Part shown: positions 1 through 64,000 of the stretch, in pieces | Layout of the letters: every line of letters begins with the position of its first letter | Position numbering within the stretch: position 1 is the first letter of the stretch | Source: Pseudomonadota bacterium | GTDB lineage: Bacteria > Desulfobacterota > Binatia > Binatales > Binataceae | Length of the DNA stretch: 64,000 nucleotides | Reading direction: 5' to 3' | Assembly (NCBI GenBank): GCA_021325355.1 | Contig: JAJPHI010000016.1 | Location: 103,733 to 167,732 of the forward strand | Position numbers and translations under genes: made by a program | The notes under the pieces: generated by a model | The model's input: the letters and a program-made list of their open reading frames with translations, nothing else | The model's database searches: none | Told to the model about the DNA's origin: nothing

Positions 1-1178
1 TCCAGCGCGTTAACATTGGCGAAGCTCAAGGTCAGGGTATCGAAACTGGCATTCTCAAAGACAAAGTATTTCAGATAACCGTCCTGCACGACCCATTGGA
101 TCGGGCCTATCGGTTCGCCGTTATTGGCGACGCCCCACGGCTCCGACGAACCGGGCTGCGGCGCTGGACATGAGGTCTCTGTGCAGCCGAAGATGGCGGT
201 TGACCAACCGCCGTCATTGGTGCCGCCGTCAGCCGGGTCACTGACGCTGTAACCGGGATAGTACTGAACACCGCCAGCGGTCGCGCCTTGATAGATCGCT
301 TCAAAGGTGGCCACCTGTGCCGCCGTCAGGCATCCGGGGGGTGACTTGCCGGCCGGGCACTCGAGCGATGCGACCTGAAAATTGCACGCCGGCGGGTCGA
401 GGACGAGACCTGCAGCCGGCCCGGTCGGATCGCCGCATTGCTTGACTACCGCCTGATCAACCAGATTGACGGCGCTCGGCGGCGGCTGTCCGCCGGGTGC
501 CAAAGTTGCCTGCTCGTTCCAGTTGAACCCCAGCGGAAAATCGCTGATAGCCGGATCGCCCGCCACGATTCCGTTGAAATCAGCAGGATAGTCTTCAGCT
601 TCGACAATTCCCTGGCGCCCGCCGGTCGAGCAGCCATCGAAATACGAATCCTGAATCCGCGATCCGTAATACGAGGCGATGAGCGACTGTGCCGCCTGGG
701 TCACCTGATGCACCGCCAGGTAGTCGTAGTCCTGGATGGCTGTCGTATTGCCCAGCGCCCACGAGGCGTCGGTGATATCGGTCGATTGATGACCGGTATC
801 GGTGCCGGCCACGGCGTAGTCGTCCTGTAGCGCGGTAAAGTAGTAGGTGGTGCCGGCCACTGTCGGGAGCAGCCCGGCGAAGACGCCGTTGCCGACAAAG
901 ACGAAGCGTGAGTTCCAGACGCTCGGGTCCGGTAGTCCGACTTCGTAGTTGATAACGTCGTTAAGCTGAGGATTGGTGGAGATTGATGCCGCCACCTGGC
1001 AGTAAGATACCGACCCTGTGATCGCGGGCGCGGCCGAGGTGATGGTACTGCCTTTTGGCGCGATGGCGGCGATGGCGGAAACTGAGCACGCCGGGACCGC
1101 CTTTGCGGTGGCCCGTCCGGCAATCATGACGCCGAAGGCCATCACGGCCAAGGTACCTGCTCGCTTTATCAAATGCAT
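1..1178 (-). CDS. tannase/feruloyl esterase family secreted hydrolase (partial; C-terminus runs off the window start)
   Basis: Hand translation of the minus strand from the ATG at 1178 gives a continuous ORF to position 1. It is absent from the track only because there is no in-window stop. It has an N-terminal signal-like segment (MHLIKRAGTLAVMAFGVMIAG). The GCSTGGRQG motif is the hallmark G-C-S-x-G-G nucleophile elbow of the tannase/feruloyl-esterase family. Confidence 0.75.
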   Translation of the reverse strand, partial: MHLIKRAGTLAVMAFGVMIAGRATAKAVPACSVSAIAAIAPKGSTITSAAPAITGSVSYCQVAASISTNPQLNDVINYEVGLPDPSVWNSRFVFVGNGVFAGLLPTVAGTTYYFTALQDDYAVAGTDTGHQSTDITDASWALGNTTAIQDYDYLAVHQVTQAAQSLIASYYGSRIQDSYFDGCSTGGRQGIVEAEDYPADFNGIVAGDPAISDFPLGFNWNEQATLAPGGQPPPSAVNLVDQAVVKQCGDPTGPAAGLVLDPPACNFQVASLECPAGKSPPGCLTAAQVATFEAIYQGATAGGVQYYPGYSVSDPADGGTNDGGWSTAIFGCTETSCPAPQPGSSEPWGVANNGEPIGPIQWVVQDGYLKYFVFENASFDTLTLSFANVNAL

Positions 1179-1497
1179 GTCGGTCGGTTCCCCCGTTCGT
1201 CGAAGACAGGAATTACGCAAAATTCCTTATCTTCCTGATGCGGATAGCCGCGGAAACAACATTAACAGAATACGTCACGCGATTAAATATTAAAGCATCG
1301 AAAAGTTAAATACAGCTCTAGAGTACGGGTCGTTGCAGAAAAAAGCATAGAATTGCTGAAGTCCCGCCTTGCCCCCACGGCGATGCACGTGCTGTCCCCC
1401 CAAGACGCAATCACGTCTCAATACGAACCCTATGACGTTGAAGTTTCGACTAAGACTTTGGCGTCAAGGCGAAAGACGGTCTAAGATCCGGGCCGAG

Positions 1498-1548
1498 TTG
1501 ACTTGTAGTTGCGGGTGCTTGACTTGTGGCTTCCCCAGTCGATATAGA
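1498..1548 (+). promoter_or_regulatory. putative sigma70-like promoter with a duplicated TTGACTTGT element upstream of the 1637 gene
   Basis: TTGACTTGT occurs at 1498-1506 and again at 1519-1527, 21 bp apart. The second TTGACT is followed by an 18-bp spacer and TATAGA (1543-1548). The surrounding divergent intergenic region is AT-rich. Confidence 0.35.
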
Positions 1549-1636
1549 AACCGGCTCGCGGGTTTCCACCGCGGCAAACATGAGCGCGACCGGCTAGACA
1601 AATAGACCGGAAGGAGCTCGCAGGGAGTGGCGTACA

Positions 1637-3040
1637 ATGCATGCCTCGTCGTTCTTCACGCGTCCGCTGCTGGTCGGTCTGGGCGTACTGGCGCTCCTGA
1701 TGTCAGCTCGAGGAGTCTCGAGCGCTCAGGATCAGACCTATGTTCCGCCGGACTACAAACCTGCGCCTGAGATGCAGCAATGGTTGACGGACACCGAGCA
1801 TCAGAACCCGGTGCCGGTCGGAACCGTGATCACTACTGCGAACTGGCAGCAATATAAGGAAGAGATGCCCTACGGTCTGCAGACCCTGTTTTCGGGCAAG
1901 TATTTCTGGAAGATCCCGGCCGATGCTCAGATTCAGATCGGCGAAACGCAGATTCTGAGCCAGCCCAAACCCTATCTGGAAGCCGGCGAAAAGTACGGCA
2001 GCCAGACGTCAATCGGCGTTACCTCAAGCGGCCATCGCTATATCAAAAACTATCAAGGCGGGACGCCGTTTCCTGATGCGTTCAATCCCGGAATCAAAGA
2101 CCCTCAGAAAGGCTACAAGATTCTCGCCGACGATTATCTCTCGTGGGTGCCCGATCTCTACGCGCAACCGTTTGACCATCCGGGGGTCAGTTGCACACAG
2201 GATCGCTTCGGCAACATGAACTGCACGACGCTGGTCTGGATCTACACCCAGGTCGGTTGGAACACCGATCCCGGCGTGCCGCAGAACTATCCGCAGGCAG
2301 GCGACTCATGGTTCACGCAGTGGTTCACCGTCGTGACTCCGGAACAGTCGAAGTACGAGACCAATTTGACGATATTTTACAAAAATCCTGAGCGTGATCA
2401 GGACGACTACGTATTTATTCCATCGCTGCGACGTTCGCTGCGTCTATCGGTGACGGCGCGATGCGCTCCGGCGGCCGGCAGCGACCTCGTCCTTGACGAC
2501 TATTTTACGCCAGGCTTCAACGGTGGTTTGGCGATCTTTGACGCGACCTACCTGGGACGGCGGAAGCTGATGGTGCTCGAGGGCGACTTTACCCATCAGA
2601 CCGGTCACTTCCCCGATGATTGGGACATGCCGCTCGGCTTCCCCAAGCCTTCGTGGGGCAAGTGGCAGTTGCGCGACTACGACATTATCGACGTTCGCCG
2701 GATTCCGGCCGAAGCCAAAGGCTACTGTTACGGCAGCCGCGTGATGTACGTCGATTCCGTCTACCACTACGCGGCGTGGCTCGACATCTTCGATCAGAAC
2801 CTCAAGCACTGGAAAGTGCAGTTCTGGGCCTCACGCGCCGAGGATGTTCCCCCGTTGGGTCACGTGAATACCAATTCCGTGACACTCGGGGTATGGGACG
2901 TGCAGAACGATCACGCGACCTATCTGTCAACCTATGATGCGGCGGGGGTCGGCCCTTACTTCAACACGCAGGCGCCGCCCGAATATCACAATTTTACCAA
3001 GTACTGCTCGGCGAGCGGCTTGAATCAGATGATGCAATAG
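1637..3040 (+). CDS. secreted protein of unknown function (cleavable signal peptide; possibly DUF1329-like)
   Basis: The 467-aa ORF has a clear signal peptide (MHASSFFTRPLLVGLGVLALLMSARGVSSAQ) and aromatic-rich, globular-looking composition. I cannot place the family confidently. Confidence 0.6.
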   Translation: MHASSFFTRPLLVGLGVLALLMSARGVSSAQDQTYVPPDYKPAPEMQQWLTDTEHQNPVPVGTVITTANWQQYKEEMPYGLQTLFSGKYFWKIPADAQIQIGETQILSQPKPYLEAGEKYGSQTSIGVTSSGHRYIKNYQGGTPFPDAFNPGIKDPQKGYKILADDYLSWVPDLYAQPFDHPGVSCTQDRFGNMNCTTLVWIYTQVGWNTDPGVPQNYPQAGDSWFTQWFTVVTPEQSKYETNLTIFYKNPERDQDDYVFIPSLRRSLRLSVTARCAPAAGSDLVLDDYFTPGFNGGLAIFDATYLGRRKLMVLEGDFTHQTGHFPDDWDMPLGFPKPSWGKWQLRDYDIIDVRRIPAEAKGYCYGSRVMYVDSVYHYAAWLDIFDQNLKHWKVQFWASRAEDVPPLGHVNTNSVTLGVWDVQNDHATYLSTYDAAGVGPYFNTQAPPEYHNFTKYCSASGLNQMMQ

Positions 3041-3045
3041 ATTGA

Positions 3046-3092
3046 TCGTCGCCGCCCCGCCAGCCCGAATCAGGGCTTGCGGGCGGCGACGA
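3046..3092. terminator. imperfect GC-rich hairpin between convergent gene ends (bidirectional terminator-like)
   Basis: tcgtcgccgccc (3046-3057) pairs with gggcggcgacga (3081-3092). The right arm lies inside the last codons of the minus-strand methyltransferase. There is no clear U-tract. Confidence 0.3.
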
Positions 3093-3891
3093 CAAATACC
3101 ACGTAGCAGCCGAAGAAGCGCCCGGCGGCGTCGCGAGCGCGCAAGTCGGCGCATAACGCGGCCGCCGACTCCTGGCTGAGCGCCCCCTGGGCCACGGCGA
3201 TACCCGCGAAGTGCTCGAAGGGAAATAGCGTGTTCATCGCGGCCCAGCCGTTGACTATCACGGGATGAGGATGGACCGCGACCTCGTCGAGCCCGCCGTC
3301 AAGCATCAGGCGATAGAGCTGGCGACCCGCGAGACCGTTGCGCACCTGGTCGGCGAAGGCGCGGCATACCGCGCGCACGGCCGTCCGATCGGCGGTATCG
3401 ATAGCCATCGTGTCGAGGTCCGGCTCGCTGATGACGATACGCCCGCCGGGCCTGGTTATCCGCGCCATCTCGGCGATTGCGCGCGCCGGCTCGTCCAGAT
3501 GTACGAACAGGCGCTCGGCCGTGCAACCGTCAAAATGATTGTCGGGAAACCCGAGCTGCCGCGCATCGGCGACCTTGAATTCGATCGGCGACGAGGAGTC
3601 GCCATGACGTTGCCGGGCTTCGGCGATCATCGCCTCGCTGAGATCGACGCCGAGCGCGCGGCCCTGCGGCCCGGCGAGGTCGGCCAGCTCGCGCACGGCG
3701 TCGCCGGTGCCGCAGCCGACGTCGATCGCGCGGGCGCCGGGGGTCAGTCGCAAAAGCGCGAGGCGCAGGGCGCGCAGTTGACCGAGAGTTACCGCGGCGC
3801 CTTCGAGGTATGAAACCAGCCGATCGCTCGCGCCGGTCGCGTCCACTCGACTGAAGCCGCTCAGATCAAGAGCCGTCTTGGCATCGCCCAT
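3070..3891 (-). CDS. class I SAM-dependent methyltransferase
   Basis: Motif I IDVGCGTGD; Methyltransf_11/25-like fold signature (acidic residue after beta-2, PGGRIVISEP post-motif). Confidence 0.8.
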   Translation of the reverse strand: MGDAKTALDLSGFSRVDATGASDRLVSYLEGAAVTLGQLRALRLALLRLTPGARAIDVGCGTGDAVRELADLAGPQGRALGVDLSEAMIAEARQRHGDSSSPIEFKVADARQLGFPDNHFDGCTAERLFVHLDEPARAIAEMARITRPGGRIVISEPDLDTMAIDTADRTAVRAVCRAFADQVRNGLAGRQLYRLMLDGGLDEVAVHPHPVIVNGWAAMNTLFPFEHFAGIAVAQGALSQESAAALCADLRARDAAGRFFGCYVVFVVAARKP

Positions 3892-3924
3892 AGGGGATCT
3901 TCAAAACAGCGCGGAGGAATTGAG

Positions 3925-4827
3925 TCAACCGATAATCTTGTTCAGCGGATATTCGACAATCCCGACGGCGCCGGCGTCGAGCAGGCGCGGAAAGAGCTCG
4001 CGTACCGTGTGCTCGGCGATAACGGTCTCGACGGCACACCATTCCTTGCCTTTGAGATTCGGTGAGGCGTACAGCGGCGCCACCGTCGGCGCGGTAATCG
4101 AGGGGAGCAGGGCGATCACCGCTTCGAGCCGTTCACGCGGCACGTTCATCTTGATTCCGACGCGGCTCTCGGCGTCGAGCGCGCCTTTTATCAGGACGCC
4201 GATCTGCCGAATCTTGGCCTGTTTCCACGAATCTCTCCAGGCCGCCTGATTGGCCACCAGGACCGGCGTCGAGGTCAGCAGCTCCTCGACGATCCTGAGG
4301 CCGTTGGCGCGCAAGGAGGAACCCGTTTCGGTAACCTCGACCACCGCATCGACGAGCCCGTCGGCGGCCTTGGCCTCGGTCACGCCCCACGAGAACTCGA
4401 CTTCAACCGGCACCTTGCGCTGCTCGAAGAGACGACGCGTGAAGGCCACCATCTCGGTCGCCACGCGCTTCCCGGCGAGATCTTCGAGCCTCTGCACCGG
4501 CGACTTCTCGGGCACGCAGAGCACCCATCGGGTGGGCTGCAGCGACACCTTCGAATAAATGAAGCTTTCGACTTCGACCAAATCGACGCCGTTTTCGACG
4601 ATCCAGTCGCTGCCCGTAATCCCCGCATCGAGGGTGCCGTCGGCGATATAGCGCGGCATCTCCTGCGGTCGCAGCAGCCGGCAGCTTAACGTCGGATCGT
4701 CGGCGCGCGGGATATAGGAGCGCTCGCCGACCGAGATGCGCCATCCCGACCGGCGCATCAGTTCGAGAGTCTGCGCCTCGAGGCTGCCTTTCGGGAGGCC
4801 AAGTTTCAGGATTGGTTGAGAAGCCAC
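3925..4827 (-). CDS. hisG: ATP phosphoribosyltransferase, long form with C-terminal regulatory domain
   Basis: 300 aa, typical HisG-long architecture and sequence (LPKGSL...GITGSDW...). It is adjacent to hisI on the same strand. Confidence 0.9.
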   Translation of the reverse strand: MASQPILKLGLPKGSLEAQTLELMRRSGWRISVGERSYIPRADDPTLSCRLLRPQEMPRYIADGTLDAGITGSDWIVENGVDLVEVESFIYSKVSLQPTRWVLCVPEKSPVQRLEDLAGKRVATEMVAFTRRLFEQRKVPVEVEFSWGVTEAKAADGLVDAVVEVTETGSSLRANGLRIVEELLTSTPVLVANQAAWRDSWKQAKIRQIGVLIKGALDAESRVGIKMNVPRERLEAVIALLPSITAPTVAPLYASPNLKGKEWCAVETVIAEHTVRELFPRLLDAGAVGIVEYPLNKIIG

Positions 4828-4829
4828 GA

Positions 4830-5258
4830 TCAGGATGCAGGTTTGGGATGATGCCCGTAGCCGGGGCCGTATTTCGCCGGATCGACCCGCCGCGAATCGA
4901 CGGTTCGCCAGTCATCGCCTTCGAGTACGCGGAAAAAGCAGGACTCGTAGCCTTCGTGACAGGCAGCCCGATCGCCGTGCTGGTCCACTCGCAGCAGGAT
5001 CGTGTCGGCGTCGCAATCGATACGGATTTCCCGCACCGTCTGGTGGTTACCGGATTCCTCGCCTTTGCGCCAGAGGCGGTTACGCGAGCGCGAAAAATAG
5101 CATGCGCGGCCCGTGTGGACCGTCTCTTCGAACGCTTCGCGATTCATATACGCAACCATCAGCAGACGGCCGCTCGCGAAATCCTGCGTGACGACGGGAA
5201 CGACGCCGCCGCCTTTGTCAAAATCAATTGCGCTTACCGGAGATGTTTTACTGCTCAC
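4830..5258 (-). CDS. hisI: phosphoribosyl-AMP cyclohydrolase
   Basis: 142 aa; conserved HisI core (GLVPVVTQD...MVAYMNREA...CHEG..SCF). Confidence 0.9.
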
Positions 5259-5405
5259 GGATCATCACTGCCTGAACCGTACAGTATGGCTAAAATCCGG
5301 TTCGATTCAACGCAGGGTCCGACATTGCGCCCGAAGCCCTTTACGGTGACCGGCCGAACCAGTTTCAATTGGCGTCCGTTAAAGATAGATTACGGCGCCG
5401 TGTTG

Positions 5406-6305
5406 ATGACACTTCCAGGCGCCGGCCGGCGTGCAGGCGACGGGTCGACCGTAACCCGCCGGTTGCACGTCTTGGCGATGGTCGCGCTCATTGCCGGATT
5501 GGGGTTGACGGCATGCGCGCGGCGCGTCGGAAGAATTGCGGCGCCGGCGGAGCCCGGACTTAAGACGCGCTCCTTCTCCTTTCAAATCACTTCGGGAAAG
5601 GATCGCTTCCAGATCGAGGGGTTCAGCATGCGACCGCGCCGACCGGGGCGGCTGCCGACCCTGCTCATTCTCAATGGCGATCGCGGCGACGCGCGCCAGT
5701 GTATCGATAGCACGCGCGGCTTTGCGCGGCTCGGCCTTGAAGTGGCCTGCATCAGTATCCCGGGTTACGGCAAATCCTCGGGCCCGGGACGCTTTGTCGG
5801 TCCGCAGGCGGTGCTCGCCGCGCGGCATGCCCTCGATCTGCTGGCAGCCAGCCCCGAGGTCGATCCCAGCCGGATTGCGGTATGGGGGATGGCGGACGGC
5901 GCGGTGGCGGCGGGACTCTTGATGGACTCCGATACGCGACCGCGCGCGCTGATTCTGCAATCGGGCGCTTACGACCCGCTCACCTTATGGCCGCAGGCAT
6001 CGTTGCGCACCAAGCTGCGCATCCTGCGCCAGGTGTGGCCGAGCCGTCAGGCGCTGACCCGTCGCAGTGTGATCGCTCATCTGCCGCCGCGCCTCGATTG
6101 CAAGGTGCTGATACTTCATGGTGAGCGCGACACGCGGGCGCCGGTCGCGCAGGCGAAGGATCTCGCCGCCAATCTGCGCACACGCGGCGCCTTCGTCGAG
6201 TCCTACTATTTTCCGCGCGGTTCGGACGAACTCGGCGCGAGCGTTGACGGACCGCTACGCAGTTTTCTTGAGACCAATCTCCTGAGCTCCCAGGCCGCTT
6301 CGTGA
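5406..6305 (+). CDS. alpha/beta-hydrolase (dienelactone hydrolase / S9 peptidase-like) lipoprotein
   Basis: The track ORF 4812-6305 overlaps hisI on the opposite strand. The realistic start is the ATG at 5406, which gives a signal peptide with lipobox LTAC. The nucleophile elbow is GMADG (G-x-S/A-x-G variant), with a C-terminal HGERD motif. Confidence 0.65.
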   Translation: MTLPGAGRRAGDGSTVTRRLHVLAMVALIAGLGLTACARRVGRIAAPAEPGLKTRSFSFQITSGKDRFQIEGFSMRPRRPGRLPTLLILNGDRGDARQCIDSTRGFARLGLEVACISIPGYGKSSGPGRFVGPQAVLAARHALDLLAASPEVDPSRIAVWGMADGAVAAGLLMDSDTRPRALILQSGAYDPLTLWPQASLRTKLRILRQVWPSRQALTRRSVIAHLPPRLDCKVLILHGERDTRAPVAQAKDLAANLRTRGAFVESYYFPRGSDELGASVDGPLRSFLETNLLSSQAAS

Positions 6306-6318
6306 TCGAGTTGCCGCG

Positions 6319-7350
6319 TTGAGGGTTTATCGCAGCACGCTTTGGTTGCTGGCGCTGTTGGCGACGTCATGCGCCGCGATGCCATGGAGTTCGCCTGCGC
6401 CATCGTCCGCCGCAAGCGCCGGGAAGCTGACGGTAGCCGCCGGCGGACCGCAATCCGCGGTCGCGATCACCGCGCCGTTTGCGATTACCACCGGCCCCGA
6501 CGGCGCGGTCTGGTTCGGCGAGTTCAGCACGAATCGCATCGGACGCATCTCCCTGACCGGCGAGACCAGGACCTTCCTGCTTTCGGACGGCGGACTCATC
6601 GAGCGGATGGTCACCGGTCCGGATGACGCGATCTGGTTCACCGATCCGACGTCCAACCGAATCGGGCGGGTCGATACCAGCGGCTCCACGGTCTACGTCA
6701 AGCTGCGGGTCCCGCGCTGCGGGCCGGCCAGCATCACGCTCGGTCCTGATGGCAATCTGTGGTTCACCGAACACGTTACGAACCGCATCGGCCGCGTTAC
6801 GCCGCACGGAACCTTGACCGAGTTTCAGGTGCCGGGCGACGCCGGGCTCGCAGGGATCGCTGCGGGCGCCGACGGAAGGCTCTACTTTGCCGAGAATCGC
6901 GGCAATCAGATCGGACGCATCACGCCCGACGGTTACATTGACGAGTTCCCGCTTCCCCATCCGGGAAGCGAGCCTAACTCGGTCGTGCGCGGGCCTGATA
7001 ACAGCATCTGGTTTACGGAACTGCGTTCAGCGCGCCTGGGGCGGCTGTCCCCGGACGGTCAGATGACCGAGTTCGTGCTCGAAGTGGCGGCGCCGCCGAT
7101 TGGTCTCGCCAGCGGTCCGGACGGCCGTCTCTGGGTGACGTTTCCTGCCGCGCATGCGATCTCGCGGGTGGCGACCGACGGCAACAGTCATACCTTTCGT
7201 TTCCCCGCCAGCGTGACGCCGATGCTGATCGTCGCGGGAGCCGACGGCAGCATGTGGTTCAGCGAACCTTCCGGCAAAATCGGGCGACTGACGATCCTCG
7301 GCGCGCTGACGGAGTACAACGTCGGGGCGAACGACCTGCCGATCGGGTGA
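6319..7350 (+). CDS. Vgb (virginiamycin B lyase)-like seven-bladed beta-propeller protein, secreted
   Basis: Signal peptide, then about seven repeats of the form TxGPDGxxWFTEx...NRIGRIT, which is typical of streptogramin-lyase family repeats. Confidence 0.7.
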   Translation: MRVYRSTLWLLALLATSCAAMPWSSPAPSSAASAGKLTVAAGGPQSAVAITAPFAITTGPDGAVWFGEFSTNRIGRISLTGETRTFLLSDGGLIERMVTGPDDAIWFTDPTSNRIGRVDTSGSTVYVKLRVPRCGPASITLGPDGNLWFTEHVTNRIGRVTPHGTLTEFQVPGDAGLAGIAAGADGRLYFAENRGNQIGRITPDGYIDEFPLPHPGSEPNSVVRGPDNSIWFTELRSARLGRLSPDGQMTEFVLEVAAPPIGLASGPDGRLWVTFPAAHAISRVATDGNSHTFRFPASVTPMLIVAGADGSMWFSEPSGKIGRLTILGALTEYNVGANDLPIG

Positions 7351-7475
7351 GGCCCAAATTCGGGATTCCCGAGCGCTCACGCGAATAAAGGAATCGCTAC
7401 CTGCGGCATCCGTTTTTGCGCTATAAAAGTGGTTTCGCACAAAAACATCTGGCGTCGGAAAAAGGGAGACAGGCG

Positions 7476-8375
7476 ATGGCTCGTCATCTGGAAGGCAAGG
7501 TTGCAGCGGTCACCGGCGGAGGGCGCGGCATCGGTCGCGAGGTGGCCAAAGCACTCGCGGCGCAGGGGGCCGCAGTTGTAGTCAATGACCTGGGTGTAAC
7601 TGTGGCGGGCCAGCGCGAAACCACCTCACCCGCCGATGATGTGGTCAAGGAGATTAAGGCGAGCGGCGGTACGGCCTCGTCGAACCATCTCGATATCGCC
7701 ACGCCCGATGGCGGCGAAGGCCTGGTGAATCAGGCGATCCGCGAATACGGCCAACTGGATATCCTGGTCAATGTCGCGGGAATTCTCCGCGATCGCATGA
7801 TCTTCAACATGACGATCGAGGAATGGGACGCGGTGCTTAATGTGCATCTGCGCGGCCATTTCTGCACGATGCGACCCGCGACCGCCCATATGCGCGAACG
7901 CAAGTACGGCCGGATCATCAACTTCTCGTCCAATGCGGCGCAGGGGAGCCCCGGACAGCCCAACTACGCCGCCGCCAAAGCCGGGATCCTCGGCCTCACC
8001 TACAGTACGGCGAATGCGATGCAGAAATACGGCGTTACCTGCAACGCGATCTTTCCGGGCGCGGCGACGCGCATGACCGATACCATCCCCGCCGGGCGGA
8101 TGGCCGGCGCGCCATCGAGCAGTGACTCGGTTGAAGGCAGTCCCATGGATCCGGCCAATGTTCCGCCGATTATCGTCTATCTGGCGAGCGACGAGGCCGC
8201 TGACGTCACCGGGCAGGTGTTTGGCGCCTCCGGCTATCGCATCTCGCGCTACACGCACATGAAACCGGATCGCGTGCTGATGGGCACCGGACGCTGGGAT
8301 ATCGATCAGCTCTTCAAGGTATTCAAGTCCACGCTTGGTCAGGGGATGGAACCGGCGCGGATGTTCCTCGCTTAA
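7476..8375 (+). CDS. SDR family NAD(P)-dependent oxidoreductase
   Basis: The start was moved to the ATG at 7476, which has a strong upstream RBS (aaagggagac). Motifs: TGGGRGIGR cofactor motif, NxAG, and Y-x3-K (NYAAAKAG). Confidence 0.85.
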   Translation: MARHLEGKVAAVTGGGRGIGREVAKALAAQGAAVVVNDLGVTVAGQRETTSPADDVVKEIKASGGTASSNHLDIATPDGGEGLVNQAIREYGQLDILVNVAGILRDRMIFNMTIEEWDAVLNVHLRGHFCTMRPATAHMRERKYGRIINFSSNAAQGSPGQPNYAAAKAGILGLTYSTANAMQKYGVTCNAIFPGAATRMTDTIPAGRMAGAPSSSDSVEGSPMDPANVPPIIVYLASDEAADVTGQVFGASGYRISRYTHMKPDRVLMGTGRWDIDQLFKVFKSTLGQGMEPARMFLA

Positions 8376-8397
8376 CGAGCGGGCCGGTTCGAATTGA

Positions 8398-8435
8398 CCT
8401 GCGGACCTTCGGGTCCGCAGGACGGTATCTTATTG
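8398..8435 (+). terminator. intrinsic terminator candidate downstream of the SDR gene
   Basis: Perfect 10-bp stem cctgcggacc / ggtccgcagg with a UUCG tetraloop (8398-8421), followed by a weak U-rich tract (tatcttatt). Confidence 0.45.
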
Positions 8436-8446
8436 CGCGAACTAAC

Positions 8447-9343
8447 GTGCCCGCGGTTGCGCCAGAATTCCTGATTGGTACCGCGTCATGGACCGATCCG
8501 ACGCTGATCAAGTCGGGGGCCTTCTATCCGCCCGCCGCGCGGAGCGCCGCCGCGCGTCTCGCGTTTTACGCCTCGCAGTTTTCGACCGTCGAAGTGGATT
8601 CGACCTTTTATGCTCTGCCGTCGGAAGAAAACGCGCGTTTGTGGGCGGCGCGGACCCCGCCCGATTTTGTCTTCAATATCAAGGCCTTTGCGTGGTTGAC
8701 GCAGCATGCGGCCGAATCGCGCCGCCTGCCCCGGATTATCCGCGCGGAATTGCCGGCAGCGGGATGCGAGGCCCGCATGAAAGCCCCCTCGCGCGAGCTT
8801 CTGGCGCTTGCCTTCGAAATGTTCTGGAGCGCCCTCAAGCCCCTGCGCGAAGCCGGCAAACTCGGCCTGCTCTTGTTCCAATTCCCCCCTTACATCACGC
8901 AAAAAGTCAGCAATTTCGACTTCATTGAGTCGCTGCCGGCGCGGCTCCCCGGGGCTGCGATCGCCATTGAGTTTCGTCATCCGAGCTGGTTTGCCGGCGA
9001 GGCCGAGCGGAGGGCGACGCTCAAGTTCCTGCGCGATAATCGCATGACGCTGGTCGCCGTCGATGCGCCGCCCGGAGTGGGGCTGCCGCTGATTCTCGAT
9101 CCGACCACCAATCAGGTCTACGTCCGTTTTCACGGGCGTAATCGGGAGAACTGGTATAAACATACAAGCGGTGCGGCCGAACGCTTCAAGTACCTTTATG
9201 CGGAACGCGAGCTCGAGGAGTGGGCCGTCCGCCTGCAGCAACTGCGCGGAAGGGTCCGTCGCGCCTTCGTGATTTTCAATAACTGCTACAGTAATTTCGG
9301 CGTTATGAACGCCACCACGATGAGCCAGATGCTCAGGCGCTAG
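8447..9343 (+). CDS. DUF72 family protein (YecE-like)
   Basis: N-terminal IGTASW...FYP...TVEVDSTFY matches the DUF72 signature. 298 aa. Confidence 0.8.
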   Translation: MPAVAPEFLIGTASWTDPTLIKSGAFYPPAARSAAARLAFYASQFSTVEVDSTFYALPSEENARLWAARTPPDFVFNIKAFAWLTQHAAESRRLPRIIRAELPAAGCEARMKAPSRELLALAFEMFWSALKPLREAGKLGLLLFQFPPYITQKVSNFDFIESLPARLPGAAIAIEFRHPSWFAGEAERRATLKFLRDNRMTLVAVDAPPGVGLPLILDPTTNQVYVRFHGRNRENWYKHTSGAAERFKYLYAERELEEWAVRLQQLRGRVRRAFVIFNNCYSNFGVMNATTMSQMLRR

Positions 9344-9348
9344 CGCTT

Positions 9349-10065
9349 ATGTTGCGTCTTTACCAGTTCGCCGCCAGCCCGTATTGCGCCAAGGTCCGTA
9401 AAATCCTCGACTACAAGGGCGTCGCCTACGAAGTCGTCGAGGTGGATTATGTCGATCGCGCGCTGTTGCTGGCGGCCTCCGGGCAGATCATGGTGCCCGC
9501 GCTAACCCTCGAAGATGGCCGCACGATCGTCGACTCCGATCAAATCGCCAACCACCTCGACGAACTCTATCCCGAGCCGACGATTTTTCCGCCCGACTGG
9601 AGCGGCATCCACGTGGCCCTCGCGCGCTATTTCGATACCGAACTGGAAGACGCGCTGTTTCGCGCCGCGATTCCCGACCTGATCAACCATTACCGCCGCC
9701 GCGGCCCGGCACACGAGGCCCTATGGCGCCTGATACGCGAACGTAAGTACGGGTCGGGCTTCTGTGACGAGATGGTGCGGGAGCACGTCGCACGTTTTGC
9801 CCGCGTGAGCCGGATGCTCGCGCCGCTCGACGCGACCCTGGCAAATCGCGGCTTTCTGCTCGGGCGAATCGGCTATGCCGACTTTGCGCTTTACGGTCAG
9901 CTCACCTATCTGGCGGTGTCAGGCGAAGTGAAGATCCCCGCCGAACTCCATCATCTGCGCGCCTTCTTTTTCAGAATGGACCGTATCACCGCGAGTATCG
10001 ATGACGATCGCGTCATGCCACCGGATCCAGCGGGTACGCCATCGCCGCCGCCAGAAAACGGCTGA
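9349..10065 (+). CDS. glutathione S-transferase family protein
   Basis: Thioredoxin-like N-domain with the SPYC motif, followed by a helical C-domain. Confidence 0.65.
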   Translation: MLRLYQFAASPYCAKVRKILDYKGVAYEVVEVDYVDRALLLAASGQIMVPALTLEDGRTIVDSDQIANHLDELYPEPTIFPPDWSGIHVALARYFDTELEDALFRAAIPDLINHYRRRGPAHEALWRLIRERKYGSGFCDEMVREHVARFARVSRMLAPLDATLANRGFLLGRIGYADFALYGQLTYLAVSGEVKIPAELHHLRAFFFRMDRITASIDDDRVMPPDPAGTPSPPPENG

Positions 10066-10507
10066 ACAGGGCGCCACTCGAATCGAGCGCGACGTCATAG
10101 AGTGATGGCGTGCGTCCGGGCACGAAGATCTGGTGGCCCTCGTCAAGCAAGGCGTACGCGACACACAGCGCGAAGGCGCTGTAGGGTCGTCCGGCCATCG
10201 GACCACGAATCAGCAGCCAGAAGAGAATCCCATAATTGACAAAGTGGGCGCATTTGCGCGTGAGCCCGTGCAGCAGCGCGATCGTGCTCGGCGACGCGAA
10301 CGGCAGCAGCCAATGCAAGAGCGGCACGATGATGAGCGAGGTGTTGGCGGACGAAAAGACCGACGTCGAAAGCACGAACAGCAGGCTTATCCAGATCAGT
10401 ACGGGCAGCCAGGCGCGGAGCTGCGACGCACTCGGCTGATGATTCAAAGTCGCGCCGGCGCCGTCGGCGGCTACCGTCGAGCTCCTGTCCTCGCTGCCTG
10501 CACTCAT
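10013..10507 (-). CDS. VanZ-like family membrane protein
   Basis: Only the 3-prime about 165 codons of track ORF 10013-11356 look real. The rest is antisense to zwf. The start is at the ATG at 10507. There are four TM segments, and the C-terminus (ALLDEGHQIFVPGRTPSLYDVALDSSGAL) is typical of VanZ. Confidence 0.6.
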   Translation of the reverse strand: MSAGSEDRSSTVAADGAGATLNHQPSASQLRAWLPVLIWISLLFVLSTSVFSSANTSLIIVPLLHWLLPFASPSTIALLHGLTRKCAHFVNYGILFWLLIRGPMAGRPYSAFALCVAYALLDEGHQIFVPGRTPSLYDVALDSSGALFSRFLAAAMAYPLDPVA

Positions 10508-10585
10508 CGCGGATATTGTCGCGAGACGCGCGAGCGTCGGCAAGGCACCGTGCCTCGCCTGTGGCGGCGGCATATACTCCCTGAA

Positions 10586-12103
10586 ATGGATCAGAGCATT
10601 CACATCGCTGCTACGCAGGCCGCGGCGCCGTGCACGATCGTCATCTTCGGGGCATCGGGCGATCTGGCGAAGCGCAAGCTGCTGCCCGCGATTTACAACC
10701 TGAGTGCCTGCGGCGAGCGCGTCGCGCCGGAAAACTTTGCCGTGGTCGGATTCGCGCGCCGGCCGATGACAGTGGAGAAGTTCCGCAGTGATGCGCGCGA
10801 CTGGGCGGCGCGCTACTCCCGCCTCGAACTTGACCAGAAATGCTGGAACGATTTCGCCACGCGGCTTGACTACGTCTCCGGTCTCGATCAAGCGGACGGC
10901 TTTCACCGGCTGCGGCAGCGCCTCGAGCAACTCGAAGCCGAGCGTCATCTGCCGCCCAACCGGATCTATTACCTGTCGGTGCCGCCGGAGGCGGTCGCCG
11001 AGTGTATCGAGCGCCTGGGCAGCGCCGGTCTCATCGCCAAACCCGGAGCGGCGAACTTCACCCGGATCGTGCTCGAGAAGCCGATCGGCCACGACCTGGT
11101 CAGCGCGCTCGAGCTCAGCCGTCTGGCCCATCAATACTTCGACGAGTCGCAGATTTTCCGCATCGATCACTACCTCGGCAAGGAGACCGTGCAGAATCTG
11201 CTCGTGTTGCGCTTTGCCAACGCGATCTTCGAGCGGATGTGGGGGGCGCGCAACGTCGATCACGTGCAGATTACCGTCGCCGAGAGTGAAGGCGTCGGTT
11301 CGCGCGCGATGTACTACGATCCTGCCGGCGCGCTGCGCGATATGGTCCAGAACCATATCCTGCAGCTTCTCGCGTTGATCGCGATGGATCCCCCGGTTTC
11401 ACTCGAGGCCGATGCCATCCGCGACGCGAAGCTCAACGTCCTGCGGGCTCTGCGTCCGCTATCGCATCGCGGGGCCGGCGATCTGGTGGTGCGCGGCCGC
11501 TATGGCCCGGGTCTCGTCGAAGGCACGGCGGTTAAGGGTTATCTGCAGGAGCCCGGCATCCCGCCCACCTCGCGCACCGAGACCTTCGTTGCCTTGAAGG
11601 TCTTCATCGACAACTGGCGATGGGCCGGCGTTCCCTTTTATCTCCGCACCGGCAAACGGCTCGCGGCGCGCGAGAGTCTGATTTATATCCAGTTCAAGGA
11701 TGCGCCGCGGATCCTGTTCAACCGTACCGGCGAACTGCCCTCGAACGCGCTCACGATTCGCATTCAGCCCGACGAAGGGTTTTCCTTCGAAGTGCTCGCC
11801 AAGCAGCCCGGACTCGATATCACGCTCCGCCCGGTCCATATGAATCTGCGTTACCAAAGCGAGTTCTCCGGAGCTTCGCCCGACGCTTACGAGCGGCTGC
11901 TGCTGGATATCATGAACGGCGATCACACGCTTTTCGTCAGTGCGCGCTTTGTCGAGAAATCGTGGGAGTTCGTCCAGTCGGTGCTTGATTGGTGGAGCGA
12001 CGATCCGGCGATCCCGCTCCACGATTACGCCGCCGGAACCTTCGGCCCCGCCGCCGCCGACCAACTGCTCGAGCGTGACGGCCGCCGCTGGCGCAATCCG
12101 TAG
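10586..12103 (+). CDS. zwf: glucose-6-phosphate 1-dehydrogenase
   Basis: GASGDLAKRK NADP motif and the RIDHYLGKE active-site motif. The start was trimmed to the ATG at 10586 to avoid overlap with the divergent VanZ gene. Confidence 0.9.
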   Translation: MDQSIHIAATQAAAPCTIVIFGASGDLAKRKLLPAIYNLSACGERVAPENFAVVGFARRPMTVEKFRSDARDWAARYSRLELDQKCWNDFATRLDYVSGLDQADGFHRLRQRLEQLEAERHLPPNRIYYLSVPPEAVAECIERLGSAGLIAKPGAANFTRIVLEKPIGHDLVSALELSRLAHQYFDESQIFRIDHYLGKETVQNLLVLRFANAIFERMWGARNVDHVQITVAESEGVGSRAMYYDPAGALRDMVQNHILQLLALIAMDPPVSLEADAIRDAKLNVLRALRPLSHRGAGDLVVRGRYGPGLVEGTAVKGYLQEPGIPPTSRTETFVALKVFIDNWRWAGVPFYLRTGKRLAARESLIYIQFKDAPRILFNRTGELPSNALTIRIQPDEGFSFEVLAKQPGLDITLRPVHMNLRYQSEFSGASPDAYERLLLDIMNGDHTLFVSARFVEKSWEFVQSVLDWWSDDPAIPLHDYAAGTFGPAAADQLLERDGRRWRNP

Positions 12104-12117
12104 GCCGAATCGTCAAG

Positions 12118-13362
12118 GTGGGAATGCGGTTGAAACCTCGGCAGATCTTCGTCGGCCGGTTGCTGGCCACATTCCTTTTGGCGTCCGCCGGATTCATCCT
12201 GGTGGTGCGCTTTACGCGCGATTCCGATCGCTACTGGCGCCAGGACTTCAGTCGCTATTACGCCGATACGCGCGCGCTCAACAACGGTAGCGACATCTAT
12301 TTGCGATCGAATACGCAGATTAGCTATCCGCCAGCTTTTTATCTGGCTTTTTCGCCGCTGACCTGGATCGACCGCCGGCGCGCGCATACGGTTTGGGAGC
12401 TTGCCCAGGTGCTCTCTTTGCTTGCGGCCGTAGCCCTCGTGCTGCGCGAAAGCGACGTTGCTACCGGTTATGGGTTCGCGTGTCTGGCGTTCGCTTTTGC
12501 TCTGATTTTCCCACCCTTTCAAACGGCGATTCACTACGGGCAGCCGACGCCGCTGCTGCTGCTCCTGCTCGTCGGATCGTGGGTCATGGCGCGTCACGAT
12601 GCGGACCGCGCCGCAGGCGCCCTGTTAGCCGCGGCGGTTTTGCTCAAGGCGTTCCCCTGGCCGATGGCGCTCTATTTTGCCGCGCGCCGTCGATGGGCGG
12701 TGCTCGCCGCGGCGGCGACCTTTGCCCTGATTATCGAGATCTGCCTTCTCTGGCGTTACGGAACGACGATTAATCTGGATTTTTTCCTTAAGTCGCGAGT
12801 GTCTGAAGTCTGGCTCGAACGCCCGCGCAATCTCTCGCTCCTGTCCAACGTGCGGGCGCTGGTCTTTGCCTTCCGGCCGACGCCGGGCCTGCGCGTGTGG
12901 GCAGAGTATGCGCTCGTGCTGCTCGCCAGTCTCGCTCTGATCTACTTTGCTGCCGAAGTCACGCGCGCCGTGCCCGATGCAGCATCCACCGACGGCCTCT
13001 GCTGGAGCCTCTGGATCATCACGACGATCCTGCTCGCTCCCGTGGCCTGGGATCACTATCTGGTGCTCTTCCTCCCCGCATATATTTTTGTCGCCTGCTA
13101 CGTGCATGATCACCGGTCGGCGATCGCTCGGCGCGGGACGCGGCTCGGCGCGCTCCTGGTGCTTGTTGGTCTGTTGGGATTTCTGGTGGTGCCGTACTTT
13201 ACGGCGATGAAGAATCTGCGTCTGCTGTTCTGCTTCGCGCTTGCCTCTTACGCAGGCCTTTACCTGATGTTGTCAGCGGGGCAGGGCGTGGCGGCGTCGG
13301 CGACGCCCGCGCTTCGCGGGAGCGCCGAGCTGATGTCCGCGCGCGATCTACGCCCTTCGTAG
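12118..13362 (+). CDS. integral membrane protein, GT87/DUF2029-like glycosyltransferase (polyprenol-phosphate-sugar dependent type)
   Basis: 414 aa with about 10 TM helices and loop motifs reminiscent of the DUF2029 / mannosyltransferase family. The family call is tentative. Confidence 0.5.
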   Translation: MGMRLKPRQIFVGRLLATFLLASAGFILVVRFTRDSDRYWRQDFSRYYADTRALNNGSDIYLRSNTQISYPPAFYLAFSPLTWIDRRRAHTVWELAQVLSLLAAVALVLRESDVATGYGFACLAFAFALIFPPFQTAIHYGQPTPLLLLLLVGSWVMARHDADRAAGALLAAAVLLKAFPWPMALYFAARRRWAVLAAAATFALIIEICLLWRYGTTINLDFFLKSRVSEVWLERPRNLSLLSNVRALVFAFRPTPGLRVWAEYALVLLASLALIYFAAEVTRAVPDAASTDGLCWSLWIITTILLAPVAWDHYLVLFLPAYIFVACYVHDHRSAIARRGTRLGALLVLVGLLGFLVVPYFTAMKNLRLLFCFALASYAGLYLMLSAGQGVAASATPALRGSAELMSARDLRPS

Positions 13363-13365
13363 GCG

Positions 13366-13725
13366 CTACCGTTTGGCTCTGCGCAGGCGGTTCTTACCGT
13401 GTCGGCCGCCGGCCGCGGTGGGCCGCCAGGAACTGGCGGTTCCCGATCCCCCACAGTTCGCCGCGAGATATTCCAGCAGTTTTCTGATCGCTTTAGGTTT
13501 CTGCCGATAATAGATCGATCGGCTTTCCCGCCGCGACTCGAGCAGTCCCGCGCTCCGCAGTTGGGCAAGATGAAAGGACAAGGTGGGCGCCGGCTGTCCG
13601 AGTGCGTCGGCGATCTCACCCGCCGCCATACCCTGCGCGCCGCTCCGGCCGAGCAGTTGAACGATGGCGAAACGCGTCTCCTGACCGAGCGCCGCCAGTG
13701 CCGCCAAAGCTTTTGAGCCTTTCAT
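13366..13725 (-). CDS. ArsR/SmtB family transcriptional regulator
   Basis: Winged HTH (AGEIADALGQPAPTLSFHLAQLRSAGLL), 119 aa. Confidence 0.8.
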   Translation of the reverse strand: MKGSKALAALAALGQETRFAIVQLLGRSGAQGMAAGEIADALGQPAPTLSFHLAQLRSAGLLESRRESRSIYYRQKPKAIRKLLEYLAANCGGSGTASSWRPTAAGGRHGKNRLRRAKR

Positions 13726-13884
13726 ATTTCCAGCAAACTAAAAGCCGGGAACGCAATCGTCAAGCGGTTGAATGCATGAAAACCGAGGCTCTGCTCCGCA
13801 GACGCCGAGGTCGGGCCCGCGCCACAAGCGCAGCCGACCGAGGTTCAACCCGGCGATTGATCTTTAGGAGAGCGGCTCGCCGCG

Positions 13885-14406
13885 TCAGGCGGCGCGGGCG
13901 GCGCGCTTCAGCCCGTCCCGCTGATGAACCAGAATAAACAGTCGAATCCGGGTTTCAAGTTCGATTAGGGTCTGGCGATAGGTCACGGCCCGCCGTCCGG
14001 AATCCTGTGCGCCCGCCAGCGGGTCACTGATCCGCCAATGAATCATGTTCGGCGCGCCGTTCCAGGTGCGCGGCAAGCCGGCGGGTGCGCGCTCACCGAG
14101 AGTGATAACAAAATCGAAGCGCGGCCCCTCGGGATGAGCAAATTCCGTCACGCCCTTGGACCGCAGGGTCGGGTCCCAGAGGCGGCGATCCCGAAGGAGC
14201 TCCATCGCCAGGGCGTCAGGATGCGCGGCGGCGCGGATCCCGGCGCTGAAGGCGTGATAATCGTGACCGCCAAAGCGTCGCAAAAGCGCTTCCGCTATCA
14301 GGCTCATCGCAGCGTTATCACGACAGACGAAGAGCACGTTGTAACGGGGATTCATGTATGCCAGAGCTCCTGGGACCTGCCCAACTGGCTCATCCGGGCC
14401 AGCCAT
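13885..14406 (-). CDS. LMW-PTP/ArsC-like protein (arsenate-reductase family fold, divergent active site)
   Basis: Aligns along its length with thioredoxin-coupled ArsC (FSAGI, DFVITLG, HWRISDP). It sits next to arsR. Confidence 0.65.
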   Translation of the reverse strand: MAGPDEPVGQVPGALAYMNPRYNVLFVCRDNAAMSLIAEALLRRFGGHDYHAFSAGIRAAAHPDALAMELLRDRRLWDPTLRSKGVTEFAHPEGPRFDFVITLGERAPAGLPRTWNGAPNMIHWRISDPLAGAQDSGRRAVTYRQTLIELETRIRLFILVHQRDGLKRAARAA

Positions 14407-14605
14407 GGATCAACAGTTTAGCGCGATCGCGAAGCGAACGCGAACGCCCCGGCAATTGAATGTCAACAGGCTTTGCACAAGGCCCGGCGGGCGGCGATCC
14501 ACGACGGGCGATAGTTTAACCAGGTTCAAAATAACAGAGGGACGCATTTCACGTCAGCGAGTAGCTAGGCGCGACGCGACGCGGAAGGGCGGGAAGCGGC
14601 CGCCT

Positions 14606-15442
14606 TCAGAAGGGCCGGTCGCCGTTGATGGTCACGCGTTCCATGCGGCGCGGCGCCGTCAGATGGTCGGCGACCACGCGATGCTGAGTGCAGCGATTGT
14701 CCCACAGCGCGAGCGAATTCGACCGCCAGCGGAAGCGGCAGCTAAAGTCCGGCGTTTCGATATGTCTGAAAAGAAATTCCAGCAACGCGCGGCTTTCTCC
14801 TGACTTCATGCCCTTGATCGAAGTGGTGAAGGTCGCATTGACGAAGAGCGCCTTCCGCCGCGTCTCCGGATGCGTCCGGATGACCGGATGCTCGGCCGAG
14901 AGCGGTTCGCGCGCGCGTTGGCCGCCGATATGCTCAATCCGATAGTCGGGGCGCGAGAAGGTTTTGGAGGTGTCGTGAACCGCAACCAGGTCGGACAGCA
15001 GCCGCTGCATCCTGTCGGACAGCGCTTCATAGGCGGCATACATGCTGGCCCACATCGTGTCGCCGCCATACTCCGGCGCGACGACGCATCGCAACAGCGA
15101 GCCCAGGGGCGGGGCGGGGGCAAAGGTGACGTCGCTGTGCCACGCTTCGGCTACATACGGATGGGCGGCGTCACTTTCGAGGACGACGAACTCCGGATGG
15201 CCCAGCTCCTTGAGCGGCTGGAGGAACGGATGGATGTGCAGCGTGCCGAAACGACAGGCAAAAGCTTTCTGTTGCTCGCGGGTGATTTCCTGGTCGCGAA
15301 AGAAGAGGACCTGATGCGCCAGAAACGCCGCGTGCAGTTGCGCGAAGCCGGCATCGTCGACGCGCGCGAGACTGACGCCCTCGACTTCCGCGCCCAGCGC
15401 ACCAGCGATTGGTCGGACAACGATTCCCGGGTCGGCACTCAT
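14606..15442 (-). CDS. TauD/TfdA family Fe(II)/2-oxoglutarate dioxygenase
   Basis: The WHSDVTF H-x-D facial-triad motif and the distal His/Arg are present. 278 aa. Confidence 0.85.
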   Translation of the reverse strand: MSADPGIVVRPIAGALGAEVEGVSLARVDDAGFAQLHAAFLAHQVLFFRDQEITREQQKAFACRFGTLHIHPFLQPLKELGHPEFVVLESDAAHPYVAEAWHSDVTFAPAPPLGSLLRCVVAPEYGGDTMWASMYAAYEALSDRMQRLLSDLVAVHDTSKTFSRPDYRIEHIGGQRAREPLSAEHPVIRTHPETRRKALFVNATFTTSIKGMKSGESRALLEFLFRHIETPDFSCRFRWRSNSLALWDNRCTQHRVVADHLTAPRRMERVTINGDRPF

Positions 15443-15499
15443 GATGGCCTCCTTTAACTGCGCGGCAACCTGGCAACTCCTTAGCGCCCTGATCCGTCG

Positions 15500-15943
15500 T
15501 CAGGTATTTTCGACGCGCAGGCGCGTCAGCTTGAGCGATTTGATGAGCCAGCGGTCGGCCACTCTCTCATACGTCTCGTGGTAATGCCCCCAGCCGTGCA
15601 GGGTTCGATTGCGGGCGCCCGCAGGCCAGAAGATCAGATCTTCCATCGCGACAACTGCGCGGGCAGTGGTCGGCGTCAGTATTTCGACCTCCGCCATATG
15701 TCCGTGATGGATCGTCAGCGCTTCACCGATTATCTGTCGCACCAGCGCGACGATGTTTGCCGCGCCGGACGCCTTGAAGTTGCTTGCCGCAGGATTCTCG
15801 GACGCGTAGTCAACGGTCGCGTCGGGCGCGAAGACGGCGGCGAATCCTTCCCAGTCTTTCGTGTCCATCAGACGAAAGTAACGCGCCTTGGTCTGCCTGA
15901 CCGCTTCGATCGCAACGAGCTTCTCAATGTCGGTCATACGCAC
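15500..15943 (-). CDS. NTF2-like (SnoaL/DUF4440-type) protein
   Basis: 147 aa; alpha+beta cone composition typical of the nuclear transport factor 2 superfamily. Confidence 0.55.
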   Translation of the reverse strand: MRMTDIEKLVAIEAVRQTKARYFRLMDTKDWEGFAAVFAPDATVDYASENPAASNFKASGAANIVALVRQIIGEALTIHHGHMAEVEILTPTTARAVVAMEDLIFWPAGARNRTLHGWGHYHETYERVADRWLIKSLKLTRLRVENT

Positions 15944-16197
15944 AGCTCCCGCATCGCGAGATCCTGATCCACGTCTTTAGCACAGTGTCGAGGCGCGGCA
16001 AGCCGACCGGCTCCTGAGCTGCAGGCGGGAGCGCGACGAGAAGCCTCGTCTTTTGCCAGTTGCCTTAGATTGCCGGCGCGGTTCCGTCGGTGGGCAAAGC
16101 GAATGAACCGGCAGAAATGTCCGCGAAGCATGTCGCACCGGAAGCGCAAGCGCTCGATGTGCTTGTTCGTTGGCGCCGCGACAGTTATGTAAAAGGC

Positions 16198-17076
16198 ATG
16201 GATATCGGCAAAATCGGCATCTGGTTCTTCCTCGACGGGATGAGCGCGGCGGACAGCGTCGCTTTCGCACAAAAGGTCGAAAAGCACGGCTACGGGGCCT
16301 TGTGGATTCCCGAAGCCGTCGGCCGCGAGCCGTTCGCCCACAGCGCCTACCTCGCGGCCCATACGGAACGACTCGTCTTCGCGACCGGCATCGCGAATAT
16401 CTACGCGCGCGATCCGATTACAATGGCGGCGGCGTCGAAGACCGTTGGTGAGCTTTCCGGCGGGCGGTTTTTGTTGGGCATCGGCGTGAGCCATAAGCCG
16501 CTCGTCACGAATCTGCGCGGCCATTCCTACGACAAGCCCTACAGCTACATGAAGGAATATCTGCCGAAGATGAAGGGTGCGCTTTATCGCGCACCGCTGC
16601 CGAAGGAAGAGGTGCCGGTGGTTATCGCCGCCCTGCATCCGAAGATGCTCGCGCTGGCGGCCGAGCAGACGCAGGGTACGCATACCTATTTCGTTCCGCC
16701 AGAACACACCGCGAAGGCCCGCGCGGCAATCGGCCCGAAGCCGTGGATCTGCGCGGCGCAGGCGGTGATTCTCGAGACCGATCCCGGCAAAGCGCGCGCG
16801 ATGGCGCGCACCTATATGAAGACCTACGTACCGCGCCTGCCCAACTACACGAACAATCTGAAGGCGCTCGGCTGGCAGGACAAGGATTTCGAGAACGGCT
16901 GCAGCGACGCGTTGGTCGATGCGATCGTCGCCTGGGGCAGCGCCGATAAGATTCGCGATCGTATCGAGGCGCATCTCAAGGCCGGAGCCACGCACGTGTG
17001 CATCCTGCCGATTCGCGTCGATAACGAAGCGCTGCCCGATCCGCGCGTGCTCGAAGCGCTCGCGCCGCGCAATTAA
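16198..17076 (+). CDS. LLM class flavin-dependent oxidoreductase (luciferase-like monooxygenase family)
   Basis: The start was moved to the in-frame ATG at 16198 (MDIGKIGIWFF...). This is a TIM-barrel LLM signature protein. Confidence 0.8.
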   Translation: MDIGKIGIWFFLDGMSAADSVAFAQKVEKHGYGALWIPEAVGREPFAHSAYLAAHTERLVFATGIANIYARDPITMAAASKTVGELSGGRFLLGIGVSHKPLVTNLRGHSYDKPYSYMKEYLPKMKGALYRAPLPKEEVPVVIAALHPKMLALAAEQTQGTHTYFVPPEHTAKARAAIGPKPWICAAQAVILETDPGKARAMARTYMKTYVPRLPNYTNNLKALGWQDKDFENGCSDALVDAIVAWGSADKIRDRIEAHLKAGATHVCILPIRVDNEALPDPRVLEALAPRN

Positions 17077-17092
17077 ACCGGTGCCGAGCGGT

Positions 17093-17395
17093 TTGTCGCG
17101 CGGGCGGTGCTGGTTAGCTCCACTGCTCTGCTCGGCGGTGCTGATCGCCGCAGGCGCGCTTAGCGGATGCGGTCCGTCGCAGGCCGAGCTGAATCAGGAG
17201 ATCCAGCAGGCGCAGGAAGCGCAGGCGCGCGCCGCGGCCGCCGAGGCTGAAGCCCAAAAGGCGCAGGCCGCGGCCGCCGCGGCAACTGCGGCCGCCGATC
17301 GGGCGCGCAAGTCCGTCGATGACGCGACGGCCGAAATCAACCGTGTCAGCGAACATATCGATCAGATGCAGAGCGAGGAGAACAGCGAGCGCTGA
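17093..17395 (+). CDS. small Ala/Gln-rich coiled-coil lipoprotein (TTG or GTG start)
   Basis: No ATG is available. TTG at 17093 (or GTG at 17081) gives a signal peptide ending in the lipobox LSGC. The mature part is an AQ-rich helical region (QQAQEAQARAAAAEAEAQKAQAAAAA). Confidence 0.35.
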   Translation: MSRGRCWLAPLLCSAVLIAAGALSGCGPSQAELNQEIQQAQEAQARAAAAEAEAQKAQAAAAAATAAADRARKSVDDATAEINRVSEHIDQMQSEENSER

Positions 17396-17501
17396 TCCCC
17401 GACCGGCGCCCGCGCCAGGCCGATAAGCTTTGCGGGCCGGGAGCGCCGAGCGCTTCCGGCGAATTTCCAAAATTGTGGAACGGTTGACGACGCCTTGCAG
17501 A

Positions 17502-17543
17502 CGGCGGGGATCGTCGGACATCCATGCCTGACGATCCCCGCCG
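17502..17543. repeat. perfect 14-bp-stem hairpin between convergent genes
   Basis: cggcggggatcgtc (17502-17515), a 14-nt loop, then gacgatccccgccg (17530-17543). There is no U-tract. Confidence 0.4.
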
Positions 17544-17670
17544 TTGAGGTTGACCAAGTTGTGCGAACACCGCGGCGCCGCGTGCGACGACCATAGCGTG
17601 GCCGCAGGGCGGCGCCGTTTGCGCGACCAGTGCGATCACTTCCAGTCGCGCGGCCGCGGGCCGGATCCGG

Positions 17671-18900
17671 CTACATCAGTTTGTAGCAGCGGGCGACATT
17701 CTCGCCGAGCACCCCTCGGCGCGCCGTCGCCGTCATCCCATCGACCATCCCGCGCAACTCCTCGAGGTAATCGCCCGGATGATCAGGATGGGGATAGTCG
17801 CTCGCCCAAAAGAAGCGATCCTCGCCCACCAGCCGCGTCATCGCGGCGATCGAACGTTCGTCGGGGTCGGCCGAAATGTAGCACTGCCGCTTGAAATAGA
17901 ACGACGGCGGTTCCTTCAACTGAACGGTGCCGCCGAGCCGGGTATGCCGGTAGATTGCGTCGCCGCGGTCGAGCCAGTAGCCGATCCATCCGGCGCCCGA
18001 TTCGAGCACCACGACGCGCAACTGCGGAAAGCGATCAAAGACGCCGTACTGGAAGAGCGTCGCGAACGCATGCCCCACGCCCTGTGCGGCAAACAGATCA
18101 AAATACCAATCCGCCCAGCCCATACCATCGAAACGATGGTGAACGCTGAAGGCGGGGGGTTCCAGCTCCGGATGGATGCCGACGGGAACGTCGAGGTCCT
18201 GCGCGGCGGCGAAAAATACATCGTGATCCGGATGGCCGTGTGGTTTGCGGGTGATCGTAAACGGCGCGATGAAAGCACCTTTACATCCCGCCTTTACGGC
18301 GCGCTCGAGTTCCCGGGCAGCGGCCACCGGATCGCCCAATGACAGGTGGGCGATCGGCACCAGGCGCCCGCCCGAGTCGCTGCAAAAATCAACGATCCAG
18401 CGATTGTAGGCCTGGCAGTGGGCGGCGGCGAGTGCGGGATCGAACATCTCAGCCTCCCACAAGAGGCCGAGCGTCGGATAAATGACCGACTTCGCCATTC
18501 CTTCAGCTTCCATCAGGTCGAGCCGTTCCTTTAGGTCCATCGCTCCCGGGGCGCACCCCGACAGATAGGTGTCCTCACGGCGTCCGCTGCCGAGGCTGTC
18601 GAAGACCGAATGCTTCTCCTGGGCCTTTTCCCATAGACGCTTGCGGCGCCCTTCATTGAAGGCGGCGATCTCGGCGTAACCCATCTCGCGCAGTTTCTTC
18701 ATCCCGCCGAGTTCATGCAGCAGAGAGGAACTGGTCAGTTCCGATTTCTTGCCATCCACCTCGAAGAACTCAAAACCGTTGTCGTCGGTGCGGATACGAG
18801 TGGCGCGCGCGCGAAAGCGAGGTTCCAGATACTTCTCGAAGATGTCCGGCGGCTCGAGGATATGTCCGTCAGCGTCGATCAACAGTTCTTCAAATGCCAT
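17671..18900 (-). CDS. amidohydrolase_2 family metal-dependent hydrolase (ACMSD/TIM-barrel type)
   Basis: 409 aa. It has an N-terminal IDADGH metal-binding motif and distal His/Asp ligands (WASDYPHPD). Confidence 0.8.
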   Translation of the reverse strand: MAFEELLIDADGHILEPPDIFEKYLEPRFRARATRIRTDDNGFEFFEVDGKKSELTSSSLLHELGGMKKLREMGYAEIAAFNEGRRKRLWEKAQEKHSVFDSLGSGRREDTYLSGCAPGAMDLKERLDLMEAEGMAKSVIYPTLGLLWEAEMFDPALAAAHCQAYNRWIVDFCSDSGGRLVPIAHLSLGDPVAAARELERAVKAGCKGAFIAPFTITRKPHGHPDHDVFFAAAQDLDVPVGIHPELEPPAFSVHHRFDGMGWADWYFDLFAAQGVGHAFATLFQYGVFDRFPQLRVVVLESGAGWIGYWLDRGDAIYRHTRLGGTVQLKEPPSFYFKRQCYISADPDERSIAAMTRLVGEDRFFWASDYPHPDHPGDYLEELRGMVDGMTATARRGVLGENVARCYKLM

Positions 18901-19101
18901 TGCAGGAACCTCCGTATCCCAAGCTGATATGGAATGTCGCGGTGAGCATCAGAATATCCCGTATTTATGTGGCGATGACAATCGCGCGAGGGCGCCGCCG
19001 AAGGTTGAGCGGAGCCGAGACGATAAGGCTAGTTTGCTGGTAATCGCCCTTGGAGGGACCGCCTGTCGATCACCCTCCAAGGGTTATTGAGGCGTGGCAG
19101 G

Positions 19102-19656
19102 TCAGGCACGGACCTTATGCAGCTTGCGGCTGGACTTGGCGAGGCGGGCCGGTGCGGCTTTGCGTTGCGCCTGGCGCGACGGCACGGGTTTGGGCGTTCC
19201 GACGGCTTTGATCTCGGCGGGTTTGGCCAGCGTTACGACCGGGCCATTGTCAGCCGCAGCGGTCTTTGGCGCGGCGGCCTCCTGCCGACGGGCTTCCGCT
19301 TCACGCTCGAGCGCGGCGAGCTTCCGCTCTTTCCACTCGCGCAGGCCGCGTCGCATGTACTCGGGATTGATATCCAGCATCTCGCAGACGTTGTCGAACG
19401 AAAAAACCCAGTGTTTGTCTTCGAGTGCGATCCATTCGTCAGCGTCGCGGAACAATCGTTGTCCCTTGCTGCTCGACGCGTTGATACACTTCATGAAGCA
19501 CTCGATTGCGTCTTCAAGCACACTTAGAATAAGGCGCTTTTCGCCTTCAAGAAGATGCTTGCGGCGCATCGCCTCAAAATACTGGATCGGCAGAAGCGTA
19601 TCCGGCTCAAAGAGCGTCGGCAGCCTCTCATCCAGTGTATCTTTCTCCTGGTTCAT
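19102..19656 (-). CDS. hypothetical protein with a Lys/Ala/Pro-rich basic C-terminal tail, downstream of iscX
   Basis: The start is at the internal ATG (MNQEKD...), which is preceded by a ggaggaagg RBS. An acidic helical N-domain (about 120 aa) is followed by the tail AAPKTAAADNGPVVTLAKPAEIKAVGTPKPVPSRQAQRKAAPARLAKSSRKLHKVRA. Confidence 0.6.
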   Translation of the reverse strand: MNQEKDTLDERLPTLFEPDTLLPIQYFEAMRRKHLLEGEKRLILSVLEDAIECFMKCINASSSKGQRLFRDADEWIALEDKHWVFSFDNVCEMLDINPEYMRRGLREWKERKLAALEREAEARRQEAAAPKTAAADNGPVVTLAKPAEIKAVGTPKPVPSRQAQRKAAPARLAKSSRKLHKVRA

Positions 19657-19751
19657 CCTTCCTCCGTTAGTATCAAGGGCATCCACCACCGCCACCTCCC
19701 TGCTAGAGCAGTCTTAAAGTCAAGTTAAGGACGATATGTGGAGCGCGCTAT

Positions 19752-19976
19752 TCAATCGTCGCTCTCGCTATCCTCGTAAATTTCGTTCCAGGCCATTTGA
19801 ATCGCCTCCAATTTGCTTTCGTTGGAGGCTGCCGGGTCGTCATCGAATTCGTCGAGGTCAATCACCCATTGGCGCAGGTCCACGAAACGCACATCCAAAG
19901 GATTGAGTCCGGGGTGATTCTCACTGAGCACCTCGGCAATATCTTCGGCTTGATCCCACTTGAGTCCCATCGCCAA
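19752..19976 (-). CDS. iscX: Fe-S cluster assembly protein IscX (YfhJ)
   Basis: MAMGLKWDQAEDIAEVL...VRFVDLRQWVIDLDEFDDDP matches the IscX family nearly motif for motif. Confidence 0.8.
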   Translation of the reverse strand: MAMGLKWDQAEDIAEVLSENHPGLNPLDVRFVDLRQWVIDLDEFDDDPAASNESKLEAIQMAWNEIYEDSESDD

Positions 19977-19990
19977 CCTCCGCCTTGCGC

Positions 19991-21814
19991 TTAGCGCGAA
20001 AACTGCTCCAGGACTCCCTTCTGCAGGGCGTCGCGGATGGCAAAATCCATGATTCGTTCGGCAAACGGGCGGCTTACTTCGTTGAGTTCCTCGACCAGCC
20101 GCACGATTAATTGCCGATCGTTACCGGCGCGTGCCGTTTCGAGTTTCGCCGCCAACCGCTCCATCCTTTCGCGCTCTTCCTGATCGGCGAGTTCTTTATA
20201 TTCCATAAGCTGCTTATGCAGCGCTGTCAGCAGTTGATCGGCATCATTGCGCGCAGTTATCAACAGGCGCTGCTCGATATCCTCCTCACCGCGGTCGATC
20301 GACTCCTCGAGCATCCGCTCGATTTCCTCGTCGGTGAGCCCGTAGCTTGGCTTGACATCGACGGAATGTTCGCGTCCCGTACGCTCATCGCGGGCAGTGA
20401 CGTTAAGGATGCCGTTGGCATCGATCAAAAACGTGACCTCGATCCGCGCCATGCCGGCGGGTTGAGGAGCGATCGGACCGAGTTTGAAGCGCGCCAGGCT
20501 GCGACAGTCCCGCGCGAGTTCACGCTCGCCCTGGACGACGTGAATGTCGACGTGCGTCTGATTGTCCACCGCGGTGGTGAAGGATTCGGTCGCGCTCGTC
20601 GGGATGGTCGTATTACGGTGAATAATGCGTTCGAGGACGCCGCCCATGGTTTCGATGCCGAGCGAAAGCGGCGCCACATCCAGCAGCAGCATGTCGCCCT
20701 GGCCACCCGCAAGAACGCCGGCCTGGACGGCCGCCCCGAGGGCCACCACCTCGTCGGGATCGAGCGTGCAGAGCGGATCGCGGCCAAACAGCTCCTGGAC
20801 GCGACGCCTCACCAGCGGCATCCGGGTAGCGCCACCAACCAGGACCACCTGATCGATGTCCGACGGCTTCAGGCCCGCGTCGGCGAGCGCGCGCCGGCAA
20901 CATTCGAGCGTGCGGGTAACAAAGGGCTCGGCGAGACCTTCGAGCACGTCGCGCCGAAGCTCTTTGGCGAGCCTGCCGCTTGGGGTATCCAGGGCTACCG
21001 GGGTACTTTCGTCGTCCGACAGACGGCGCTTGGCGGCCTCGGCCGCGCTTCGTGCGCGATTCCAGGCGCTCCGGTCCTGCGCGATCGCGCCGCCCGCATC
21101 GCCGAGCAGCCAGTCAACGACGGCGCGGTCGATATCGTCTCCGCCCAGATGCGTGTCGCCATTGGTGGCGAGTACTTCGAAGATTCCGCCCTTGATATTC
21201 AGGATCGAGATATCGAAAGTGCCGCCGCCCAGGTCGTACACGGCAACCTTGCCCTCGGTCGCCTTCTGCAGTCCGTAGGCGAGGGACGCGGCCGTCGGCT
21301 CGTTCAGCAGGCGAACGACTTCGAGTCCCGCCAGACGCCCGGCATCGCGTGTGGCCTGGCGTTGAGCGTCGTTGAAATAGGCGGGCACGGTGATCACCAC
21401 CCGCTGAACCAGTTCACCGCCGAGGATAGCTTCGGCGCGCTGCTTCAGTGACTTGAGAATTTCGGCTGAGATCTCGGGCGGGGTGAAGCTGCGATCGCCC
21501 ACGCTGAAGCGAATCACCGACCCGGAGGTTTCGGCGAAGTTGTATCGTTGGCGGTCGCTCTTATCGAGATCGTCCGCACCGAGACCCATGTAGCGCTTGA
21601 CCGAACGCACGACGACGATATCGGCGTCGGCGCGCTCCTCGAGCGCGATCGCCTCGGTGCCGACAAAGGTCCGGCCCTGAGCGTCGAGCGCCACCACGGA
21701 GGGCACCAAAGCGGCTCCAGTGATCGGGTCGCGCAGGACGTGCGGCACGCCGTCGCGAATCTCCGCGATCAGGCTATTGGTCGTGCCGAGGTCTATGCCA
21801 AAAACGCGATTCAT
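19991..21814 (-). CDS. hscA: Fe-S protein assembly chaperone HscA (Hsp70 family)
   Basis: [17 protein letters not shown] and the other Hsp70 motifs are present. 607 aa, within the isc operon. Confidence 0.95.
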
Positions 21815-21885
21815 TTCGGATTCTAATATCGCGATGCTGTTGCCAAAAGAATTGCTTATAAGGCCGAATGAAAGGACTCTTTTAG

Positions 21886-22536
21886 TCAGGCTGACGGCCG
21901 CGTGTCAAGTGCTTTTTCAATATCTCTTAACAAAGTACGCAGGTACGCTCTTCGGCTAAGGATACTGAGCAACTGCGCGACCGATTCGTCCGGGGGCGCA
22001 TCCTGAACCTGGTCGAGGCTGCAAAAGGTCGCGGCGAGCTCCCGGTCGAGCGCCTCGAGTCGATTTACGATCTCCATTCGCCGTTCGTTTACACGCTCCG
22101 TCAGATCAGACGCATCTGCCGGTACGGCGTTACGGCTTTGCGCAAATTCGGCCAGCTCTTCGTGGATATCGAAGACCATCTCCGCAACGTCTGCGGGCAC
22201 GCGACTGCCGTTCTCGCGCGCTTTACGTCCATGAAGCTCGAGCCAGTAGTTGGCTCGGGAAATTGGGTCGCGTAGGGTTCGATAAGCGCGAGTAAGTAAA
22301 GAAGTTGCAGTCAGGCTGGCTTTGCGAACTTCGGGCCGGGCGGCGGCGAAGCGATCAGGATGAAGCTCGCGCCCCAGCCGATGATAGGTCGCTTCGAGCT
22401 GTTCCGGGGCGATCGTGAGCTTGCGGGGCAGACCCAGAGCCGTAAACAGGTCCACATTTGCGGGCAACGGTCCACTGCAGTTCGAACATTGGAGAGATGG
22501 CTCAGCGAGCCGCCCGCATGACGGACATTGGATCAT
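21886..22536 (-). CDS. hscB: Fe-S co-chaperone HscB (J-domain) with an N-terminal Cys4 zinc-finger
   Basis: J-domain with HPD (RELHPDRF); three-helix C-domain; N-terminal CPSC...CSNC. Confidence 0.85.
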
Positions 22537-22566
22537 AGGCGCGACGCTCGAGCGTCATCCGGGAAC

Positions 22567-22881
22567 TCAGACCGTAAACGACTCGCCACAGCCGCAGGTG
22601 CGCTTGGCATTAGGATTGACCAGGCGAAAGCCGGAAGACATCAGCTCTTCGGCATAGTCGAGTTCCGAGCCGTTCAGGTAGAGAAAGCTTTTCTTGTCGA
22701 CGATGAGGCGGGCGCCGTCGCGCTCGAAGACCTTGTCGCGCTCCTTGGCCGAATCGATCTCCATCCGGTACTGAAGGCCGGAGCAGCCGCCGCCGACGAC
22801 CTTTACGCGGAGGCCGCCGTCGGGCCGATCTGCGGCCAATTGCTTGATTTTACCGACCGCGCGATCCGAAAGCGTAACCAT
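22567..22881 (-). CDS. iscA: IscA/ErpA-type Fe-S cluster insertion protein
   Basis: HesB fold with the C-x(n)-C-G-C triad (GGGCSG ... CGCGESF). Confidence 0.9.
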   Translation of the reverse strand: MVTLSDRAVGKIKQLAADRPDGGLRVKVVGGGCSGLQYRMEIDSAKERDKVFERDGARLIVDKKSFLYLNGSELDYAEELMSSGFRLVNPNAKRTCGCGESFTV

Positions 22882-22893
22882 CGCAAATCCGTT

Positions 22894-23310
22894 TCAGACG
22901 CTCTCCGCCTTCTTCGGCGTCTCGTCCGTCACCCGATGCTTGCGCCAGTCGGTAATCGCTGCCTTGATCGCATCCTCGGCGAGGACCGAACAGTGGATCT
23001 TGACCGGCGGCAGATTGAGCTCCTTCACGATAGCGCTGTTCTTGATCGCCATGGCTTCGTCGATATGCTTGCCCTTGACCAGCTCGGTTACGTAGCTGGA
23101 GCTCGCGATCGCGCTGCCGCAGCCGAAGGTTTTGAAGCGGGCATCTTCGATCATCCCGCTTTCCGGATTGATCTTGAGCTGCAGCTTCATAACGTCGCCG
23201 CATTCCGGCGCGCCAACCACGCCGGTGCCGACGTTTTCCTCGTCCTTGGCAAAGCTGCCCACGTTGCGAGGGTTGTTATAGTGATCGATTACCTTGTCGG
23301 AGTAAGCCAT
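22894..23310 (-). CDS. iscU: Fe-S cluster scaffold IscU
   Basis: Conserved GAPECGDVMKL, LPPVKIHCS and the IscU Cys triad. Confidence 0.95.
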   Translation of the reverse strand: MAYSDKVIDHYNNPRNVGSFAKDEENVGTGVVGAPECGDVMKLQLKINPESGMIEDARFKTFGCGSAIASSSYVTELVKGKHIDEAMAIKNSAIVKELNLPPVKIHCSVLAEDAIKAAITDWRKHRVTDETPKKAESV

Positions 23311-23368
23311 TGTTATTCACCCGGGCGCGGCGCCGGCCGCGTATCAGTTGCAAACGCCGTCTTGTGGA

Positions 23369-24589
23369 TTAGTCTGCCTTCCAAGCCACCGATTTGAGAT
23401 CGATCCCTTCCTTCGCCATTTCGTATAGCGGCGACATATCGCGCAGACGGGTCACTTCGCGGGCAATGCGATCGGTGACGAAGTCGACCTCCTCGGCGGT
23501 GTTGAAGCGTCCGAGGCCAAAGCGGATCGAGCTATGCGCCAACTCGTCGCTGACGCCGAGCGCGCGAATCACGTAAGAGGGTTCGAGCGTTGCCGAAGTG
23601 CAGGCCGAGCCGGAGCTCACGGCCACGTCGCTGATACCCATCAGTAGCGACTCACCTTCGACGTAGGCGAAGCTCAGATTGAGATTACCGGGCAGCCGTT
23701 CGGTCGGATGACCGTTGAGCGAGACCTCGTCGAGGCGTTCGAAGATGCCGGCCTGCAAGCGGTTGCGGAGGTCGGTCAGGCGGCGCGCCTCCTCGACCAT
23801 TTCGCCCTGCGCGACTTCGCAGGCCTTGCCGAAGCCGACAATACCCGTGACATTCAGGGTGCCGGAGCGCATCCCGCGCTCGTGGCCGCCCCCGTCCATC
23901 TGTGCGGTGAGGCGCACGCGGGGTCCCTTCGAGCGTACATAGAGCGCGCCGATCCCCTTGGGGCCGTAGAGCTTATGCGCGCTGAGTGAGGCGAGGTCGA
24001 TGCCGTCGCGCTCGACGTCGAGCGGCACTTTGCCGGCGGCCTGGACAGCGTCGCAGTGGAAGATGACGCCCTTCTCCTTCGCGATGCGGCCGATCTCGCG
24101 CACGGGATGGATCGTGCCGATCTCGTTGTTGGCGTACATGATCGTGATAAGCACGGTCTTGTCGGTGATCGCCTTGCGCACGTCGTCAGGATCGACCATC
24201 CCGTACTTGTCGACCGGCAGATAGGTTACAACCGCCTTGCCGGCCCGCTCGAGCGCGCGGCAACTGTCGAGCACCGCCTTATGCTCGGTCACGCAGGTGA
24301 TGACGTGGTTGCCCTTATCCTTGTAGAACTCGACAATGCCCTTAATCGAAAGATTGTCGGACTCGGTCGCTCCGCTGGTAAAGATGATCTCCTTAGGTTT
24401 GGCATTGATCAGCGCCGCAATCTGCTGTCGCGCACGATCGACCGCCTCTTCCGCTTCCCAGCCGAAACTGTGATTGCGGCTAGCCGCATTGCCGAATTTC
24501 TCGGTGAAATATGGCAGCATCGCCTCGAGCACCCGCGGATCCGTGGGCGTGGTGGCGTGATTGTCCATGTAGATCGGCAGCTTCAGCAT
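23369..24589 (-). CDS. iscS: cysteine desulfurase IscS
   Basis: PLP lysine motif [18 protein letters not shown] active-site Cys loop. 406 aa. Confidence 0.95.
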
Positions 24590-24632
24590 GCAGTGCCCTC
24601 TTGGCTCCTCACCGCGCGAATTGAGCAGCGCG

Positions 24633-24647
24633 AATAGTGGACCTATT
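24633..24647. promoter_or_regulatory. inverted repeat AATAG-N5-CTATT about 40 bp upstream of the iscS start (possible Rrf2-type operator)
   Basis: aatagtggacctatt lies next to a TATATT/TAATAT -10-like element on the iscS strand. Confidence 0.2.
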
Positions 24648-24756
24648 GGGTATATTATGGCTGGAGCAGTCGCAATGTCAAAGCGGACCCGAAAAAATTT
24701 CCCGATGGCGCGGCAGGATAACGGGTCGGCATCGCTGCGGCAACCTTACCGCGCGG

Positions 24757-25080
24757 TCAGCGACTCGTAAACGGTCCCGGGCACTGCTCGTCGAAGCGAA
24801 TTATCAGAAGCTTACGGTCAGTCCGGATAGCTTTCAGCGCGGCTTCGCGGGTCTCTTCAAAGTGCTGCTGAAGCCAGGGTGCCAGCCGCTCCGCGAGCTG
24901 CGCGGCCGGCGCCGGCTCGAGGTCGCGCGTGACGATGCATTGCAGGGAGACCCGCTCGATGCCGTCTGCGCGCTCGAGCGTGAGCGTCAGGGTGGGTTCC
25001 GCGGGCGAACCCTCGACGGCGACTAGCTGCAGTTGATAGCGGCCTCGGCTGGTATGGAGCTCGATGGCACTCAGGGCTGC
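24757..25080 (-). other. coding-like 107-codon ORF lacking any in-frame ATG/GTG/TTG, in frame with secF (TGA, 8 codons, TAG, then the ORF)
   Basis: Hand translation gives AALSAIELHTSRGRYQLQLVAVEGSPAEPTLTLTLERADGIERVSLQCIVTRDLEPAPAAQLAERLAPWLQQHFEETREAALKAIRTDRKLLIIRFDEQCPGPFTSR*. GC3 is about 75 %, matching genuine genes. The overlapping plus-strand ORF is Arg-rich and antisense-like. Confidence 0.3.
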
Positions 25081-25107
25081 CTACCGCAAATCGGGCCAAG
25101 CCGCGCC

Positions 25108-26046
25108 TCAGGCGGCGCGAGCGCTTGCGCGTCGCGGGCCATGCCCGCGCTCCCAGAAGAGCACCACCGGGCCGGCGATATAGATCGAGGAATAGGTCCC
25201 GGTGATGATGCCGACGAACAGGGTAAAAGCGGCCGGGCGCAGAATCGGACCACCAAGCGCGAGCAGTGCTGCCAGCACGGCGAGCACCGTTCCCGAGGTC
25301 AGTACGGTTCGCGAGAGGGTTTCGTTGATCGCGCGATTCATGATGGAGGCGAGCGGTTCGCGGCGCCGTTTCGCCGAATCCTCGCGAATGCGATCAGAAA
25401 CAATAATCGTGTCATGGACCGAGTAGCCGATCACCGTGAGCAGCGCGGCGAGCGTGGTCAGATCGAACTCCAGGTGGGACAGGATCAAGGCCAGGCTCAC
25501 CACCAGCACGTCGTGAACCAAGGCGATGACAGCGCCGGCGCCGAAACTCCAACTGACGCCGCGGAACTGAAAGGCGATGTAGATACCCATCAGGATGGTC
25601 GCAAGGCTGACCGCGAGAAAGCCCCGCCGGCGCAGATCGCTGCCCACCTTGGCGCCGACCGTTTCGACGCGCAGCACTTCGACCCGGTTGGAATCGCCGT
25701 AACTCTGGTCGATGGCGTTCTTGATACTGCTGCCGATACTGCCGATGTTGCGGATTTGTTCAAAGCCGATGAGGTACTGATTCTGGTCGCGGGCGCCGAA
25801 GTCCTGCACCGTCACGTCGCCGAGATTGAGCGGCGCCAGAGCCTGGCGAATCCGTCCCGCATTGGTCGGATGATCGAACTTGATCTGCACCACGCTGCCG
25901 CCCTTGAAATCGACACCGTAGTTGAAACCGATGGTGAAGAGGCAGACCAGCGCGGCCAGATTGATCAGAGTCGAGAGCGTGACGAAGAAATAACGCTTGC
26001 TGACGAAATCAATATTGATGTCGGGACGAATCAGTTGGAGGGACAT
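25108..26046 (-). CDS. secF: protein translocase subunit SecF
   Basis: 312 aa, six TM helices, conserved SecF periplasmic loop and C-terminal TM bundle. Confidence 0.9.
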   Translation of the reverse strand: MSLQLIRPDINIDFVSKRYFFVTLSTLINLAALVCLFTIGFNYGVDFKGGSVVQIKFDHPTNAGRIRQALAPLNLGDVTVQDFGARDQNQYLIGFEQIRNIGSIGSSIKNAIDQSYGDSNRVEVLRVETVGAKVGSDLRRRGFLAVSLATILMGIYIAFQFRGVSWSFGAGAVIALVHDVLVVSLALILSHLEFDLTTLAALLTVIGYSVHDTIIVSDRIREDSAKRRREPLASIMNRAINETLSRTVLTSGTVLAVLAALLALGGPILRPAAFTLFVGIITGTYSSIYIAGPVVLFWERGHGPRRASARAA

Positions 26047-26163
26047 TTAGAGGCTTCCAGTCGCACCGCTGCCGTGCGATCCATCGCCGGAGGGTGAGCG
26101 GTCAGCCGCGTGCGACAGTAGGGTGATCGCAGATCTCAGCCCAAGGTGCAAGTGGCGGAAGGC

Positions 26164-26508
26164 TCAGGCCGCGGCCGGCTTGCTCCGCGCACACTTGTCG
26201 CAGAGATTGTTGACGTTCGCCGGATCCTCCTGCAGGCCCTCATCGAGCGAGTGGCAGACCTTCATGCATTTCGCGCAGATGAAGTAGATGCCCTCGATGG
26301 TCTTGTTGATGCGTTCGCGGTTCAGGATGCGCCCTTTGAGTTTCTCGAGGCGGATGCCCAACAGCTCGTGATACTGGCGTTTGATCTTTTTGCGCCCGGC
26401 TTCATCCTTGGGTAAGTCGCTGTCATCGACCGGTTCTTCGGCGGCGCTGTTCAAACCCGCGATCAGATCGCGTTTCGGGGAGGATTTGCTCTTGCGCGTG
26501 CGCACCAT
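26164..26508 (-). CDS. TraR/DksA family C4-type zinc-finger protein
   Basis: Coiled-coil region followed by C-x2-C-x17-C-x2-C (CAKCMKVCHSLDEGLQEDPANVNNLCDKC). Confidence 0.65.
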   Translation of the reverse strand: MVRTRKSKSSPKRDLIAGLNSAAEEPVDDSDLPKDEAGRKKIKRQYHELLGIRLEKLKGRILNRERINKTIEGIYFICAKCMKVCHSLDEGLQEDPANVNNLCDKCARSKPAAA

Positions 26509-26523
26509 GGCGGGCGGCCTCCG

Positions 26524-26697
26524 CTAGCGGGTGCGGCCGATATAGCCGCAGTTCTTTTCGCATACGACGTAGAACCCGCGCCGGCCGTAACCGGCAAACA
26601 TCGTCACCTTGCCCTCCGCACCGCAGCTTGGACACATATGCTTGCGCTGAATCTGCCCGCCGCCCTTTTCTGCCGTCTTTGCTTTCTTCTCAGCCAT
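26524..26697 (-). CDS. 57-aa zinc-ribbon protein (below the track length cutoff)
   Basis: Hand translation gives MAEKKAKTAEKGGGQIQRKHMCPSCGAEGKVTMFAGYGRRGFYVVCEKNCGYIGRTR*, with a CPSC ... CEKNC ribbon. Confidence 0.4.
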   Translation of the reverse strand: MAEKKAKTAEKGGGQIQRKHMCPSCGAEGKVTMFAGYGRRGFYVVCEKNCGYIGRTR

Positions 26698-26996
26698 AAT
26701 TATCCGCTTAAAACGCGTCCGAGAGAGTCCAAAAAAAGCCGATCACCATCTTCCCGCTGAAGGGATGATCGAGTGCTCGGAATGATAGTAGCCTAAATGC
26801 CGCTGACCGCCACAGTCAATATCAGGTGACCGCGACAGCGAACGCGGAGGTTGAACTTAAGCATGATTCGGTTGATTGCCAGTCGCGAGCGAGGTCATAC
26901 CGCGCGCAGTTCTTGAGTCGGCACAAAACCTCGCACCCGACATCGGGCGCCGGCGGGATTGCGTCGGCGCCCGATCCCGTCTAACCCTGAACCATC

Positions 26997-27827
26997 TTGA
27001 ACCGACCGCTGGCCGAAAACGATCCCGTCGTCTTCATCGATCGCAAGGGGCGTCGCTATCTGAAGGTTCTCGAACGCGGACGCAAACTGCTCATCCGCGG
27101 CGAGATCCTCGCCGATGAGCTGTGGGGCCGCGCCGAGGGCGCCCGCATCAGGTTCAGCTCCGGCGAGCCGTTCCTCGTGATGCGGCCGACCTATGCCGAT
27201 CTGATTCCGCTACTGCCGCGGGCGGCACAAGTGATCTATCCCAAGGATACCGGCCCGATGCTCCTGTGGGGCGACGTCTTTCCGGGGGCGACCGTAATCG
27301 AGGGCGGAGTCGGCGCCGGCGCCTTTACTATCGCTTTGCTGCGGGCGGTGGGCCCCACCGGGCGGGTAATCTCCTATGAGCTGCGCGAGGACTTCGCCGC
27401 CCGCGCCCGGCGCAACGTCGCGACCTTCTTCGGCGCGGCGCCCAACTGGGAAATCAAGGTCCGCGACCTCTACGAAGGCTTTGACGAAAGCGACGTTGAC
27501 CGCCTGTTTCTCGACCTGCCGGAACCGGGTCGCGCGCTCGATCTCGTGGCCCGGGCCCTGCGCCCGGGCGGGGTGTTCGTGACCTATGTGCCGACGGCGC
27601 TGCAGCTCAAAGAGGTGGTCGAGAGCCTGCAATTCCATCCGCGCTTCGCCGAGATCGAGAGCTTCGAGACCTTGATGCGCCATTGGCACGTCAAGGGGAT
27701 GAGCGTCCGTCCGGTTCATCGGATGGTCGCGCACAGCGCCTTCATCATCGTGGCGCGGCGGCTTGCCGAGGATGAGGACGGACCGGCATTCAAGCCGGAA
27801 GCGGCTGCCGAGGACGAAGAGAGCTGA
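26997..27827 (+). CDS. trmI: tRNA (adenine-N1)-methyltransferase TrmI (GCD14 family), TTG start
   Basis: N-terminal beta-domain followed by a class I MTase domain (GGVGAGAFTIAL). 276 aa. Confidence 0.8.
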   Translation: MNRPLAENDPVVFIDRKGRRYLKVLERGRKLLIRGEILADELWGRAEGARIRFSSGEPFLVMRPTYADLIPLLPRAAQVIYPKDTGPMLLWGDVFPGATVIEGGVGAGAFTIALLRAVGPTGRVISYELREDFAARARRNVATFFGAAPNWEIKVRDLYEGFDESDVDRLFLDLPEPGRALDLVARALRPGGVFVTYVPTALQLKEVVESLQFHPRFAEIESFETLMRHWHVKGMSVRPVHRMVAHSAFIIVARRLAEDEDGPAFKPEAAAEDEES

Positions 27828-27889
27828 TTCTCGCGAGCCATGGTCGCCGGCAACGGTTCTGCGGGATCAATCCCCGCGGCGACGTTCGC

Positions 27890-28987
27890 TTAGTGGGCGA
27901 GCGTCAGAAGTGCGCCGATACTCCCACCGCCGATCACCAGCCAGGCCGAATTCAGGCGAAAACGCAGCAACAGAACCGCGCTGGCGACGGCGAGAGCGAG
28001 TGTCGGCCAATCGACAATCGCGGTGCGTCCGAGCTGCCACGTCACCACGACCATCAGGGCGAAGGAGCCGGCGTTGACGCCGTCGAGAAAGGCTCCGGCG
28101 AGGCGTGAGCGGCGCACCACGGGCAGCAGCGGCCCGCTGATCGAAACGAAGAAGAACGCCGGCAGAAAAATGCCGATCGTGGCCGCGAGCGCGCCGAGAT
28201 TGCCGCCGAGCAGATAGCCGACAAAGGTCGCGGTGGTGAAGACCGGTCCGGGGGTGAACTGACCCACTGCGACGGCGTCGAGCAACTGTGCCTGGGTTAA
28301 CCAGTGGGTACGATCCACCAGATCGGCCTGCAGAAAGGCGAGAAGCACATAGCCGCTGCCGAAGAGTACCGCGCCGATCTTCAGGAAGATCAGAAAAAGC
28401 GCGCCGAGCGCGAAAGGTGCAGCGGTGGCGGCACCAGCCTTGACCGCGGTGGCCGAGGCGGCAACGACGGCACTCAAACCCTCGCGCATCCGCAGCGTCA
28501 GGATCGCCAGGACACCAGCGCCGAGCAGCACGATCATTTCGTCGACACCGAAAAACGCCGCCGCGGTCGCGACTATCGCCAGTAAGATCAAAGTCGGCGT
28601 GTGCAGAGCCACGCGGCCCAGACGCCAGATTGCCTGCAGGACCACGGCGATAATCACCGGCTTGATCCCATAGAGCACACCGGCAGCCGTTGGCAGATGG
28701 CCGAAGCGGACATAAGCCCACGCCAGGACGATCGTGATCGACGCCGCCGGGACGATGAACGATATGCCGGCGACCAGCAGGCCCACGAAACCGGCCCGCC
28801 GATGGCCGATATGGATCGCCATCTCGGTGGAATTCGGACCCGGGATCAGATTGCAGGCGCTGATCATGTCGAGGAAGGCTTCGCGCGTAAGCCACTGTCG
28901 GCGGCGAACGACCTCGTCCTCCATCATCGCGATATGCGCGGCCGGGCCGCCGAAAGCGGTCACGCCGAGACGAAAGAAAAGGCGCAT
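27890..28987 (-). CDS. chrA: chromate transporter ChrA (CHR family, two-domain long form)
   Basis: FRLGVTAFGGPAAHIAMMEDEVV...PGPNSTEMA and the repeated second half are present. The start was trimmed to 28987 to avoid a 64-bp overlap with the upstream gene. Confidence 0.85.
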   Translation of the reverse strand: MRLFFRLGVTAFGGPAAHIAMMEDEVVRRRQWLTREAFLDMISACNLIPGPNSTEMAIHIGHRRAGFVGLLVAGISFIVPAASITIVLAWAYVRFGHLPTAAGVLYGIKPVIIAVVLQAIWRLGRVALHTPTLILLAIVATAAAFFGVDEMIVLLGAGVLAILTLRMREGLSAVVAASATAVKAGAATAAPFALGALFLIFLKIGAVLFGSGYVLLAFLQADLVDRTHWLTQAQLLDAVAVGQFTPGPVFTTATFVGYLLGGNLGALAATIGIFLPAFFFVSISGPLLPVVRRSRLAGAFLDGVNAGSFALMVVVTWQLGRTAIVDWPTLALAVASAVLLLRFRLNSAWLVIGGGSIGALLTLAH

Positions 28988-29061
28988 CAGTTCGACCAGC
29001 TCGCGAACGCGGTCAGACTCGACGACGAGACTGCGGATACCCGAAAGGGACAGGTCCAAAA

Positions 29062-29592
29062 TCAGCTTCCAGCCGGGGGCAGGACGAGAATCTGCCCACT
29101 CATCTCGGGCTGATGGCGCAGGCATTTGAACTCGATCAAGCCGACGCGATGGAAGGTGAAGACCCAGGAGGTCCGGGTCAGCGGCGGCAGCTTTTCGTAC
29201 ATCAGCACCTTGAGGTCGGGGCCAATCAGAGCGAAGTCATGTTCGTCGTCCGGCTGCAGATTCCAGAATTCAATCTGGGTGGGCTCATCACGATGAACGG
29301 CAATAAAAGTCGGGCTGAAGGTGTACACCTCACCGAATTTCCTGACGGTGGCCGCAGGACCCTTCTCTTTGACGGCCACCGCCTCGGTCACCACGGTTAT
29401 TCCTGCTTCGGCGGCGCCGGTCGGCACGACCGAAACCACCTGGGCAGCCGCGCCCGACGGCAGAAAGAAGGGGCCGGTCCGCGCCGTAGTCGCGGCGGTT
29501 GCGCTGCTGGCGCCGACTATCGCGCACAGCAGCAACGCCAGCATCAATCGGCGGATGGCGCGCCGGAACTCGGGGACCGAGAAGAGGGTCAT
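29062..29592 (-). CDS. cupredoxin-like (type 1 blue-copper site) secreted protein
   Basis: Signal peptide, then a C-terminal FKCLRHQPEM (C-x2-H-x3-M) with an upstream His (FIAVHRDE), the ligand pattern of amicyanin/pseudoazurin-type sites. Confidence 0.55.
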   Translation of the reverse strand: MTLFSVPEFRRAIRRLMLALLLCAIVGASSATAATTARTGPFFLPSGAAAQVVSVVPTGAAEAGITVVTEAVAVKEKGPAATVRKFGEVYTFSPTFIAVHRDEPTQIEFWNLQPDDEHDFALIGPDLKVLMYEKLPPLTRTSWVFTFHRVGLIEFKCLRHQPEMSGQILVLPPAGS

Positions 29593-29646
29593 CTTCGGCG
29601 GCGGGGCGGGCAGGAGCGCTATCGCCGGGTCCTTCACGGAGCGGTT

Positions 29647-32600
29647 TCAGGTCGGAGAGGTATCGCCGAGCGCGGTGAGGTCGGGGACCACGCCGGGCAG
29701 GCCGAGGAGGCGGGCAACGCCGTTAAGCGGCATGAAGACCCAGGAGGGTCGGTTATCGAGCTCGTAGCCAAGTTCATAAATCGCCTTCTCGGTGATGAAG
29801 ACCTCGAGCAACATGCTCAGTTCAGAGCGATCGCGCGGCACACAGGGAGCGTCATCGACGGTTTCGAGGTAGCCCCGCAAAAACGCCCACGAGGCCCAAG
29901 TATCCCAGAAGCGCGCCCATGGTTCGAGCGCCGCAAAATCCGCGTTGCCAAGGCGCCCAAGCTTGATCTGATTGGTCAGTTCGAACAGCGCCGCGTACTG
30001 AAATGATCGCACGACGCCGGCGACGTCGCGCAGCGCCGCGCGTTTCAATCTGCGCTCGGACAGCGGGCGCGCGGTTTCTCCCTCGAAGTCAATGATGAGA
30101 AAATCATTGCCGGTGAAGAGCATCTGTCCCAGATGGAGATCGCCGTGGCAGCGCATCCGGACCACGCTGCAGGGTCGTTTGAGGAAGTTCTCGAAGCGCG
30201 CAGCCAGCCCGTCCTGATGGGCAACGATATCGTTCACGATGGGGCGCAGCTCCGCCGCTAAGCTGCGCTGCCGTCCCTGCAGCAGGCGCATCGCGCGACC
30301 CAAAAGATTGCGCATCGATTGGTAGACTGATCGTCGATAGAGGGTGGTGAACGGTTCCGGCGCGAAGTTCGGGTCAGTGCGGTCGGAGAGTAGCGCAAGA
30401 TGGAGCTCACCGACCCGTCGGCCCATCAGATGACCGATATCGAGGTAGCCGCTCATGATTTCGGCCGCCTGCGCATCAGGTTCAAGGCGCTCGAGCAAAT
30501 CGGGCAGCGGCGGGGCGGACGGCGCGCTGGTCCTCACTCGGGTCACGGCGTGCTCGAAGTAGGACTGGAGCTCGCGCAGGCTGAGCTCCCAGGCGTCGCC
30601 CTGATTCGGCACGAACGCCTGCAGAATCGCGAGGCCGAACGGGGGCGCTCCGGCCGATTTGTAATCGAGCCAGCCGAGCAGCGGCGGAACATGCGGAAAA
30701 CGGGCCCGCTCGGTGAGGAAGCGGCCGATTTCGACATCAGGGTTGACGCCGCTTTCGATCTTCCGCACCAGCTTGAGAATCATCCTGTCGCCGAAGACGA
30801 TCGAACTATTGCTGTGCTCGGCCTTGAGCAGCCGCGGCTCCAGGCTCGGTTCGGTCCAGAGCTCCTCGGGATGGGCGCGCGTTATACCGCCCAGGAGTTC
30901 ACTCTGGTCGCGCTTTAATCCGCGATGCTGTCGAATGAGCGCGAGAATCTCTCTGGCAAAATCGGGATTGACCGTCGCATCGTAGAGGAGCCGCGCGGAA
31001 TCGGCGGCAGCCTCTCGCGACGGCGAATAAAGCTCGGCGACCACGTGCAGCGGCCATTGCTGTCGAATCTCGGCCGCCCGATCGCCGGCGGCCAGCGCCA
31101 GCGGCAGGAGATAGGTTTCCGGCTCGCCGTTGGTGTACTCGACTTCAATGAGAGCGAGCCGGTTGGAATCTTCCTCTTCGCGAAGGGGTACGGCTTCCTT
31201 AATCGACGCACCCTTGATCGTGCGCGCCTTGCTGCGAAACCATCGCGCGCTCAAAAGATACTGTGGCAGCGAGCGCTTAAGAGCATCCTGTAAAACGCGA
31301 CTATTGAACGGATCGCGCAGATCGACTGCTATCCGCGGAATTTCATACTGCGTCATCCGCACCGCCGCTTCGGTAGTATCCTGGGTCTGCAGCGCAAACC
31401 AGAGAAAACCATGCGGTCCGAGCGTCAGAAGATAAGGCAACTCACCGATCGCCGGAAACCTCGCCTGACTGAACAGCTCGACCGGAATCATGTTCCTGAA
31501 GCGCGAGAGGTCCAGTTCGACGTACTGCACAAAGCGCGACAGGTTGGCGACGACCAAAACCAGCTCGTCTTCGTACGCGCGCACGAAAGCCAGTACTCTG
31601 GGATTTTCAGGGCGTAAAAAATCAATCGAGCCGCGGCCGAAGGCTTTGAACTGACGGCGCAACGCGAGCAGCCGACGCATCCACCACAGCAGCGAGTGTC
31701 GATTGCACTCCTGAGCTTCGACGTTGATTGCCTGATAGTGATACTCGGGATCGATGACCACCGGCAGGATGAGCCGTTGCGGATTGGCGTGAGAGAAGCC
31801 AGCGTTACGATCGGCGCTCCATTGCATCGGCGTGCGCACGCCGTCGCGATCGCCCAGATAGACATTATCGCCCATGCCGATCTCATCGCCGTAGTAGATA
31901 ACCGGCGTGCCCGGCAGCGACAGGAGCAGGCCGTACATCAGTTCGATCGTGCGGCGGTTGTTGTTGAGAATCGGTGCAAGGCGCCGTCGGATGCCAAGGT
32001 TGACCCGCATCTGCGAATCGCGGGCGTAGGCGCGGTACATATAGTCGCGCTCCTCGTCGGTCACCATCTCGAGCGTCAGTTCGTCATGATTGCGGAGAAA
32101 AAGCGCCCACTGACAACTGCTATCGATCGCCGGCGTCTGCGCCCATATGTCAGTCAACGGGAACCGATCCTCCATGCGGATGGCCACGAACATCCGGGGC
32201 ATCAACGGAAAATGAAATGCCATGTGGCATTCCTTGCCGTCGGCGAAATAAGCGGCGGCGTCCTCCGGCCACTGGTTAGCCTCCGCGAGCAGCATGCGAT
32301 CCTGAAAGCGCGAATCGATGAATTTGCGCAATTCGCGAAGATAGGCGTGGGTTTCAGCGAGATTCTCGCAGTTGGTTCCGTCGCGCTTGTACAGATAAGG
32401 GACGGCGTCGAGGCGCAGACCGTCCACGCCCATGTTCAGCCAGAACGCGACGACGCGGAAGATTTCGCGGCGCACCGCGGGACTGTCGTAGTTCAGATCC
32501 GGCTGATGGGAATAAAAGCGGTGGAAATAATAGGCTTTCGCGATCGGGTCCCAGGTCCAGTTCGAGAGCTCAAAATCCTGAAAGATGATGCGCGCCTCGC

Positions 32601-33033
32601 GATACTGTTCCGCGGTATCACTCCAGATGTAGAAATTCCGCTCGCGCGAGCCGGGCGCGGCGCGGCGGGCGCGCTGAAACCAGGGATGCTGGTCGGAGGT
32701 ATGATTGAGAACGAGCTCCGTCACCACGCGGAGCCCCCGGCGATGGGCTTCGCGGATCAGGGCGCGAAAATCCGCGAGCGATCCGCAATCGGGATGCACG
32801 CTGAAATAATCGGAAATATCGTAGCCATCGTCGCGCAAGGGTGACGGATAGAACGGGAGAAGCCACAGAGTCGTTATTCCCAGCGATTGCAGATAATCGA
32901 GCTTGGAGAGCAATCCCTGAAAATCGCCGATACCATCGCCATTGCTGTCAAAAAAGGAGCGGACGCGGACTTCATAGAAAACCGCATCCTTGTACCACTG
33001 CGGATCCGAAGGCAATGAATTGTCAGACTTCAT
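29647..33033 (-). CDS. treS: fused trehalose synthase / maltokinase (TreS-Mak)
   Basis: The N-terminal about 600 aa is a GH13 TreS (DAVFYEVRVRSF...GITTLWLLPF...RLDAVPYL). The C-terminal about 450 aa is a Pep2/Mak maltokinase domain. Total about 1128 aa. Confidence 0.9.
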   Translation of the reverse strand: MKSDNSLPSDPQWYKDAVFYEVRVRSFFDSNGDGIGDFQGLLSKLDYLQSLGITTLWLLPFYPSPLRDDGYDISDYFSVHPDCGSLADFRALIREAHRRGLRVVTELVLNHTSDQHPWFQRARRAAPGSRERNFYIWSDTAEQYREARIIFQDFELSNWTWDPIAKAYYFHRFYSHQPDLNYDSPAVRREIFRVVAFWLNMGVDGLRLDAVPYLYKRDGTNCENLAETHAYLRELRKFIDSRFQDRMLLAEANQWPEDAAAYFADGKECHMAFHFPLMPRMFVAIRMEDRFPLTDIWAQTPAIDSSCQWALFLRNHDELTLEMVTDEERDYMYRAYARDSQMRVNLGIRRRLAPILNNNRRTIELMYGLLLSLPGTPVIYYGDEIGMGDNVYLGDRDGVRTPMQWSADRNAGFSHANPQRLILPVVIDPEYHYQAINVEAQECNRHSLLWWMRRLLALRRQFKAFGRGSIDFLRPENPRVLAFVRAYEDELVLVVANLSRFVQYVELDLSRFRNMIPVELFSQARFPAIGELPYLLTLGPHGFLWFALQTQDTTEAAVRMTQYEIPRIAVDLRDPFNSRVLQDALKRSLPQYLLSARWFRSKARTIKGASIKEAVPLREEEDSNRLALIEVEYTNGEPETYLLPLALAAGDRAAEIRQQWPLHVVAELYSPSREAAADSARLLYDATVNPDFAREILALIRQHRGLKRDQSELLGGITRAHPEELWTEPSLEPRLLKAEHSNSSIVFGDRMILKLVRKIESGVNPDVEIGRFLTERARFPHVPPLLGWLDYKSAGAPPFGLAILQAFVPNQGDAWELSLRELQSYFEHAVTRVRTSAPSAPPLPDLLERLEPDAQAAEIMSGYLDIGHLMGRRVGELHLALLSDRTDPNFAPEPFTTLYRRSVYQSMRNLLGRAMRLLQGRQRSLAAELRPIVNDIVAHQDGLAARFENFLKRPCSVVRMRCHGDLHLGQMLFTGNDFLIIDFEGETARPLSERRLKRAALRDVAGVVRSFQYAALFELTNQIKLGRLGNADFAALEPWARFWDTWASWAFLRGYLETVDDAPCVPRDRSELSMLLEVFITEKAIYELGYELDNRPSWVFMPLNGVARLLGLPGVVPDLTALGDTSPT

Positions 33034-35020
33034 CAGCAGGCTCGACGCGAAAAATGTGTGCGGGTTGGATAAAAGGGTCAAGCCGAATATAGTTTTGCGC
33101 GGACCAGCGATAGCTCGCGCCGGTCAGCAGATCGGTCACGTTGTACGTGAGGCCGTCGCGCACGCCGAGCGCCTCGAGGGGAACAAAGCCGGTCGTGTGA
33201 TGCGGGTGGAACGGATCGAGGTTCACCGCGACAATTATTCGATTCTGACCGGCGTCGTCAGTCTTGAGATAGAGTAGAATATTGTCGTTGTCAGTATTGA
33301 GGAAGCGCAGGTTGAGGAACTGTTGCAGCGCCGGATTTTGCCGGCGGATACGATTTACCTGGGCGATGAATTCTCGGATGCCCGGTCGCGTGCGATCGCG
33401 CACTTTGATCTCATACTTCTCGGCGTTCAGATATTCCTCCGAATTCGGCAAAGCGTCTGCCTCGCAGAATTCGAAGCCGCTGTAGATGCCGTAGGCTGAA
33501 GACAACGTGGCAGCGAGAACGAGACGAATCTTGAACGCCGGCATGCCCCCGGTCTGAAGAAAAGGGGGCAGGATGTCCGGCGTATTGGTGAAAAAGTTCG
33601 GCCGGAAGTAATCCTTCGTCGGCGCCTGAGTCAATTCCGTCAGATACTCTGTGAGCTCCGCGCGCGAGTTGCGCCAGGTGAAGTAAGTATAGGACTGGTT
33701 AAAGCCGACCGCCGCAAGGAGCTTCATCATTTTCGGACGCGTGAAGGCCTCGGCCAGGAAGATGACGTCCGGGTAGCGCCGCCGAACGCTTTCGATGAGC
33801 CACTTCCAGAAGAACACGGGTTTGGTATGCGGGTTGTCGACGCGGAAAATGCGGATGCCATGTTCGATCCAAAACAACAGCACACGCAGTATCTCATTCA
33901 TCAGTGCCGCGCGATGCGGCCCGTCGAAATCGAGCGGATAGATGTCCTGATACTCTTTGGGCGGATTTTCCGCGTACATGATCGTGCCGTCCGGTCGATG
34001 CTTGAACCACTCCGGATGGTCGCGGACCCACGGATGGTCGGGCGAGCATTGCAGGGCGAAATCCATCGCGGGCTCGAGCCCGAGCTCATTGGCGGCGGCG
34101 ATGAAGCGCGCGAAGTCGGCAAAGTCGCCGAGGGCGGGGTCGAGGGCGTCGTGGCCGCCGAGGGCGTTGCCAATAGCCCACGGACTGCCGACCGCATCCG
34201 GTTCCGCGATCAGGGAATTATTCTTCCCCTTGCGATTGGTCTTGCCGATTGGATGAATCGGCGTCAGGTAGAGGACATCGAAGCCCATGTCGGCGATTTC
34301 GGGTAAGATTTTCTCCGCCTCGCGGAATGAACCGTAACGGGCGGGATCGTCGGTTTGCGAGCGCACAAAGAGTTCATACCACGCGCTGAAGCGTGCCTTT
34401 TCGCGATCGACGATCAATTCGAGCGGGGGGTTATAGGTGGTCGCGTCGTAGTGTTCCGCGGCGCGCAGCAGCGCTTCAGCGATATCGGGGCGGACGGCAA
34501 AAGCAAGGACGCTCGCATAGTCACCGGCATAGTTCCGCAGTAGGGACGCGAACTGGCGGAGCAGGCTCGAATCGGCCGGGCCGGCACGGCGTATCATGCG
34601 TTCGACAAGGCTCAGGCCGTCAAGCAGATGCGAGCGCAGGTCACGGCCGGCAGCAGCTTTTTTCTCGAAGCTCCAGAGCCAGGTGGCGAGCCGATCGGTC
34701 CAGGCTTCGACAGTGTAAAAATAACGGCCCGGGCGATCGGGGATGAAGACACCCTGCCAGCGATCGTTGCCGAGACTGGTCATGGGGACGTCGCGATAGC
34801 TTTGGTCGGTATCGGGACGATATTTCAGGGTGACGCGGATTACATCCGGGCCATCGCGGAAGGCGTCGGCTTCGACTATGCAAGGCTCGCCGACGATCCG
34901 TTTGACAGGATAACGACCATTATCGACGGACGGGGTTATGTCCTGAATCACGATATGACTGAAAGCTGTCTCGGGTTTTTGCGGCTGAGATTTCTGATCC
35001 GAAGCGACTGACTCGAGCAT
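33023..35020 (-). CDS. glgE: alpha-1,4-glucan:maltose-1-phosphate maltosyltransferase GlgE
   Basis: DUF3416-type N-domain plus a GH13 catalytic domain (FRVDNPHTKP, LAEAFTRP). 665 aa. Confidence 0.9.
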   Translation of the reverse strand: MLESVASDQKSQPQKPETAFSHIVIQDITPSVDNGRYPVKRIVGEPCIVEADAFRDGPDVIRVTLKYRPDTDQSYRDVPMTSLGNDRWQGVFIPDRPGRYFYTVEAWTDRLATWLWSFEKKAAAGRDLRSHLLDGLSLVERMIRRAGPADSSLLRQFASLLRNYAGDYASVLAFAVRPDIAEALLRAAEHYDATTYNPPLELIVDREKARFSAWYELFVRSQTDDPARYGSFREAEKILPEIADMGFDVLYLTPIHPIGKTNRKGKNNSLIAEPDAVGSPWAIGNALGGHDALDPALGDFADFARFIAAANELGLEPAMDFALQCSPDHPWVRDHPEWFKHRPDGTIMYAENPPKEYQDIYPLDFDGPHRAALMNEILRVLLFWIEHGIRIFRVDNPHTKPVFFWKWLIESVRRRYPDVIFLAEAFTRPKMMKLLAAVGFNQSYTYFTWRNSRAELTEYLTELTQAPTKDYFRPNFFTNTPDILPPFLQTGGMPAFKIRLVLAATLSSAYGIYSGFEFCEADALPNSEEYLNAEKYEIKVRDRTRPGIREFIAQVNRIRRQNPALQQFLNLRFLNTDNDNILLYLKTDDAGQNRIIVAVNLDPFHPHHTTGFVPLEALGVRDGLTYNVTDLLTGASYRWSAQNYIRLDPFIQPAHIFRVEPADEV

Positions 35021-35355
35021 AACGATTGCTTAGGGATGTTTTGCTGTCTGGTAAACCGCTGCTGAACCTTGTCTTAACGAGGCTTACGGTCGGCTCAGAA
35101 CTTGTCGTTGCTACGGTGACGGGAAACCGGGTAGCCAACGATATGCCAGATTACCGGAGGCGTTGATCGCAGACGAGTCAACGCGGCGCTTCGCAGATGC
35201 CGCCGCGCCTCGCGCGCTGTGCGGCTTGGCGGGCGGGCTGCCGCAGATTCGATTCGGTACAGGTGTTGCGAACGAACCATGCGTCGACTTCGCATCTACG
35301 AGCATCGGCGGGTGATCCGTCAGCGCGTGAAGTCAGCTTAGAAAGGAGTCTCAGT

Positions 35356-35550
35356 GTGAATCAAGATCAGCTCAAGGGAAAAATGCGCCAGCTCAGCGGA
35401 GAGATTAAGAAACGCTGGGGAAAAATGACCGACGACGATATCATGCAGGCGCAGGGCGATTTCGAGAAGCTCTGCGGCAAGATCCAGGAACGCAGCGGTG
35501 ACCGTCGCGAAGCGATCGAACACTGGCTGAAGTCGCAAGGCTTGTCGTAA
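35356..35550 (+). CDS. CsbD family stress-response protein (GTG start)
   Basis: VNQDQLKGKMRQLSGEIKKRWGKMTDDDI...GKIQERSG matches the CsbD repeat. A gaaaggag RBS sits 8 nt upstream. Confidence 0.75.
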   Translation: MNQDQLKGKMRQLSGEIKKRWGKMTDDDIMQAQGDFEKLCGKIQERSGDRREAIEHWLKSQGLS

Positions 35551-35695
35551 GCGTTCGGCCGCCTCCGCACAACGGGGGCGGCCAGCTCTTCCCGGTCCAA
35601 TAAGTGTTCTTAGTTGCGCCGGCTACAGGCAGAATAGCCTCAGGATAGGGTCTGTCGAGAATGAGACCCGGAAAGGCGCTTTTAGTCCGTCGGGA

Positions 35696-37504
35696 ATGAG
35701 CTGCCGAATCGAAGACTATGCTCTGATCGGAAATACGCAGACCGCCGCTCTGGTCGCCAACACCGGGGCGATAGACTGGCTGTGCATGCCGCGTTTCGAC
35801 TCGGCCGCCTGCTTTGCCGCTCTGCTCGGCGACGCCAGCCACGGTCGATGGCTGATCTGCCCGGCCGAAGGCGGCGCCCGGGTACGCCGCCAGTATCGCG
35901 GCGAGACCCTGATCCTCGAGACTGAGTTCGAGAGCGACTCGGGCAAAGTCACGCTCATCGATTTTATGCCGGTGGCAGAGCGCGGCGGCCGCGTCGATGT
36001 CGTGCGGCTGGTGCGCGGTGATCGCGGCGTGCTTAAGCTGCGCACCGAGATCGTCCTACGCTTCGACTATGGTCGCGTGATTCCCTGGGTCCGCGCGCGA
36101 CCGGACGGACTTATCGCGGTGGCCGGGCCCAATGCGGTGGCATTGCGCGCACCGGTGAGGCTTATCGGAAAAGATTTCACGACGGTGGGTGAGTTTTCAG
36201 TTGGTCAGGGGGAGACGATTCCTTTTGTCCTGACGTGGTATCCCTCGCATGAGCGGGAACCGCCGGCGCGCGATCCGCTACGGATGCTGCAGGAGACCGA
36301 AACGCGCTGGCAACATTGGTCGAAACTATGTACCGCGCGTGGCGCCACGCGCGACTTAATTATCCGCTCGCTTATCACCTTGAAGGCGCTCACCTTCAGA
36401 CAAACCGGCGGCATCGTGGCCGCGCCCACAACATCGCTACCCGAACGGATCGGCGGTCAGCGCAACTGGGACTATCGCTATTGCTGGCTGCGCGACGCAA
36501 CTCTGACCCTCTATGCGCTGCTGAGTTCCGGCTACCTGACGGAGGCCAAGGCGTGGCGGGCATGGCTTCTGCGCGCGGTCGCCGGCCATCCGAGCGAAGC
36601 CCAGATCATGTACGGTATCGCCGGCGAGCGGATGCTGCCGGAGTTCGAGTTGACCTGGCTGCCGGGGTACGAGGGGAGTCGGCCGGTGCGCGTCGGCAAT
36701 GCCGCTCACAACCAGCTTCAGCTCGATGTTTTCGGCGAAGTCGTCGACGCTCTGTATGTCGCGATGAAGCACGGGCTCAAGCCTGACGCGAATTCCTGGG
36801 AGGTCGTGAAGGCGATGGTCCAGTTCGTTGCGGATAGCTGGCAGCACGCCGACCACGGCATCTGGGAGATACGCGGCCGGCCGCGGCATTTCACCCATTC
36901 CAAGGTAATGGCCTGGGTCGCAATCGATCGGGTGATTAAGGCGGCGGAAAATTTTCACGTCGACGGACCGGTTGAAAGATGGCGCGAACTCAGGACGCGG
37001 ATTCATCGGGAAGTCTGTGAGCGCGGCTTCAACTCGAAGCGCAACGCGTTTGTGCAATCCTTCGGCTCGGACGAGCTCGACGCCGCCCTGCTGATGATGC
37101 CGCTGGTGGGCTTTCTGCCGGCTACTGATCCGCGGATGCTCGCGACGGTCGAAGCTATCCGGCGCGAACTTATGCAGGATGGCCTGGTGCAGCGGTATCA
37201 GACCTCGAGCGGAGTTGATGGACTGCCTGCCGGCGAAGGCGCGTTCCTGGCCTGCAGTTTCTGGCTCGCGGACAACTATGCGATGGCGGGTCGGACCGCC
37301 GAGGCGCGCGAATTGTTCGATTATCTGTTGTCGTTGCGTAATGACGTCGGTCTGCTGTCAGAGGAGTACGAACCGGCGAGCAAACGTCTGTTGGGAAATT
37401 TTCCGCAAGCCTTCAGTCATGTGTGCCTGATCAACACCGCCTACAATCTTGAGCGCGGCCTTGAGGCCGGCGAAAGCCCGGCCGTTTGCCGCGCGACGCG
37501 GTAG
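35696..37504 (+). CDS. glycoside hydrolase family 15 (glucoamylase/trehalase-like)
   Basis: N-terminal DYALIGN motif and an (alpha/alpha)6 catalytic core (WDYRYCWLRD, FWLADNYA). Confidence 0.85.
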   Translation: MSCRIEDYALIGNTQTAALVANTGAIDWLCMPRFDSAACFAALLGDASHGRWLICPAEGGARVRRQYRGETLILETEFESDSGKVTLIDFMPVAERGGRVDVVRLVRGDRGVLKLRTEIVLRFDYGRVIPWVRARPDGLIAVAGPNAVALRAPVRLIGKDFTTVGEFSVGQGETIPFVLTWYPSHEREPPARDPLRMLQETETRWQHWSKLCTARGATRDLIIRSLITLKALTFRQTGGIVAAPTTSLPERIGGQRNWDYRYCWLRDATLTLYALLSSGYLTEAKAWRAWLLRAVAGHPSEAQIMYGIAGERMLPEFELTWLPGYEGSRPVRVGNAAHNQLQLDVFGEVVDALYVAMKHGLKPDANSWEVVKAMVQFVADSWQHADHGIWEIRGRPRHFTHSKVMAWVAIDRVIKAAENFHVDGPVERWRELRTRIHREVCERGFNSKRNAFVQSFGSDELDAALLMMPLVGFLPATDPRMLATVEAIRRELMQDGLVQRYQTSSGVDGLPAGEGAFLACSFWLADNYAMAGRTAEARELFDYLLSLRNDVGLLSEEYEPASKRLLGNFPQAFSHVCLINTAYNLERGLEAGESPAVCRATR

Positions 37505-37526
37505 CCGCGGGCACGACGCCGCGGCG

Positions 37527-38180
37527 CTAAGGGCGCTGATCGCTGAGAGTAATCAAACCGCGCGCGAGCGCATAAAGAGTCAGTTGAACGCGATCCCTTA
37601 TGTTGAGCTTTTGAAAGATGTTGTTCAGGTGGACCTTGACCGTGCCTTCGGCAATCGCCAAGCGTTGCGCGACCTCGGAGTTCCTCAGGCCCATCGCGAC
37701 GTAACGCACGATCTCACTTTCCCGTCGCGTAAGTTGCTCATTGCCACCGCCGTCCCATTGGGTATTGAGCTTCTGTTGAACCTCCGAGGGGATCCAGACC
37801 ATCCCGGCCGCAACCGCCGCGATCGCATCAACGAGGGTCTCGACCGGAGCGGTCTTCTGAACGATGCCGCGTGCGCCCATGCGAAAGGCCGCGACGACGT
37901 CTTCGGTCCGATCACTTCCGGTGAAAACCACCACCCGGGTGAGCGTCGCGAGTGAGGCGATATCGTCGATCACCCACCGGTCCATTTTGAGGTCGAGCAG
38001 GAGGACGTCGCACGCCACCGCGGCTAAAGTGCCGGTCAGTTCATCGGCGCGCGCGACCTGCGCGACGACCTCGATATTCGGCGATCGATCAAGAAGGGAC
38101 TTGAGCGCCTCGCGAACCAGCGGGTGATCGTCGGCAATCACAACGCGAACCACTTTTTGCTTTGCGACCGCCATCTTCAC
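37527..38180 (-). CDS. LuxR/NarL-family response regulator
   Basis: Receiver domain (VVIADDHPLV, D...K) plus a C-terminal LuxR HTH (LTRRESEIVRYVAMG). Confidence 0.9.
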   Translation of the reverse strand: MKMAVAKQKVVRVVIADDHPLVREALKSLLDRSPNIEVVAQVARADELTGTLAAVACDVLLLDLKMDRWVIDDIASLATLTRVVVFTGSDRTEDVVAAFRMGARGIVQKTAPVETLVDAIAAVAAGMVWIPSEVQQKLNTQWDGGGNEQLTRRESEIVRYVAMGLRNSEVAQRLAIAEGTVKVHLNNIFQKLNIRDRVQLTLYALARGLITLSDQRP

Positions 38181-38295
38181 GTACTTCTAAGAGGGCACAC
38201 ACCACCTTAGTCAGTAATTAAAGCCTACACAACGTGCTATGAGCATCAGCCATCGACCTAGCGATAGCAGAGGCATCTTCCAGGCCAGGAAATTT

Positions 38296-40206
38296 TCAGC
38301 CCTGACGCGAGGCCTGGGCGTGGCGCTGTTCTTCGGGATGCATCAAGCGGCGAATCAGGGCCGCAAGTTCGGTCAATTGCGCCGGCTTGACCAGATAATG
38401 ATCAAACCCGGATCGCAAGGCGCGAGCGCGATCGGCGCTGCGGCCATAAGCGGTGAGAGCAAGCAGGGGAACGCGCGTCGGTGCGGCGGACTGCCGTTCG
38501 CGCCGCCGGATTTCGGCCGCCAGCCACAGTCCATCGTGAACCGGCATGCCGATATCGGAAATCACGACATGAAACTCCATCTCGTCGAGCAGCGCGAGGG
38601 CGCCTTCGGCAGATGTGGTCGTCGTGACAGTGGCGCCGAGTGCGCCGAGCAGTTCTTCCATCGCGTCGCACGCCGCGGCCTCGTCATCGACGACGAGGAT
38701 TGCGCAACCCTCGAGGCGCTCGAGAGGCTGATCGGACAACGCCTCCTGCGCGATCGGTGCGGGCGCAGCGAACGGCGTCATGGATGCGGGCGGCGGCAGC
38801 GGAAGCCATACCTTGAAGACCGTACCCTTGCCGACGCCGTCGCTGTGCGCCGAAACAATCCCGCCGTGCAAGGTGACCAGTTGCTTTACCAGCGCAAGGC
38901 CGAGGCCGAGACCTGGGAGTTTGCGACTGACGTTGCCCTGGCCGAAACTATCGAAAACCCAAGGGATGGCTGCGGGATCGATGCCGCTCCCATTATCGGC
39001 GACCGTCAACTGCGCACCCCCATCGATGGCTTCGAGACGCACATCAAGCTTCCCGCCGTTGGGGGTGAATTTGATAGCGTGTGCAATCAGATGGGAGACG
39101 ATCTGACGCAGCCGCGACGGGTCGGCCTGAATAGCGGGTGTGTTGTAATCGAGCTGACTGGCGACGGCGATCGCTTTGGCCTGCGCCTCGGCGCGAAAGC
39201 TCTCGATCACCTCGACGACGATCTCAACCGGCTTCGTCGGCTCGAGCGCCAGACGAATCCGCCCGTCTTCCATGCGCGAGAGGTCCAGCAGATCGTCGAT
39301 AAGTTGGGCCTGGGCGCGCGCCGCCTGGTCGATGCCCTGAAGGCCGCGGCGCGCCTTGGCGCCGAGTTCTTCATCGGCGAGGGCGGCATGGCACCACAGC
39401 ATGATTGAGTTCAGCGGATTTCTGAGCTCGTGAGAGACAGCGGAGATGAAACGCTCGCGAATCCGCGCGGCCTGCTCCGCGCGTTCCAGAGCCAGCGCGA
39501 ATTGCGCGTGTGCCTCGCGGGTCAGGCGTCGATACCAATAGACCAGAGAGAAGCCGAACAGCAGCGATAGCAGCGCCGCGAAGCCGAGCAGCGCCGCCTG
39601 CTGTCGCGACTGGCGCTGGCGTTCACGGCCGCGAATCTGGTACTGCACGCGAACCACCGACGCGATTCGACGGTCGAGCTCGTGCGCATCGCGGAGCGCC
39701 CGGTCCAGCGCGACGGAACTTTCCTTTCGACTCCCGGCGCCCTGGACGAGCGGCTGGATTTGCGCAAGCCAGGCGTTGGCGCGCGCGGATATTTCACCAA
39801 TCTGTACCGGCGCGGCCTGCTCGGCGAGCAGACGCGCAAGGTTGCGCAGGTCGGCCCTGAACGAATCGCGCGCCGCCTCCCAGTCAGGCAGCGACGCGTC
39901 ATTGGCGGCGAGCACGAAAGCGCGCGTTTGATGCATCGTGTCGCGCAAGCTCAACCGTGTCTCCTGCGCCTGCAGCAAAATTGAGTTGCTGAGGCGCAGC
40001 GAATCGCCCAGGGATATCCGAAACAGAACCAGCAGTACTGGCGTCGCGATCAAGGCGATCATCGTCAGCGTGAAACCAAGCTGACGGAGGGTAAGGTCGC
40101 GCGCAAAGCCTCGCCGGTTCATCGCCGATGACGGGACCACGCCGTGCCAGGCATAGGTGTCGAGCGCCTCATTGCGCGTCAAGAGCTGATGACCAGTCGG
40201 CCGCAA
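38296..40206 (-). CDS. hybrid sensor histidine kinase / response regulator
   Basis: TM region, an H-box (SHELRNPLNS), N/G1/G2 boxes, and a C-terminal receiver domain (ILVVDDE...SDIGMP). Confidence 0.9.
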   Translation of the reverse strand: MRPTGHQLLTRNEALDTYAWHGVVPSSAMNRRGFARDLTLRQLGFTLTMIALIATPVLLVLFRISLGDSLRLSNSILLQAQETRLSLRDTMHQTRAFVLAANDASLPDWEAARDSFRADLRNLARLLAEQAAPVQIGEISARANAWLAQIQPLVQGAGSRKESSVALDRALRDAHELDRRIASVVRVQYQIRGRERQRQSRQQAALLGFAALLSLLFGFSLVYWYRRLTREAHAQFALALERAEQAARIRERFISAVSHELRNPLNSIMLWCHAALADEELGAKARRGLQGIDQAARAQAQLIDDLLDLSRMEDGRIRLALEPTKPVEIVVEVIESFRAEAQAKAIAVASQLDYNTPAIQADPSRLRQIVSHLIAHAIKFTPNGGKLDVRLEAIDGGAQLTVADNGSGIDPAAIPWVFDSFGQGNVSRKLPGLGLGLALVKQLVTLHGGIVSAHSDGVGKGTVFKVWLPLPPPASMTPFAAPAPIAQEALSDQPLERLEGCAILVVDDEAAACDAMEELLGALGATVTTTTSAEGALALLDEMEFHVVISDIGMPVHDGLWLAAEIRRRERQSAAPTRVPLLALTAYGRSADRARALRSGFDHYLVKPAQLTELAALIRRLMHPEEQRHAQASRQG

Positions 40207-40564
40207 GTCATGATGAGATTTCCATCACGAGCCCCAGGCTTGTCCAGCCCCAGGATCGCCCCTCGCCTCGCTGTGCGCGCACGATCCCGCGCAATCCCAG
40301 GGTGGTAATTTAGCGTGAGCCCGACGCCCGCCGCGCCGCGTCCAGCTCTCCTTGATGCGAATCTTCTCTGCCCAGTTAGCTTACCGCGATGCCGCTCCGC
40401 TCCTCCCAGGTGGTGCCTTTTTCCCCGGATCGACGATGGTATGCGCCAGATGGCCCTAGAAGCTGCGCGACCGAGCAAAGGCGCACAAGAGCTTAAAGTT
40501 GTACTCCCTCTATAACTTTGGTTTGAGCGGCGACCGAAGGGCAGGACCTTCGCGACGTTGGCTG

Positions 40565-40613
40565 AATAAAAGCCGCGAGGGCGACAGATCGATCAAGCCG
40601 ACTGTCGCCCTCG
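40565..40613 (-). terminator. rho-independent terminator downstream of the DUF3309 gene
   Basis: Perfect 12-bp stem cgagggcgacag/ctgtcgccctcg (40576-40587 and 40602-40613). It is followed on the minus strand by UUUUAUU (complement of aataaaa at 40565-40571). Confidence 0.6.
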
Positions 40614-40629
40614 GAGTGTAAGAGGCCCG

Positions 40630-40782
40630 TCAGAGACGACCCAATAGGATGAGGATCAGCACGATGATTACGAGAGTGCCGAGTCCGCCGGCAGGGTAGT
40701 ACCCCCACCCAGCGCTATACGGCCAGGCGGGAATTGCACCCACCAACAGAACGATAAGCAGAATTAATAGGATGAGGCCCAC
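40630..40782 (-). CDS. DUF3309 family small membrane protein (50 aa; GTG start; not in the ORF track)
   Basis: MGLILLILLIVLLVGAIPAWPYSAGWGYYPAGGLGTLVIIVLILILLGRL* has the canonical DUF3309 WPYS..GWGY motif between two TM helices. An SD-like gaggt sits 7 nt upstream. Confidence 0.6.
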   Translation of the reverse strand: MGLILLILLIVLLVGAIPAWPYSAGWGYYPAGGLGTLVIIVLILILLGRL

Positions 40783-40814
40783 GTTGTTTACCTCGCTCTA
40801 TGGCTTGGAGGACG

Positions 40815-41165
40815 TCATGACAGATTCTGACTGGGCACAAAGCCGGTCTCGCCCTTCATCGGACCTGCGGTGATCTCGACCTGCGCGCCGTTGTCGTCCT
40901 TGCTGAGAACCTTGACGGGCGTGCCATCGTCGATCGACTTGGCGGCGACACCATTGGCGAGCTGACCCGCCATGCCCTCGACTCCGCCGTCCTGTTTCAT
41001 CCGGGAGTATTTGAGGTAGCTTTGCTCGTCGGTGTACATCGGGACCGAGTGCTCGTTGCCGACCACGACGAGCTTATGGGTGTCGATCGATTCCCAGTTG
41101 CCGTTACATGCCGTGAAGAATGTCGCGATAGCCAGTGACGCCAGATAGCACTTTTTCATTCTCAT
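40815..41165 (-). CDS. small lipoprotein of unknown function
   Basis: MRMKKCYLASLAIATFFTAC contains a lipobox (FTAC). The mature domain is about 95 aa. Confidence 0.5.
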   Translation of the reverse strand: MRMKKCYLASLAIATFFTACNGNWESIDTHKLVVVGNEHSVPMYTDEQSYLKYSRMKQDGGVEGMAGQLANGVAAKSIDDGTPVKVLSKDDNGAQVEITAGPMKGETGFVPSQNLS

Positions 41166-41402
41166 GCGTTTTTCCTGCCTCCCTGTGTGCAAGAGCCGAA
41201 TTGCGATACGACCCTTGCTGATGCACTTGCCGTACCAGTCGAAGCCAGGTCGGCGCAGCCGCTTGAAAACGCGTGACTACGCGTGCTCGAGAGAGCAGTA
41301 ACTGTCAGTTGTGAGAAATATTTTCCGTAACGACCACGAAATTGCGGCGGCCCTGGGCCGCTGGCGAGCGATCCGAGCCCGTGGCGGTACTTGCGGCGGT
41401 AC

Positions 41403-42998
41403 CTAATGCCCTGCGGTTGAGGCGCCCGGATTCGACGTGTTCGAGCGAAAGAGCAGGAAAGAGGGAATCATCAAAGCCGCCATCAGCGCGAGCTGACGAT
41501 AAAGATCGTTGAACGCGAGCATCGCGGATTGCTGTTCGATCGCGCCGTAAATCATGCCGAGGCTCTGCTTTTGCCCCGTAACGATCTGCGTAACGTAATG
41601 GAATGGCGGGGAGCCGGGGGCGTATGCAGCCTGAGTGCTCAGACGCCACGCGTCGAACGCGGAGAAGTGCTGGACCAGATAGAACTGATGGATATTGGAA
41701 TCGTGCACGAGGCGGCTGGTCAGGTACGAAATACCGATCGCCGCGCCGTTGTTGCGCATCATGTTGTAAAGGCTCGAAGCGAAACCCATCCGTTCGCGCG
41801 GCACGCAGCTTAGTGCGGCCGCTGAAAGGATCGGAAAGCACATCCCGAGGCCAAATCCGAGCACCATGCCGTCTTTGATGACGCGGGCCAGGCTCACGTC
41901 GAGGTCCCAGTGCGCCATCCGCCAGAGGCCGATCGCGATGAGACTGAAGGCGACGCCGATCAGGCGCTTGGTATCGACGCCGCGGCGCGCGACCTGGCCG
42001 GTCATCAGCATCGCCATCATCGCGGCAAACCCGCGCGGCGCCATCGTCAGGCCGGCCTTCAGGGCGGTATAGCCCATGAATTCCTGCAGGAAGACGGGAG
42101 TAAGCACGCCCGATCCAAACAGGATGAAGCTCAGGACGATAATCGTACCGATCGCGCAGGTGAACTGCCGGATCCCGAAGAGGTGCAATTCAAGGATTGG
42201 TTCGGGGACACGCAACTCACGGATCGTCAAGAGAATCATCGAGGCGACCGAGACGAAAGTCGCCCAGCGCACCCATGGCGCGCTGAACCAGTCGGCGCGC
42301 TCGCCGCGGTCGAACACCAGTTGCGCGAGCCCCAGCCACAGGGCGAGATAGACGATCGCGAGATAGTCTATCGGGGTGTCCGAGCGGCGGGTGCGCAGGT
42401 AGTCGGGATCATGGACGAAGGCCGAAACCATCAGGAGGGCGGCCGTGCCTAACGGCAGGTTGATGTAAAAATTCCAGCGCCAGTTCCAATTGTCGGTAAT
42501 CCAGCCGCCCACCGTCGGTCCAAGGATGGGCGCTACCATCAGCCCCATGCCCCACATCGCCATGGCGAGCTGCTGTTCTTCCGGCGGGAAGGTTTCCATC
42601 AGGATGGCCTGCGAAGAGGGAATCATCGCCGCCCCGGCGAGCCCCTGGGCGAGACGAAAGAACACCATCTGTTCGAGCGATTGCGCAGCCCCGCATAGGA
42701 CCGAAGCGGCGACGAAGGTCGCGACCGACAGCATGAAATAGCGTTTGCGGCCGAAGCGCGCCGAAATCCATCCGGTCATCGGGATCATCACGCCGTTGGC
42801 GACCAAATAGCTGGTCACGACCCAGGCGATTTCATCGACGCTGGCGGAGAAGCTGCCCTGCATGTGCGGCAGGGAGACATTGACGATCGAGGTGTCGAGC
42901 ACTTCGAGGGTCGCGCCGAGCATGACCGCCAGCGCGATCAGCCACTTGTGCGACGAATGGGGCGGGGCAGGTTGCGGAATCGGTGCAGCAGCGGCCAT
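41403..42998 (-). CDS. MFS transporter, DHA2 (EmrB/QacA) 14-TMS drug:H+ antiporter family
   Basis: 531 aa, 14 predicted TMs, and MFS motif A-like GRFGRKR after TM2. Confidence 0.9.
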   Translation of the reverse strand: MAAAAPIPQPAPPHSSHKWLIALAVMLGATLEVLDTSIVNVSLPHMQGSFSASVDEIAWVVTSYLVANGVMIPMTGWISARFGRKRYFMLSVATFVAASVLCGAAQSLEQMVFFRLAQGLAGAAMIPSSQAILMETFPPEEQQLAMAMWGMGLMVAPILGPTVGGWITDNWNWRWNFYINLPLGTAALLMVSAFVHDPDYLRTRRSDTPIDYLAIVYLALWLGLAQLVFDRGERADWFSAPWVRWATFVSVASMILLTIRELRVPEPILELHLFGIRQFTCAIGTIIVLSFILFGSGVLTPVFLQEFMGYTALKAGLTMAPRGFAAMMAMLMTGQVARRGVDTKRLIGVAFSLIAIGLWRMAHWDLDVSLARVIKDGMVLGFGLGMCFPILSAAALSCVPRERMGFASSLYNMMRNNGAAIGISYLTSRLVHDSNIHQFYLVQHFSAFDAWRLSTQAAYAPGSPPFHYVTQIVTGQKQSLGMIYGAIEQQSAMLAFNDLYRQLALMAALMIPSFLLFRSNTSNPGASTAGH

Positions 42999-43708
42999 TA
43001 TTCGGCGACCTCCGCGCGCATTGTCCGGATCGGGTTGCTGAGCCGTCGCGAGCCGGTTTTTGCCAATGCCGTCCGCGGTTTCTCACGAACCGCGCCTGAT
43101 CTGCTGCGCTCCGGCGATTTCATCTGCAGCCGCGCCGAGACCGAACGCAGAAACCGCAGACGTTGGCGGCGGAAGCGCGCCGAAGTCGGTGAAAGTCCCG
43201 TCGCCAGACGCGTCATCTGCGGAAAGGCCAGAGGAAACACGGCCAGCGCGATGATCGACAGATGCAGTTGGGCCAGGTTCAGATCGCGCGGGATACCGCC
43301 GTTAGCCTGCGAACGCCGCAGGGCTTCCAAAGCCTCGCTGATATACGAGCGGCGTTCGCGTTCGCCGACCAGCTTTTGTGCGGGCGCGGTGCTGAGCGCC
43401 TCCCATTCGAGCAATCTTACCCAATCCTGATCTCCGGCAACCGCCTCGTACCATCGCAGGATGGTTCCGGCGAGATCGTCGTCGCGGCGCTCGAAGAGCG
43501 CGGTTCGTTCGGTGAACTTCCGCCGCAGGATTTCGCGGTAGAGGTTCTCCTTGGAGCCGAAGCAGTAAAAGAGCATCCGATGATTGACCCGGGCGCGGCG
43601 CGCGATCGCATTGCAACGAGCGCCGGCCAGGCCGTGGGCGGCGAATTCGGCCAGCGCCGCCTTCAGGATCCGATCGCGGGTACGCGCCAGGTCCCGCACG
43701 GGTTCCAT
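42998..43708 (-). CDS. TetR/AcrR family transcriptional regulator
   Basis: N-terminal TetR HTH (RDRILKAALAEFAAHGLAGARCNAIARRARVNHRMLFYCFGSKENLY). Its stop overlaps the start of the MFS gene. Confidence 0.8.
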   Translation of the reverse strand: MEPVRDLARTRDRILKAALAEFAAHGLAGARCNAIARRARVNHRMLFYCFGSKENLYREILRRKFTERTALFERRDDDLAGTILRWYEAVAGDQDWVRLLEWEALSTAPAQKLVGERERRSYISEALEALRRSQANGGIPRDLNLAQLHLSIIALAVFPLAFPQMTRLATGLSPTSARFRRQRLRFLRSVSARLQMKSPERSRSGAVREKPRTALAKTGSRRLSNPIRTMRAEVAE

Positions 43709-43839
43709 CGCGAAGCTCCTCTCGCTGAGTCGTTAACCGGCTTGTTAATAGTATTAACTCGATGGTTAATACAAGGCCCGACGAGTTGGCCAGCGTCAAG
43801 CAGCGCGCGCCGGACGCTGCTCGCGCCGCAGCCAGGAAC

Positions 43840-44817
43840 CTACCAGCGGATCAGATTGGCGCCCCAGGTGAGGCCGCCGCCGCAGGCATTGAGCATGATG
43901 AGGTCGTTGTCGTGGATGCGCCGCGCTTCGACCGCTTCGTCGAGCGCAATCGGCACGGAGGCCGCGGAGGTGTTCCCATAACGATTGACGTTGGTGAAGA
44001 CCTTGTCGGCGCCGAGGCCCAGGCGCTCGGCCACGGCATTGATGATCCGCAGGTTCGCCTGATGGGGCACGATAAGCGCGATTTCTTCGAGCGGGACCGC
44101 TGCGCGCTCGGCAACTTTGCGCGAAATGTCTTCCATGCTGCGGACCGCGATCTTGAACAGTTCCGGCCCTTTCATCCGGATGGCGTCTTCGTTGACGCGG
44201 CGGGCCTCGGCGTCGATGGTGGTGCGGACGCCGCGATTACGCACGTAAAGCAGGTCCCAGTAGGCGCCGGACGAGCGCAGCAGGCTGCCGAGCACACCAC
44301 GATCGCTCGGCTCGCGCACCATGACTACGGCGCCGGCGCCGTCGCCGAACAGAACCGCGGTGCTGCGATCATTCCAATCGACCATCGTCGAGAGCGCGTC
44401 GGCGCCGACCACCAGCAGCCGCTCATAGTCACCGGCGCGCATCGTCGAGTCGGCGACGCTCAGCGCATAGACGAAGCCCGAGCAGGCAGCGGCGACGTCG
44501 AAGGCAGGAATCGTGTCGAGACCCAGGCGATGCTGGAGTTGGCAGGCGAACGAGGGAAAGCCGAAGTCCGATGAGACGGTGCCAACCACGATCGCATCGA
44601 GCTGCGAAGCCGCAACGCCGGCACGCTGCAGCGCGGTGCGCGAAGCCTCGGCGGCGATATCGACCAGCGACTCGCCGCTGCTCATCACGTAGCGTTGTTC
44701 GATTCCCGTACGCGTCCGGACCCACTCGTCGGTCGTATCCATCCGGCGCGCCAGTTCATGATTGGTAACCCGCGTGCGCGGCGTGGCGCGCCCGGTGGCG
44801 ACGATTCGAGAGCCCAT
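43840..44817 (-). CDS. fabH: beta-ketoacyl-ACP synthase III (FabH family)
   Basis: Cys-His-Asn triad in context (AAACSGF, PHQAN, GNTSAAS). 325 aa. Confidence 0.9.
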   Translation of the reverse strand: MGSRIVATGRATPRTRVTNHELARRMDTTDEWVRTRTGIEQRYVMSSGESLVDIAAEASRTALQRAGVAASQLDAIVVGTVSSDFGFPSFACQLQHRLGLDTIPAFDVAAACSGFVYALSVADSTMRAGDYERLLVVGADALSTMVDWNDRSTAVLFGDGAGAVVMVREPSDRGVLGSLLRSSGAYWDLLYVRNRGVRTTIDAEARRVNEDAIRMKGPELFKIAVRSMEDISRKVAERAAVPLEEIALIVPHQANLRIINAVAERLGLGADKVFTNVNRYGNTSAASVPIALDEAVEARRIHDNDLIMLNACGGGLTWGANLIRW

Positions 44818-44824
44818 CTATATC

Positions 44825-46081
44825 TCAGCCTATGTTCGCGGGCCGAAACGCCAGCGTGGTGTTGGTGCCGCCGAAACCGAAGGAGTTGTTGAGCGCCACG
44901 CGGATGCGCGCCGGTCGCGCGGTGTTCGGCACGTAGTCGAGATCGCACTCCGGATCGGGATATTCGTAATTGATGGTGGGCGGAATCATCCCGCGCGCGA
45001 TGCTGAGAACGGTGAACACCGACTCGATGGCGCCAGCGGCGCCGAGCGTATGGCCGGTCATCGATTTGGTCGAACTGACCGCGATCCGCGCGGCATGCTC
45101 ACCGAAGACGTGCTTGATAGCCTGGGTTTCGGCGACATCACCCTGCGGCGTCGAGGTTCCGTGAGCGTTGATATAGTCAACTTCGTCGGCCCGAATGTCG
45201 CCGTCCTCGAGGCACAACCGGATACAGCGTGCGGCGCCTTCGCCCTCCGGGGAGGGTGCGGTGATATGGTGGGCGTCGGCGTTAGAGGCGTAACCCGCGA
45301 CTTCGGCCAGAATCGTGGCGCCGCGCGCAATCGCCAATTCGCGCTCCTCCAGAATCAGGGCGGCGGCCCCTTCGGCCATCACGAACCCGTCGCGCTCGCG
45401 ATCGAACGGGCGGCTCGCGGCCTGTGGATTGTCGTTGCGCGTCGACAGCGCCCGCATCGCGATAAAGCCGCCCAGGCCGAGCGAGGTCAGCGCCGCTTCC
45501 GATCCGCCGGTGATGGCGGCGTCGAGGTAACCGTGGCGAATCATCCGATAAGCCTCGCCGACGGCGTGGGAACCCGACGCGCAGGCGCTGGTGGTAGTGA
45601 TATTTTCGCCGCGCGCTCCATAGCGAATCGAGATCTGACCCGGCGCGAGATTCGACAGCAGTTTCGGGATGAAGAACGGGGTGATGCGTTTCAGCCGGGA
45701 CTCGAGAAAAATCAGATGGTTTTCTTCAATCGTCAGCAGGCCGCCGATGCCGTTGCCGATGAGCACGCCCACCCGCTCGGCGTTGCTGTCGTCAATCTTA
45801 AGCTGCGACTGACGCATCGCCTGTTCGGCGGTAGCCATCGCGAACTGGATGAACAGGTCCATCTTGCGAGCGTCTTTCTTTTCGATCCACTCGAGCGGAT
45901 CGAAGTCCCGCACCTCGCCGGCGATACGGGTGGGAAAGTCGTCGGTGTTGAAACGCGTAATGAGACCGATGCCGGAGCGACCCGCCATCAGCGCCTCCCA
46001 ATTCTTCTCCACCCCGGTGCCGAGCGGAGTAACCAGCCCGACGCCCGTCACGACCACGCGCCGGTCCACCTTTGATCTCAT
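44825..46081 (-). CDS. fabF: beta-ketoacyl-ACP synthase II (FabF family)
   Basis: TTSACASGSHA active Cys, two His (HGTST, GHTLGAAG) and a C-terminal GFGGTN. 418 aa. Confidence 0.95.
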   Translation of the reverse strand: MRSKVDRRVVVTGVGLVTPLGTGVEKNWEALMAGRSGIGLITRFNTDDFPTRIAGEVRDFDPLEWIEKKDARKMDLFIQFAMATAEQAMRQSQLKIDDSNAERVGVLIGNGIGGLLTIEENHLIFLESRLKRITPFFIPKLLSNLAPGQISIRYGARGENITTTSACASGSHAVGEAYRMIRHGYLDAAITGGSEAALTSLGLGGFIAMRALSTRNDNPQAASRPFDRERDGFVMAEGAAALILEERELAIARGATILAEVAGYASNADAHHITAPSPEGEGAARCIRLCLEDGDIRADEVDYINAHGTSTPQGDVAETQAIKHVFGEHAARIAVSSTKSMTGHTLGAAGAIESVFTVLSIARGMIPPTINYEYPDPECDLDYVPNTARPARIRVALNNSFGFGGTNTTLAFRPANIG

Positions 46082-46184
46082 TTGGACCTGCTCCTCCTGC
46101 TAGCCTCGAAAGGTTTTATCAAAAGCGCAGGCGCCGCCAAAGCAGGGGTCGAACGGCGGCCGGCTTGATTGCAGCCGCGGGCTG

Positions 46185-46562
46185 GTGGAGATTGACGTTG
46201 TGACACCCCCGGATAGCGATTCCTTCGCGCGCTTCATCGCCGGCCTGACTGAGCTCGAAGTGACCGTGGGGCCGAAGGCAGGTCCGGTGGTCGCCGAATT
46301 GCGCGAGCTGATGCTTAAAGCGGCGGCGGCGCGTCAGTCGGGCCAGGAGCAGACGGCACTCGCCGCGATTGCCCAGGCGATGGGCCGCATCACGACTCTG
46401 GCTGAGCTGCTCGACCCGACGGAAGCGCTGATGATGCGGGCGATTGCGCAGCGCTTCACCCAGGCGCTGGGGCAAGGTGACAAGGCCACGGCGAAGGAAA
46501 CCGTGAACGTGATGCGCCATCGCGCCGGTGATCCCAAGGACGATCCGGCCAAGGATTGGTAG
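46185..46562 (+). CDS. hypothetical protein (GTG start)
   Basis: 125-aa helical protein. The plus frame has natural composition, while the overlapping minus ORF is Arg-rich. Confidence 0.4.
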   Translation: MEIDVVTPPDSDSFARFIAGLTELEVTVGPKAGPVVAELRELMLKAAAARQSGQEQTALAAIAQAMGRITTLAELLDPTEALMMRAIAQRFTQALGQGDKATAKETVNVMRHRAGDPKDDPAKDW

Positions 46563-46624
46563 ACTAAGGCGCACCTCCCGGACAACCAGGCGATAGATAA
46601 GGCGATATACAAGGAAGGTTTCAG

Positions 46625-48649
46625 ATGGCGACCGACGCGCATCCCAGTCAAACCAGGCTCGACCGGCTGTGCATCAATTCCATTCGGGTGCTGGCGATTG
46701 ACGCGGTCCAGAAGGCCAATTCAGGGCATCCGGGAATGCCGATGGGGATGGCTCCGGTAGCCTATTTGCTGTTTACGCGTTACATGCGGCATAATCCGCG
46801 CAATCCGCACTGGTACGGGCGCGATCGTTTCGTGCTGTCCGCGGGTCACGGATCGATGCTGCTCTACGCCTCGCTCTATCTGACCGGCTACGATCTGTCG
46901 CTGGACGAGATCAAACGGTTTCGACAATTGGGGAGCAAGACGCCCGGCCATCCGGAAAGCGAGCTTACGCCCGGCGTCGAGACGACCACGGGACCGCTCG
47001 GTCAGGGGGTGGCCAATGCGGTGGGTATGGCGATCGCGGCCAAGCACATGGAAGCGCGCTTTGAACGCGGCGCCTCGGGCCTCTTCAGCCATCGCATCTT
47101 CGGGATCTGCGGCGACGGCGACCTGATGGAAGGGGTTTCCGCCGAAGCTGCATCGCTCGCCGGCCATCTGGGTCTCGGCAACCTTATCTTCATTTACGAT
47201 GACAATCACGTGACCATCGACGGGCACACGGAGCTCGCCTTCTCTGAAGACGTTTGCCGGCGCTTCGACGCCTATGGATGGCATACGCAGGTCGTCGATG
47301 ACGCGAACGATCTCAACGCGCTGACTGAGGCGATCGACCGTGCGATCGCAGAAAAGGAGCGCCCGTCGCTGATTCGCGTGCGCAGCCATATCGGTTACGG
47401 CAGTCCCAATCGCCAGGACAGCTCGGAAGCGCACGGCAAAGCCCTCGGTGTCGAAGAAGTCAAGCTGACCAAGCAGTTCTACGATTGGCCGCTCGAACCG
47501 GACTTCTACGTGCCGGACGAAGCGTTGCGCGAGTTCCGCCGATGTCTCGAACGGGGCGCCGAGCTGGAAGCCCGCTGGACTCGGGATTTTGACAGCTACG
47601 CCCAACAGCACGCCGATGACGCGAGGGAGTTCAAGGCGATGCTCGCCGGCGAACTGCCGAAGGACTGGGACCGCGACCTGCCGGTCTTCACGCCCAAGGA
47701 CGCGCTCGCGACGCGCGAATCGGCGTCGCGCGCCGAACAGGCGATCGCGCGACGGGTGTGGGCACTTTTCGGCGGTTCGGCCGATCTGAACGAATCGACC
47801 TTCACGGATTTCAAGGAAGGGCAGGACTTCGCGCGCGACAATTACGGCGGGCGCAATCTGCACTTTGGCATCCGCGAGCATGCCATGTGTGCGATTCTGA
47901 ATGGTATCGCGCTCAGTGGCGGTTTTATTCCGATCGGTTCGAGTTTCCTGGTCTTTACCGACTATTGCCGTCCGTCGATCCGGCTGGCGGCCCTGATGAA
48001 ACTGCATGTCATCTTCGTTTTCACCCACGATTCCATCGGCCTCGGCGAGGACGGCCCGACCCATCAGCCGGTCGAGCATCTGAGCGCGCTGCGCGCGATT
48101 CCCAACCTGACGCTGATTCGGCCGGCCGACGCCAATGAGGCGGTCGAAGCGTGGCGCGTCGCGATGACCCATCGCGGCGGCCCCGTGATGCTGGCGCTGT
48201 CGCGCCAGAAGCTGCCCACCTTCGATCGCGCTGAGATGAGCGCGGCAGACAACCTGGCCAAGGGCGCTTACGTCCTGTGCGAAACCGCCGGCAGGACGCC
48301 CGATATCATCCTGATCGCCAGCGGCTCGGAGGTGCATTTGGCGGTGGCGGCCAAACCGCAGCTCGAGGCACGCGGCCATGCGGTGCGCGTCGTCAGCATG
48401 CCGAGCTTCGAACTGTTCGCGCGACAGGATCAGACGTACCGGGACGCCGTACTGCCGCCCCGGATTCGACGCCGTCTCGCCGTCGAGGCGGGCTCGCCCT
48501 TGTCCTGGTATCGATGGGTGGGCCTCGATGGCGATATCGTCGGGATGACGACGTTTGGCGCTTCGGCGCCCTATACGGACGCGCTCAAGCATTTCGGGTT
48601 TACAACCGAGAACGTGGTCGAACGGGCCTTGAGACTCCTGGCTCCATGA
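46625..48649 (+). CDS. tkt: transketolase
   Basis: TPP motifs ([19 protein letters not shown]). 674 aa. Confidence 0.95.
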
Positions 48650-48744
48650 ATGATCCGGGTTGCCGTCGGACGCGGATCGGAAATCGGAACCGAAGCGCGT
48701 CTTGAACGTATATCTGCTTACCCGGCAACTTACGCCTAATCCAC

Positions 48745-49482
48745 ATGAGCGAACCAAAACTGATCGTCCTTGATAATGCGGAAGCCTTGCACGTGCGGGC
48801 GGCGGAAGAGATCGCGCATATCGCCGGCGAAGCGATCTGTACCGACGGCGAGTTCACTTTCTGCCTGACCGGCGGCAATACGCCGAAGCCGACCTACGAA
48901 CTGCTGGCCTCGCGCTTCGACCACAGTATTGATTGGAGCGAGGTCCAGTTTTTCTGGGGCGATGAACGTTGCGTCCCGCCGGACAGCGAAGGCAGCAACT
49001 TTGGGATGGCGCACCAAGCCTTGCTCTCGCGGCTTGATCTGCGTCCCGATCAGGTTCATCGGATACAGGGTGAAGCGCCACCAGAGGAGGCGGCGCGCAG
49101 CTATGAAGCCGAGCTCCGGCGCTGCTTTAATCTCGCACCCGAGGCGCTGCCCGCCTTCAACCTGATCCTTCTGGGGCTCGGCGACAACGTTCATGTCGCG
49201 TCGCTCTTCCCGCACCATCCGGCCCTGCACATCGCGGATCGGCTGGTGGTCGCGGTCGAAGTCGAGGCGCCGCAACCGCGGCGGGTCTCCCTGACCATCC
49301 CGGTGATTAACAACGCGGCGCGCGTGATGTTTATCGTCAGCGGCGAGAACAAGGCGGCCGCGGTCAAGGACGCGCTACGCGGGCCGCGCGATCCGGATCG
49401 CTTTCCAGCTCAGTTGGTTGCGCCTGCCCATGGGGAGGTGGTCTGGTTGCTCGACCGCGCCGCCGCGAGACTGCTGGGTTAG
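48745..49482 (+). CDS. pgl: 6-phosphogluconolactonase
   Basis: FCLTGGNTP...FFWGDERCVP is the DevB/Pgl signature. Confidence 0.85.
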   Translation: MSEPKLIVLDNAEALHVRAAEEIAHIAGEAICTDGEFTFCLTGGNTPKPTYELLASRFDHSIDWSEVQFFWGDERCVPPDSEGSNFGMAHQALLSRLDLRPDQVHRIQGEAPPEEAARSYEAELRRCFNLAPEALPAFNLILLGLGDNVHVASLFPHHPALHIADRLVVAVEVEAPQPRRVSLTIPVINNAARVMFIVSGENKAAAVKDALRGPRDPDRFPAQLVAPAHGEVVWLLDRAAARLLG

Positions 49483-49488
49483 GCGGCG

Positions 49489-50085
49489 ATGGGATTTTTC
49501 CTGCGGCACTGGACCGCGCTGCTTATCCTGCTGGTGATTGCCGGATGGGCGATCTTCTACCTGCCCAACACGCCTTCCTGGACGATCTACCAGCTAAAGA
49601 GCCGGATTGATGCACGTGATGGTCAGGCGGCGGCCAACTATGTCGATTTTCAAAAGGTGGTGCAAAACGCCGGCTACGAGATGGTCGAGGGCAATCAATC
49701 CGGCGCAGACAACACCAACAATCTTTTGGGCGAGCTCATCGGTAAGAGCGCCGTCGATCTTTTTTCGGGTCCGATGGCAGCACTGGTGCGCAGTTGGGCC
49801 ATCAACCAGGTCGATAACGGCGCGCAGCAGGTCCAGATGCCCGGCGCCGCCGTAGCGGGCGCTATCCTGCTGCTCCATCGCGAGGATGGCACCGCTTACA
49901 CACGCTGGACCGATCACAAGGGCCAGGTCTGGGAGGTGCAGCTCGCACGCGAGCCGGACGGCTGGAAGATCGTGCAGGTGAAGAACATCCGTCAGTTGCT
50001 GGTCAAGCTGCGCGAGCATGAGCTCAAGGAATTCAACACCACGCCGGTCAATCCGCCAGAGTCGCCGCCGCCACCGCCAAATTGA
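49489..50085 (+). CDS. membrane-anchored protein of unknown function (possibly DUF2939-like)
   Basis: N-terminal TM anchor, a globular domain, and a Pro-rich C-terminus. Confidence 0.5.
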   Translation: MGFFLRHWTALLILLVIAGWAIFYLPNTPSWTIYQLKSRIDARDGQAAANYVDFQKVVQNAGYEMVEGNQSGADNTNNLLGELIGKSAVDLFSGPMAALVRSWAINQVDNGAQQVQMPGAAVAGAILLLHREDGTAYTRWTDHKGQVWEVQLAREPDGWKIVQVKNIRQLLVKLREHELKEFNTTPVNPPESPPPPPN

Positions 50086-50164
50086 CCGTGTTGGGCGACT
50101 TGGCGCGGTGGCGGTTCGAGCCGCACATCTTTTTTGAGGCGCGCAATTTGCCGGCGATTTTGTT

Positions 50165-50794
50165 ATGGTTCGACGAACAGCGCGGCGATCGCGATCAGCG
50201 CCGCCGACGCTCCGATGGATGAAGACTAACGGTCGCGCCTCTGTTCAATCCGAATACCCGAAGTTTGTGACTTTGTCCGGCGGCGTGCAGGTGCGCCTGC
50301 GTTTGATGGAGCCCGCAGACAAGGAGATGATCCTCGCCTTCGCGCGCGCCTTGCCGCCCGACGATCTTTTGTTCCTGCGCACCGATATCACGCAAACCGG
50401 CGTGCTCGACGAATGGGCGCGCAACGTCGCGATCGGCGTGACGGTCACGCTCATTGCCGAGCTCGATGGCGCGCTTGCCGGTTACGCCAGCCTGCATAAC
50501 GATCAGGCGCGATGGACCCGGCGGGTCGGCGAGATCCGGCTTCTGCTGGCGCCCAGATTTCGCGGCAGCGGACTGGGCCGCCGCCTCGCGGAGGAGATTT
50601 TCCGCATCGGTCAGGATCGTGGGATCAAGAAAATGGCGGCGATGATGACGCCCGATCAGACTGGTGCGCAGGCCGCTTTCGAGCGGCTCGGCTTTCAGGT
50701 TGAAGCGCTGCTGCAGCAATGGGTGGTTGATCGCAAAGGGCGCCCGCGCGACCTGCTGATCATGACCCACGAGCTCGGCGAAGCGAAGGAATAG
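50165..50794 (+). CDS. GNAT family N-acetyltransferase
   Basis: Acetyl-CoA motif A (RFRGSGLGRRLAEEI). The true start may be the internal Met (MKTNGR...). Confidence 0.7.
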   Translation: MVRRTARRSRSAPPTLRWMKTNGRASVQSEYPKFVTLSGGVQVRLRLMEPADKEMILAFARALPPDDLLFLRTDITQTGVLDEWARNVAIGVTVTLIAELDGALAGYASLHNDQARWTRRVGEIRLLLAPRFRGSGLGRRLAEEIFRIGQDRGIKKMAAMMTPDQTGAQAAFERLGFQVEALLQQWVVDRKGRPRDLLIMTHELGEAKE

Positions 50795-50856
50795 CTGAGG
50801 GCGGCCGCAAATCGCCGGACCAAAGCGGATCAGACAAGTAATCGCGATGGAAACCC

Positions 50857-51642
50857 ATGGACACTCCCGCAACCAGTCACATCGATAAGATCAGGCAGCA
50901 GTTCACCCGTCAGGCCGAAGCTTACGAAGCGGTGCCGATCGTCACCGACCCCGCGTTTCTCAATTATATCGTGTCGATCTCCGGAGTCGGGACGAACGAT
51001 CGGGTCCTCGATGTGGCCAGCGGACCGGGCTTCGTTGCGATGGCTTTCGCACCGCACTGCCGGGAGGTGGTCGGAATCGACGCGACCGACCGCTTCATCG
51101 AGCGGGCGCGTGCGGAGGCGGAGCGCCGCAAGCTTGCTAACGTCGCTTTCCAGTCCGGTCTCGCGGAAAGTCTGCCGCTGCCTGACGGCGCTTTCGATCT
51201 CGCGGTCTGCCGTTTCGCGTTTCACCATTTTCTTAATCCCTCGGCGGTGCTGAGCGAGATGCGACGCGTGGTGCGATCAGGGGGACGGCTCGTCGTGGTC
51301 GATATGGTAGCCTCTGAAGATCCCGCCAAGGCCGCTTATCACAATGAAATCGAGCGACTCTGTGATCCCTCGCACGCGCGGGCGCTGCCGGCTTCGGAGT
51401 TCGAGCGGATGTTCGCGGCCGAGCGGCTCGAAATCACCTACCGGCAAACCGTGCATTCCGCCTACGGACTGAAGGAGTGGCTCGCCCACGGCGCGCCGCC
51501 ACCCGATCGCACCGCGCGGATCTACGAGATGCTCGAGGCCTCGCTGCTCGAAGACAAGTGCGGGCTCAGCGTGCGCCGCGAGAACGGCGAGATCCATTTC
51601 AGTCACGTCGGGGCGAGTTACGTATTGCGGAAGTCAGCGTAA
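50857..51642 (+). CDS. class I SAM-dependent methyltransferase (Methyltransf_11 type), paralogue 1
   Basis: VLDVASGPGF motif I; DLAVCRFAFHHF. Confidence 0.8.
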   Translation: MDTPATSHIDKIRQQFTRQAEAYEAVPIVTDPAFLNYIVSISGVGTNDRVLDVASGPGFVAMAFAPHCREVVGIDATDRFIERARAEAERRKLANVAFQSGLAESLPLPDGAFDLAVCRFAFHHFLNPSAVLSEMRRVVRSGGRLVVVDMVASEDPAKAAYHNEIERLCDPSHARALPASEFERMFAAERLEITYRQTVHSAYGLKEWLAHGAPPPDRTARIYEMLEASLLEDKCGLSVRRENGEIHFSHVGASYVLRKSA

Positions 51643-51649
51643 CCGCGTT

Positions 51650-52444
51650 GTGCCAGAAAGAAGCGTGCAGATGAATCCGGTCGAATCAGCAATTGCGGAG
51701 CGGCAGTTTCGCCGACGTCCGAGCGCTTATTTGCGGCCGACCAGCCCGTCGGATCAGAAATTCATGGGCTTTATGATCTCGGCGGCCAGCGCGAGTCGCA
51801 ACGATCGTGTGCTCGATCTGGCATGCGGGACGGGGGCGGCGACGCTCGCCTTTGCCCAACGCTGTGCCGGCGCGGTCGGCGTCGACGTTTTGACCGAGCC
51901 GCTGAAGCGGGCGCGACTCGCGGCGCTCGAGCACGGCATTGCCAATGCGTCCTTCGTCTTGAGCGAGGTTGAGCGGCTGAGCTTCGTCGATCATTTCTTC
52001 GACGGCGCCCTCTGTCGCTTTTCCTTCCATCACTTTGTCCATCCGGAGAAGGTCTTCGCTGAGATGACGCGCGTGGTGCGGCCGGGCGGCTGGATCCTGA
52101 TCGCCGACATGACCGCGCCGGAAGAGCCCGAGGAGTGCGCACTGCATAACGAGATGGAGCGGTTATGCGATCCGACGCACGGCCGCGCGCTGACCGTGTC
52201 GGAGTTCGAGCGGATGTTCGCCGAGGCCGGCTTTGAACTGGCGATGAAGGTCGCGCGCGACTCCAGAATCAGCGTCGATGACTGGATCAGTTTCGGCGGA
52301 ACGACTCCGGAAAACGCGGCCAGGTTGCGCGCGATGGCCGAGGCCGCCGTCGCACGCGGAACACCGTCACGCTTTCAGCGCGAGGGTGACTCTATAAAGG
52401 TCACCCACAGCAGCGTGACGTTTGTCATCGAAAAAACCGCTTAG
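51650..52444 (+). CDS. class I SAM-dependent methyltransferase, paralogue 2
   Basis: VLDLACGTGA motif I. It shares long identical stretches with the upstream paralogue (RLCDP.H.RAL..SEFERMFA). Confidence 0.8.
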   Translation: MPERSVQMNPVESAIAERQFRRRPSAYLRPTSPSDQKFMGFMISAASASRNDRVLDLACGTGAATLAFAQRCAGAVGVDVLTEPLKRARLAALEHGIANASFVLSEVERLSFVDHFFDGALCRFSFHHFVHPEKVFAEMTRVVRPGGWILIADMTAPEEPEECALHNEMERLCDPTHGRALTVSEFERMFAEAGFELAMKVARDSRISVDDWISFGGTTPENAARLRAMAEAAVARGTPSRFQREGDSIKVTHSSVTFVIEKTA

Positions 52445-53607
52445 CCGTCCGCAGGCCGGCATATGTAGATCGCGGCGCGGGCACCGAGGATCGTGACGGG
52501 AAGGCTGCGTTCGAGGTGCAGCGCGCCCTTGCGCAGAAGCTCACCCATCAGACGCGTTTCAGCAGTGAGCATCACGATACGCCCCCGGGGGTGGATGAGC
52601 CGGCGAAATTCCGTCAGCAGGCGAGGATAGAGCCGTCGATTCTCGGCGTGCGAGCCGTGTCGCATGCCCCACGGCAAGTTGGTGATGATGCGGGTGACGC
52701 TATGCTGCGGCATAGGCACGGCGGTCGCATCGAGGCAATTGAGCGCGATCGGCTGATAGCGCGATCCGAGATTCTCACGCGCCATCGCGAGCGCACCGTC
52801 GTCGCGGTCACCTCCGATAAGTCTGGCGTACCGACCCAGGTGGGCTCGTTCGATGAGAATCGTGCCGACGCCGCAGAACGGATCCAGCACGATATCCTCC
52901 GGTTGAGGATCGGATAGCATCCCGAGCGCGGCGGCGACCGAGGGCCGGAGCGATCCCGGCATGTGCGCGACTTTATAGTCGCGCGAGCGCATCGAGGAGT
53001 CACTCAGGCGGATTGCGAGGAAGAATTCGCGATCCAGCAAGGTCGCCCAGAATTCGACATCGGCGCCTTCGTCGGTAAGACGCCAGGTATGATCGTTCCG
53101 CGCGCTGATCGCGCGCTCGACGGCGCTTTGGAGATTGACGCGCCGAAACTCGTGCTCGCCGATCATCCGCGTCACCACGCGAAAGCGCAGGCGACGGCCG
53201 CTACGAACTCCGGGAGTGAACAGCAAGCGTGTCGGGAGCGCGTTCGCAATCAAGGGGGAGGTGTGCACGGTGGCGCTGATGCGATCCAGGAGGTCGGCCG
53301 CTGCCGGCGCCCGGTGATAACCGACAAGAGCAAAGACATCTTCAGCAGTGCGCATCGCCGGCAACCCGGCGGGTGAGGGAGCATCGAGGATCGCGATACC
53401 CGCGCGGCCCGGAACCGCGCGAGCCCCAAGTTCGCGCACGCCCCTGGAGCGGAGGGCGGCTTCGGCCATTGCCACGGATTCGAGTCCCGGCTGCGTCTGG
53501 ATCAGGTAGGTGTCGGTGGTGAGGTGCAAGCGCGGCGGCGCGTGGCGGGCGCCAAGGTGCGTCCGCCACGCGCCGCCGCGCTTGAGCTGGTTGCGGGTGG
53601 TCGCCAT
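52441..53607 (-). CDS. THUMP-domain RNA m2G-type methyltransferase (RlmL N-domain / Trm14-like, COG0116)
   Basis: DPFCGVGTILIE (motif I) and NLPWG (motif IV) align with the E. coli RlmL motifs DPMCGSGTLLIE and NPPYG. The N-terminal ferredoxin-like/THUMP region begins YLIQTQPGLE. The start is uncertain. I used the ATG at 53607. Confidence 0.7.
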   Translation of the reverse strand: MATTRNQLKRGGAWRTHLGARHAPPRLHLTTDTYLIQTQPGLESVAMAEAALRSRGVRELGARAVPGRAGIAILDAPSPAGLPAMRTAEDVFALVGYHRAPAAADLLDRISATVHTSPLIANALPTRLLFTPGVRSGRRLRFRVVTRMIGEHEFRRVNLQSAVERAISARNDHTWRLTDEGADVEFWATLLDREFFLAIRLSDSSMRSRDYKVAHMPGSLRPSVAAALGMLSDPQPEDIVLDPFCGVGTILIERAHLGRYARLIGGDRDDGALAMARENLGSRYQPIALNCLDATAVPMPQHSVTRIITNLPWGMRHGSHAENRRLYPRLLTEFRRLIHPRGRIVMLTAETRLMGELLRKGALHLERSLPVTILGARAAIYICRPADG

Positions 53608-53620
53608 CGACGTGGTTTCG

Positions 53621-53702
53621 CGCGATGGGCCGGGGAGGCGCGTTCCGCGCCTCCCCGGCCCATCGCGACGCGGACGAAGTGAAGCGCGTGCGCGCTTCAC
53701 TT
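53621..53702. repeat. two consecutive perfect GC-rich palindromes (22-bp and 20-bp stems) at the efp 3-prime end
   Basis: cgcgatgggccggggaggcgcg-ttc-cgcgcctccccggcccatcgcg, then cgcggacgaagtgaagcgcg-tg-cgcgcttcacttcgtccgcg. The second palindrome overlaps the efp stop. There are no U-tracts. Confidence 0.6.
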
Positions 53703-54260
53703 CGTCCGCGATACGTATTCCTTGGTATCCGTGTTGATCGTGATAACGTCGCCTTCACTGACGAAGTGCGGCACCTGAATCACCATCCCGGTATCGGTCT
53801 TCGCCGGCTTCAGCGTGTTCGTGACTGCCGCGTTTTTGTTGCCGGGTTCGGTCTCCACCACTTTCATGGTAACGGTTTTCGGCAGCGTCACGTTCAGCGG
53901 CGTATTTTCAAAAAATTCAACTTCTACTTGAAGATTCGGCGTGAGAAAACCCTCGACGTCTTCGACCAGTTCCTTGGGCAGTGTAATCTGATCGTAGGTT
54001 TCGGTGTTCATGAAATGGAACTCCTCACCCTCGCGGTAGAGGAACTCCATCTGCACCTGGTCGAGAATCACCCGTTCGACGCGATCTTCGGAGCGGAATC
54101 GGTTTTCCGTCTGACTGCCTGTCCGAATGTTGCGGAGCTTGGTCTGGACCATGCCGCGCCAGTTGCCCGGAGTGATGTGATTGATTGTCATGACGCGCCA
54201 GAGCGCGTTGTTGTACTCGATAACCATCCCGGGTCGTAGTTGCGTTGATTGGATCAGCAT
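53697..54260 (-). CDS. efp: elongation factor P
   Basis: 188 aa from the internal ATG. It aligns end to end with E. coli EF-P (C-terminal KEYVSRTK vs GEYVSRVK). Confidence 0.9.
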   Translation of the reverse strand: MLIQSTQLRPGMVIEYNNALWRVMTINHITPGNWRGMVQTKLRNIRTGSQTENRFRSEDRVERVILDQVQMEFLYREGEEFHFMNTETYDQITLPKELVEDVEGFLTPNLQVEVEFFENTPLNVTLPKTVTMKVVETEPGNKNAAVTNTLKPAKTDTGMVIQVPHFVSEGDVITINTDTKEYVSRTK

Positions 54261-54458
54261 TTGTCTCGTTTTCCGATCGAGCCACGGGCGGCGCAGCTCG
54301 CGTGTTGACAAGGAATTTATCCGGTTGCCGTCCCGATTTCCATCGGCAGCATACGAGTGAAGGTTTCGGCGCTCGGCGGTCGACGGCGATTCTTGACAGC
54401 GATGCGCTCGGCATGGTCCTTAACCCATCGAACCGTCACGTATCGCGGGAGAGGCTGA

Positions 54459-55601
54459 ATGAAAGCTGCAGTTTTTTACGGACCCAACCAACCGCTCAAA
54501 ATCGAGCAGGTCGAGATCGACGCACCGCAGGATCGCGAGGTGCTCGTGCGCACGGTTGCCAGTGGCGTCTGCCACAGCGATTTGCATTTCGTTGACGGAC
54601 TGTATCCGTATCCCACCCCCGCGATCCTGGGTCACGAAGCGGCGGGCATTGTCGAACAGGTCGGCAAGGCGGTGACCTATCTGAAGCCGGGCGACCACGT
54701 GATCGCGTGCCTCTCGGTCTTTTGCGGCTTCTGCGAAGATTGCATGTCCGGCCATCCGAACCGATGCGCCAATAAGGAAGCGATTCGTCGCGGCAAAAAG
54801 GAGAAGTCGCGGCTCTCGCAGAACGGCGCGCCGATCAAGCAGTTCGCCGAGCTTTCAACTTACGCGGAAAAAATGCTGGTGCACGAAAACGCCCTGGTCA
54901 AGATCGACCCGAAGATTCCGCTCGACCGCGCGGCCCTCGTCGGCTGTGGCGTGACGACCGGGATGGGCGCGGTACTGAACACCGCCCGTATCGAACCCGG
55001 TTCGACCGTCGCCGTGTTCGGATGCGGCGGCGTCGGCCTCGCGGCTATCCAGGGCGCGCGGATCGCCGGCGCCCGCATGATCATTGCGGTCGATAAGTTC
55101 GAATCCAAGCTGGCGCTCGCGAAGCGGCTCGGCGCCACTCACACGGTCGATTCGTCCCAGGCGGATCCCGTAAAAGCGATCCGCCAACTCACCAACGAAC
55201 TTGCCGGCGGCAGCGGCGTTGAGGGTGGGGGCGGTCTGATGTCGCCCGGGAACGACGGCGTTGATTACGCCTTCGAAGCGGTCGGGATCAAAGAGTTGGC
55301 CGAGATGTGCTTCGAGGCGGTCAAGCCCGGCGGCACCGCGACGATTATCGGCATGATTCCAGTTGGGCAGAAGGTGGCGATTAACGGCGCCAAACTGCTG
55401 ACCGAACGGAAGCTGCAGGGCACCAATATGGGCTCGAACCGCTTCCGTATCGACATGCCGCGCTATCTGGACTATTACCAGCAGGGACGCCTGAATCTCG
55501 ACGACATGATCACGCGCCGGGGTCGGCTCGAGGACATCACCGAGGCGTTCCGGGCGATGAAGGCGGGTGAGGTCGCGCGCACCGTCCTGATGTTCGATTA
55601 G
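54459..55601 (+). CDS. Zn-dependent alcohol dehydrogenase (MDR, class III / formaldehyde-DH-like), paralogue 1
   Basis: GVCHSDLH, GHEAAG, the structural-zinc Cys cluster (CGFCEDCMSGHPNRC) and GCGGVG Rossmann motifs. Confidence 0.9.
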   Translation: MKAAVFYGPNQPLKIEQVEIDAPQDREVLVRTVASGVCHSDLHFVDGLYPYPTPAILGHEAAGIVEQVGKAVTYLKPGDHVIACLSVFCGFCEDCMSGHPNRCANKEAIRRGKKEKSRLSQNGAPIKQFAELSTYAEKMLVHENALVKIDPKIPLDRAALVGCGVTTGMGAVLNTARIEPGSTVAVFGCGGVGLAAIQGARIAGARMIIAVDKFESKLALAKRLGATHTVDSSQADPVKAIRQLTNELAGGSGVEGGGGLMSPGNDGVDYAFEAVGIKELAEMCFEAVKPGGTATIIGMIPVGQKVAINGAKLLTERKLQGTNMGSNRFRIDMPRYLDYYQQGRLNLDDMITRRGRLEDITEAFRAMKAGEVARTVLMFD

Positions 55602-55689
55602 GGAACGAGCGTAATGGCGGTCAGTATCAGACCGGCACAAGACAGCAAACGCGCGCTTTTGCCACGGCAGCCAGACGGAGGGGATAACC

Positions 55690-56823
55690 ATGAAGGCAGC
55701 AATTTTTCACGGACCGCATCAGCCGCTGACGATCGAAAACGTCGATATCGACGAACCGCAGGATCACGAAGTTCTGGTCCGGACCGCGGCAAGCGGTGTT
55801 TGCCACAGCGACCTGCATTTCGTCGAAGGTCTGTATCCCCATCCCGCGCCGGCGATTCTCGGTCACGAAGCCGCCGGGGTGGTCGAGAAGGTGGGCAGGG
55901 CGGTGACCTATCTGAAGCCTGGCGATCACGTCATCTCCTGCCCGTCGGTTTTCTGCGGCTATTGTGATGAATGCATGTCGGGGCATCCGAATCGATGCTC
56001 GAACCGCAAAGCCACGCAGCGCGGGAAAGACGACAAGCCGCGTCTCTCGATGAACGGCAAGCCGGTGGCGCAATTTGCCGACCTCTCGACCTACGCCGAG
56101 AAGATGCTGCTGCATGAAAACGCGCTCGTGAAAATCACCGACAAGATTCCTCTGGATCGCGCGGCGCTGATCGGATGCGGCGTTACGACCGGCGTCGGCG
56201 CGGTGCTGAATACGGCGAAGATCGAGCCGGGTTCGACGGTCGCGGTCTTCGGCTGTGGCGGCGTCGGCTTGTCGGCGATCCAGGGGGCGAAGATTGCGGG
56301 CGCCCGGATGATTATCGCCGTCGATCAGTTCGAATCGAAGCTCGCGATGGCCAAGCGCTTCGGCGCAACCCATACGGTCGATGCATCGAACACGGACCCG
56401 GTCGAGGCAATCCGCAAGATCGCTTCGCCGGGAAGCGATGAAGGGAGCGACCTGCTTTCGGCAATGACCGCGAGCCAGGGCGTCGATTATGCCTTTGAAG
56501 CGGTTGGCGTAAAGAAGCTGGCGGAGCAGTGTTTCGAAGCAATCAAGCCCGGCGGCACGGCCACCATAATCGGGATGATCCCGGTCGGGCAGAAGGTCGA
56601 ACTCGACGGTCCCAAGTTCCTGACCGAGCGCAAGATTCAGGGCACGATGATGGGCGGCAATCGTTTTCGGATAGATATGCCGCGCTATATCGATTACTAC
56701 TTGCAGGGGCGGCTTAACCTCGATGACATGATCAGCAAGCGGATGCGCCTCGAAGACGTCAACGAGGCTTTTCGCGCGATGAAGGCAGGGGAGGTCGCCC
56801 GCTCGGTCCTGATGTTCAACTGA
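55690..56823 (+). CDS. Zn-dependent alcohol dehydrogenase, paralogue 2 (tandem duplicate)
   Basis: Roughly 80 % identical to the upstream copy, with the same motifs. It has a divergent loop around residues 240-265. Confidence 0.9.
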   Translation: MKAAIFHGPHQPLTIENVDIDEPQDHEVLVRTAASGVCHSDLHFVEGLYPHPAPAILGHEAAGVVEKVGRAVTYLKPGDHVISCPSVFCGYCDECMSGHPNRCSNRKATQRGKDDKPRLSMNGKPVAQFADLSTYAEKMLLHENALVKITDKIPLDRAALIGCGVTTGVGAVLNTAKIEPGSTVAVFGCGGVGLSAIQGAKIAGARMIIAVDQFESKLAMAKRFGATHTVDASNTDPVEAIRKIASPGSDEGSDLLSAMTASQGVDYAFEAVGVKKLAEQCFEAIKPGGTATIIGMIPVGQKVELDGPKFLTERKIQGTMMGGNRFRIDMPRYIDYYLQGRLNLDDMISKRMRLEDVNEAFRAMKAGEVARSVLMFN

Positions 56824-56831
56824 GCCGTCAG

Positions 56832-58052
56832 TTGCGCGCGCGCAGTTCGTCATTCCGCGGACGCTGCCGGACCTTCGCCGGCCTTAAGAGCCGTGGGCAT
56901 TGTCCGGCAGTCTCCGCCGGACTGCGTTTCGCGCGATGGTTATTGCTAGCCGTTGCCCTGTTATCAGGGCCCGTGCGCTCTTCCAACGCACAGTCCACCT
57001 CGGCCCCTGCAACCGTCGCGCGGCCCGAACACGTGTTCCTGATCATTCTTGAGAACAAGGGTTTCGCCGAAACCTTCGGACCGCATTCCAAGGCGCCCTA
57101 CCTTTCAGGTGCCCTGCGCAAACAGGGCCGATTGCTCACGCAGTACTACGCGACGGGCCACTTCAGTCTCGACAATTACATCACGCTGATTAGCGGACAG
57201 GCGCCCAATCCCGAGACGCAAGCTGACTGTATCCGGTTATACAGCGAGTTCGCCGCGCTTGGCGCGGGCCTCGATCACGATGGTCAGATCCGTGGACAGG
57301 GATGCGTCTATCCGACGATCGTGCCGACGCTGGTCGACCAACTCGAACAGAAGCACCTGACCTGGCGCGGCTACATGGAGGACATGGCTCGGCCGTGTGA
57401 GCATCCCGAGCTGAACCAGCCCGACGACCATGTACACGCCGTGGCGGGGGATCAGTATGCGACGCGGCACAACCCTTTTGTTTATTTCCATTCGATCATA
57501 AACGATGCCGACCGATGTCGGCAGCATGTGGTGGCGCTGACGCAGTTGCCGGCGGATCTGAGCAAGGTTGAGACTACCCCGAACTTCGCCTTTATCACGC
57601 CGAATCTCTGCAATGACGGCCACGACGGACCGTCCGCGATCTGTGACGGCGGCGGGCTGGTTTCAGCCGATCGCTTTCTTGCGCAATGGGTGCCGAAAAT
57701 CATCGCCGCACCGGCCTACCAGCGCGACGGGATCCTGATCATTACCTTCGACGAGGCCGAAGTTGGACTAAGGCCGAATCACCAGATTGATCCGGCGACA
57801 ACTGATGCGCGCTCGTGCTGTGATGAACCACCGGGACCGAATACCGCAAAGCCCGGTCTCGTCGGACCGGGCGGCGGTCGTACCGGGGCGTTGATGCTGT
57901 CGCCGTTGATCGCGGCCGGCAGTATCGACGAAACGCCCTACAACCATTACTCGATGCTGCGCGGGCTCGAGGATCTGTTCGGGCTCGATCATCTGGGTTA
58001 TGCGCGAAAATCCGCGCCGACGCCGCTCGACCAGTTTTTGAGCAGGCAATAA
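56832..58052 (+). CDS. phosphoesterase family protein (PLC/AcpA-type, PF04185-like), secreted
   Basis: The HVFLIILENKGF motif is characteristic of the phospholipase C / acid phosphatase phosphoesterase family. There is a signal-peptide-like N-terminus. Confidence 0.75.
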   Translation: MRARSSSFRGRCRTFAGLKSRGHCPAVSAGLRFARWLLLAVALLSGPVRSSNAQSTSAPATVARPEHVFLIILENKGFAETFGPHSKAPYLSGALRKQGRLLTQYYATGHFSLDNYITLISGQAPNPETQADCIRLYSEFAALGAGLDHDGQIRGQGCVYPTIVPTLVDQLEQKHLTWRGYMEDMARPCEHPELNQPDDHVHAVAGDQYATRHNPFVYFHSIINDADRCRQHVVALTQLPADLSKVETTPNFAFITPNLCNDGHDGPSAICDGGGLVSADRFLAQWVPKIIAAPAYQRDGILIITFDEAEVGLRPNHQIDPATTDARSCCDEPPGPNTAKPGLVGPGGGRTGALMLSPLIAAGSIDETPYNHYSMLRGLEDLFGLDHLGYARKSAPTPLDQFLSRQ

Positions 58053-58107
58053 AAGACCGGCCCGCCAAGGGGGCCGGTCTCGCAGGTTCGCCTGAAGTCG
58101 AGCGGAA

Positions 58108-59340
58108 CTATTGCACGACGGCGCTGGTCTGGCGGCGGCGCAGCAGTTTATCCACGTCGAACTTGAACATCTTTGCCGCATTGAGGCCGAGGATCTTCGC
58201 GCGGCTCTCGTCCTTCAATCCGCCCATCTGACGCTCGATCGATTCGGCGGAATGGGGCCACGATCCCTCATGATGCGGATAATCGTTGGCCCACAGGAAA
58301 TTATCGACCAGGTTGTGCTTCTCGGCCATTTCGAGTCCTACCAGATCTTCCTGGAAGGATGCGGCGCCGTGTTCGCGAAAATACTCGCTCGGCAGTTTCT
58401 TCAGTTTCGGATACGCCCACATATGATGCTTGCGGGCGGCCTCATCCATCGCTTCGAGCGCCCACGCCACCCATCCGATACCGCATTCGATTCCGGCAAA
58501 GCGCAGCTTCGGAAAGCGCTCGAGCACCCCGGAGGCGCAGAGGCAGGCGATCGGCTCGACGGTCGGCGCCAGCGCGTGGGCGGCATAATTGATAATCGCG
58601 CCGCCATCCTTGCGCGCCGCCCGCGGGTCGCGGCCGGTTGAAATATGAAAGGTGATGGCAATGTCGCAATCCTGGATCACCTCCCACATCGGATCGAACA
58701 TCGCCATGTTGTAATTGGGATGACGGGCGTCGTGAGCGCCGAAGATCGGCTTGCACGGCAGATTGATGCCGCGAAAGCCCAGCTTGGCGACACGCTTGAT
58801 TTCGGCGATCGCGCGCTCGATATCATTGGTCATGATCGCGGCGATCGGGGACATGAAATCGTTGTACGGGCCGAAAGTCTCCCAGGCCCAATCGTTCCAC
58901 ACGCGACATTGGGCGGCGCCGAATTCCGGATCGGTCGTCGCCCACATCGAAAGTCCCTTGTTGGGAAACATGATCTCGGCGTCGACGCCGTCGCGGCGAT
59001 GGTCGGCGATACGCTGCTCGGGGGTGAAGCCCGCCTTGTTGCGGATAGCCTCTTCGCCCGTCATGGTGTGGTCGATCATGCGCGAGCGTTGAAAGCCTTC
59101 GGCAATAATCCATTTGACGCCGTTCTCATCGACTTCGATGCGCGGCAGACGATGATGGAACTTCTTATCCAGCCGCTCCTGCCACAAGCCGGTGGGCTCG
59201 TTGGCGTGACAGTCGGCCGAGATCAGCAGGTAGCGGTTGGGATCATCGGGACGGGCGGTCCGCTCCCATCCGGCGTGCCCGGGGGTTTCCAGGCGCCACT
59301 TATTGTTGGCATCGACTTCGAAATTGGTCTCCTCGATCAT
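58108..59340 (-). CDS. amidohydrolase_2 family metal-dependent hydrolase (second paralogue in window)
   Basis: ISADCHANEP N-terminal metal motif and a C-terminal WANDYPHHE. 410 aa. Confidence 0.8.
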   Translation of the reverse strand: MIEETNFEVDANNKWRLETPGHAGWERTARPDDPNRYLLISADCHANEPTGLWQERLDKKFHHRLPRIEVDENGVKWIIAEGFQRSRMIDHTMTGEEAIRNKAGFTPEQRIADHRRDGVDAEIMFPNKGLSMWATTDPEFGAAQCRVWNDWAWETFGPYNDFMSPIAAIMTNDIERAIAEIKRVAKLGFRGINLPCKPIFGAHDARHPNYNMAMFDPMWEVIQDCDIAITFHISTGRDPRAARKDGGAIINYAAHALAPTVEPIACLCASGVLERFPKLRFAGIECGIGWVAWALEAMDEAARKHHMWAYPKLKKLPSEYFREHGAASFQEDLVGLEMAEKHNLVDNFLWANDYPHHEGSWPHSAESIERQMGGLKDESRAKILGLNAAKMFKFDVDKLLRRRQTSAVVQ

Positions 59341-59767
59341 GGTGCCTCCGTCATCAGGATCGCAATCGTAGGATCCGTAGTTTATCGGTCTCTGAGGGTA
59401 TTTTGCGGACTGCGATTTGTCCAGTCAGGGATGGGATCGGGGGCTCATTCCGGCGTCATGCCGAACATTTAAGGCGGAAAACCCGTTGGCCGAAGGACTT
59501 GGAGACGAAAGCTATCCGTTCCAACAGCTCGTGCGCACGGAAAGCGGACGACGCAATATGCGCAGGTTTTGGGAAATCGGCGGGCAAACGCGCGAGGGCG
59601 AACTCAGGATCGGCGGGCTCAACGGGCGCCTGGGAGAATATTGAGGCGCATGCTCAACCCGCGCTCCGGCACGATGCAAATCCAGGCTGGCGTCGCGAAC
59701 CCCGGCCTGGACAACTTGCGATCAGGTCCTTCACGGCCCGCCGCGCTCAGGCGCCGGAACGGCGCTG

Positions 59768-60808
59768 TCAGCGTCGGCGGAAATGCGGAATCACCTCGGC
59801 TGCGAACAGTTTCATGCTTTCATGCACCGCCGCCGCGTCGGCGCCGGGAACGGCCATGTAGAGGACCAGATGGGTGACGCGGGTGCGCCGCAAGTAATCC
59901 TCGATTAGCTCGATCGCGGTGGCCGGCGTGCCGACGATCGGAGGCTCGCCGAACAATCGTGCCGTATCGCTATGGCGCAACTCGCCCACCGGCGGAATGT
60001 TCTGGCCGTATAATTCGTCGCCGGGAAGATCGCTCGCCTCGCGGAACCATTGGCCATAACACGAGAGCATGTAATGCAGGCCGCGCTCGGAATGATCCCA
60101 CGCCTCCTGCGGATGGCGCGCGACGAACGCGTTGCGTAACTGCGCGATTTTGAAATCCGCCGGATTCTTGCCGTGCTCTTTCAACGCCGCATCGTACATC
60201 TGTTGCTGATCCGGGCCGCCGGTGCCGCAGAGGTGATACCCATTGCGCGCCAATCGCGCGATCGATTTCGGTCCGCGGCCCGCGAGCCAGAGTGGCGGAT
60301 GCGGCTGCTGGACGGGTTTAGGCACGAGCGTGATATTGCTCAGGCGGTTGAACCGGCCGTCGAACGAAAATCCGTCTTCGGTCCACGCCCGGCGGATGAT
60401 TTCCGTTCCTTCCTCGAGGCGCGCGCCGCGCTCCTTGCGCGGGACGCCGAAGCCGGTGAACTCGGGCACGCGATAGCCCTGGCCCAGGCCGAGATCGAGA
60501 CGCCCGTTCGAGATGATATCGACGGTCGCGGCGTCTTCGGCCACGCGCAATGGATTATGGAGCGGCAGCAGCAAGACGAAGGTGCCGATACGGATGCGCC
60601 TGGTACGCGCCGCGATCGCGCTCGCGATCGGCAGCAGCGAGGGCGAATAGCCGTCGGGAACGAAGTGATGCTCCGTCAGCCATACGGTGTCGTAACCCAG
60701 TTCTTCAGCGGCGACGCAAAGGTCGAGATGCTTGCGATAGAGATCGACGAACGAGTCGCGGCCGAAGTCCGGACGGCGGAAGGCGAACAGCAATCCAAAA
60801 TCCAACAA
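59768..60808 (-). CDS. LLM class flavin-dependent oxidoreductase (second LLM in window)
   Basis: Luciferase-like TIM barrel (LWLTEHHF...). 346 aa. Confidence 0.8.
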   Translation of the reverse strand: MLDFGLLFAFRRPDFGRDSFVDLYRKHLDLCVAAEELGYDTVWLTEHHFVPDGYSPSLLPIASAIAARTRRIRIGTFVLLLPLHNPLRVAEDAATVDIISNGRLDLGLGQGYRVPEFTGFGVPRKERGARLEEGTEIIRRAWTEDGFSFDGRFNRLSNITLVPKPVQQPHPPLWLAGRGPKSIARLARNGYHLCGTGGPDQQQMYDAALKEHGKNPADFKIAQLRNAFVARHPQEAWDHSERGLHYMLSCYGQWFREASDLPGDELYGQNIPPVGELRHSDTARLFGEPPIVGTPATAIELIEDYLRRTRVTHLVLYMAVPGADAAAVHESMKLFAAEVIPHFRRR

Positions 60809-61418
60809 GGCGGGAACGAAATCCTTTCGCTCGGATATAACCAGCGGCCAACTTACACTTCTTCACCGCGATCGGCGAGACCGCGGCGGAGGTGCCGATC
60901 AGCGCGCAAGCGGCTATGCTCGCACATACAGAGAGAAGCGCGATGACCCAAAACGGGAGCTGAAAAGGCTCTTCTCGTGTCTCACCCGCTGCCGCGATCC
61001 CATCCAAACCCGCGTCCATCAAGGACTTCGTCACACTTTTACCAGATTGCTACTTAACTCGGACAATGGAAATCCGGGTTAAGGGCTGTCGCGAATCCTA
61101 GCTCGATACTTGACGGAACATTCTATCTGCCGGCGGCCTGCGCGGGTGTCGCGGAGAAAGCAGGCGAAAAAATGGATCCGCGAGTCGCGGCGATCAAAAG
61201 GGGCCTTAGGCCGAAGCTTCGCGAGCAGACCCGCAGTCGCCGAAGTGCCGAATCGCTCGTCGCTTTGACGACGTCGTCGGCGGTTTAGCGCAGGTACTTG
61301 CCTGAGAGGCGTTAATCCAGTAAATCAATCGGATAAATTACACAAGTATACAGATAGATTAAAAAGTCTGAAGCCGGACCGCCGTCGGGCGGCCCGCCCA
61401 AGGAGGACAACCAAGCGA

Positions 61419-61679
61419 ATGAACAAAGGCCAGCAGAGAATCTCGCTATCGGCCGCCGCCGCGCTGCTTGCGATCAGCATGGGCGCCTGTTCCTTTCTCC
61501 CGGATCGCAGCACTGCGCCGTCACCGCTCGCCGCCGCGCCGCCGTTAGCCTCGCAGACGCGGCCGAATTACCTCGACTGCGCGATTATCTCGACGGCGAC
61601 GCCGCGAACTTTTGCCTGCCCGGATGGCAGGACCTACACCAGCTTCCAGCTTGCGGGACTGCGGCCGCTCGCCAAATGA
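61419..61679 (+). CDS. small lipoprotein
   Basis: Strong RBS aaggagga 8-10 nt upstream. Signal peptide with lipobox MGAC. 86 aa. Confidence 0.5.
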   Translation: MNKGQQRISLSAAAALLAISMGACSFLPDRSTAPSPLAAAPPLASQTRPNYLDCAIISTATPRTFACPDGRTYTSFQLAGLRPLAK

Positions 61680-61723
61680 CGAACGGGAAAGCCTTTCATA
61701 ACGGGGGAGATTCAGGGGGTACC

Positions 61724-63523
61724 ATGAAGAGGAAGTCTACGATTCCGGCGCGGGTGACGTCGCTGGTCACGCTGGCCGCCTTGCTCGCATCGATGCCGGT
61801 TGTCGCGACCGCCCAGGACACGACCGGAGGGATGCTCAGACTGTACGTCGATCCGCGGACGCATATTGTCTATACCGAGCCCGGCAGGGGTCGCGTCTTA
61901 CTGACCGAAGTGCTGGTGGGCGGCGCGTCGTCACACGCGCTGCAGGAGCAGCAACAGAAGACGCAGCAACAACTTGACCGAACCCAGGAACAGGTGAGCG
62001 AACTGGCCCGGCGTAATCAACGGCTCGAAGCGACCAACCTCGAGCTGACGCGACAGATGGCCGACGTTACTCCGGCCTGGCGCGATTATCTCAACAATCT
62101 GCAGGACAAATTCCGCATCGGGGCGCTGTTCTGGGGTGACTATCGATTTTACAGCCATACCGGTTTCCAGCCGGCCGAGAGTGAGAATTTGACCAACCCC
62201 GGTCCATGGAACAACAATTACAGCTCGTTCGACATCAGTCGTATCTATTTGAATACCTACTTCTTCCCGACTAAAGACGTAACCTTTCGCTTTACGCCGG
62301 AGCTTTACCAGGCCGCGGGTGCGAGCAACGGCGGCACGCAGCCGGCGAACGTCAAGTATGGACAGAATACGGCTTTCGCCAGCAATCTGAACGGTGATTA
62401 CAACCTGCGGCTCAAGTTCGGTCTAATCCAGTACAACACGCTGTGGGACAGGCTCGATGTTCCCTGGCTGAAGGGCGGCACGATCGCCGCCGGCGCTCTG
62501 CCAAACGTTTTCGTGCCGTGGGTCGAGGACCTGTACGGTTTCCGCTATGTAAACCGGCTTTCGTGGAACTATGTCGGCAGTTTGTCATCGGCCCAACTCG
62601 GCATTCAGATGGAAGGACCGGTGAAGCCGTTCGATTCCGAACTGGTTTATGGCGAGTATGCGCTCGGCGTCTACAACAATGCCAATTTCAATCAGTACGA
62701 ACAGGATTCGCAGAAACAGGTGATGGCGCGCGGAACCATTTATCCCTTCGGTTCGCGGTGGCGCTTCCAGGGTCTGGGACTGACGGGCTTCTACAACTAT
62801 GGCTACGGCAGCACGGTGCCGGACAGCGCCAGTATTCCTCAGGGAATGAAGGGCGGCAGCGGACATATCGAGCGCATCTCGGCATTGCTGCATTATGCCG
62901 CGGCGGAGTGGGGCATTGCCGGCGAATTCGATTACGGCGTCAACGCGCTCAGCCTGGCCAACCTCTTCTCCGGCAGCGCGCCTGGTGACCTCTATGGGTT
63001 CCCGACGGGAACGCAGAGTACGACCGCGGGAACCGGCGGAAACACCTCGTGCGCGGCTTCGACGGCGGCGTCAACCAATCCGACCTTCGGATGCTACAAT
63101 CCGCTGAGCGGCTTCGGCGCGCAGACGGGGGCCTGGAGCGCTCTGCTCAACAATGGGCAGGCGCGTCAAGTCGGCGCGAGCCTGTTCGGCCATTTCCATA
63201 TTCCGGGGACGCCCTTTACACCGTTCGGCGCCTTCGAATGGTGGCAACCCAATGACAAGGTGAACCCGGACCCGCTCGACTTCATTCACTTCGTCGCCGG
63301 CGTGAGCTACCAGTACAACGAGTTTCTGCGCTTTGCGATCGATTCGCAGAACACGCTGTTTTATCAGAACCAGATGTCGCTACCGGTGAGCCTGCTGGAA
63401 AAGTTCAACTACGTGCCCGGCGCCAAGCTGAACGGTTACAAGCTGCCGGCGAGCGGCTCGATTCCATACCTGGTGCCGCTGGATACGCACGCGATCTTCG
63501 CGAACGTTGAATTCTCGTACTGA
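61724..63523 (+). CDS. outer-membrane beta-barrel porin-like protein with N-terminal coiled coil (OprO/P-like?)
   Basis: Signal peptide (MKRKSTIPARVTSLVTLAALLASMPVVATAQ), a Gln-rich coiled-coil segment, alternating amphipathic beta-strands rich in Y/F/W, and a C-terminal aromatic residue (…NVEFSY). Confidence 0.6.
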   Translation: MKRKSTIPARVTSLVTLAALLASMPVVATAQDTTGGMLRLYVDPRTHIVYTEPGRGRVLLTEVLVGGASSHALQEQQQKTQQQLDRTQEQVSELARRNQRLEATNLELTRQMADVTPAWRDYLNNLQDKFRIGALFWGDYRFYSHTGFQPAESENLTNPGPWNNNYSSFDISRIYLNTYFFPTKDVTFRFTPELYQAAGASNGGTQPANVKYGQNTAFASNLNGDYNLRLKFGLIQYNTLWDRLDVPWLKGGTIAAGALPNVFVPWVEDLYGFRYVNRLSWNYVGSLSSAQLGIQMEGPVKPFDSELVYGEYALGVYNNANFNQYEQDSQKQVMARGTIYPFGSRWRFQGLGLTGFYNYGYGSTVPDSASIPQGMKGGSGHIERISALLHYAAAEWGIAGEFDYGVNALSLANLFSGSAPGDLYGFPTGTQSTTAGTGGNTSCAASTAASTNPTFGCYNPLSGFGAQTGAWSALLNNGQARQVGASLFGHFHIPGTPFTPFGAFEWWQPNDKVNPDPLDFIHFVAGVSYQYNEFLRFAIDSQNTLFYQNQMSLPVSLLEKFNYVPGAKLNGYKLPASGSIPYLVPLDTHAIFANVEFSY

Positions 63524-63636
63524 GGGGCGCAGCAGCGACGGGGAGGCGGCCAACCCGCCTTCCTGTTGCTGGATGCGCCGCCGGGCCCTATTGCAGCCGC
63601 CGCGTCGAGCTTATGGGGCCGCTTGCGCGGGACAAC

Positions 63637-64000
63637 TTAAGGCGAACCCCTTGCTGATTCGACGTCCGGCTCACCGTTGCCGGTCAAGGGTTGGAAGGCT
63701 TCGAAGGTATGCGTGCGCGTATCGTAGGTGAAGAGTTCCGCGTAACGGCCCCAGTTGATAACCGTGCGCAGGACCCCGTCGGCGTGCTCGGGACTGAGAT
63801 GATCCTCCAGTTCGAGCTGGAAGCGGCGGCGCGGCGCGCGATGCTCCTCGCGCCGGTTCAGGACCTCGACAACATGCGCGGCCAGAGGCACGCAGCGCAC
63901 CAGATGCTGAGCGAAGAGCGCTTTGCGCTCGTCGGTACTCATCTGGGCCAGCCGCGCACCGTCCGCGGTAAGGGTCAGCTCGCCCTCGGTAAGCTCGGCG
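63637..64000 (-). CDS. hypothetical protein (probably larger; upstream part runs off the window end)
   Basis: Track ORF 63637-63942. The frame remains open to the window edge. Confidence 0.35.
   Translation of the reverse strand, partial: AELTEGELTLTADGARLAQMSTDERKALFAQHLVRCVPLAAHVVEVLNRREEHRAPRRRFQLELEDHLSPEHADGVLRTVINWGRYAELFTYDTRTHTFEAFQPLTGNGEPDVESARGSP

Follow-up and report, generated by a model that had tools for sequence, protein, structure and literature searches.

The window, a 64,000-nt stretch of a Candidatus Binataceae genome, contains an iscS-iscU-iscA-hscB-hscA-iscX operon whose last gene encodes an unannotated protein (Table 1). The isc operon of E. coli includes fdx and iscR; by comparison, the window operon has neither gene, and TBLASTN analysis detected no Rrf2 gene in the whole window. 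The earlier note on this DNA, made from the sequence alone, had placed the open reading frame after iscX on the same strand and behind a strong ribosome binding site, and both observations proved correct, as the models matched by the upstream gene identify it as iscX and a Shine-Dalgarno sequence directly precedes the ATG. The open reading frame itself is real and its tail had been quoted correctly, but its product has 184 amino acids followed by a stop codon and not the 185 amino acids that were given.

Table 1. Features of the window isc operon and of its unannotated last gene, in the order of transcription
Feature	Position	Strand	Evidence or detail
Predicted iscS promoter with overlapping operator	24634-24681	-	TTGACA, 17-nt spacer, CATAAT
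IscR-type-1-like operator ATACCCAATAGGTCCACTAT	24634-24653	-	overlaps predicted iscS promoter
iscS	23369-24589	-	Pfam
iscU	22894-23310	-	Pfam
iscA	22567-22881	-	Pfam
hscB	21886-22536	-	Pfam
hscA	19991-21814	-	Pfam
iscX	19752-19976	-	PF04384 E=2.2e-26; TIGR03412 E=1.4e-24
Shine-Dalgarno sequence GGAGGAAGG	19657-19665	-	directly precedes ATG
Remainder of the 95-nt iscX-gene spacer	19666-19751	-	holds second conserved purine-rich element AGGGAGGTGGCGGTGGTGGATG, 19680-19701
Unannotated protein CDS	19102-19656	-	555 nt = 184 aa + stop; ATG start; stop codon 19102-19104
Conserved acidic helical domain, aa 1-128	19273-19656	-	AlphaFold2 model, pI, identity
Cys91 codon	19384-19386	-	inside FSF[D/E]N[I/V]C motif
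Variable Ala/Pro/Val-rich basic linker, aa 129-178	19123-19272	-	predicted disordered
C-terminal peptide L-H-K-V-R-A, aa 179-184	19105-19122	-	local form of family-wide motif
GC-rich hairpin, probable operon terminator	19047-19084	-	18 nt past stop codon; 11-bp stem; no U-tract; -26.3 kcal/mol (75-nt region)

A GGAGG-type element lies 5' of the ATG in most relatives of the gene. The NCBI gene model uses an in-frame GTG start at 19695, which gives a protein of 197 amino acids. The resulting 13-codon N-terminal extension is an open frame in most relatives, and because one relative has an in-frame stop just 5' of the ATG, we regard the ATG start as safe and the extension as uncertain. Across 84 loci the spacer between iscX and the gene measures 71 to 241 nt by TBLASTN coordinates, with a median of 94 nt. 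An RNA element in this spacer was considered and rejected, since the spacer had no match in Rfam and folded no better than shuffled sequences (z=+0.79). Beyond the stop codon, the hairpin listed in Table 1 was not flagged by a simple terminator scan and is probably the terminator of the operon; the next gene downstream, an amidohydrolase, starts 200 nt further on.

Control of the operon was examined at the iscS promoter. In 67 aligned upstream regions from Binataceae this promoter is kept as TTGACA-N17-TATAnT and is overlapped by ATACCTAnCAGGTCCACTAAT, and many Binataceae genomes have a second upstream copy of an operator of this type. In most of the operons inspected from other clades, a GAC[C/T]-N5-[A/G]GTC element is found 3' of the -10 box, which we take to match the core of the E. 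coli IscR type-1 site (GACT-N5-AGTC). The predicted IscR-type operator is present whether or not an Rrf2 gene sits in the operon, and no second conserved operator was seen upstream of iscS besides this element. Judging from these predicted sites, an Rrf2-type repressor can account for control of the operon, including those operons that have no local iscR, and since an IscR-type operator occurs at most of the isc promoters inspected, a separate DNA-binding regulator would not be required.

Identification of homologs and searches for known relatives

The closest database protein (P0001), a "hypothetical protein" of a Candidatus Binataceae MAG, is 100% identical to the window protein. A word-indexed protein search returned 1,261 homologs at E<=1e-3, while an exhaustive HMMER search with residues 1-130 as the query returned 5,634 representatives at 50% identity, 2,220 of them below 1e-10. 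The open reading frame is therefore genuine and not a chance one, given these 1,261 homologs and a reading frame that is maintained across a variable tail up to a conserved C-terminal motif. No significant relatives were found on plasmids, phages or viral contigs by sequence search. We also considered whether longer members of the family might be informative gene fusions of the Rosetta-stone kind, and rejected this because the longer members carry no extra known domains. One protein (P0309) resembles a read-through gene call, as judged from its sequence.

The earlier note had recognised no family for this protein, and our searches agree. The window protein gave no significant match in Pfam, NCBIfam, PHROGs or PADLOC, and no Pfam family reached even E<=1; 131 distant members gave nothing significant in Pfam, NCBIfam or PHROGs. 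Searches of the PDB by sequence and by profile likewise returned nothing, the best E values being 0.13 and 0.84, respectively. The Foldseek check that had been proposed for the domain was empty for the PDB (best E only 1.2) and gave no more than borderline matches for BFVD, where the sole hits rated as probable came from uncultured tailed phages and were small proteins without characterisation (E=1.7e-3 to 2.6e-2, 22-26% identity). Among known Fe-S accessory families (ferredoxin, frataxin/CyaY, SufE/CsdE, TusA, NfuA, BolA and glutaredoxin) none matched the window protein at E<=1, and none was present among the weak matches listed for the 131 relatives. A divergent duplicate of IscX was also rejected, since an hhalign comparison of the family profile with an IscX alignment gave a probability of 0.2% (E=0.33).

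The weak Pfam matches that were obtained cluster on HTH_29, HTH_23, HTH_17, HTH_Crp_2 and TFIIB, with none at the curated threshold. Of the 131 members, 7 matched HTH_29 below threshold (best E=0.017) and 2 matched HTH_23 (E=0.009); no helix-turn-helix family was significant for either the window protein or the 131 members. A few members carry the JGI label "transposase-like protein", with which the clustering agrees, as it does with the helix-turn-helix geometry of the modelled domain described below. In the literature library searched, iscX was not paired with Binatia in any paper, nor was iscS with Binatota. The ISC system itself is a known one, but the product of the unannotated gene is an additional ISC-operon protein that is absent from the libraries searched.

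An acidic helical domain with an invariant cysteine

The acidic helical N-terminal domain described in the earlier note was borne out. An AlphaFold2 model built from a 118-sequence alignment has five helices (residues 24-33, 38-57, 63-77, 87-93 and 98-128) and a pLDDT above 90 for residues 40-130; this alignment-based model is the structure used here, the single-sequence model having reached a pLDDT of only 50.6. Residues 1-112 have a pI of 5.1 and a net charge of -5, and the domain is acidic across the family, with a median pI of 5.4 and a net negative charge in 79-100% of members. Within the model, residues 85-108 show helix-turn-helix geometry, in which the fourth and fifth helices are separated by a turn of four residues.

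When 49 distant members were aligned, C91 and W75 were both invariant (49/49), and P18, E39, L42, L47, D49, A50, F85, S86, F87, L94, Y100, R102, G104 and L105 were each conserved at 90% or more. Cys91 is also kept at 90% or more in a 131-sequence alignment. Of the other cysteines considered, C53 is found in just 38 of the 49 sequences, being replaced by V, I or A in one subfamily, and C57 is not conserved. For these reasons an Fe-S site formed by the three cysteines C53, C57 and C91 was rejected as a family-wide feature, and with it any other family-wide cluster site of several cysteines. The alignments strongly indicate a single functional thiol, namely Cys91.

We compared the conservation of this domain with that of the ISC proteins encoded beside it, taking for each the median identity to the window protein across 80 Binataceae species genomes. 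At 86.2%, the domain of the unannotated protein (residues 1-112) is slightly more conserved than IscU (84.9%), IscS (84.2%) and IscA (82.9%), and far more so than IscX (77.9%), HscA (67.3%) and HscB (47.9%). Core interacting subunits are typically conserved to this degree, whereas regulators usually evolve faster.

The basic tail and its C-terminal peptide

The tail was predicted to have no secondary structure (pLDDT 54-67 in the AlphaFold2 model). Residues 129-184 have a pI of 11.9 and a net charge of +11 over 56 amino acids, and are composed of 23% Ala, 12% Pro, 14% Lys and 9% Arg (23% Lys+Arg). The Lys/Ala/Pro-rich tail noted earlier is thus basic and rich in Ala and Pro, but a long Lys-rich tail is not kept across the relatives: TBLASTN analysis with residues 113-184 found the tail in 7 of 80 Binataceae genomes, and the median tail length is ∼80 amino acids in Binataceae and ∼33 in distant relatives. 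Tails are net positive in 83-99% of family members; members of one subfamily have only a short tail, which includes acidic stretches. The likeness to histone H1 or HU, from which a nucleoid role had been suggested, did not survive these comparisons, as the tail is variable, its Lys+Arg content is modest and no HU or H1 domain was matched.

It is the extreme C-terminus that is conserved. C-terminal logos reveal a family-wide core, L-[R/L]-K-A, with 2-3 residues after it. The Binataceae proteins end in L-R-K-A-R-A (L 90%, R 81%, K 97%, A 79%, R 73%, A 96%), members of a clade of 152-amino acid proteins in [LMF]-L-K-A-[VA]-G-R, and members of the subfamily lacking C53 in L-R-K-A-S-G-D after acidic residues; paralogs linked to a thioredoxin gene, and members similar to these, end in, for example, ...RLAG or ...KMVG. 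Because only this end is conserved, the tail is best read, from its sequence, as a flexible linker bearing a short linear motif and not as an H1-like polycationic tail that coats DNA. The L-[R/L]-K-A peptide looks like a docking or recognition peptide, and as the motif also occurs in paralogs outside isc operons, it probably pairs with the protein's own domain or with some general factor.

Genomic context across clades

We examined the neighborhood of the gene in the best 80 of 563 relatives found in GTDB species genomes, all of them Binataceae or MAGs labelled "delta proteobacterium". The Fe-S pathway link raised in the earlier note was upheld, and the gene is conserved next to isc genes in related genomes: iscX lies directly upstream in 78 of the 79 testable Binataceae species genomes, one further locus beginning at a contig edge, and in at least four clades besides Binataceae a family member is the last gene of an ISC or SUF-like operon. 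At the exception among Binataceae (L061), isc genes are missing from the surrounding 8 kb; by eye, from their translations, the open reading frames upstream of it appear to encode a transposase-like fragment and a bactofilin-like protein. The gene that follows the unannotated gene varies among Binataceae.

Outside this set, the clade of 152-amino acid proteins, which supplied most of the relatives yielded by a further protein search, is ∼55% identical to the window protein and includes members labelled as Binatia, Deltaproteobacteria, Zixibacteria and Acidoferrales MAGs. At three distinct loci of this clade the gene order is cysteine desulfurase - IscA-like - SufB/D - cysteine desulfurase - Rrf2 - gene. 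Three of four distant members examined are also linked to Fe-S genes, in the orders cysteine desulfurase - IscA - gene (L095), iscS-U-A-hscB-A-iscX - gene (L096) and hscA - Rrf2 - gene (L097), and in the last of these the called gene overlaps the Rrf2 stop codon; the fourth (L094) has no Fe-S neighbors. The subfamily lacking C53, which is 41-47% identical to the window protein, was represented by 80 soil contigs from a metagenome scan, and an Rrf2 gene lies immediately upstream in all 73 of those with upstream room. Its longer contigs have the order UvrA - iscS - iscU - iscA - hscB - hscA - (iscX) - Rrf2 - gene - zinc-ribbon membrane protein - M17 peptidase. The Rrf2 proteins encoded next to family genes carry the spaced three-cysteine cluster motif.

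Overall, the family is located within ISC or SUF-like operons at all but two (L061 and L094) of more than 150 testable loci, and its co-location and co-orientation with cysteine desulfurase and scaffold/carrier genes hold in divergent lineages and in operons of differing design. Every linked context contains genes for a cysteine desulfurase and for an A-type carrier. In many linked loci UvrA is found upstream of the operon, as is a phosphoglucomutase-type gene where the flank reaches that far, and because these upstream genes are shared, part of the synteny may be gene order inherited within related lineages. Two members of a paralogous clade were also examined. Their order is sigma-54 activator - three small open reading frames - thioredoxin - gene, with the paralog tightly coupled to the thioredoxin gene or overlapping it, and the MAG of one of them also carries a member of the 152-amino acid clade.

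Function of the family

This large unannotated family is, in our view, a strong candidate for a hitherto unrecognised component of the Fe-S machinery, with an accessory or a regulatory role. Our preferred but tentative reading is that the protein is a protein-binding adaptor or modulator that acts on Fe-S biogenesis in a thiol-dependent way. We favor it because of the conservation at the level of the core ISC proteins, the acidic domain, the invariant cysteine and the thioredoxin-linked paralog, and because the family persists across ISC, SUF-like and minimal operons. The acidic five-helix domain would dock on a core Fe-S biogenesis protein, most likely the cysteine desulfurase and/or the A-type carrier, since these are the sole two genes present in every type of operon that bears the family. 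Cys91 would perform thiol chemistry, by accepting a persulfide, acting as a cluster co-ligand or serving as a redox gate, and the L-[R/L]-K-A end of the flexible tail may be either a recognition peptide for a general partner or an intramolecular latch. We counted against such an adaptor the helix-turn-helix geometry of residues 85-108 together with the sub-threshold helix-turn-helix matches of a few members, and also the two loci away from Fe-S genes and the possibility of inherited gene order; the matches to phage protein folds are as compatible with a generic small DNA-binding domain as with an adaptor. It is rather unlikely that the protein is a cysteine-bearing, near-core subunit of the ISC and SUF-like systems of Binatia and other uncultured soil lineages, an adaptor that would bind cysteine desulfurase or the A-type carrier, have a direct part in the transfer of sulfur or clusters and have its abundance set by the tail peptide. 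Such a subunit could cover a function for which a known accessory protein is used elsewhere; fdx is indeed missing from these operons.

The same geometry can be read in terms of DNA. The helix-turn-helix-like residues 85-108, with conserved Y100, R102 and K109, and the basic tail might together bind DNA, with oxidation or persulfidation of Cys91 altering the binding so as to tune isc/suf expression alongside IscR, and with thioredoxin resetting the thioredoxin-linked paralog. A thiol-switch DNA-binding regulator or co-regulator of this kind, which is the leading alternative to the adaptor although we judge it somewhat unlikely, would fit the clustering of sub-threshold Pfam matches on helix-turn-helix families, the "transposase-like" labels from JGI, the fold matches to small uncharacterised phage proteins, the position of the gene immediately after Rrf2 in two clades, the paralog cluster that is headed by a sigma-54 activator gene and adjoins thioredoxin, and tails that are basic in most clades. 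Yet the globular domain is acidic in 79-100% of members, no helix-turn-helix family is significant, and the isc promoter already has an IscR-type operator with no second conserved operator beside it. Moreover, conservation at the level of IscS and IscU is unusual for a regulator, and the last position in an operon is not the usual one for the operon's own regulator. The frequent Rrf2 neighbor could alternatively point to a partner or antagonist of an IscR-type Rrf2 protein, a small acidic helical protein that would tune repression by binding to IscR or by supplying or withdrawing its cluster, by analogy with the relief of Fur repression by Fpa (YlaN). The Rrf2 gene directly upstream throughout the testable contigs of the subfamily lacking C53 and at the three loci of the 152-amino acid clade, and the overlap with the Rrf2 stop codon in L097, are in its favor. 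So is the IscR-type operator kept in Binataceae operons though iscR lies elsewhere, as the gene would because of it still be under IscR control, and Fpa (YlaN) provides a precedent (PMC11559061). We nonetheless hold such a partner to be improbable, as the gene persists in Binataceae, L095 and L096 with no Rrf2 gene within 8 kb, the paralog is not near any Rrf2 gene, and the match to YlaN is no better than that to many unrelated helical bundles. When the adaptor, the DNA-binding regulator and the partner of IscR are taken together, a link of the gene to Fe-S biogenesis is well supported and probable.

Least probable of all, and in our view very unlikely, is a nucleoid-associated or general nucleic-acid-binding protein with a tail like that of H1 or HU, or else an unrelated hitch-hiker gene. 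The window tail is indeed basic and rich in Ala and Pro, most tails of the family are net positive, and in some clades the zinc-ribbon membrane protein and M17 peptidase genes are conserved downstream, so that the gene could belong with them. However, the protein has no HU or H1 domain, the tail is conserved in neither sequence nor length and is short with acidic stretches in one subfamily, and strong conservation is seen in the acidic domain and not in the tail. Between clades, moreover, it is the downstream genes that change, the Fe-S genes upstream staying the same.

Comparison with known systems

Like histone H1 tails and HU, the window tail contains Lys, Ala and Pro, is net positive and is disordered. 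H1 tails are roughly 40% Lys, and the 23% Lys+Arg of the window tail is well below this figure. The unannotated protein, furthermore, lacks the HU fold and the H1 globular domain, and its tail lacks conservation, most members having only a short one. IscR and other Rrf2 regulators are encoded in ISC and SUF operons and use cysteine, as the unannotated protein appears to do, and an Rrf2 gene is often adjacent to it; unlike them, it has no Rrf2 domain, a single invariant cysteine and an acidic domain. Fpa (YlaN) of Staphylococcus aureus binds Fe(II) and relieves repression by Fur, as described in PMC11559061. Its sequence is not similar to that of the unannotated protein, the match being a generic one, and YlaN has no tail and is encoded outside the isc operon.

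The C-terminal peptide invites comparison with the C-motif-2 tags recognised by ClpX, for which Table 2 of PMC9775585 gives MuA RRKKAI, YbaQ RAKKVA, PaaA HARKVA and Rsd RVKHPA; the same table includes E. coli IscR and IscS as ClpXP substrates. The L-R-K-A-R-A of Binataceae (L-H-K-V-R-A in the window protein) resembles these tags in having a basic stretch and a small terminal residue at the end of a disordered segment. In contrast to the tags, other clades end in ...KAVGR or ...KASGD, so that the terminal residue may be A, R or D, and because the ends differ in this way the conserved core is L-[R/L]-K-A and not the terminal residues. We therefore suggest only tentatively that the C-terminus of the Binataceae proteins may be a degron like those of C-motif-2.

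A close parallel in gene position and character is IscX (YfhJ), which, like the unannotated protein, is small, acidic and all-helical and is encoded at the 3' end of isc operons. IscX is an acidic protein with a helix-turn-helix-like fold, yet it binds IscS and iron rather than DNA. We propose, by analogy, that the unannotated protein would behave in the same way, its helix-turn-helix-like fold serving to bind protein rather than DNA. The two proteins have no detectable homology, and the unannotated protein is twice as long as IscX, has an invariant Cys and Trp and bears a disordered tail whose end peptide is conserved; it also co-occurs with IscX instead of replacing it. The family should be an easy target for experiment, being a small, soluble-looking protein with candidate partners that are conserved and well characterised, and it offers clear predictions, namely binding to IscS, IscA or IscR, an effect of a C91S substitution and dependence on the tail peptide. 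The bacterial ISC system is usually taken as a fixed parts list of IscR, IscS, IscU, IscA, HscB, HscA, Fdx, IscX and CyaY. If the family acts on the ISC machinery, it would be an added component of this list and possibly a new control point in widespread uncultured soil bacteria, one that could be thiol-dependent and involve regulated proteolysis.

Regulatory elements of the isc operon

Both fdx and iscR, which belong to the E. coli isc layout taken here as the reference, are missing from the isc operon of the window (19991-24589). No Rrf2 gene was found in the 64-kb window, nor within 8 kb of the gene that follows iscX (hereafter the gene) in 80 related genomes, the best 80 of 563 relatives. 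In other lineages an IscR-like gene follows hscA or iscX, which places it at the operon's 3' end and not at its 5' end. The conserved iscS promoter of the window overlaps an IscR-type-1-like operator, ATACCCAATAGGTCCACTAT; the same element, GAC[C/T]-N5-[A/G]GTC, also occurs 3' of the -10 box in most of the Fe-S operons inspected from other clades, and many Binataceae genomes carry a second operator copy farther upstream. The operator sequence before iscS implies that an IscR-type repressor, predicted on this basis, is encoded elsewhere in the genome.

In most Binataceae the purine-rich element of the iscX-gene spacer lies 25-45 nt 5' of the ATG. The 13 codons from the annotated GTG start to this ATG form an open frame, and relatives' differences across them are apparently in-frame, so in some species the real start of the gene could lie 5' of the ATG. 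In one relative, L081, an in-frame stop interrupts this stretch.

Features of the window and of related loci
Feature	Position	Strand	Remarks
Sigma-70-type promoter TTGACA-N17-CATAAT with IscR-type-1-like operator	window 24634-24681	minus	upstream of iscS; conserved
Purine-rich element AGGGAGGTGGCGGTGGTGGATG	window 19680-19701	minus	second conserved element in spacer 19657-19751
hscB	window 21886-22536	minus	DnaJ E=1.5e-5; HPD motif present
Paralogue cluster, thioredoxin-linked clade	L098 2264-4084; L099 1349-3262		conserved in both loci
91-104-aa protein gene, distant family members and soil metagenome contigs	L095 8551-8865; L096 8614-8895; L097 2216-2491; most of L100-L179		conserved; 3' of the gene

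Unlinked loci, paralogues and structural neighbours

Only one of the 79 testable Binataceae genomes (L061) has the gene away from isc genes. There (5500-8500) a bactofilin-like ORF lies directly upstream and a transposase-like ORF fragment farther upstream, which suggests a rearrangement. A PAP2 phosphatase gene is also found farther upstream, on the opposite strand; PAP2 is likewise the upstream neighbour of the unlinked, more distant family member (L094).

The cluster of the thioredoxin-linked paralogues is headed by the gene of a sigma-54 activator that has GAF domains. Three small, unannotated ORFs come after it (51-53 aa, 134 aa and 91-93 aa; the third bears a faint STAS resemblance), then thioredoxin, the paralogue itself and one more small ORF. 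No known family was matched by any of these small ORFs in either locus.

Foldseek-probable neighbours of the gene product came from BFVD only (A0A6J5S871, A0A6J5LQ74, A0A6J5N409 and A0A6J7X4V3; probability 0.98-1.00, 22-26% identity). Since all four are uncharacterised 104-157-aa proteins of uncultured tailed phages, the fold, as modelled, may reach into phages; a sequence search of phage and viral contig collections returned no significant relatives.

Comparison with known isc systems

Outside Binataceae, the conserved 91-104-aa downstream protein weakly matches zinc-ribbon models close to its N-terminus and, beyond them, DUF6232, also weakly; on these grounds it is possibly a membrane protein. 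Its own gene is followed by that of an M17 leucyl-aminopeptidase. Since E. coli, too, has an M17 peptidase gene, pepB, there directly after iscX, this neighbourhood may be ancient.

HscB is by far the fastest-evolving product of the isc operon (48% median identity to the window protein across Binataceae genomes). The window HscB, a co-chaperone, carries a double-CxxC segment (CPSC...CSNC) at its N-terminus, before the J domain, recalling the zinc-binding N-terminus that is present in human HSC20 but absent from E. coli HscB.

Follow-up and report, generated by a model that had tools for sequence, protein, structure and literature searches.

The window analysed here is a stretch of 64,000 nt (GCA_021325355.1, contig JAJPHI010000016.1, positions 103,733-167,732 of the forward strand) from a member of the Binataceae, with a G+C content of 62%. 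On its minus strand, the gap between secF and iscS holds an open reading frame (ORF) in which no canonical start codon occurs. The features of this locus are as follows:

25108..26046, minus strand: secF, 312 aa, ATG start, identified by Pfam Sec_GG and SecD_SecF_C.
25080..25085, minus strand: GGTAGG, a weak Shine-Dalgarno (SD)-like element that includes the in-frame TAG, 5 nt before the CTG.
25081..25083, minus strand: in-frame TAG, two codons upstream of the CTG, which closes the frame, as read from the sequence.
24757..25080, minus strand: full stop-to-stop open frame, 107 sense codons plus TGA.
24757..25074, minus strand: proposed coding sequence from CTG to TGA, 105 codons, orthologue of a Binataceae-specific small protein.
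25072..25074, minus strand: CTG, codon 3 of the open frame, proposed near-cognate initiation codon, which occupies the orthologous start position.
25063..25065, minus strand: ATC, codon 6, alternative near-cognate start, located by codon scan.
24637..25026, plus strand: antisense shadow ORF of 129 aa with a GTG start, Arg-rich, a mirror frame and not a gene.
24654..24681, minus strand: sigma-70-like promoter TTGACA-16-CATAAT (11/12 matches), between the ORF stop and iscS.
23369..24589, minus strand: iscS, the downstream neighbour, starting 168 nt past the ORF stop.

Directly upstream of secF lie two Cys-rich (CxxC...CxxC) proteins of 114 aa (26164..26508, minus strand) and 57 aa (26524..26697, minus strand). 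Both are without a Pfam match, and their order is kept in loci L002, L006 and L118. The secD gene is not adjacent to secF in the window.

A codon scan of 24757..25080 finds neither ATG nor GTG nor TTG in frame. The end of secF and the ORF share one frame, which runs from RAA-TGA (25110..25108) through the eight codons GAAWPDLR to the TAG and on into the ORF, and the distance from the secF TGA to the CTG is 33 nt. On these points, a re-reading of the DNA agrees with the sequence-only reading that this analysis followed up, which had described a 107-codon ORF without a canonical start, with CTG as codon 3 and ATC as codon 6, placed in the secF frame behind TGA, eight codons and TAG. Openness alone is weak evidence for a gene at this G+C content, as 17 of the 306 stop-to-stop frames of at least 90 codons in the window lack a canonical start, most of them being shadow frames of real genes. 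The ORF is judged to be real because of its coding-like composition in a gene-free gap and, decisively, because of its homologues. Its GC1/GC2/GC3 values are 0.73/0.49/0.75, next to a GC3 of 0.77-0.81 for secF, iscS, iscU and iscA. A check for genome-wide relaxed start usage revealed no other start-less, coding-like, intergenic frame in the window. The competing plus-strand ORF, earlier described as antisense-like, indeed mirrors the conserved minus-strand frame, its codon positions 1 and 3 being exchanged; homology and structure prediction all fall on the minus-strand frame and none on the plus-strand ORF. The predicted product of the coding sequence has a computed mass of 11.8 kDa, a pI of 5.7 and no transmembrane segment. 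Its peptides comprise (M)SAIELHTSR at the N-terminus given by the CTG and, internally, ADGIER, VSLQCIVTR and LAPWLQQHFEETR.

A phmmer search against 5.8 billion proteins retrieved five homologues of 106-112 aa, which are 43-55% identical to the ORF product and cover 91-94% of it (E = 4e-27 to 3e-15). A profile search extended the family to at least 909 clusters, all of 100-117 aa, all named 'hypothetical protein' and without a Pfam domain. When a profile was run without filters against 1.84 billion representatives, 59 clusters (50% identity) came up, nearly all short (47-142 aa). None of these 59 clusters points to a known family, and their low number indicates that the family is narrow. A scan of species-representative genomes yielded 71 loci, with titles that are almost all Candidatus Binataceae, Ca. 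Binatus or 'uncultured delta proteobacterium' MAGs. Another 34 loci came from a scan of metagenomes, which turned up no closer relative with more than 58% identity. These matches to the 107-aa sequence, along with its coding-like composition, bear out the earlier claim that the frame is genuinely coding. The worry attached to that claim, that relatives might not conserve the frame, falls away, as orthologues occur at the 71 + 34 loci. Judged from these sequence matches, the small protein downstream of secF is a Binataceae-restricted family of uncultured soil bacteria.

The window copy shares a number of characteristics with the Binataceae proteins that NCBI, UniRef and JGI name 'hypothetical protein' (P0001, P0003 and P0029). 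They are 43-58% identical over the full length, have the motifs T.RG.Y, LERADGIE[RK], W...FE.TREAALK.IR and FD....GPF in common, and agree in length, predicted fold and position after secF and before iscS. The window copy differs from them in having a CTG at the start position, in lacking a following GNAT acetyltransferase and in never having been called as a gene. Against a family HMM built without it, the window copy scores 116.5 bits, the third lowest of 87 (median 160), and other divergent lineages score near this value. It carries the conserved residue in all 19 invariant columns of a 56-sequence alignment. The AF2 model is confident (pLDDT 92.8, pTM 0.82), and its best structural match is DUF1488 (PDB 2gpi), a small alpha+beta protein, with 64 residues aligned. 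At the sequence level, the best Pfam E-value is 0.17 and a Pfam scan of all 56 members gave nothing consistent; NCBIfam, a PDB sequence profile search and Rfam each returned no match.

The genomic position of the family is stable. In nearly all of about 100 loci, secF is the immediate upstream neighbour of the small gene, with both on one strand, and in relatives the distance to the next gene of the order, iscS, is 170-2800 nt. In the window, a terminator-like site was found neither in the spacer that separates secF from the ORF nor behind the ORF. The strong, near-consensus sigma-70-like promoter precedes the iscS ATG by about 65 nt, and shuffled sequences average 0.2 such sites. This promoter (24681..24654) would mark the 3' limit of a unit comprising secF and the ORF. 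Because no terminator-like site separates the two and the promoter follows the ORF stop ahead of iscS, the ORF most likely belongs to the secF transcript.

In 56 of the 76 loci with enough flank, the small gene and iscS are separated by a gene for a GNAT acetyltransferase (e.g., 161 aa at L004:1043-1528), often only 2-20 nt past the small gene. It matches generic acetyltransferase models only, far below the cut-offs. The window and 20 further loci have no GNAT gene there; the 20 loci nevertheless keep a canonical start of the small gene. No GNAT homologue occurs anywhere in the 64-kb window. A TA-like pair of the small gene and the GNAT was considered and dropped, since the small gene occurs without the GNAT here and in 20 relatives, the locus shows stable synteny instead of mobility, and the GNAT matches only generic models. 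Two peculiarities of individual relatives concern the upstream side. In L120, the secF gene (L120:4-1221, 89% identical) is called as 405 aa with an N-terminal stretch matching Pfam Beta-lactamase, which may be a mis-called start, a fusion or a contig-end artefact. In L084 and L087, the small-gene frame is open for 288 codons upstream of its ATG, through secF in another frame, which is probably a chance shadow frame in G+C-rich DNA.

To compare start positions, the orthologues were anchored on the invariant LERADGIE[RK] motif. A canonical start is located 32 codons before this motif in almost every orthologue, and a TTG at 28-29 codons serves in one large subgroup, in which the start falls just past the secF stop. 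In the window, codon 32 before LERADGIER is the CTG at 25074..25072. A gapless codon alignment pairs it with the ATG of the closest homologue, L001/P0001, and with the TTG of L074; the window reads CTG AGT GCC ATC GAG CTC CAT ACC AGC CGA GGC and L001/P0001 reads ATG CCG TCG CCC GAG CTT CGC ACC AAC CGC GGG. The window stands alone among about 90 unique orthologues in having a non-canonical codon at the start, and the CTG is conserved in no sampled clade. Among the orthologues with a readable N-terminus, L041 is the lone exception to a canonical start. Its N-terminus (L041:650-950, MAG MFD00964.bin.2.3) is frameshifted and has no usable start, due to either a real pseudogene or an assembly indel error.

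A search guided by secF led to two lineages at 89% secF identity, L120 and L118. L120 carries an ATG-starting orthologue 22 nt past secF and out of the secF frame. In L118, an MFS transporter gene comes next after secF (L118:3440-3600) and the small gene is gone from this position. The ATG-starting L001 (L001:5001-5324) is located on another contig of the same sample as L118 (Logan SRR30413545), a co-occurrence that does not establish that both belong to one organism. L001 is preceded by a gap of 800 nt, and a TATATAA box stands 5 nt ahead of its ATG, giving it a leaderless look. As the two lineages closest by secF are both linked to ATG-starting copies (L120 and L001), the simplest history would be one substitution from ATG to CTG on the branch to the window species. 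Neither the metagenome search nor the secF-guided search turned up an intermediate relative carrying the CTG. With a CTG at this position, gene finders see no start and leave the gap unannotated, and none of the six possible N-terminal versions of the product is present in about 15 billion proteins.

The starts of the family are weak in general. Among 86 unique orthologues, TTG is used in 63% (n = 54), GTG in 21% (n = 18) and ATG in 16% (n = 14), so 84% are non-ATG. The flanking genes at these loci differ, with an ATG start in 72 of 73 secF and in 64 of 64 iscS genes. For comparison, annotated starts in model bacteria are ATG for 81.8%, GTG for 13.8% and TTG for 4.35% (10.1101/063800), and some model genomes have CTG among their annotated starts (bioRxiv 10.1101/063800). 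The family also does without an SD sequence, the median duplex energy of -1.7 to -2.3 kcal/mol being that of background. In the window, GGTAGG pairs with the anti-SD at -5.7 kcal/mol, compared to a median of -3.2 for the putative genes of the window and of -2.6 for background, which places it in the top 14% of background. The predicted RNA structure at the start is no more stable than that of shuffled sequences (z = +0.33), and there is thus no sign of an unfolding-type coupling element. For this gene, weak initiation thus seems to be the rule, and the CTG one step further down.

The distance between the secF stop and the start varies widely. It is 3-7 nt in 23 of 81 orthologues (all TTG), with further groups at 11-25 nt (n = 10), 26-50 nt (n = 25) and 51-123 nt (n = 22). 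About 23 loci (among them L017, L018, L020, L024 and L033, around positions 2994-3003) share a conserved GCC GCC TGA TCT TCG TTG junction, in which the TTG follows the secF stop by 3-7 nt, usually in the same frame and without an SD, a textbook layout for termination-reinitiation. For this group, termination-reinitiation is plausible. The 33 nt of the window exceed the range by which such pairs are recognized, from an overlap of stop and start up to about 10 nt (PMC10666635). In native E. coli pairs, termination-reinitiation loses 40-80% of its efficiency at +14 nt and has almost vanished at +38 nt (PMC10666635), and in a phage coat-lysis pair coupling is kept at +23 and +35 nt (PMC12548453). 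Re-initiation after secF is possible at the distance found in the window, but would be expected to be inefficient (PMC10666635). The family resembles translationally coupled pairs (PMC6728339, PMC10666635, PMC12548453) in having a weak SD-less start behind a well-translated gene, but the window differs from them in its gap of 33 nt, at which native E. coli reinitiation is largely lost.

Taken at the level of sequence, the locus holds a genuine conserved gene whose start site is occupied by a near-cognate codon; the gene is either weakly translated or very recently silenced. We consider it probable, though well short of certain, that the frame is an intact Binataceae gene for a soluble protein of about 105 aa, which lies in the secF transcription unit and is translated weakly from the CUG. 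We take as established that the frame is intact and its sequence real, that it has homologues in a shared gene order and that the CTG stands at the start position; expression is what we infer from this. The gene would be transcribed together with secF, and the initiator tRNA would pair with the CUG at low efficiency. The weak GGUAGG element 5 nt upstream may aid initiation at the CUG, and ribosomes that end secF 33 nt upstream may add a little. Since the family is apparently tuned to weak initiation (84% non-ATG, no SD), a further step down to CUG would plausibly be tolerated. The ATC three codons past the CTG could act as a second start. Initiation at a rare codon had been among the earlier proposals, and one part of it holds: the CTG sits where the orthologues have their ATG, GTG or TTG, and it has the sole SD-like element at usable spacing. 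The other part, that the CUG is used, would be a step beyond its position. A known counterpart is the AUU of infC, likewise the sole plausible start, one base off AUG, of a conserved ORF, from which a low yield is expected. The infC AUU, however, is conserved and serves IF3 autoregulation, whereas the CTG of the window occurs in one species and the data hold no regulatory logic for it.

The alternative that survives best is a recent loss of the start, in which the change from ATG to CTG silenced the gene and the frame is a fossil; we regard this as unlikely, though it deserves serious weight. The window is the sole orthologue with a non-canonical start codon, and initiation at CUG, AUA, AUC and AUU in E. 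coli reaches 0.1-3% of that at AUG (bioRxiv 10.1101/063800). The neighbouring GNAT is missing in this lineage, the gene has moved in L118 and is disrupted at its N-terminus in L041, so that loss or rearrangement does occur, and the window copy has a low HMM score. On the other hand, all 107 codons are open, free of stops and frameshifts. At 31 columns that are at least 85% conserved among 41 non-redundant sequences, the window departs at two and thus keeps 29 of 31 residues, next to three departures in L120 and two in L001. In Tajima relative-rate tests with eight outgroups, the window copy has no excess of unique changes over L120 and L001, its sisters with an ATG start (e.g., 15 vs 17 and 9 vs 14; all p > 0.15), and hence no acceleration on the long terminal branch. 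The CTG allele is also the only one present in samples of several studies. Moreover, a family that already works with weak SD-less starts is less likely to lose its function by a further drop in initiation. The dN/dS of the window copy against its relatives (0.10-0.39) lies in the range found among ATG-starting relatives, but dS is saturated (>1) against every relative, so that this ratio is uninformative for the branch since the change from ATG to CTG. All contigs of the window species are identical in this region and provide neither polymorphism nor a within-species selection signal. Neither the frame disruption nor the relaxed constraint typical of a pseudogene was observed, in tests whose power is limited by the saturated dS and zero polymorphism. 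These tests argue against long-standing decay; given the lack of polymorphism and of an intermediate relative, they speak to such decay and not to recent loss.

Weak translation from the CUG also has to be weighed against a functional gene that initiates at the ATC (25065..25063), or at both near-cognate codons, instead of at the CTG. AUC belongs to the efficiency class of CUG in E. coli, and the product would have a natural length, as the large TTG subgroup (-28/-29) begins 3-4 codons further in. Family N-termini extend 4 to 11 residues ahead of the conserved RG, a range into which an ATC-started product fits. No near relative, however, starts at the position aligned to the ATC, and their starts align with the CTG instead. 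With 14 nt between it and the ATC, GGTAGG is too distant to act as its SD, and no SD-like element is present at usable spacing from the ATC. We therefore consider initiation at the ATC improbable.

The sequence-only reading had also offered a sequencing or assembly error, with the TAG as a transposed ATG; an indel that joins the frame to the TTG at 25099 would be another form of it. The absence of a start codon is the one argument for such an error. The exact SecF protein of the window is encoded on 21 contigs, and seven loci were fetched (NCBI GCA_037025045.1, ENA ERZ27279670, JGI 3300027965 and 3300027706, and Logan SRR24677561, SRR24677566 and SRR5579883). Over whatever part they include of the interval between the end of secF and the beginning of iscS, they match the window at 100%, and all 551 nt of this interval are covered by four loci (L006, L007, L009 and L010). 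As these identical loci come from different sources and samples, sequencing error is ruled out, unless every one of the assemblies goes back to a single set of reads; the orthologous start moreover aligns to the CTG and not to the TAG, and an error in whatever form has hardly any probability left. None of the pipelines behind these loci calls a gene in the secF-iscS gap. L007 diverges from the window only within iscS, where its last 600 nt (window 23709..24300) are about 20% different, which probably makes this contig a chimera formed in assembly with sequence of a related strain.

A C-terminal extension of SecF by readthrough of both TGA and TAG, likewise suggested before, or a non-coding chance frame can be set aside as highly improbable: the ORF does share the secF frame and start-less frames are common in the window (17/306), but two stops intervene, the orthologues lie in frame 0, 1 or 2 relative to secF (L120 being out of frame across a 22-nt gap), the eight codons between the stops are unconserved, and hundreds of homologues and a confident predicted fold argue against chance.

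Both kinds of element involved, protein families that are lineage-specific and uncharacterised and genes that begin at rare codons, are already known, and no new mechanism is claimed. A CTG-start gene of this type opens no major question; its practical value lies in annotation and its biological value at the level of the family. For annotation, the lesson is that a CTG at the start hides a conserved gene from every pipeline behind about 15 billion proteins. If the CTG copy is expressed, it would provide a natural data point on the drift of start-codon strength in a working bacterial gene. A wider picture, to which we give slightly less than an even chance, would combine a functional and fixed CUG start, a family selected for weak SD-less initiation and a fold unmatched in the PDB, in a protein that acts with SecF or the Isc cluster. 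Across about 90 orthologues, starts without an SD and of low strength are kept beside neighbours that nearly always use ATG, which suggests that low or secF-dependent expression may be the selected state of this Binataceae family.

Follow-up and report, generated by a model that had tools for sequence, protein, structure and literature searches.

An asparagine-tip elongation factor P from Candidatus Binataceae belongs to a widespread loop class that may work without modification

The window analysed here, a stretch of 64,000 nucleotides from a Candidatus Binataceae MAG, carries on its minus strand an efp coding sequence (53697..54260, 187 aa, ATG start) of the Asn-tip TPGN[LWK]R class, recognized from its open reading frame, Pfam, TIGR00038, phmmer and a structural model. 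The start is placed at the ATG at 54260 rather than at an upstream TTG at 54311, because the closest homologues (120 of 120) are all about 187 aa long and begin with MLIQ(A/S)TQLRPG. All three Pfam EF-P domains score above cut-off (PF08207, PF01132 and PF09285), giving a KOW-like N domain, an OB domain and a C-terminal OB domain. The protein passes the NCBI equivalog TIGR00038 'efp', scoring 224.5 bits where the cut-off is 185.8, as well as NF001810 (225.2 against 161), and phmmer matches it to 12 solved EF-P sequences. Its AlphaFold2 model, with a mean pLDDT of 81.5, matches EF-P structures with TM-scores of up to 0.79 over 184-190 columns. The gene encodes a genuine elongation factor P. Outside the loop discussed below its residues are canonical: D67 (acidic, in the column of E. 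coli V68 and beside the D-loop contact Asp69), K151 and, at the C-terminal end, Y182 and R185. Searches found neither promoter-like sites around efp nor tRNA genes within the window.

The seven residues of the beta3/beta4 loop, T30-P31-G32-N33-W34-R35-G36, are encoded at 54153..54173 on the minus strand. The codons were read directly (ACT CCG GGC AAC TGG CGC, with AAC for Asn33 at 54162-54164) and the limits were taken from the model, where strands at residues 19-29 and 38-44 enclose a loop of residues 30-37 with N33 and W34 at its centre; the pLDDT there is only about 62. The surrounding sequence reads H28-I-T-P-G-N33-W-R-G-M-V-Q-T-K-L-R-N. Five phmmer alignments (two S. aureus sequences, T. 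thermophilus, C. thermocellum and A. baumannii) have no gap near the loop, and a MAFFT alignment against E. coli EF-P is likewise gapless there, so that Asn33 is the counterpart of Lys34 in E. coli, Lys32 in S. aureus and Arg32 in T. thermophilus. The loop tip, where Lys or Arg is expected in an EF-P, is Asn33. The original prediction, made from the DNA sequence, had already set this Asn opposite E. coli Lys34, and the strings that it quoted are correct; a shifted loop with Lys or Arg at the tip, which it had named as evidence that would count against it, is absent from the alignment. It was also right that the known activation chemistries need Lys or Arg, as beta-lysylation, rhamnosylation and 5-aminopentanolation cannot act on Asn. 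Of the 120 closest homologues, at 76-100% identity, 119 carry the motif TPGNWRG, 118 of them as HITPGNWRG and one as HNTPGNWRG, the remaining homologue lying outside the loop search pattern. To judge from these sequences, the Asn tip is neither chance nor sequencing error.

Directly downstream of efp, on the same strand, lies a gene for a Trm14/TrmN-like (tRNA m2G6-type) SAM methyltransferase (52441..53607, minus strand; 388 aa as called, with an alternative TTG start at 53529), assigned from PF01170 (1.4e-33) and a structural model. Its best NCBIfam match is Trm14, at 96.7 bits far under the cut-off of 280, and among solved structures it is closest to TrmN (3tma) and Trm14 (3tlj). The model matches Trm14/TrmN from end to end, the N-terminal RNA-binding part included (TM 0.67-0.78, 362-391 columns). 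Described in the original prediction as a THUMP RNA methyltransferase next to efp on the same strand, the gene keeps its position and a Trm14/TrmN-like fold; a Pfam THUMP domain was not detected in its N-terminus even at E <= 10. The methyltransferase follows efp in all 12 distinct Binataceae loci with downstream sequence, and both flanks differ among these loci. Such persistence of the pair through flank rearrangements in Binataceae leaves room for a functional link. Among Asn-type loci from other lineages the methyltransferase follows efp in 0 of 70, and homologues more than 50% identical to it occur only in Binataceae. The gene is most simply read as a tRNA m2G methyltransferase held beside efp by lineage-specific synteny.

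Three perfect GC-rich palindromes, at 53674-53705 (overlapping the efp stop codon), 53622-53666 and 53528-53583 on the minus strand, separate efp from the conserved portion of the methyltransferase. The minus-strand RNA of 53600-53705 folds at -84.1 kcal/mol (z = -10 against shuffles). Neither around efp nor at the palindromes is there a U-tract terminator, and the sequence of the palindromes is not conserved in other Binataceae. Further along, and listed as context only, Pfam identifies a GNAT acetyltransferase (50165-50794) and two class-I SAM methyltransferases (50857-51642 and 51650-52444), all on the plus strand. The genes that the original prediction had noted just beyond the methyltransferase are therefore real, but they lie on the strand opposite efp. 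They have tblastn matches only in contigs of this same species (L001, L002 and L004), and neither the L005 nor the L007 neighbourhood contains them. Having no conservation beyond this species, the three were rejected as partners of efp. The hint that the GNAT and methyltransferase genes matter for this EF-P finds no support, the former group being restricted to one species and the Trm14/TrmN-like adjacency to Binataceae.

EF-Ps with an Asn tip have been catalogued before, making up 2.2% of EF-Ps in Bailly & de Crecy-Lagard 2010 and 2.23% in Volkwein 2019, with Pro32 present in 100% of those in the latter survey. The class thus represents about 2% of bacterial EF-Ps, and the window gene, in which the combination of Asn at 34 and Pro at 32 (E. 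coli numbering) appears as P31-G32-N33, is a further member. Published examples are the proteins of Acidobacterium capsulatum (WP_015897933), Chlorobaculum tepidum (NP_661065) and Chloroflexus aurantiacus (YP_001636477). They share with the window protein Pro at -2, Gly at -1, the Asn tip and the x-R continuation, as in HRTPGNLRA and HVAPGNWRA. Their genomes lack EpmA, EarP and YmfI and have a DHS/SpeY homologue, which the contig of the window has as well. The differences are that the Binataceae (Binatota) lineage is in neither the Bailly 2010 nor the Volkwein 2019 dataset, that the +1 residue is Trp here (TPGNWRG) and mostly Leu in Acidobacteriota, at about 50% identity, and that only Binataceae have the Trm14/TrmN-like neighbour. 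A literature search found no published characterization of any Asn-type EF-P.

Where lysine-type EF-Ps have KPGKG(x)A, members of this class carry the loop T-P-G-N-[L/W/K]-R-[A/G]. The pattern HxTPGN[LW]R[AG][MFV] occurs in at least 600 GTDB species, mainly in Binataceae and Acidobacteriota, and among the 150 closest cluster representatives at 50% identity the tip is Asn in 79. An Arg at +2 accompanies it in 77 of these 79; this essentially invariant residue, two positions past the Asn, may do the usual job of the tip residue. In an alignment of 34 sequences reaching down to 34% identity, G32, N33 and R35 are invariant. Comparison of the Asn and Lys types reveals four loop positions that change together (E. 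coli 31, 34, 35 and 36), with K34 replaced by N and G35 by L/W/K in 100%, Q36 by R in 97% and K31 by T in about 94%. The next-best separating column outside this set has a divergence of only 0.55, and D or E at residue 67, K151, Y182 and R185 are retained in both types. In these alignments only the loop separates the two, and the remainder of the protein looks canonical. The distinct EF-P subfamily that had been predicted is borne out in that the loop defines a conserved class and not a lone oddity. In a neighbour-joining tree of the non-loop columns the Asn type does not form one clade (best split F = 0.75), with mean identities of 0.40 for N-N pairs and 0.36 for N-K pairs. This could reflect polyphyly of the class or just a lack of resolution in the tree.

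No member of the EpmA, EpmB or EarP families (tRNA-synt_2, lysine-aminomutase, EarP) occurs in the Pfam annotation of the window and its flanks, about 85 kb of contig, which agrees with the earlier remark that neither epmA nor earP is adjacent. Only one SDR, the enzyme class of YmfI, occurs in this region, a generic adh_short gene at a distance of about 46 kb from efp. Among 70 Asn-type loci outside Binataceae, where a GC3 filter was applied to gene calling in GC-rich genomes, we found no conserved candidate modifier beside efp. The commonest neighbours, each in at most 22 loci, are housekeeping genes: phosphoribosyltransferase, SelA, GATase, acylphosphatase, AMIN-domain protein, TrpE, MacB/FtsX and histidine kinase. 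The same neighbourhood approach applied to Lys-type relatives flagged a candidate, an SDR 3-20 bp downstream of efp. The contig of the window also holds a PF01916 (DS) gene, 1.4-2.5 kb beyond window position 1 and about 57 kb from efp, which is within 10 kb of efp in no other locus. It passes NF001980 'homospermidine biosynthesis protein' (579.2 bits, cut-off 450) and falls short of every DHS equivalog (241.8 against 434, 214.6 against 364 and 185 against 304). Its score as a homospermidine enzyme fits the biochemistry of SpeY, diverse bacterial DHS homologues (SpeY) having been shown to produce the homospermidine precursor from agmatine (PMC13625781).

Against this background the window protein can be set beside the EF-P systems that have been described. 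Like the E. coli type (EpmA/EpmB/EpmC), it has the EF-P fold, a loop of seven residues containing Pro32-Gly33, and the contact residues of domains II and III. It differs in Lys34 to Asn, Gly35 to Trp, Gln36 to Arg and Lys31 to Thr, and the tip Lys and the modifier families of the EpmAB(C)-activated type are absent from the loop and from the window and flanks, respectively. EarP-activated EF-Ps have an Arg tip, no Pro at -2 and an earP gene, whereas here the tip is Asn, Pro stands at -2 and no EarP family is found nearby. The YmfI type has a Lys32 tip together with YmfI, YnbB and GsaB; the present tip is not Lys and the nearest SDR is the distant one noted above. Another comparison is with the PGKGP-type EF-P of Actinobacteria (Pinheiro 2020; Tomasiunaite 2024), in which the residues flanking the tip are also remodelled, modifier genes are likewise missing and the +2 residue is fixed, as Pro there and as Arg in the Asn type. 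The window loop reads P-G-N-W-R and lacks the PGKGP motif itself. The PGKGP type retains a Lys tip that MS showed to be unmodified, and it is active, while the Asn type has an Asn tip and a bulky +1 residue instead of Gly, and is known from sequence. Every EF-P experimentally shown to work unmodified, namely the PGKGP type and EfpL, keeps a Lys or Arg tip.

We lean towards reading the window protein as a bona fide EF-P of the Asn-tip class that works unmodified by means of its +1 and +2 loop residues, a reading to which we give somewhat better than an even chance; for the proposition that the whole class works without any post-translational modification, the chances appear about even. Gly32-Asn33 would form a tight turn in the loop, because G-N is a favoured two-residue beta-turn sequence. 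The bulky +1 residue, Trp in this protein, and the near-invariant Arg at +2 would contact the tRNA CCA end and 23S rRNA, and these contacts would stand in for those made elsewhere by the modified Lys or Arg. Asn alone is insufficient, because the K34N substitution abolishes the in vivo activity of E. coli EF-P (PMC6544042), and W34 and R35 would have to compensate for the Asn tip. The AlphaFold2 loop does not display the proposed extended hairpin.

The Asn tip or a nearby loop residue could instead carry a novel modification, a fourth EF-P chemistry, with its enzyme encoded elsewhere in most lineages; we regard this as possible but rather doubtful. The inactivity of the E. coli K34N protein speaks for it, as does the fact that most characterized EF-Ps require modification and that reviews leave the activation mode unassigned for roughly half of bacterial EF-Ps. 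Against it stands the lack of a conserved modifier candidate in the 70 loci outside Binataceae. In addition, N-[W/L/K]-R does not constitute an N-glycosylation sequon. In Binataceae the modifier might be the adjacent gene product, an enzyme of amino-methyltransferase type with an N-L-P-W motif. Amino-methyltransferases such as PrmC and PrmB methylate Gln amides of translation proteins. The adjacency to efp in 12 of 12 Binataceae loci despite differing flanks is consistent with such a role, and so is the divergence of the enzyme from tRNA methyltransferases, seen in its sub-threshold Trm14 score and undetected Pfam THUMP. Its model nevertheless fits Trm14/TrmN along the full length, its homologues above 50% identity are limited to Binataceae, a much narrower range than that of the Asn loop, and strong hairpins part it from efp in the window. 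That the loop is modified by a novel chemistry which in Binataceae would perhaps proceed through this diverged Trm14/TrmN-like enzyme, for example by PrmC/GGQ-like amide N-methylation, seems distinctly improbable.

It is also unlikely, if a shade less so than methylation by the neighbouring enzyme, that the window protein is an auxiliary paralogue like EfpL/YeiP and that a canonical Lys- or Arg-tip EF-P encoded elsewhere performs the main polyproline rescue. About 11% of bacteria have two efp genes, whose tip residues usually differ, and one Lys-type cluster (HRTPGKGNA) has a member labelled 'Candidatus Binatota bacterium', placing the Lys type in the wider phylum. The MAGs that supply the closest Lys-type representatives bear the labels Aminicenantes, Margulisbacteria, Deltaproteobacteria, Dadabacteria or Binatota, and never Binataceae; the loci of these representatives have no synteny with the Asn-type locus. 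EfpL/YeiP does share the three-domain EF-P fold (8s8u, TM 0.78), and characterized EfpL has an unmodified tip; that tip is Arg, however, the loop is two residues longer and the protein always occurs beside a main EF-P. The window protein has a loop of canonical length that is not extended, and passes the efp equivalog while failing both EfpL models (139.7 against 216 for NF003392; 138.1 against 264 for TIGR02178). No second EF-P was found within the window or the fetched loci, and all six Asn-type genomes inspected in Dataset S1 of Volkwein 2019, which lists paralogues separately, have a single EF-P row.

Least probable is modification of the window protein by the DHS homologue that accompanies Asn-tip EF-Ps, as suggested in Volkwein 2019: the same six genomes of Dataset S1 are all DHS-positive and negative for EpmA, EpmC, EarP and YmfI, leaving DHS as the one co-occurring candidate in that dataset, and the window's contig has its PF01916 gene, but Lys-type species are also among the DHS-positive genomes, the chemistry needs a lysine epsilon-amine where the tip here is Asn and the +1 residue Trp, and the gene, distant from efp, scores as SpeY-type. 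It was rejected as the modifier on these grounds.

The Asn-tip class forms a clearly delimited part of the bacterial EF-Ps that have no assigned activation mode. It is large, including Binataceae and much of the Acidobacteriota, a dominant soil phylum, among its GTDB species. Four co-varying loop residues define it, and no conserved modifier candidate lies beside efp in the loci examined. The window gene is an ordinary member, and its value rests with the class and not with the locus. If the pairing of Trp, Leu or Lys with Arg does work unmodified, it would constitute a second, independent modification-free route for EF-P, and the Asn-tip protein would be a useful scaffold for engineered translation. 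If the loop instead carries a novel modification, EF-P would have a fourth activation chemistry, and for the first time one that targets an amide residue.

A related design appears in EF-Ps with a TPGR[W/Y]K loop (e.g. P0154; cluster members labelled Aminicenantes or Acidobacteriota), of which no description was found in the EF-P literature searched. They combine the T-P-G frame with an aromatic +1 and a basic +2 residue, as the window protein does, around a tip that is Arg rather than Asn.

Domain searches and modelling show that the gene at 53697-54260 (minus strand), read from the sequence as an open reading frame of 187 codons with an ATG start, encodes an EF-P whose loop is remodelled and whose domains II and III are canonical. 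All three EF-P Pfam domains are present, and the protein scores 224.5 bits with the NCBIfam equivalog TIGR00038 'efp' (cut-off 185.8), stays well below the cut-offs of both EfpL/YeiP models and matches 12 solved EF-P sequences by phmmer. In its AlphaFold2 model (pLDDT 81.5 on average and about 62 across the loop), which matches EF-P crystal and cryo-EM structures along its full length, N33 and W34 lie mid-loop between strands 19-29 and 38-44. Contig DASRGW010000013.1 (GCA_035650815.1), labelled Candidatus Binataceae bacterium, encodes an identical protein; taxonomic labels throughout are those in the MAG records.

Five printed phmmer alignments to solved EF-Ps and a MAFFT alignment with E. coli EF-P are ungapped around the loop, which therefore superposes on the E. 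coli K34 loop, with H28-I-T-P-G-N33-W-R-G-M lying over F-V-K-P-G-K34-G-Q-A-F. Asn thus occupies the Lys34 position exactly as the original prediction stated. The loop codons are ACT CCG GGC AAC TGG CGC (Asn33 AAC at 54162-54164). Of the 120 nearest homologues (76-100% identity), 119 share TPGNWRG and the other gave no match to the search pattern; judged by sequence, Asn33 is not an error. None of the known EF-P modification chemistries can apply to such a loop. The prediction's interpretation, an unmodified or differently modified subfamily, is supported in part.

Asn tips are already familiar to specialists. Bailly and de Crecy-Lagard put them at 2.2% of EF-Ps in 2010. Volkwein et al. 2019 (PMC6544042) recorded N at the tip in 2.23% of 1166 EF-Ps, always with Pro32, and found E. 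coli EF-P K34N inactive. The Asn type is not discussed in two 2026 reviews or in the Brewer and Wagner 2024 survey, which assign about half of EF-Ps to an unknown activation mode, and a literature search found no experimental work on any Asn-type EF-P. The EF-P described here is therefore a new member of a recorded, mechanistically unexplained class, to which it adds a lineage absent from published datasets. The mechanism is readily testable, and our analysis narrows the question to a loop signature of four residues, with efp having no conserved modifier beside it at the loci examined.

That signature emerged when 1.84 billion cluster representatives (50% identity) were searched exhaustively with phmmer. 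Among the best 150 matches the tip is Asn in 79, Lys in 48 and Arg in 16, and the Asn-type loops read TPGNLR[A/G], TPGNWR[G/A] or TPGNKR[G/A], with Arg at the second position after the tip (+2) in 77 of the 79. When Asn-type and Lys-type representatives were compared per alignment column, only four positions discriminated strongly, all in the loop: E. coli K34 is replaced by N in 100% of the Asn-type, Q36 by R in 97% and K31 by T in about 94%, and G35, a glycine in 100% of the Lys-type, gives way to L, W or K in 100%. Residues kept as in Lys-type EF-Ps are D67, K151 and, at the C-terminus, Y182 and R185; D67 is acidic and aligns to E. coli V68, the neighbour of the D-loop contact Asp69. In a GTDB scan with one genome per species, at least 600 species match HxTPGN[LW]R[AG][MFV], and tblastn confirmed all 600 listed matches; the 80 strongest of these come from Binataceae and 'delta-proteobacterial' MAGs, with Acidobacteriota next (Terriglobia, Bryobacteraceae, Vicinamibacterales, Korobacteraceae and others). 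A neighbour-joining tree of non-loop columns did not resolve a single Asn-type clade, and we claim no single origin. Four EF-Ps from the phmmer search (P0154, P0194, P0197 and P0219) carry TPGRWKA, TPGRYKA or TPGRYSA, an Arg tip with a bulky aromatic residue replacing the usual Gly at +1, and these loops look intermediate between the Arg-type and Asn-type; in the P0154 cluster, the member labels are Aminicenantes or Acidobacteriota.

The Asn-tip EF-P would bind the ribosome and act on the P-site tRNA as other EF-Ps do, and whether it does so without any modification is a proposition we consider about evenly balanced. A Gly-Asn pair favours a tight two-residue turn. Such a turn could stiffen the seven-residue omega loop into a hairpin, offering the CCA end a bulky +1 residue, Trp34 in this protein and Leu or Lys in others, together with the virtually invariant +2 Arg (Arg35). 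A bulky +1 and a basic +2 residue also occur in the related TPGR[W/Y]K loops of Aminicenantes-type EF-Ps, which suggests that this pair is the constant feature. The inactivity of E. coli K34N fits with Asn working only in a co-evolved loop context. Against action without modification, however, every EF-P proven active unmodified has a Lys or Arg tip, the modelled loop is of low confidence, and a modifier gene could sit elsewhere in the genome.

A new modification of the Asn-tip EF-P, possibly by the adjoining methyltransferase in Binataceae, is on the whole unlikely. Across the whole window and some 20 kb outside it, precomputed Pfam annotation contains no EpmA, EpmB or EarP family, bearing out the prediction that neither epmA nor earP adjoins efp, and the sole short-chain dehydrogenase (SDR) there lies 46 kb from efp. 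The neighbourhood method does have power to reveal candidates, as a 255-aa FabG-like SDR starts 3-20 bp after efp where the EF-P is Lys-type (HRTPGKGNA; MAGs labelled Deltaproteobacteria, Binatota or Dadabacteria; loci L091 8001-9355 and L092 8001-9337). YmfI belongs to the SDR class, and the pair may represent an operon for YmfI-like modification of EF-P outside Firmicutes. An auxiliary paralogue beside an unseen canonical EF-P is improbable: Volkwein 2019 Dataset S1 (PMC6544042) gives each paralogue its own row, and all six Asn-type genomes inspected there (Chlorobaculum tepidum, Chloroflexus aurantiacus, Acidobacterium capsulatum, Terriglobus and two Granulicella) have one EF-P row each.

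That the adjoining methyltransferase itself modifies the Binataceae EF-P is quite improbable. The gene (52441-53607, minus strand) carries a UPF0020 catalytic domain by Pfam. It comes directly after efp in each of the 12 distinct Binataceae loci with downstream sequence, although the outer flanking genes on both sides of the pair vary; it lies within 10 kb of efp in none of 70 Asn-type loci from other lineages. There the commonest neighbours, in at most 22 loci each, are phosphoribosyltransferase, SelA, glutamine amidotransferase, acylphosphatase, an AMIN-domain protein, TrpE, MacB/FtsX permease and histidine kinase. Named homologues above 50% identity are, with one exception, labelled Binataceae or Binatus. 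Its predicted identity as a THUMP RNA methyltransferase holds at the level of fold, the closest solved relatives being T. thermophilus TrmN and P. furiosus Trm14 (model pLDDT 78.5; 362-391 aligned columns, TM 0.67-0.78), but not by sequence models, the Trm14 NCBIfam cut-off not being reached and THUMP going undetected by Pfam. The predicted GNAT and two class-I methyltransferases are present, but on the strand opposite efp and only in the source species' own contigs, and were rejected as candidates.

Genomes with Asn-type loops have a deoxyhypusine-synthase-like gene, and the six inspected in Dataset S1 are DHS positive and EpmA, EpmC, EarP and YmfI negative (Volkwein et al. 2019, PMC6544042). 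A PF01916 gene (2.8e-72; L089 16244-17371) on the same contig, 1.4-2.5 kb past window position 1, widens this co-occurrence to Binataceae. It passes the NCBIfam 'homospermidine biosynthesis protein' model (579 bits against a cut-off of 450), fails all deoxyhypusine-synthase equivalogs and on sequence grounds is SpeY-like, and neither agmatinase nor arginine decarboxylase was seen beside it. DHS chemistry requires a lysine amine. Li et al. (2026, PMC13625781) showed that DHS homologues from phylogenetically diverse bacteria (SpeY) join two agmatines toward homospermidine. Because of the homospermidine-type score, this biochemistry and the amine requirement, modification by the DHS homologue is very improbable indeed, and we regard the link as a coincidence of polyamine metabolism.

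Between efp and the conserved part of the methyltransferase, three perfect GC-rich palindromes stand in a row on the minus strand (53528-53705), one at 53674-53705 that runs over the efp stop codon and two more at 53622-53666 and 53528-53583. RNA folding gives -84 kcal/mol (z = -10) for the first two, no U-tract follows the array, and the sequences are each single-copy in the window and not conserved in other Binataceae; they might act as a terminator lacking a U-tract, stabilise mRNA as an array or represent a REP-like insertion. The first 26 annotated methyltransferase codons (53529-53607) overlap the third palindrome, residues 1-21 are modelled at pLDDT <50 and homologues are conserved only from about residue 24-31 onward. 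The true start may lie at the TTG at 53527-53529, in which case all three palindromes are essentially intergenic. Directly upstream of efp and divergent from it lie two tandem zinc-type alcohol dehydrogenase paralogues (54459-55601 and 55690-56823, plus strand), in whose position 12 other Binataceae loci have a protein of about 500 aa without a Pfam family and with a proline/tyrosine-rich C-terminus. The window also holds a complete, ordinary isc-type iron-sulfur cluster assembly operon, unrelated to EF-P (19991-24589, minus strand; cysteine desulfurase, NifU_N scaffold, Fe-S_biosyn, DnaJ-like and HSP70, with an Fe-S_assembly protein just past these coordinates).
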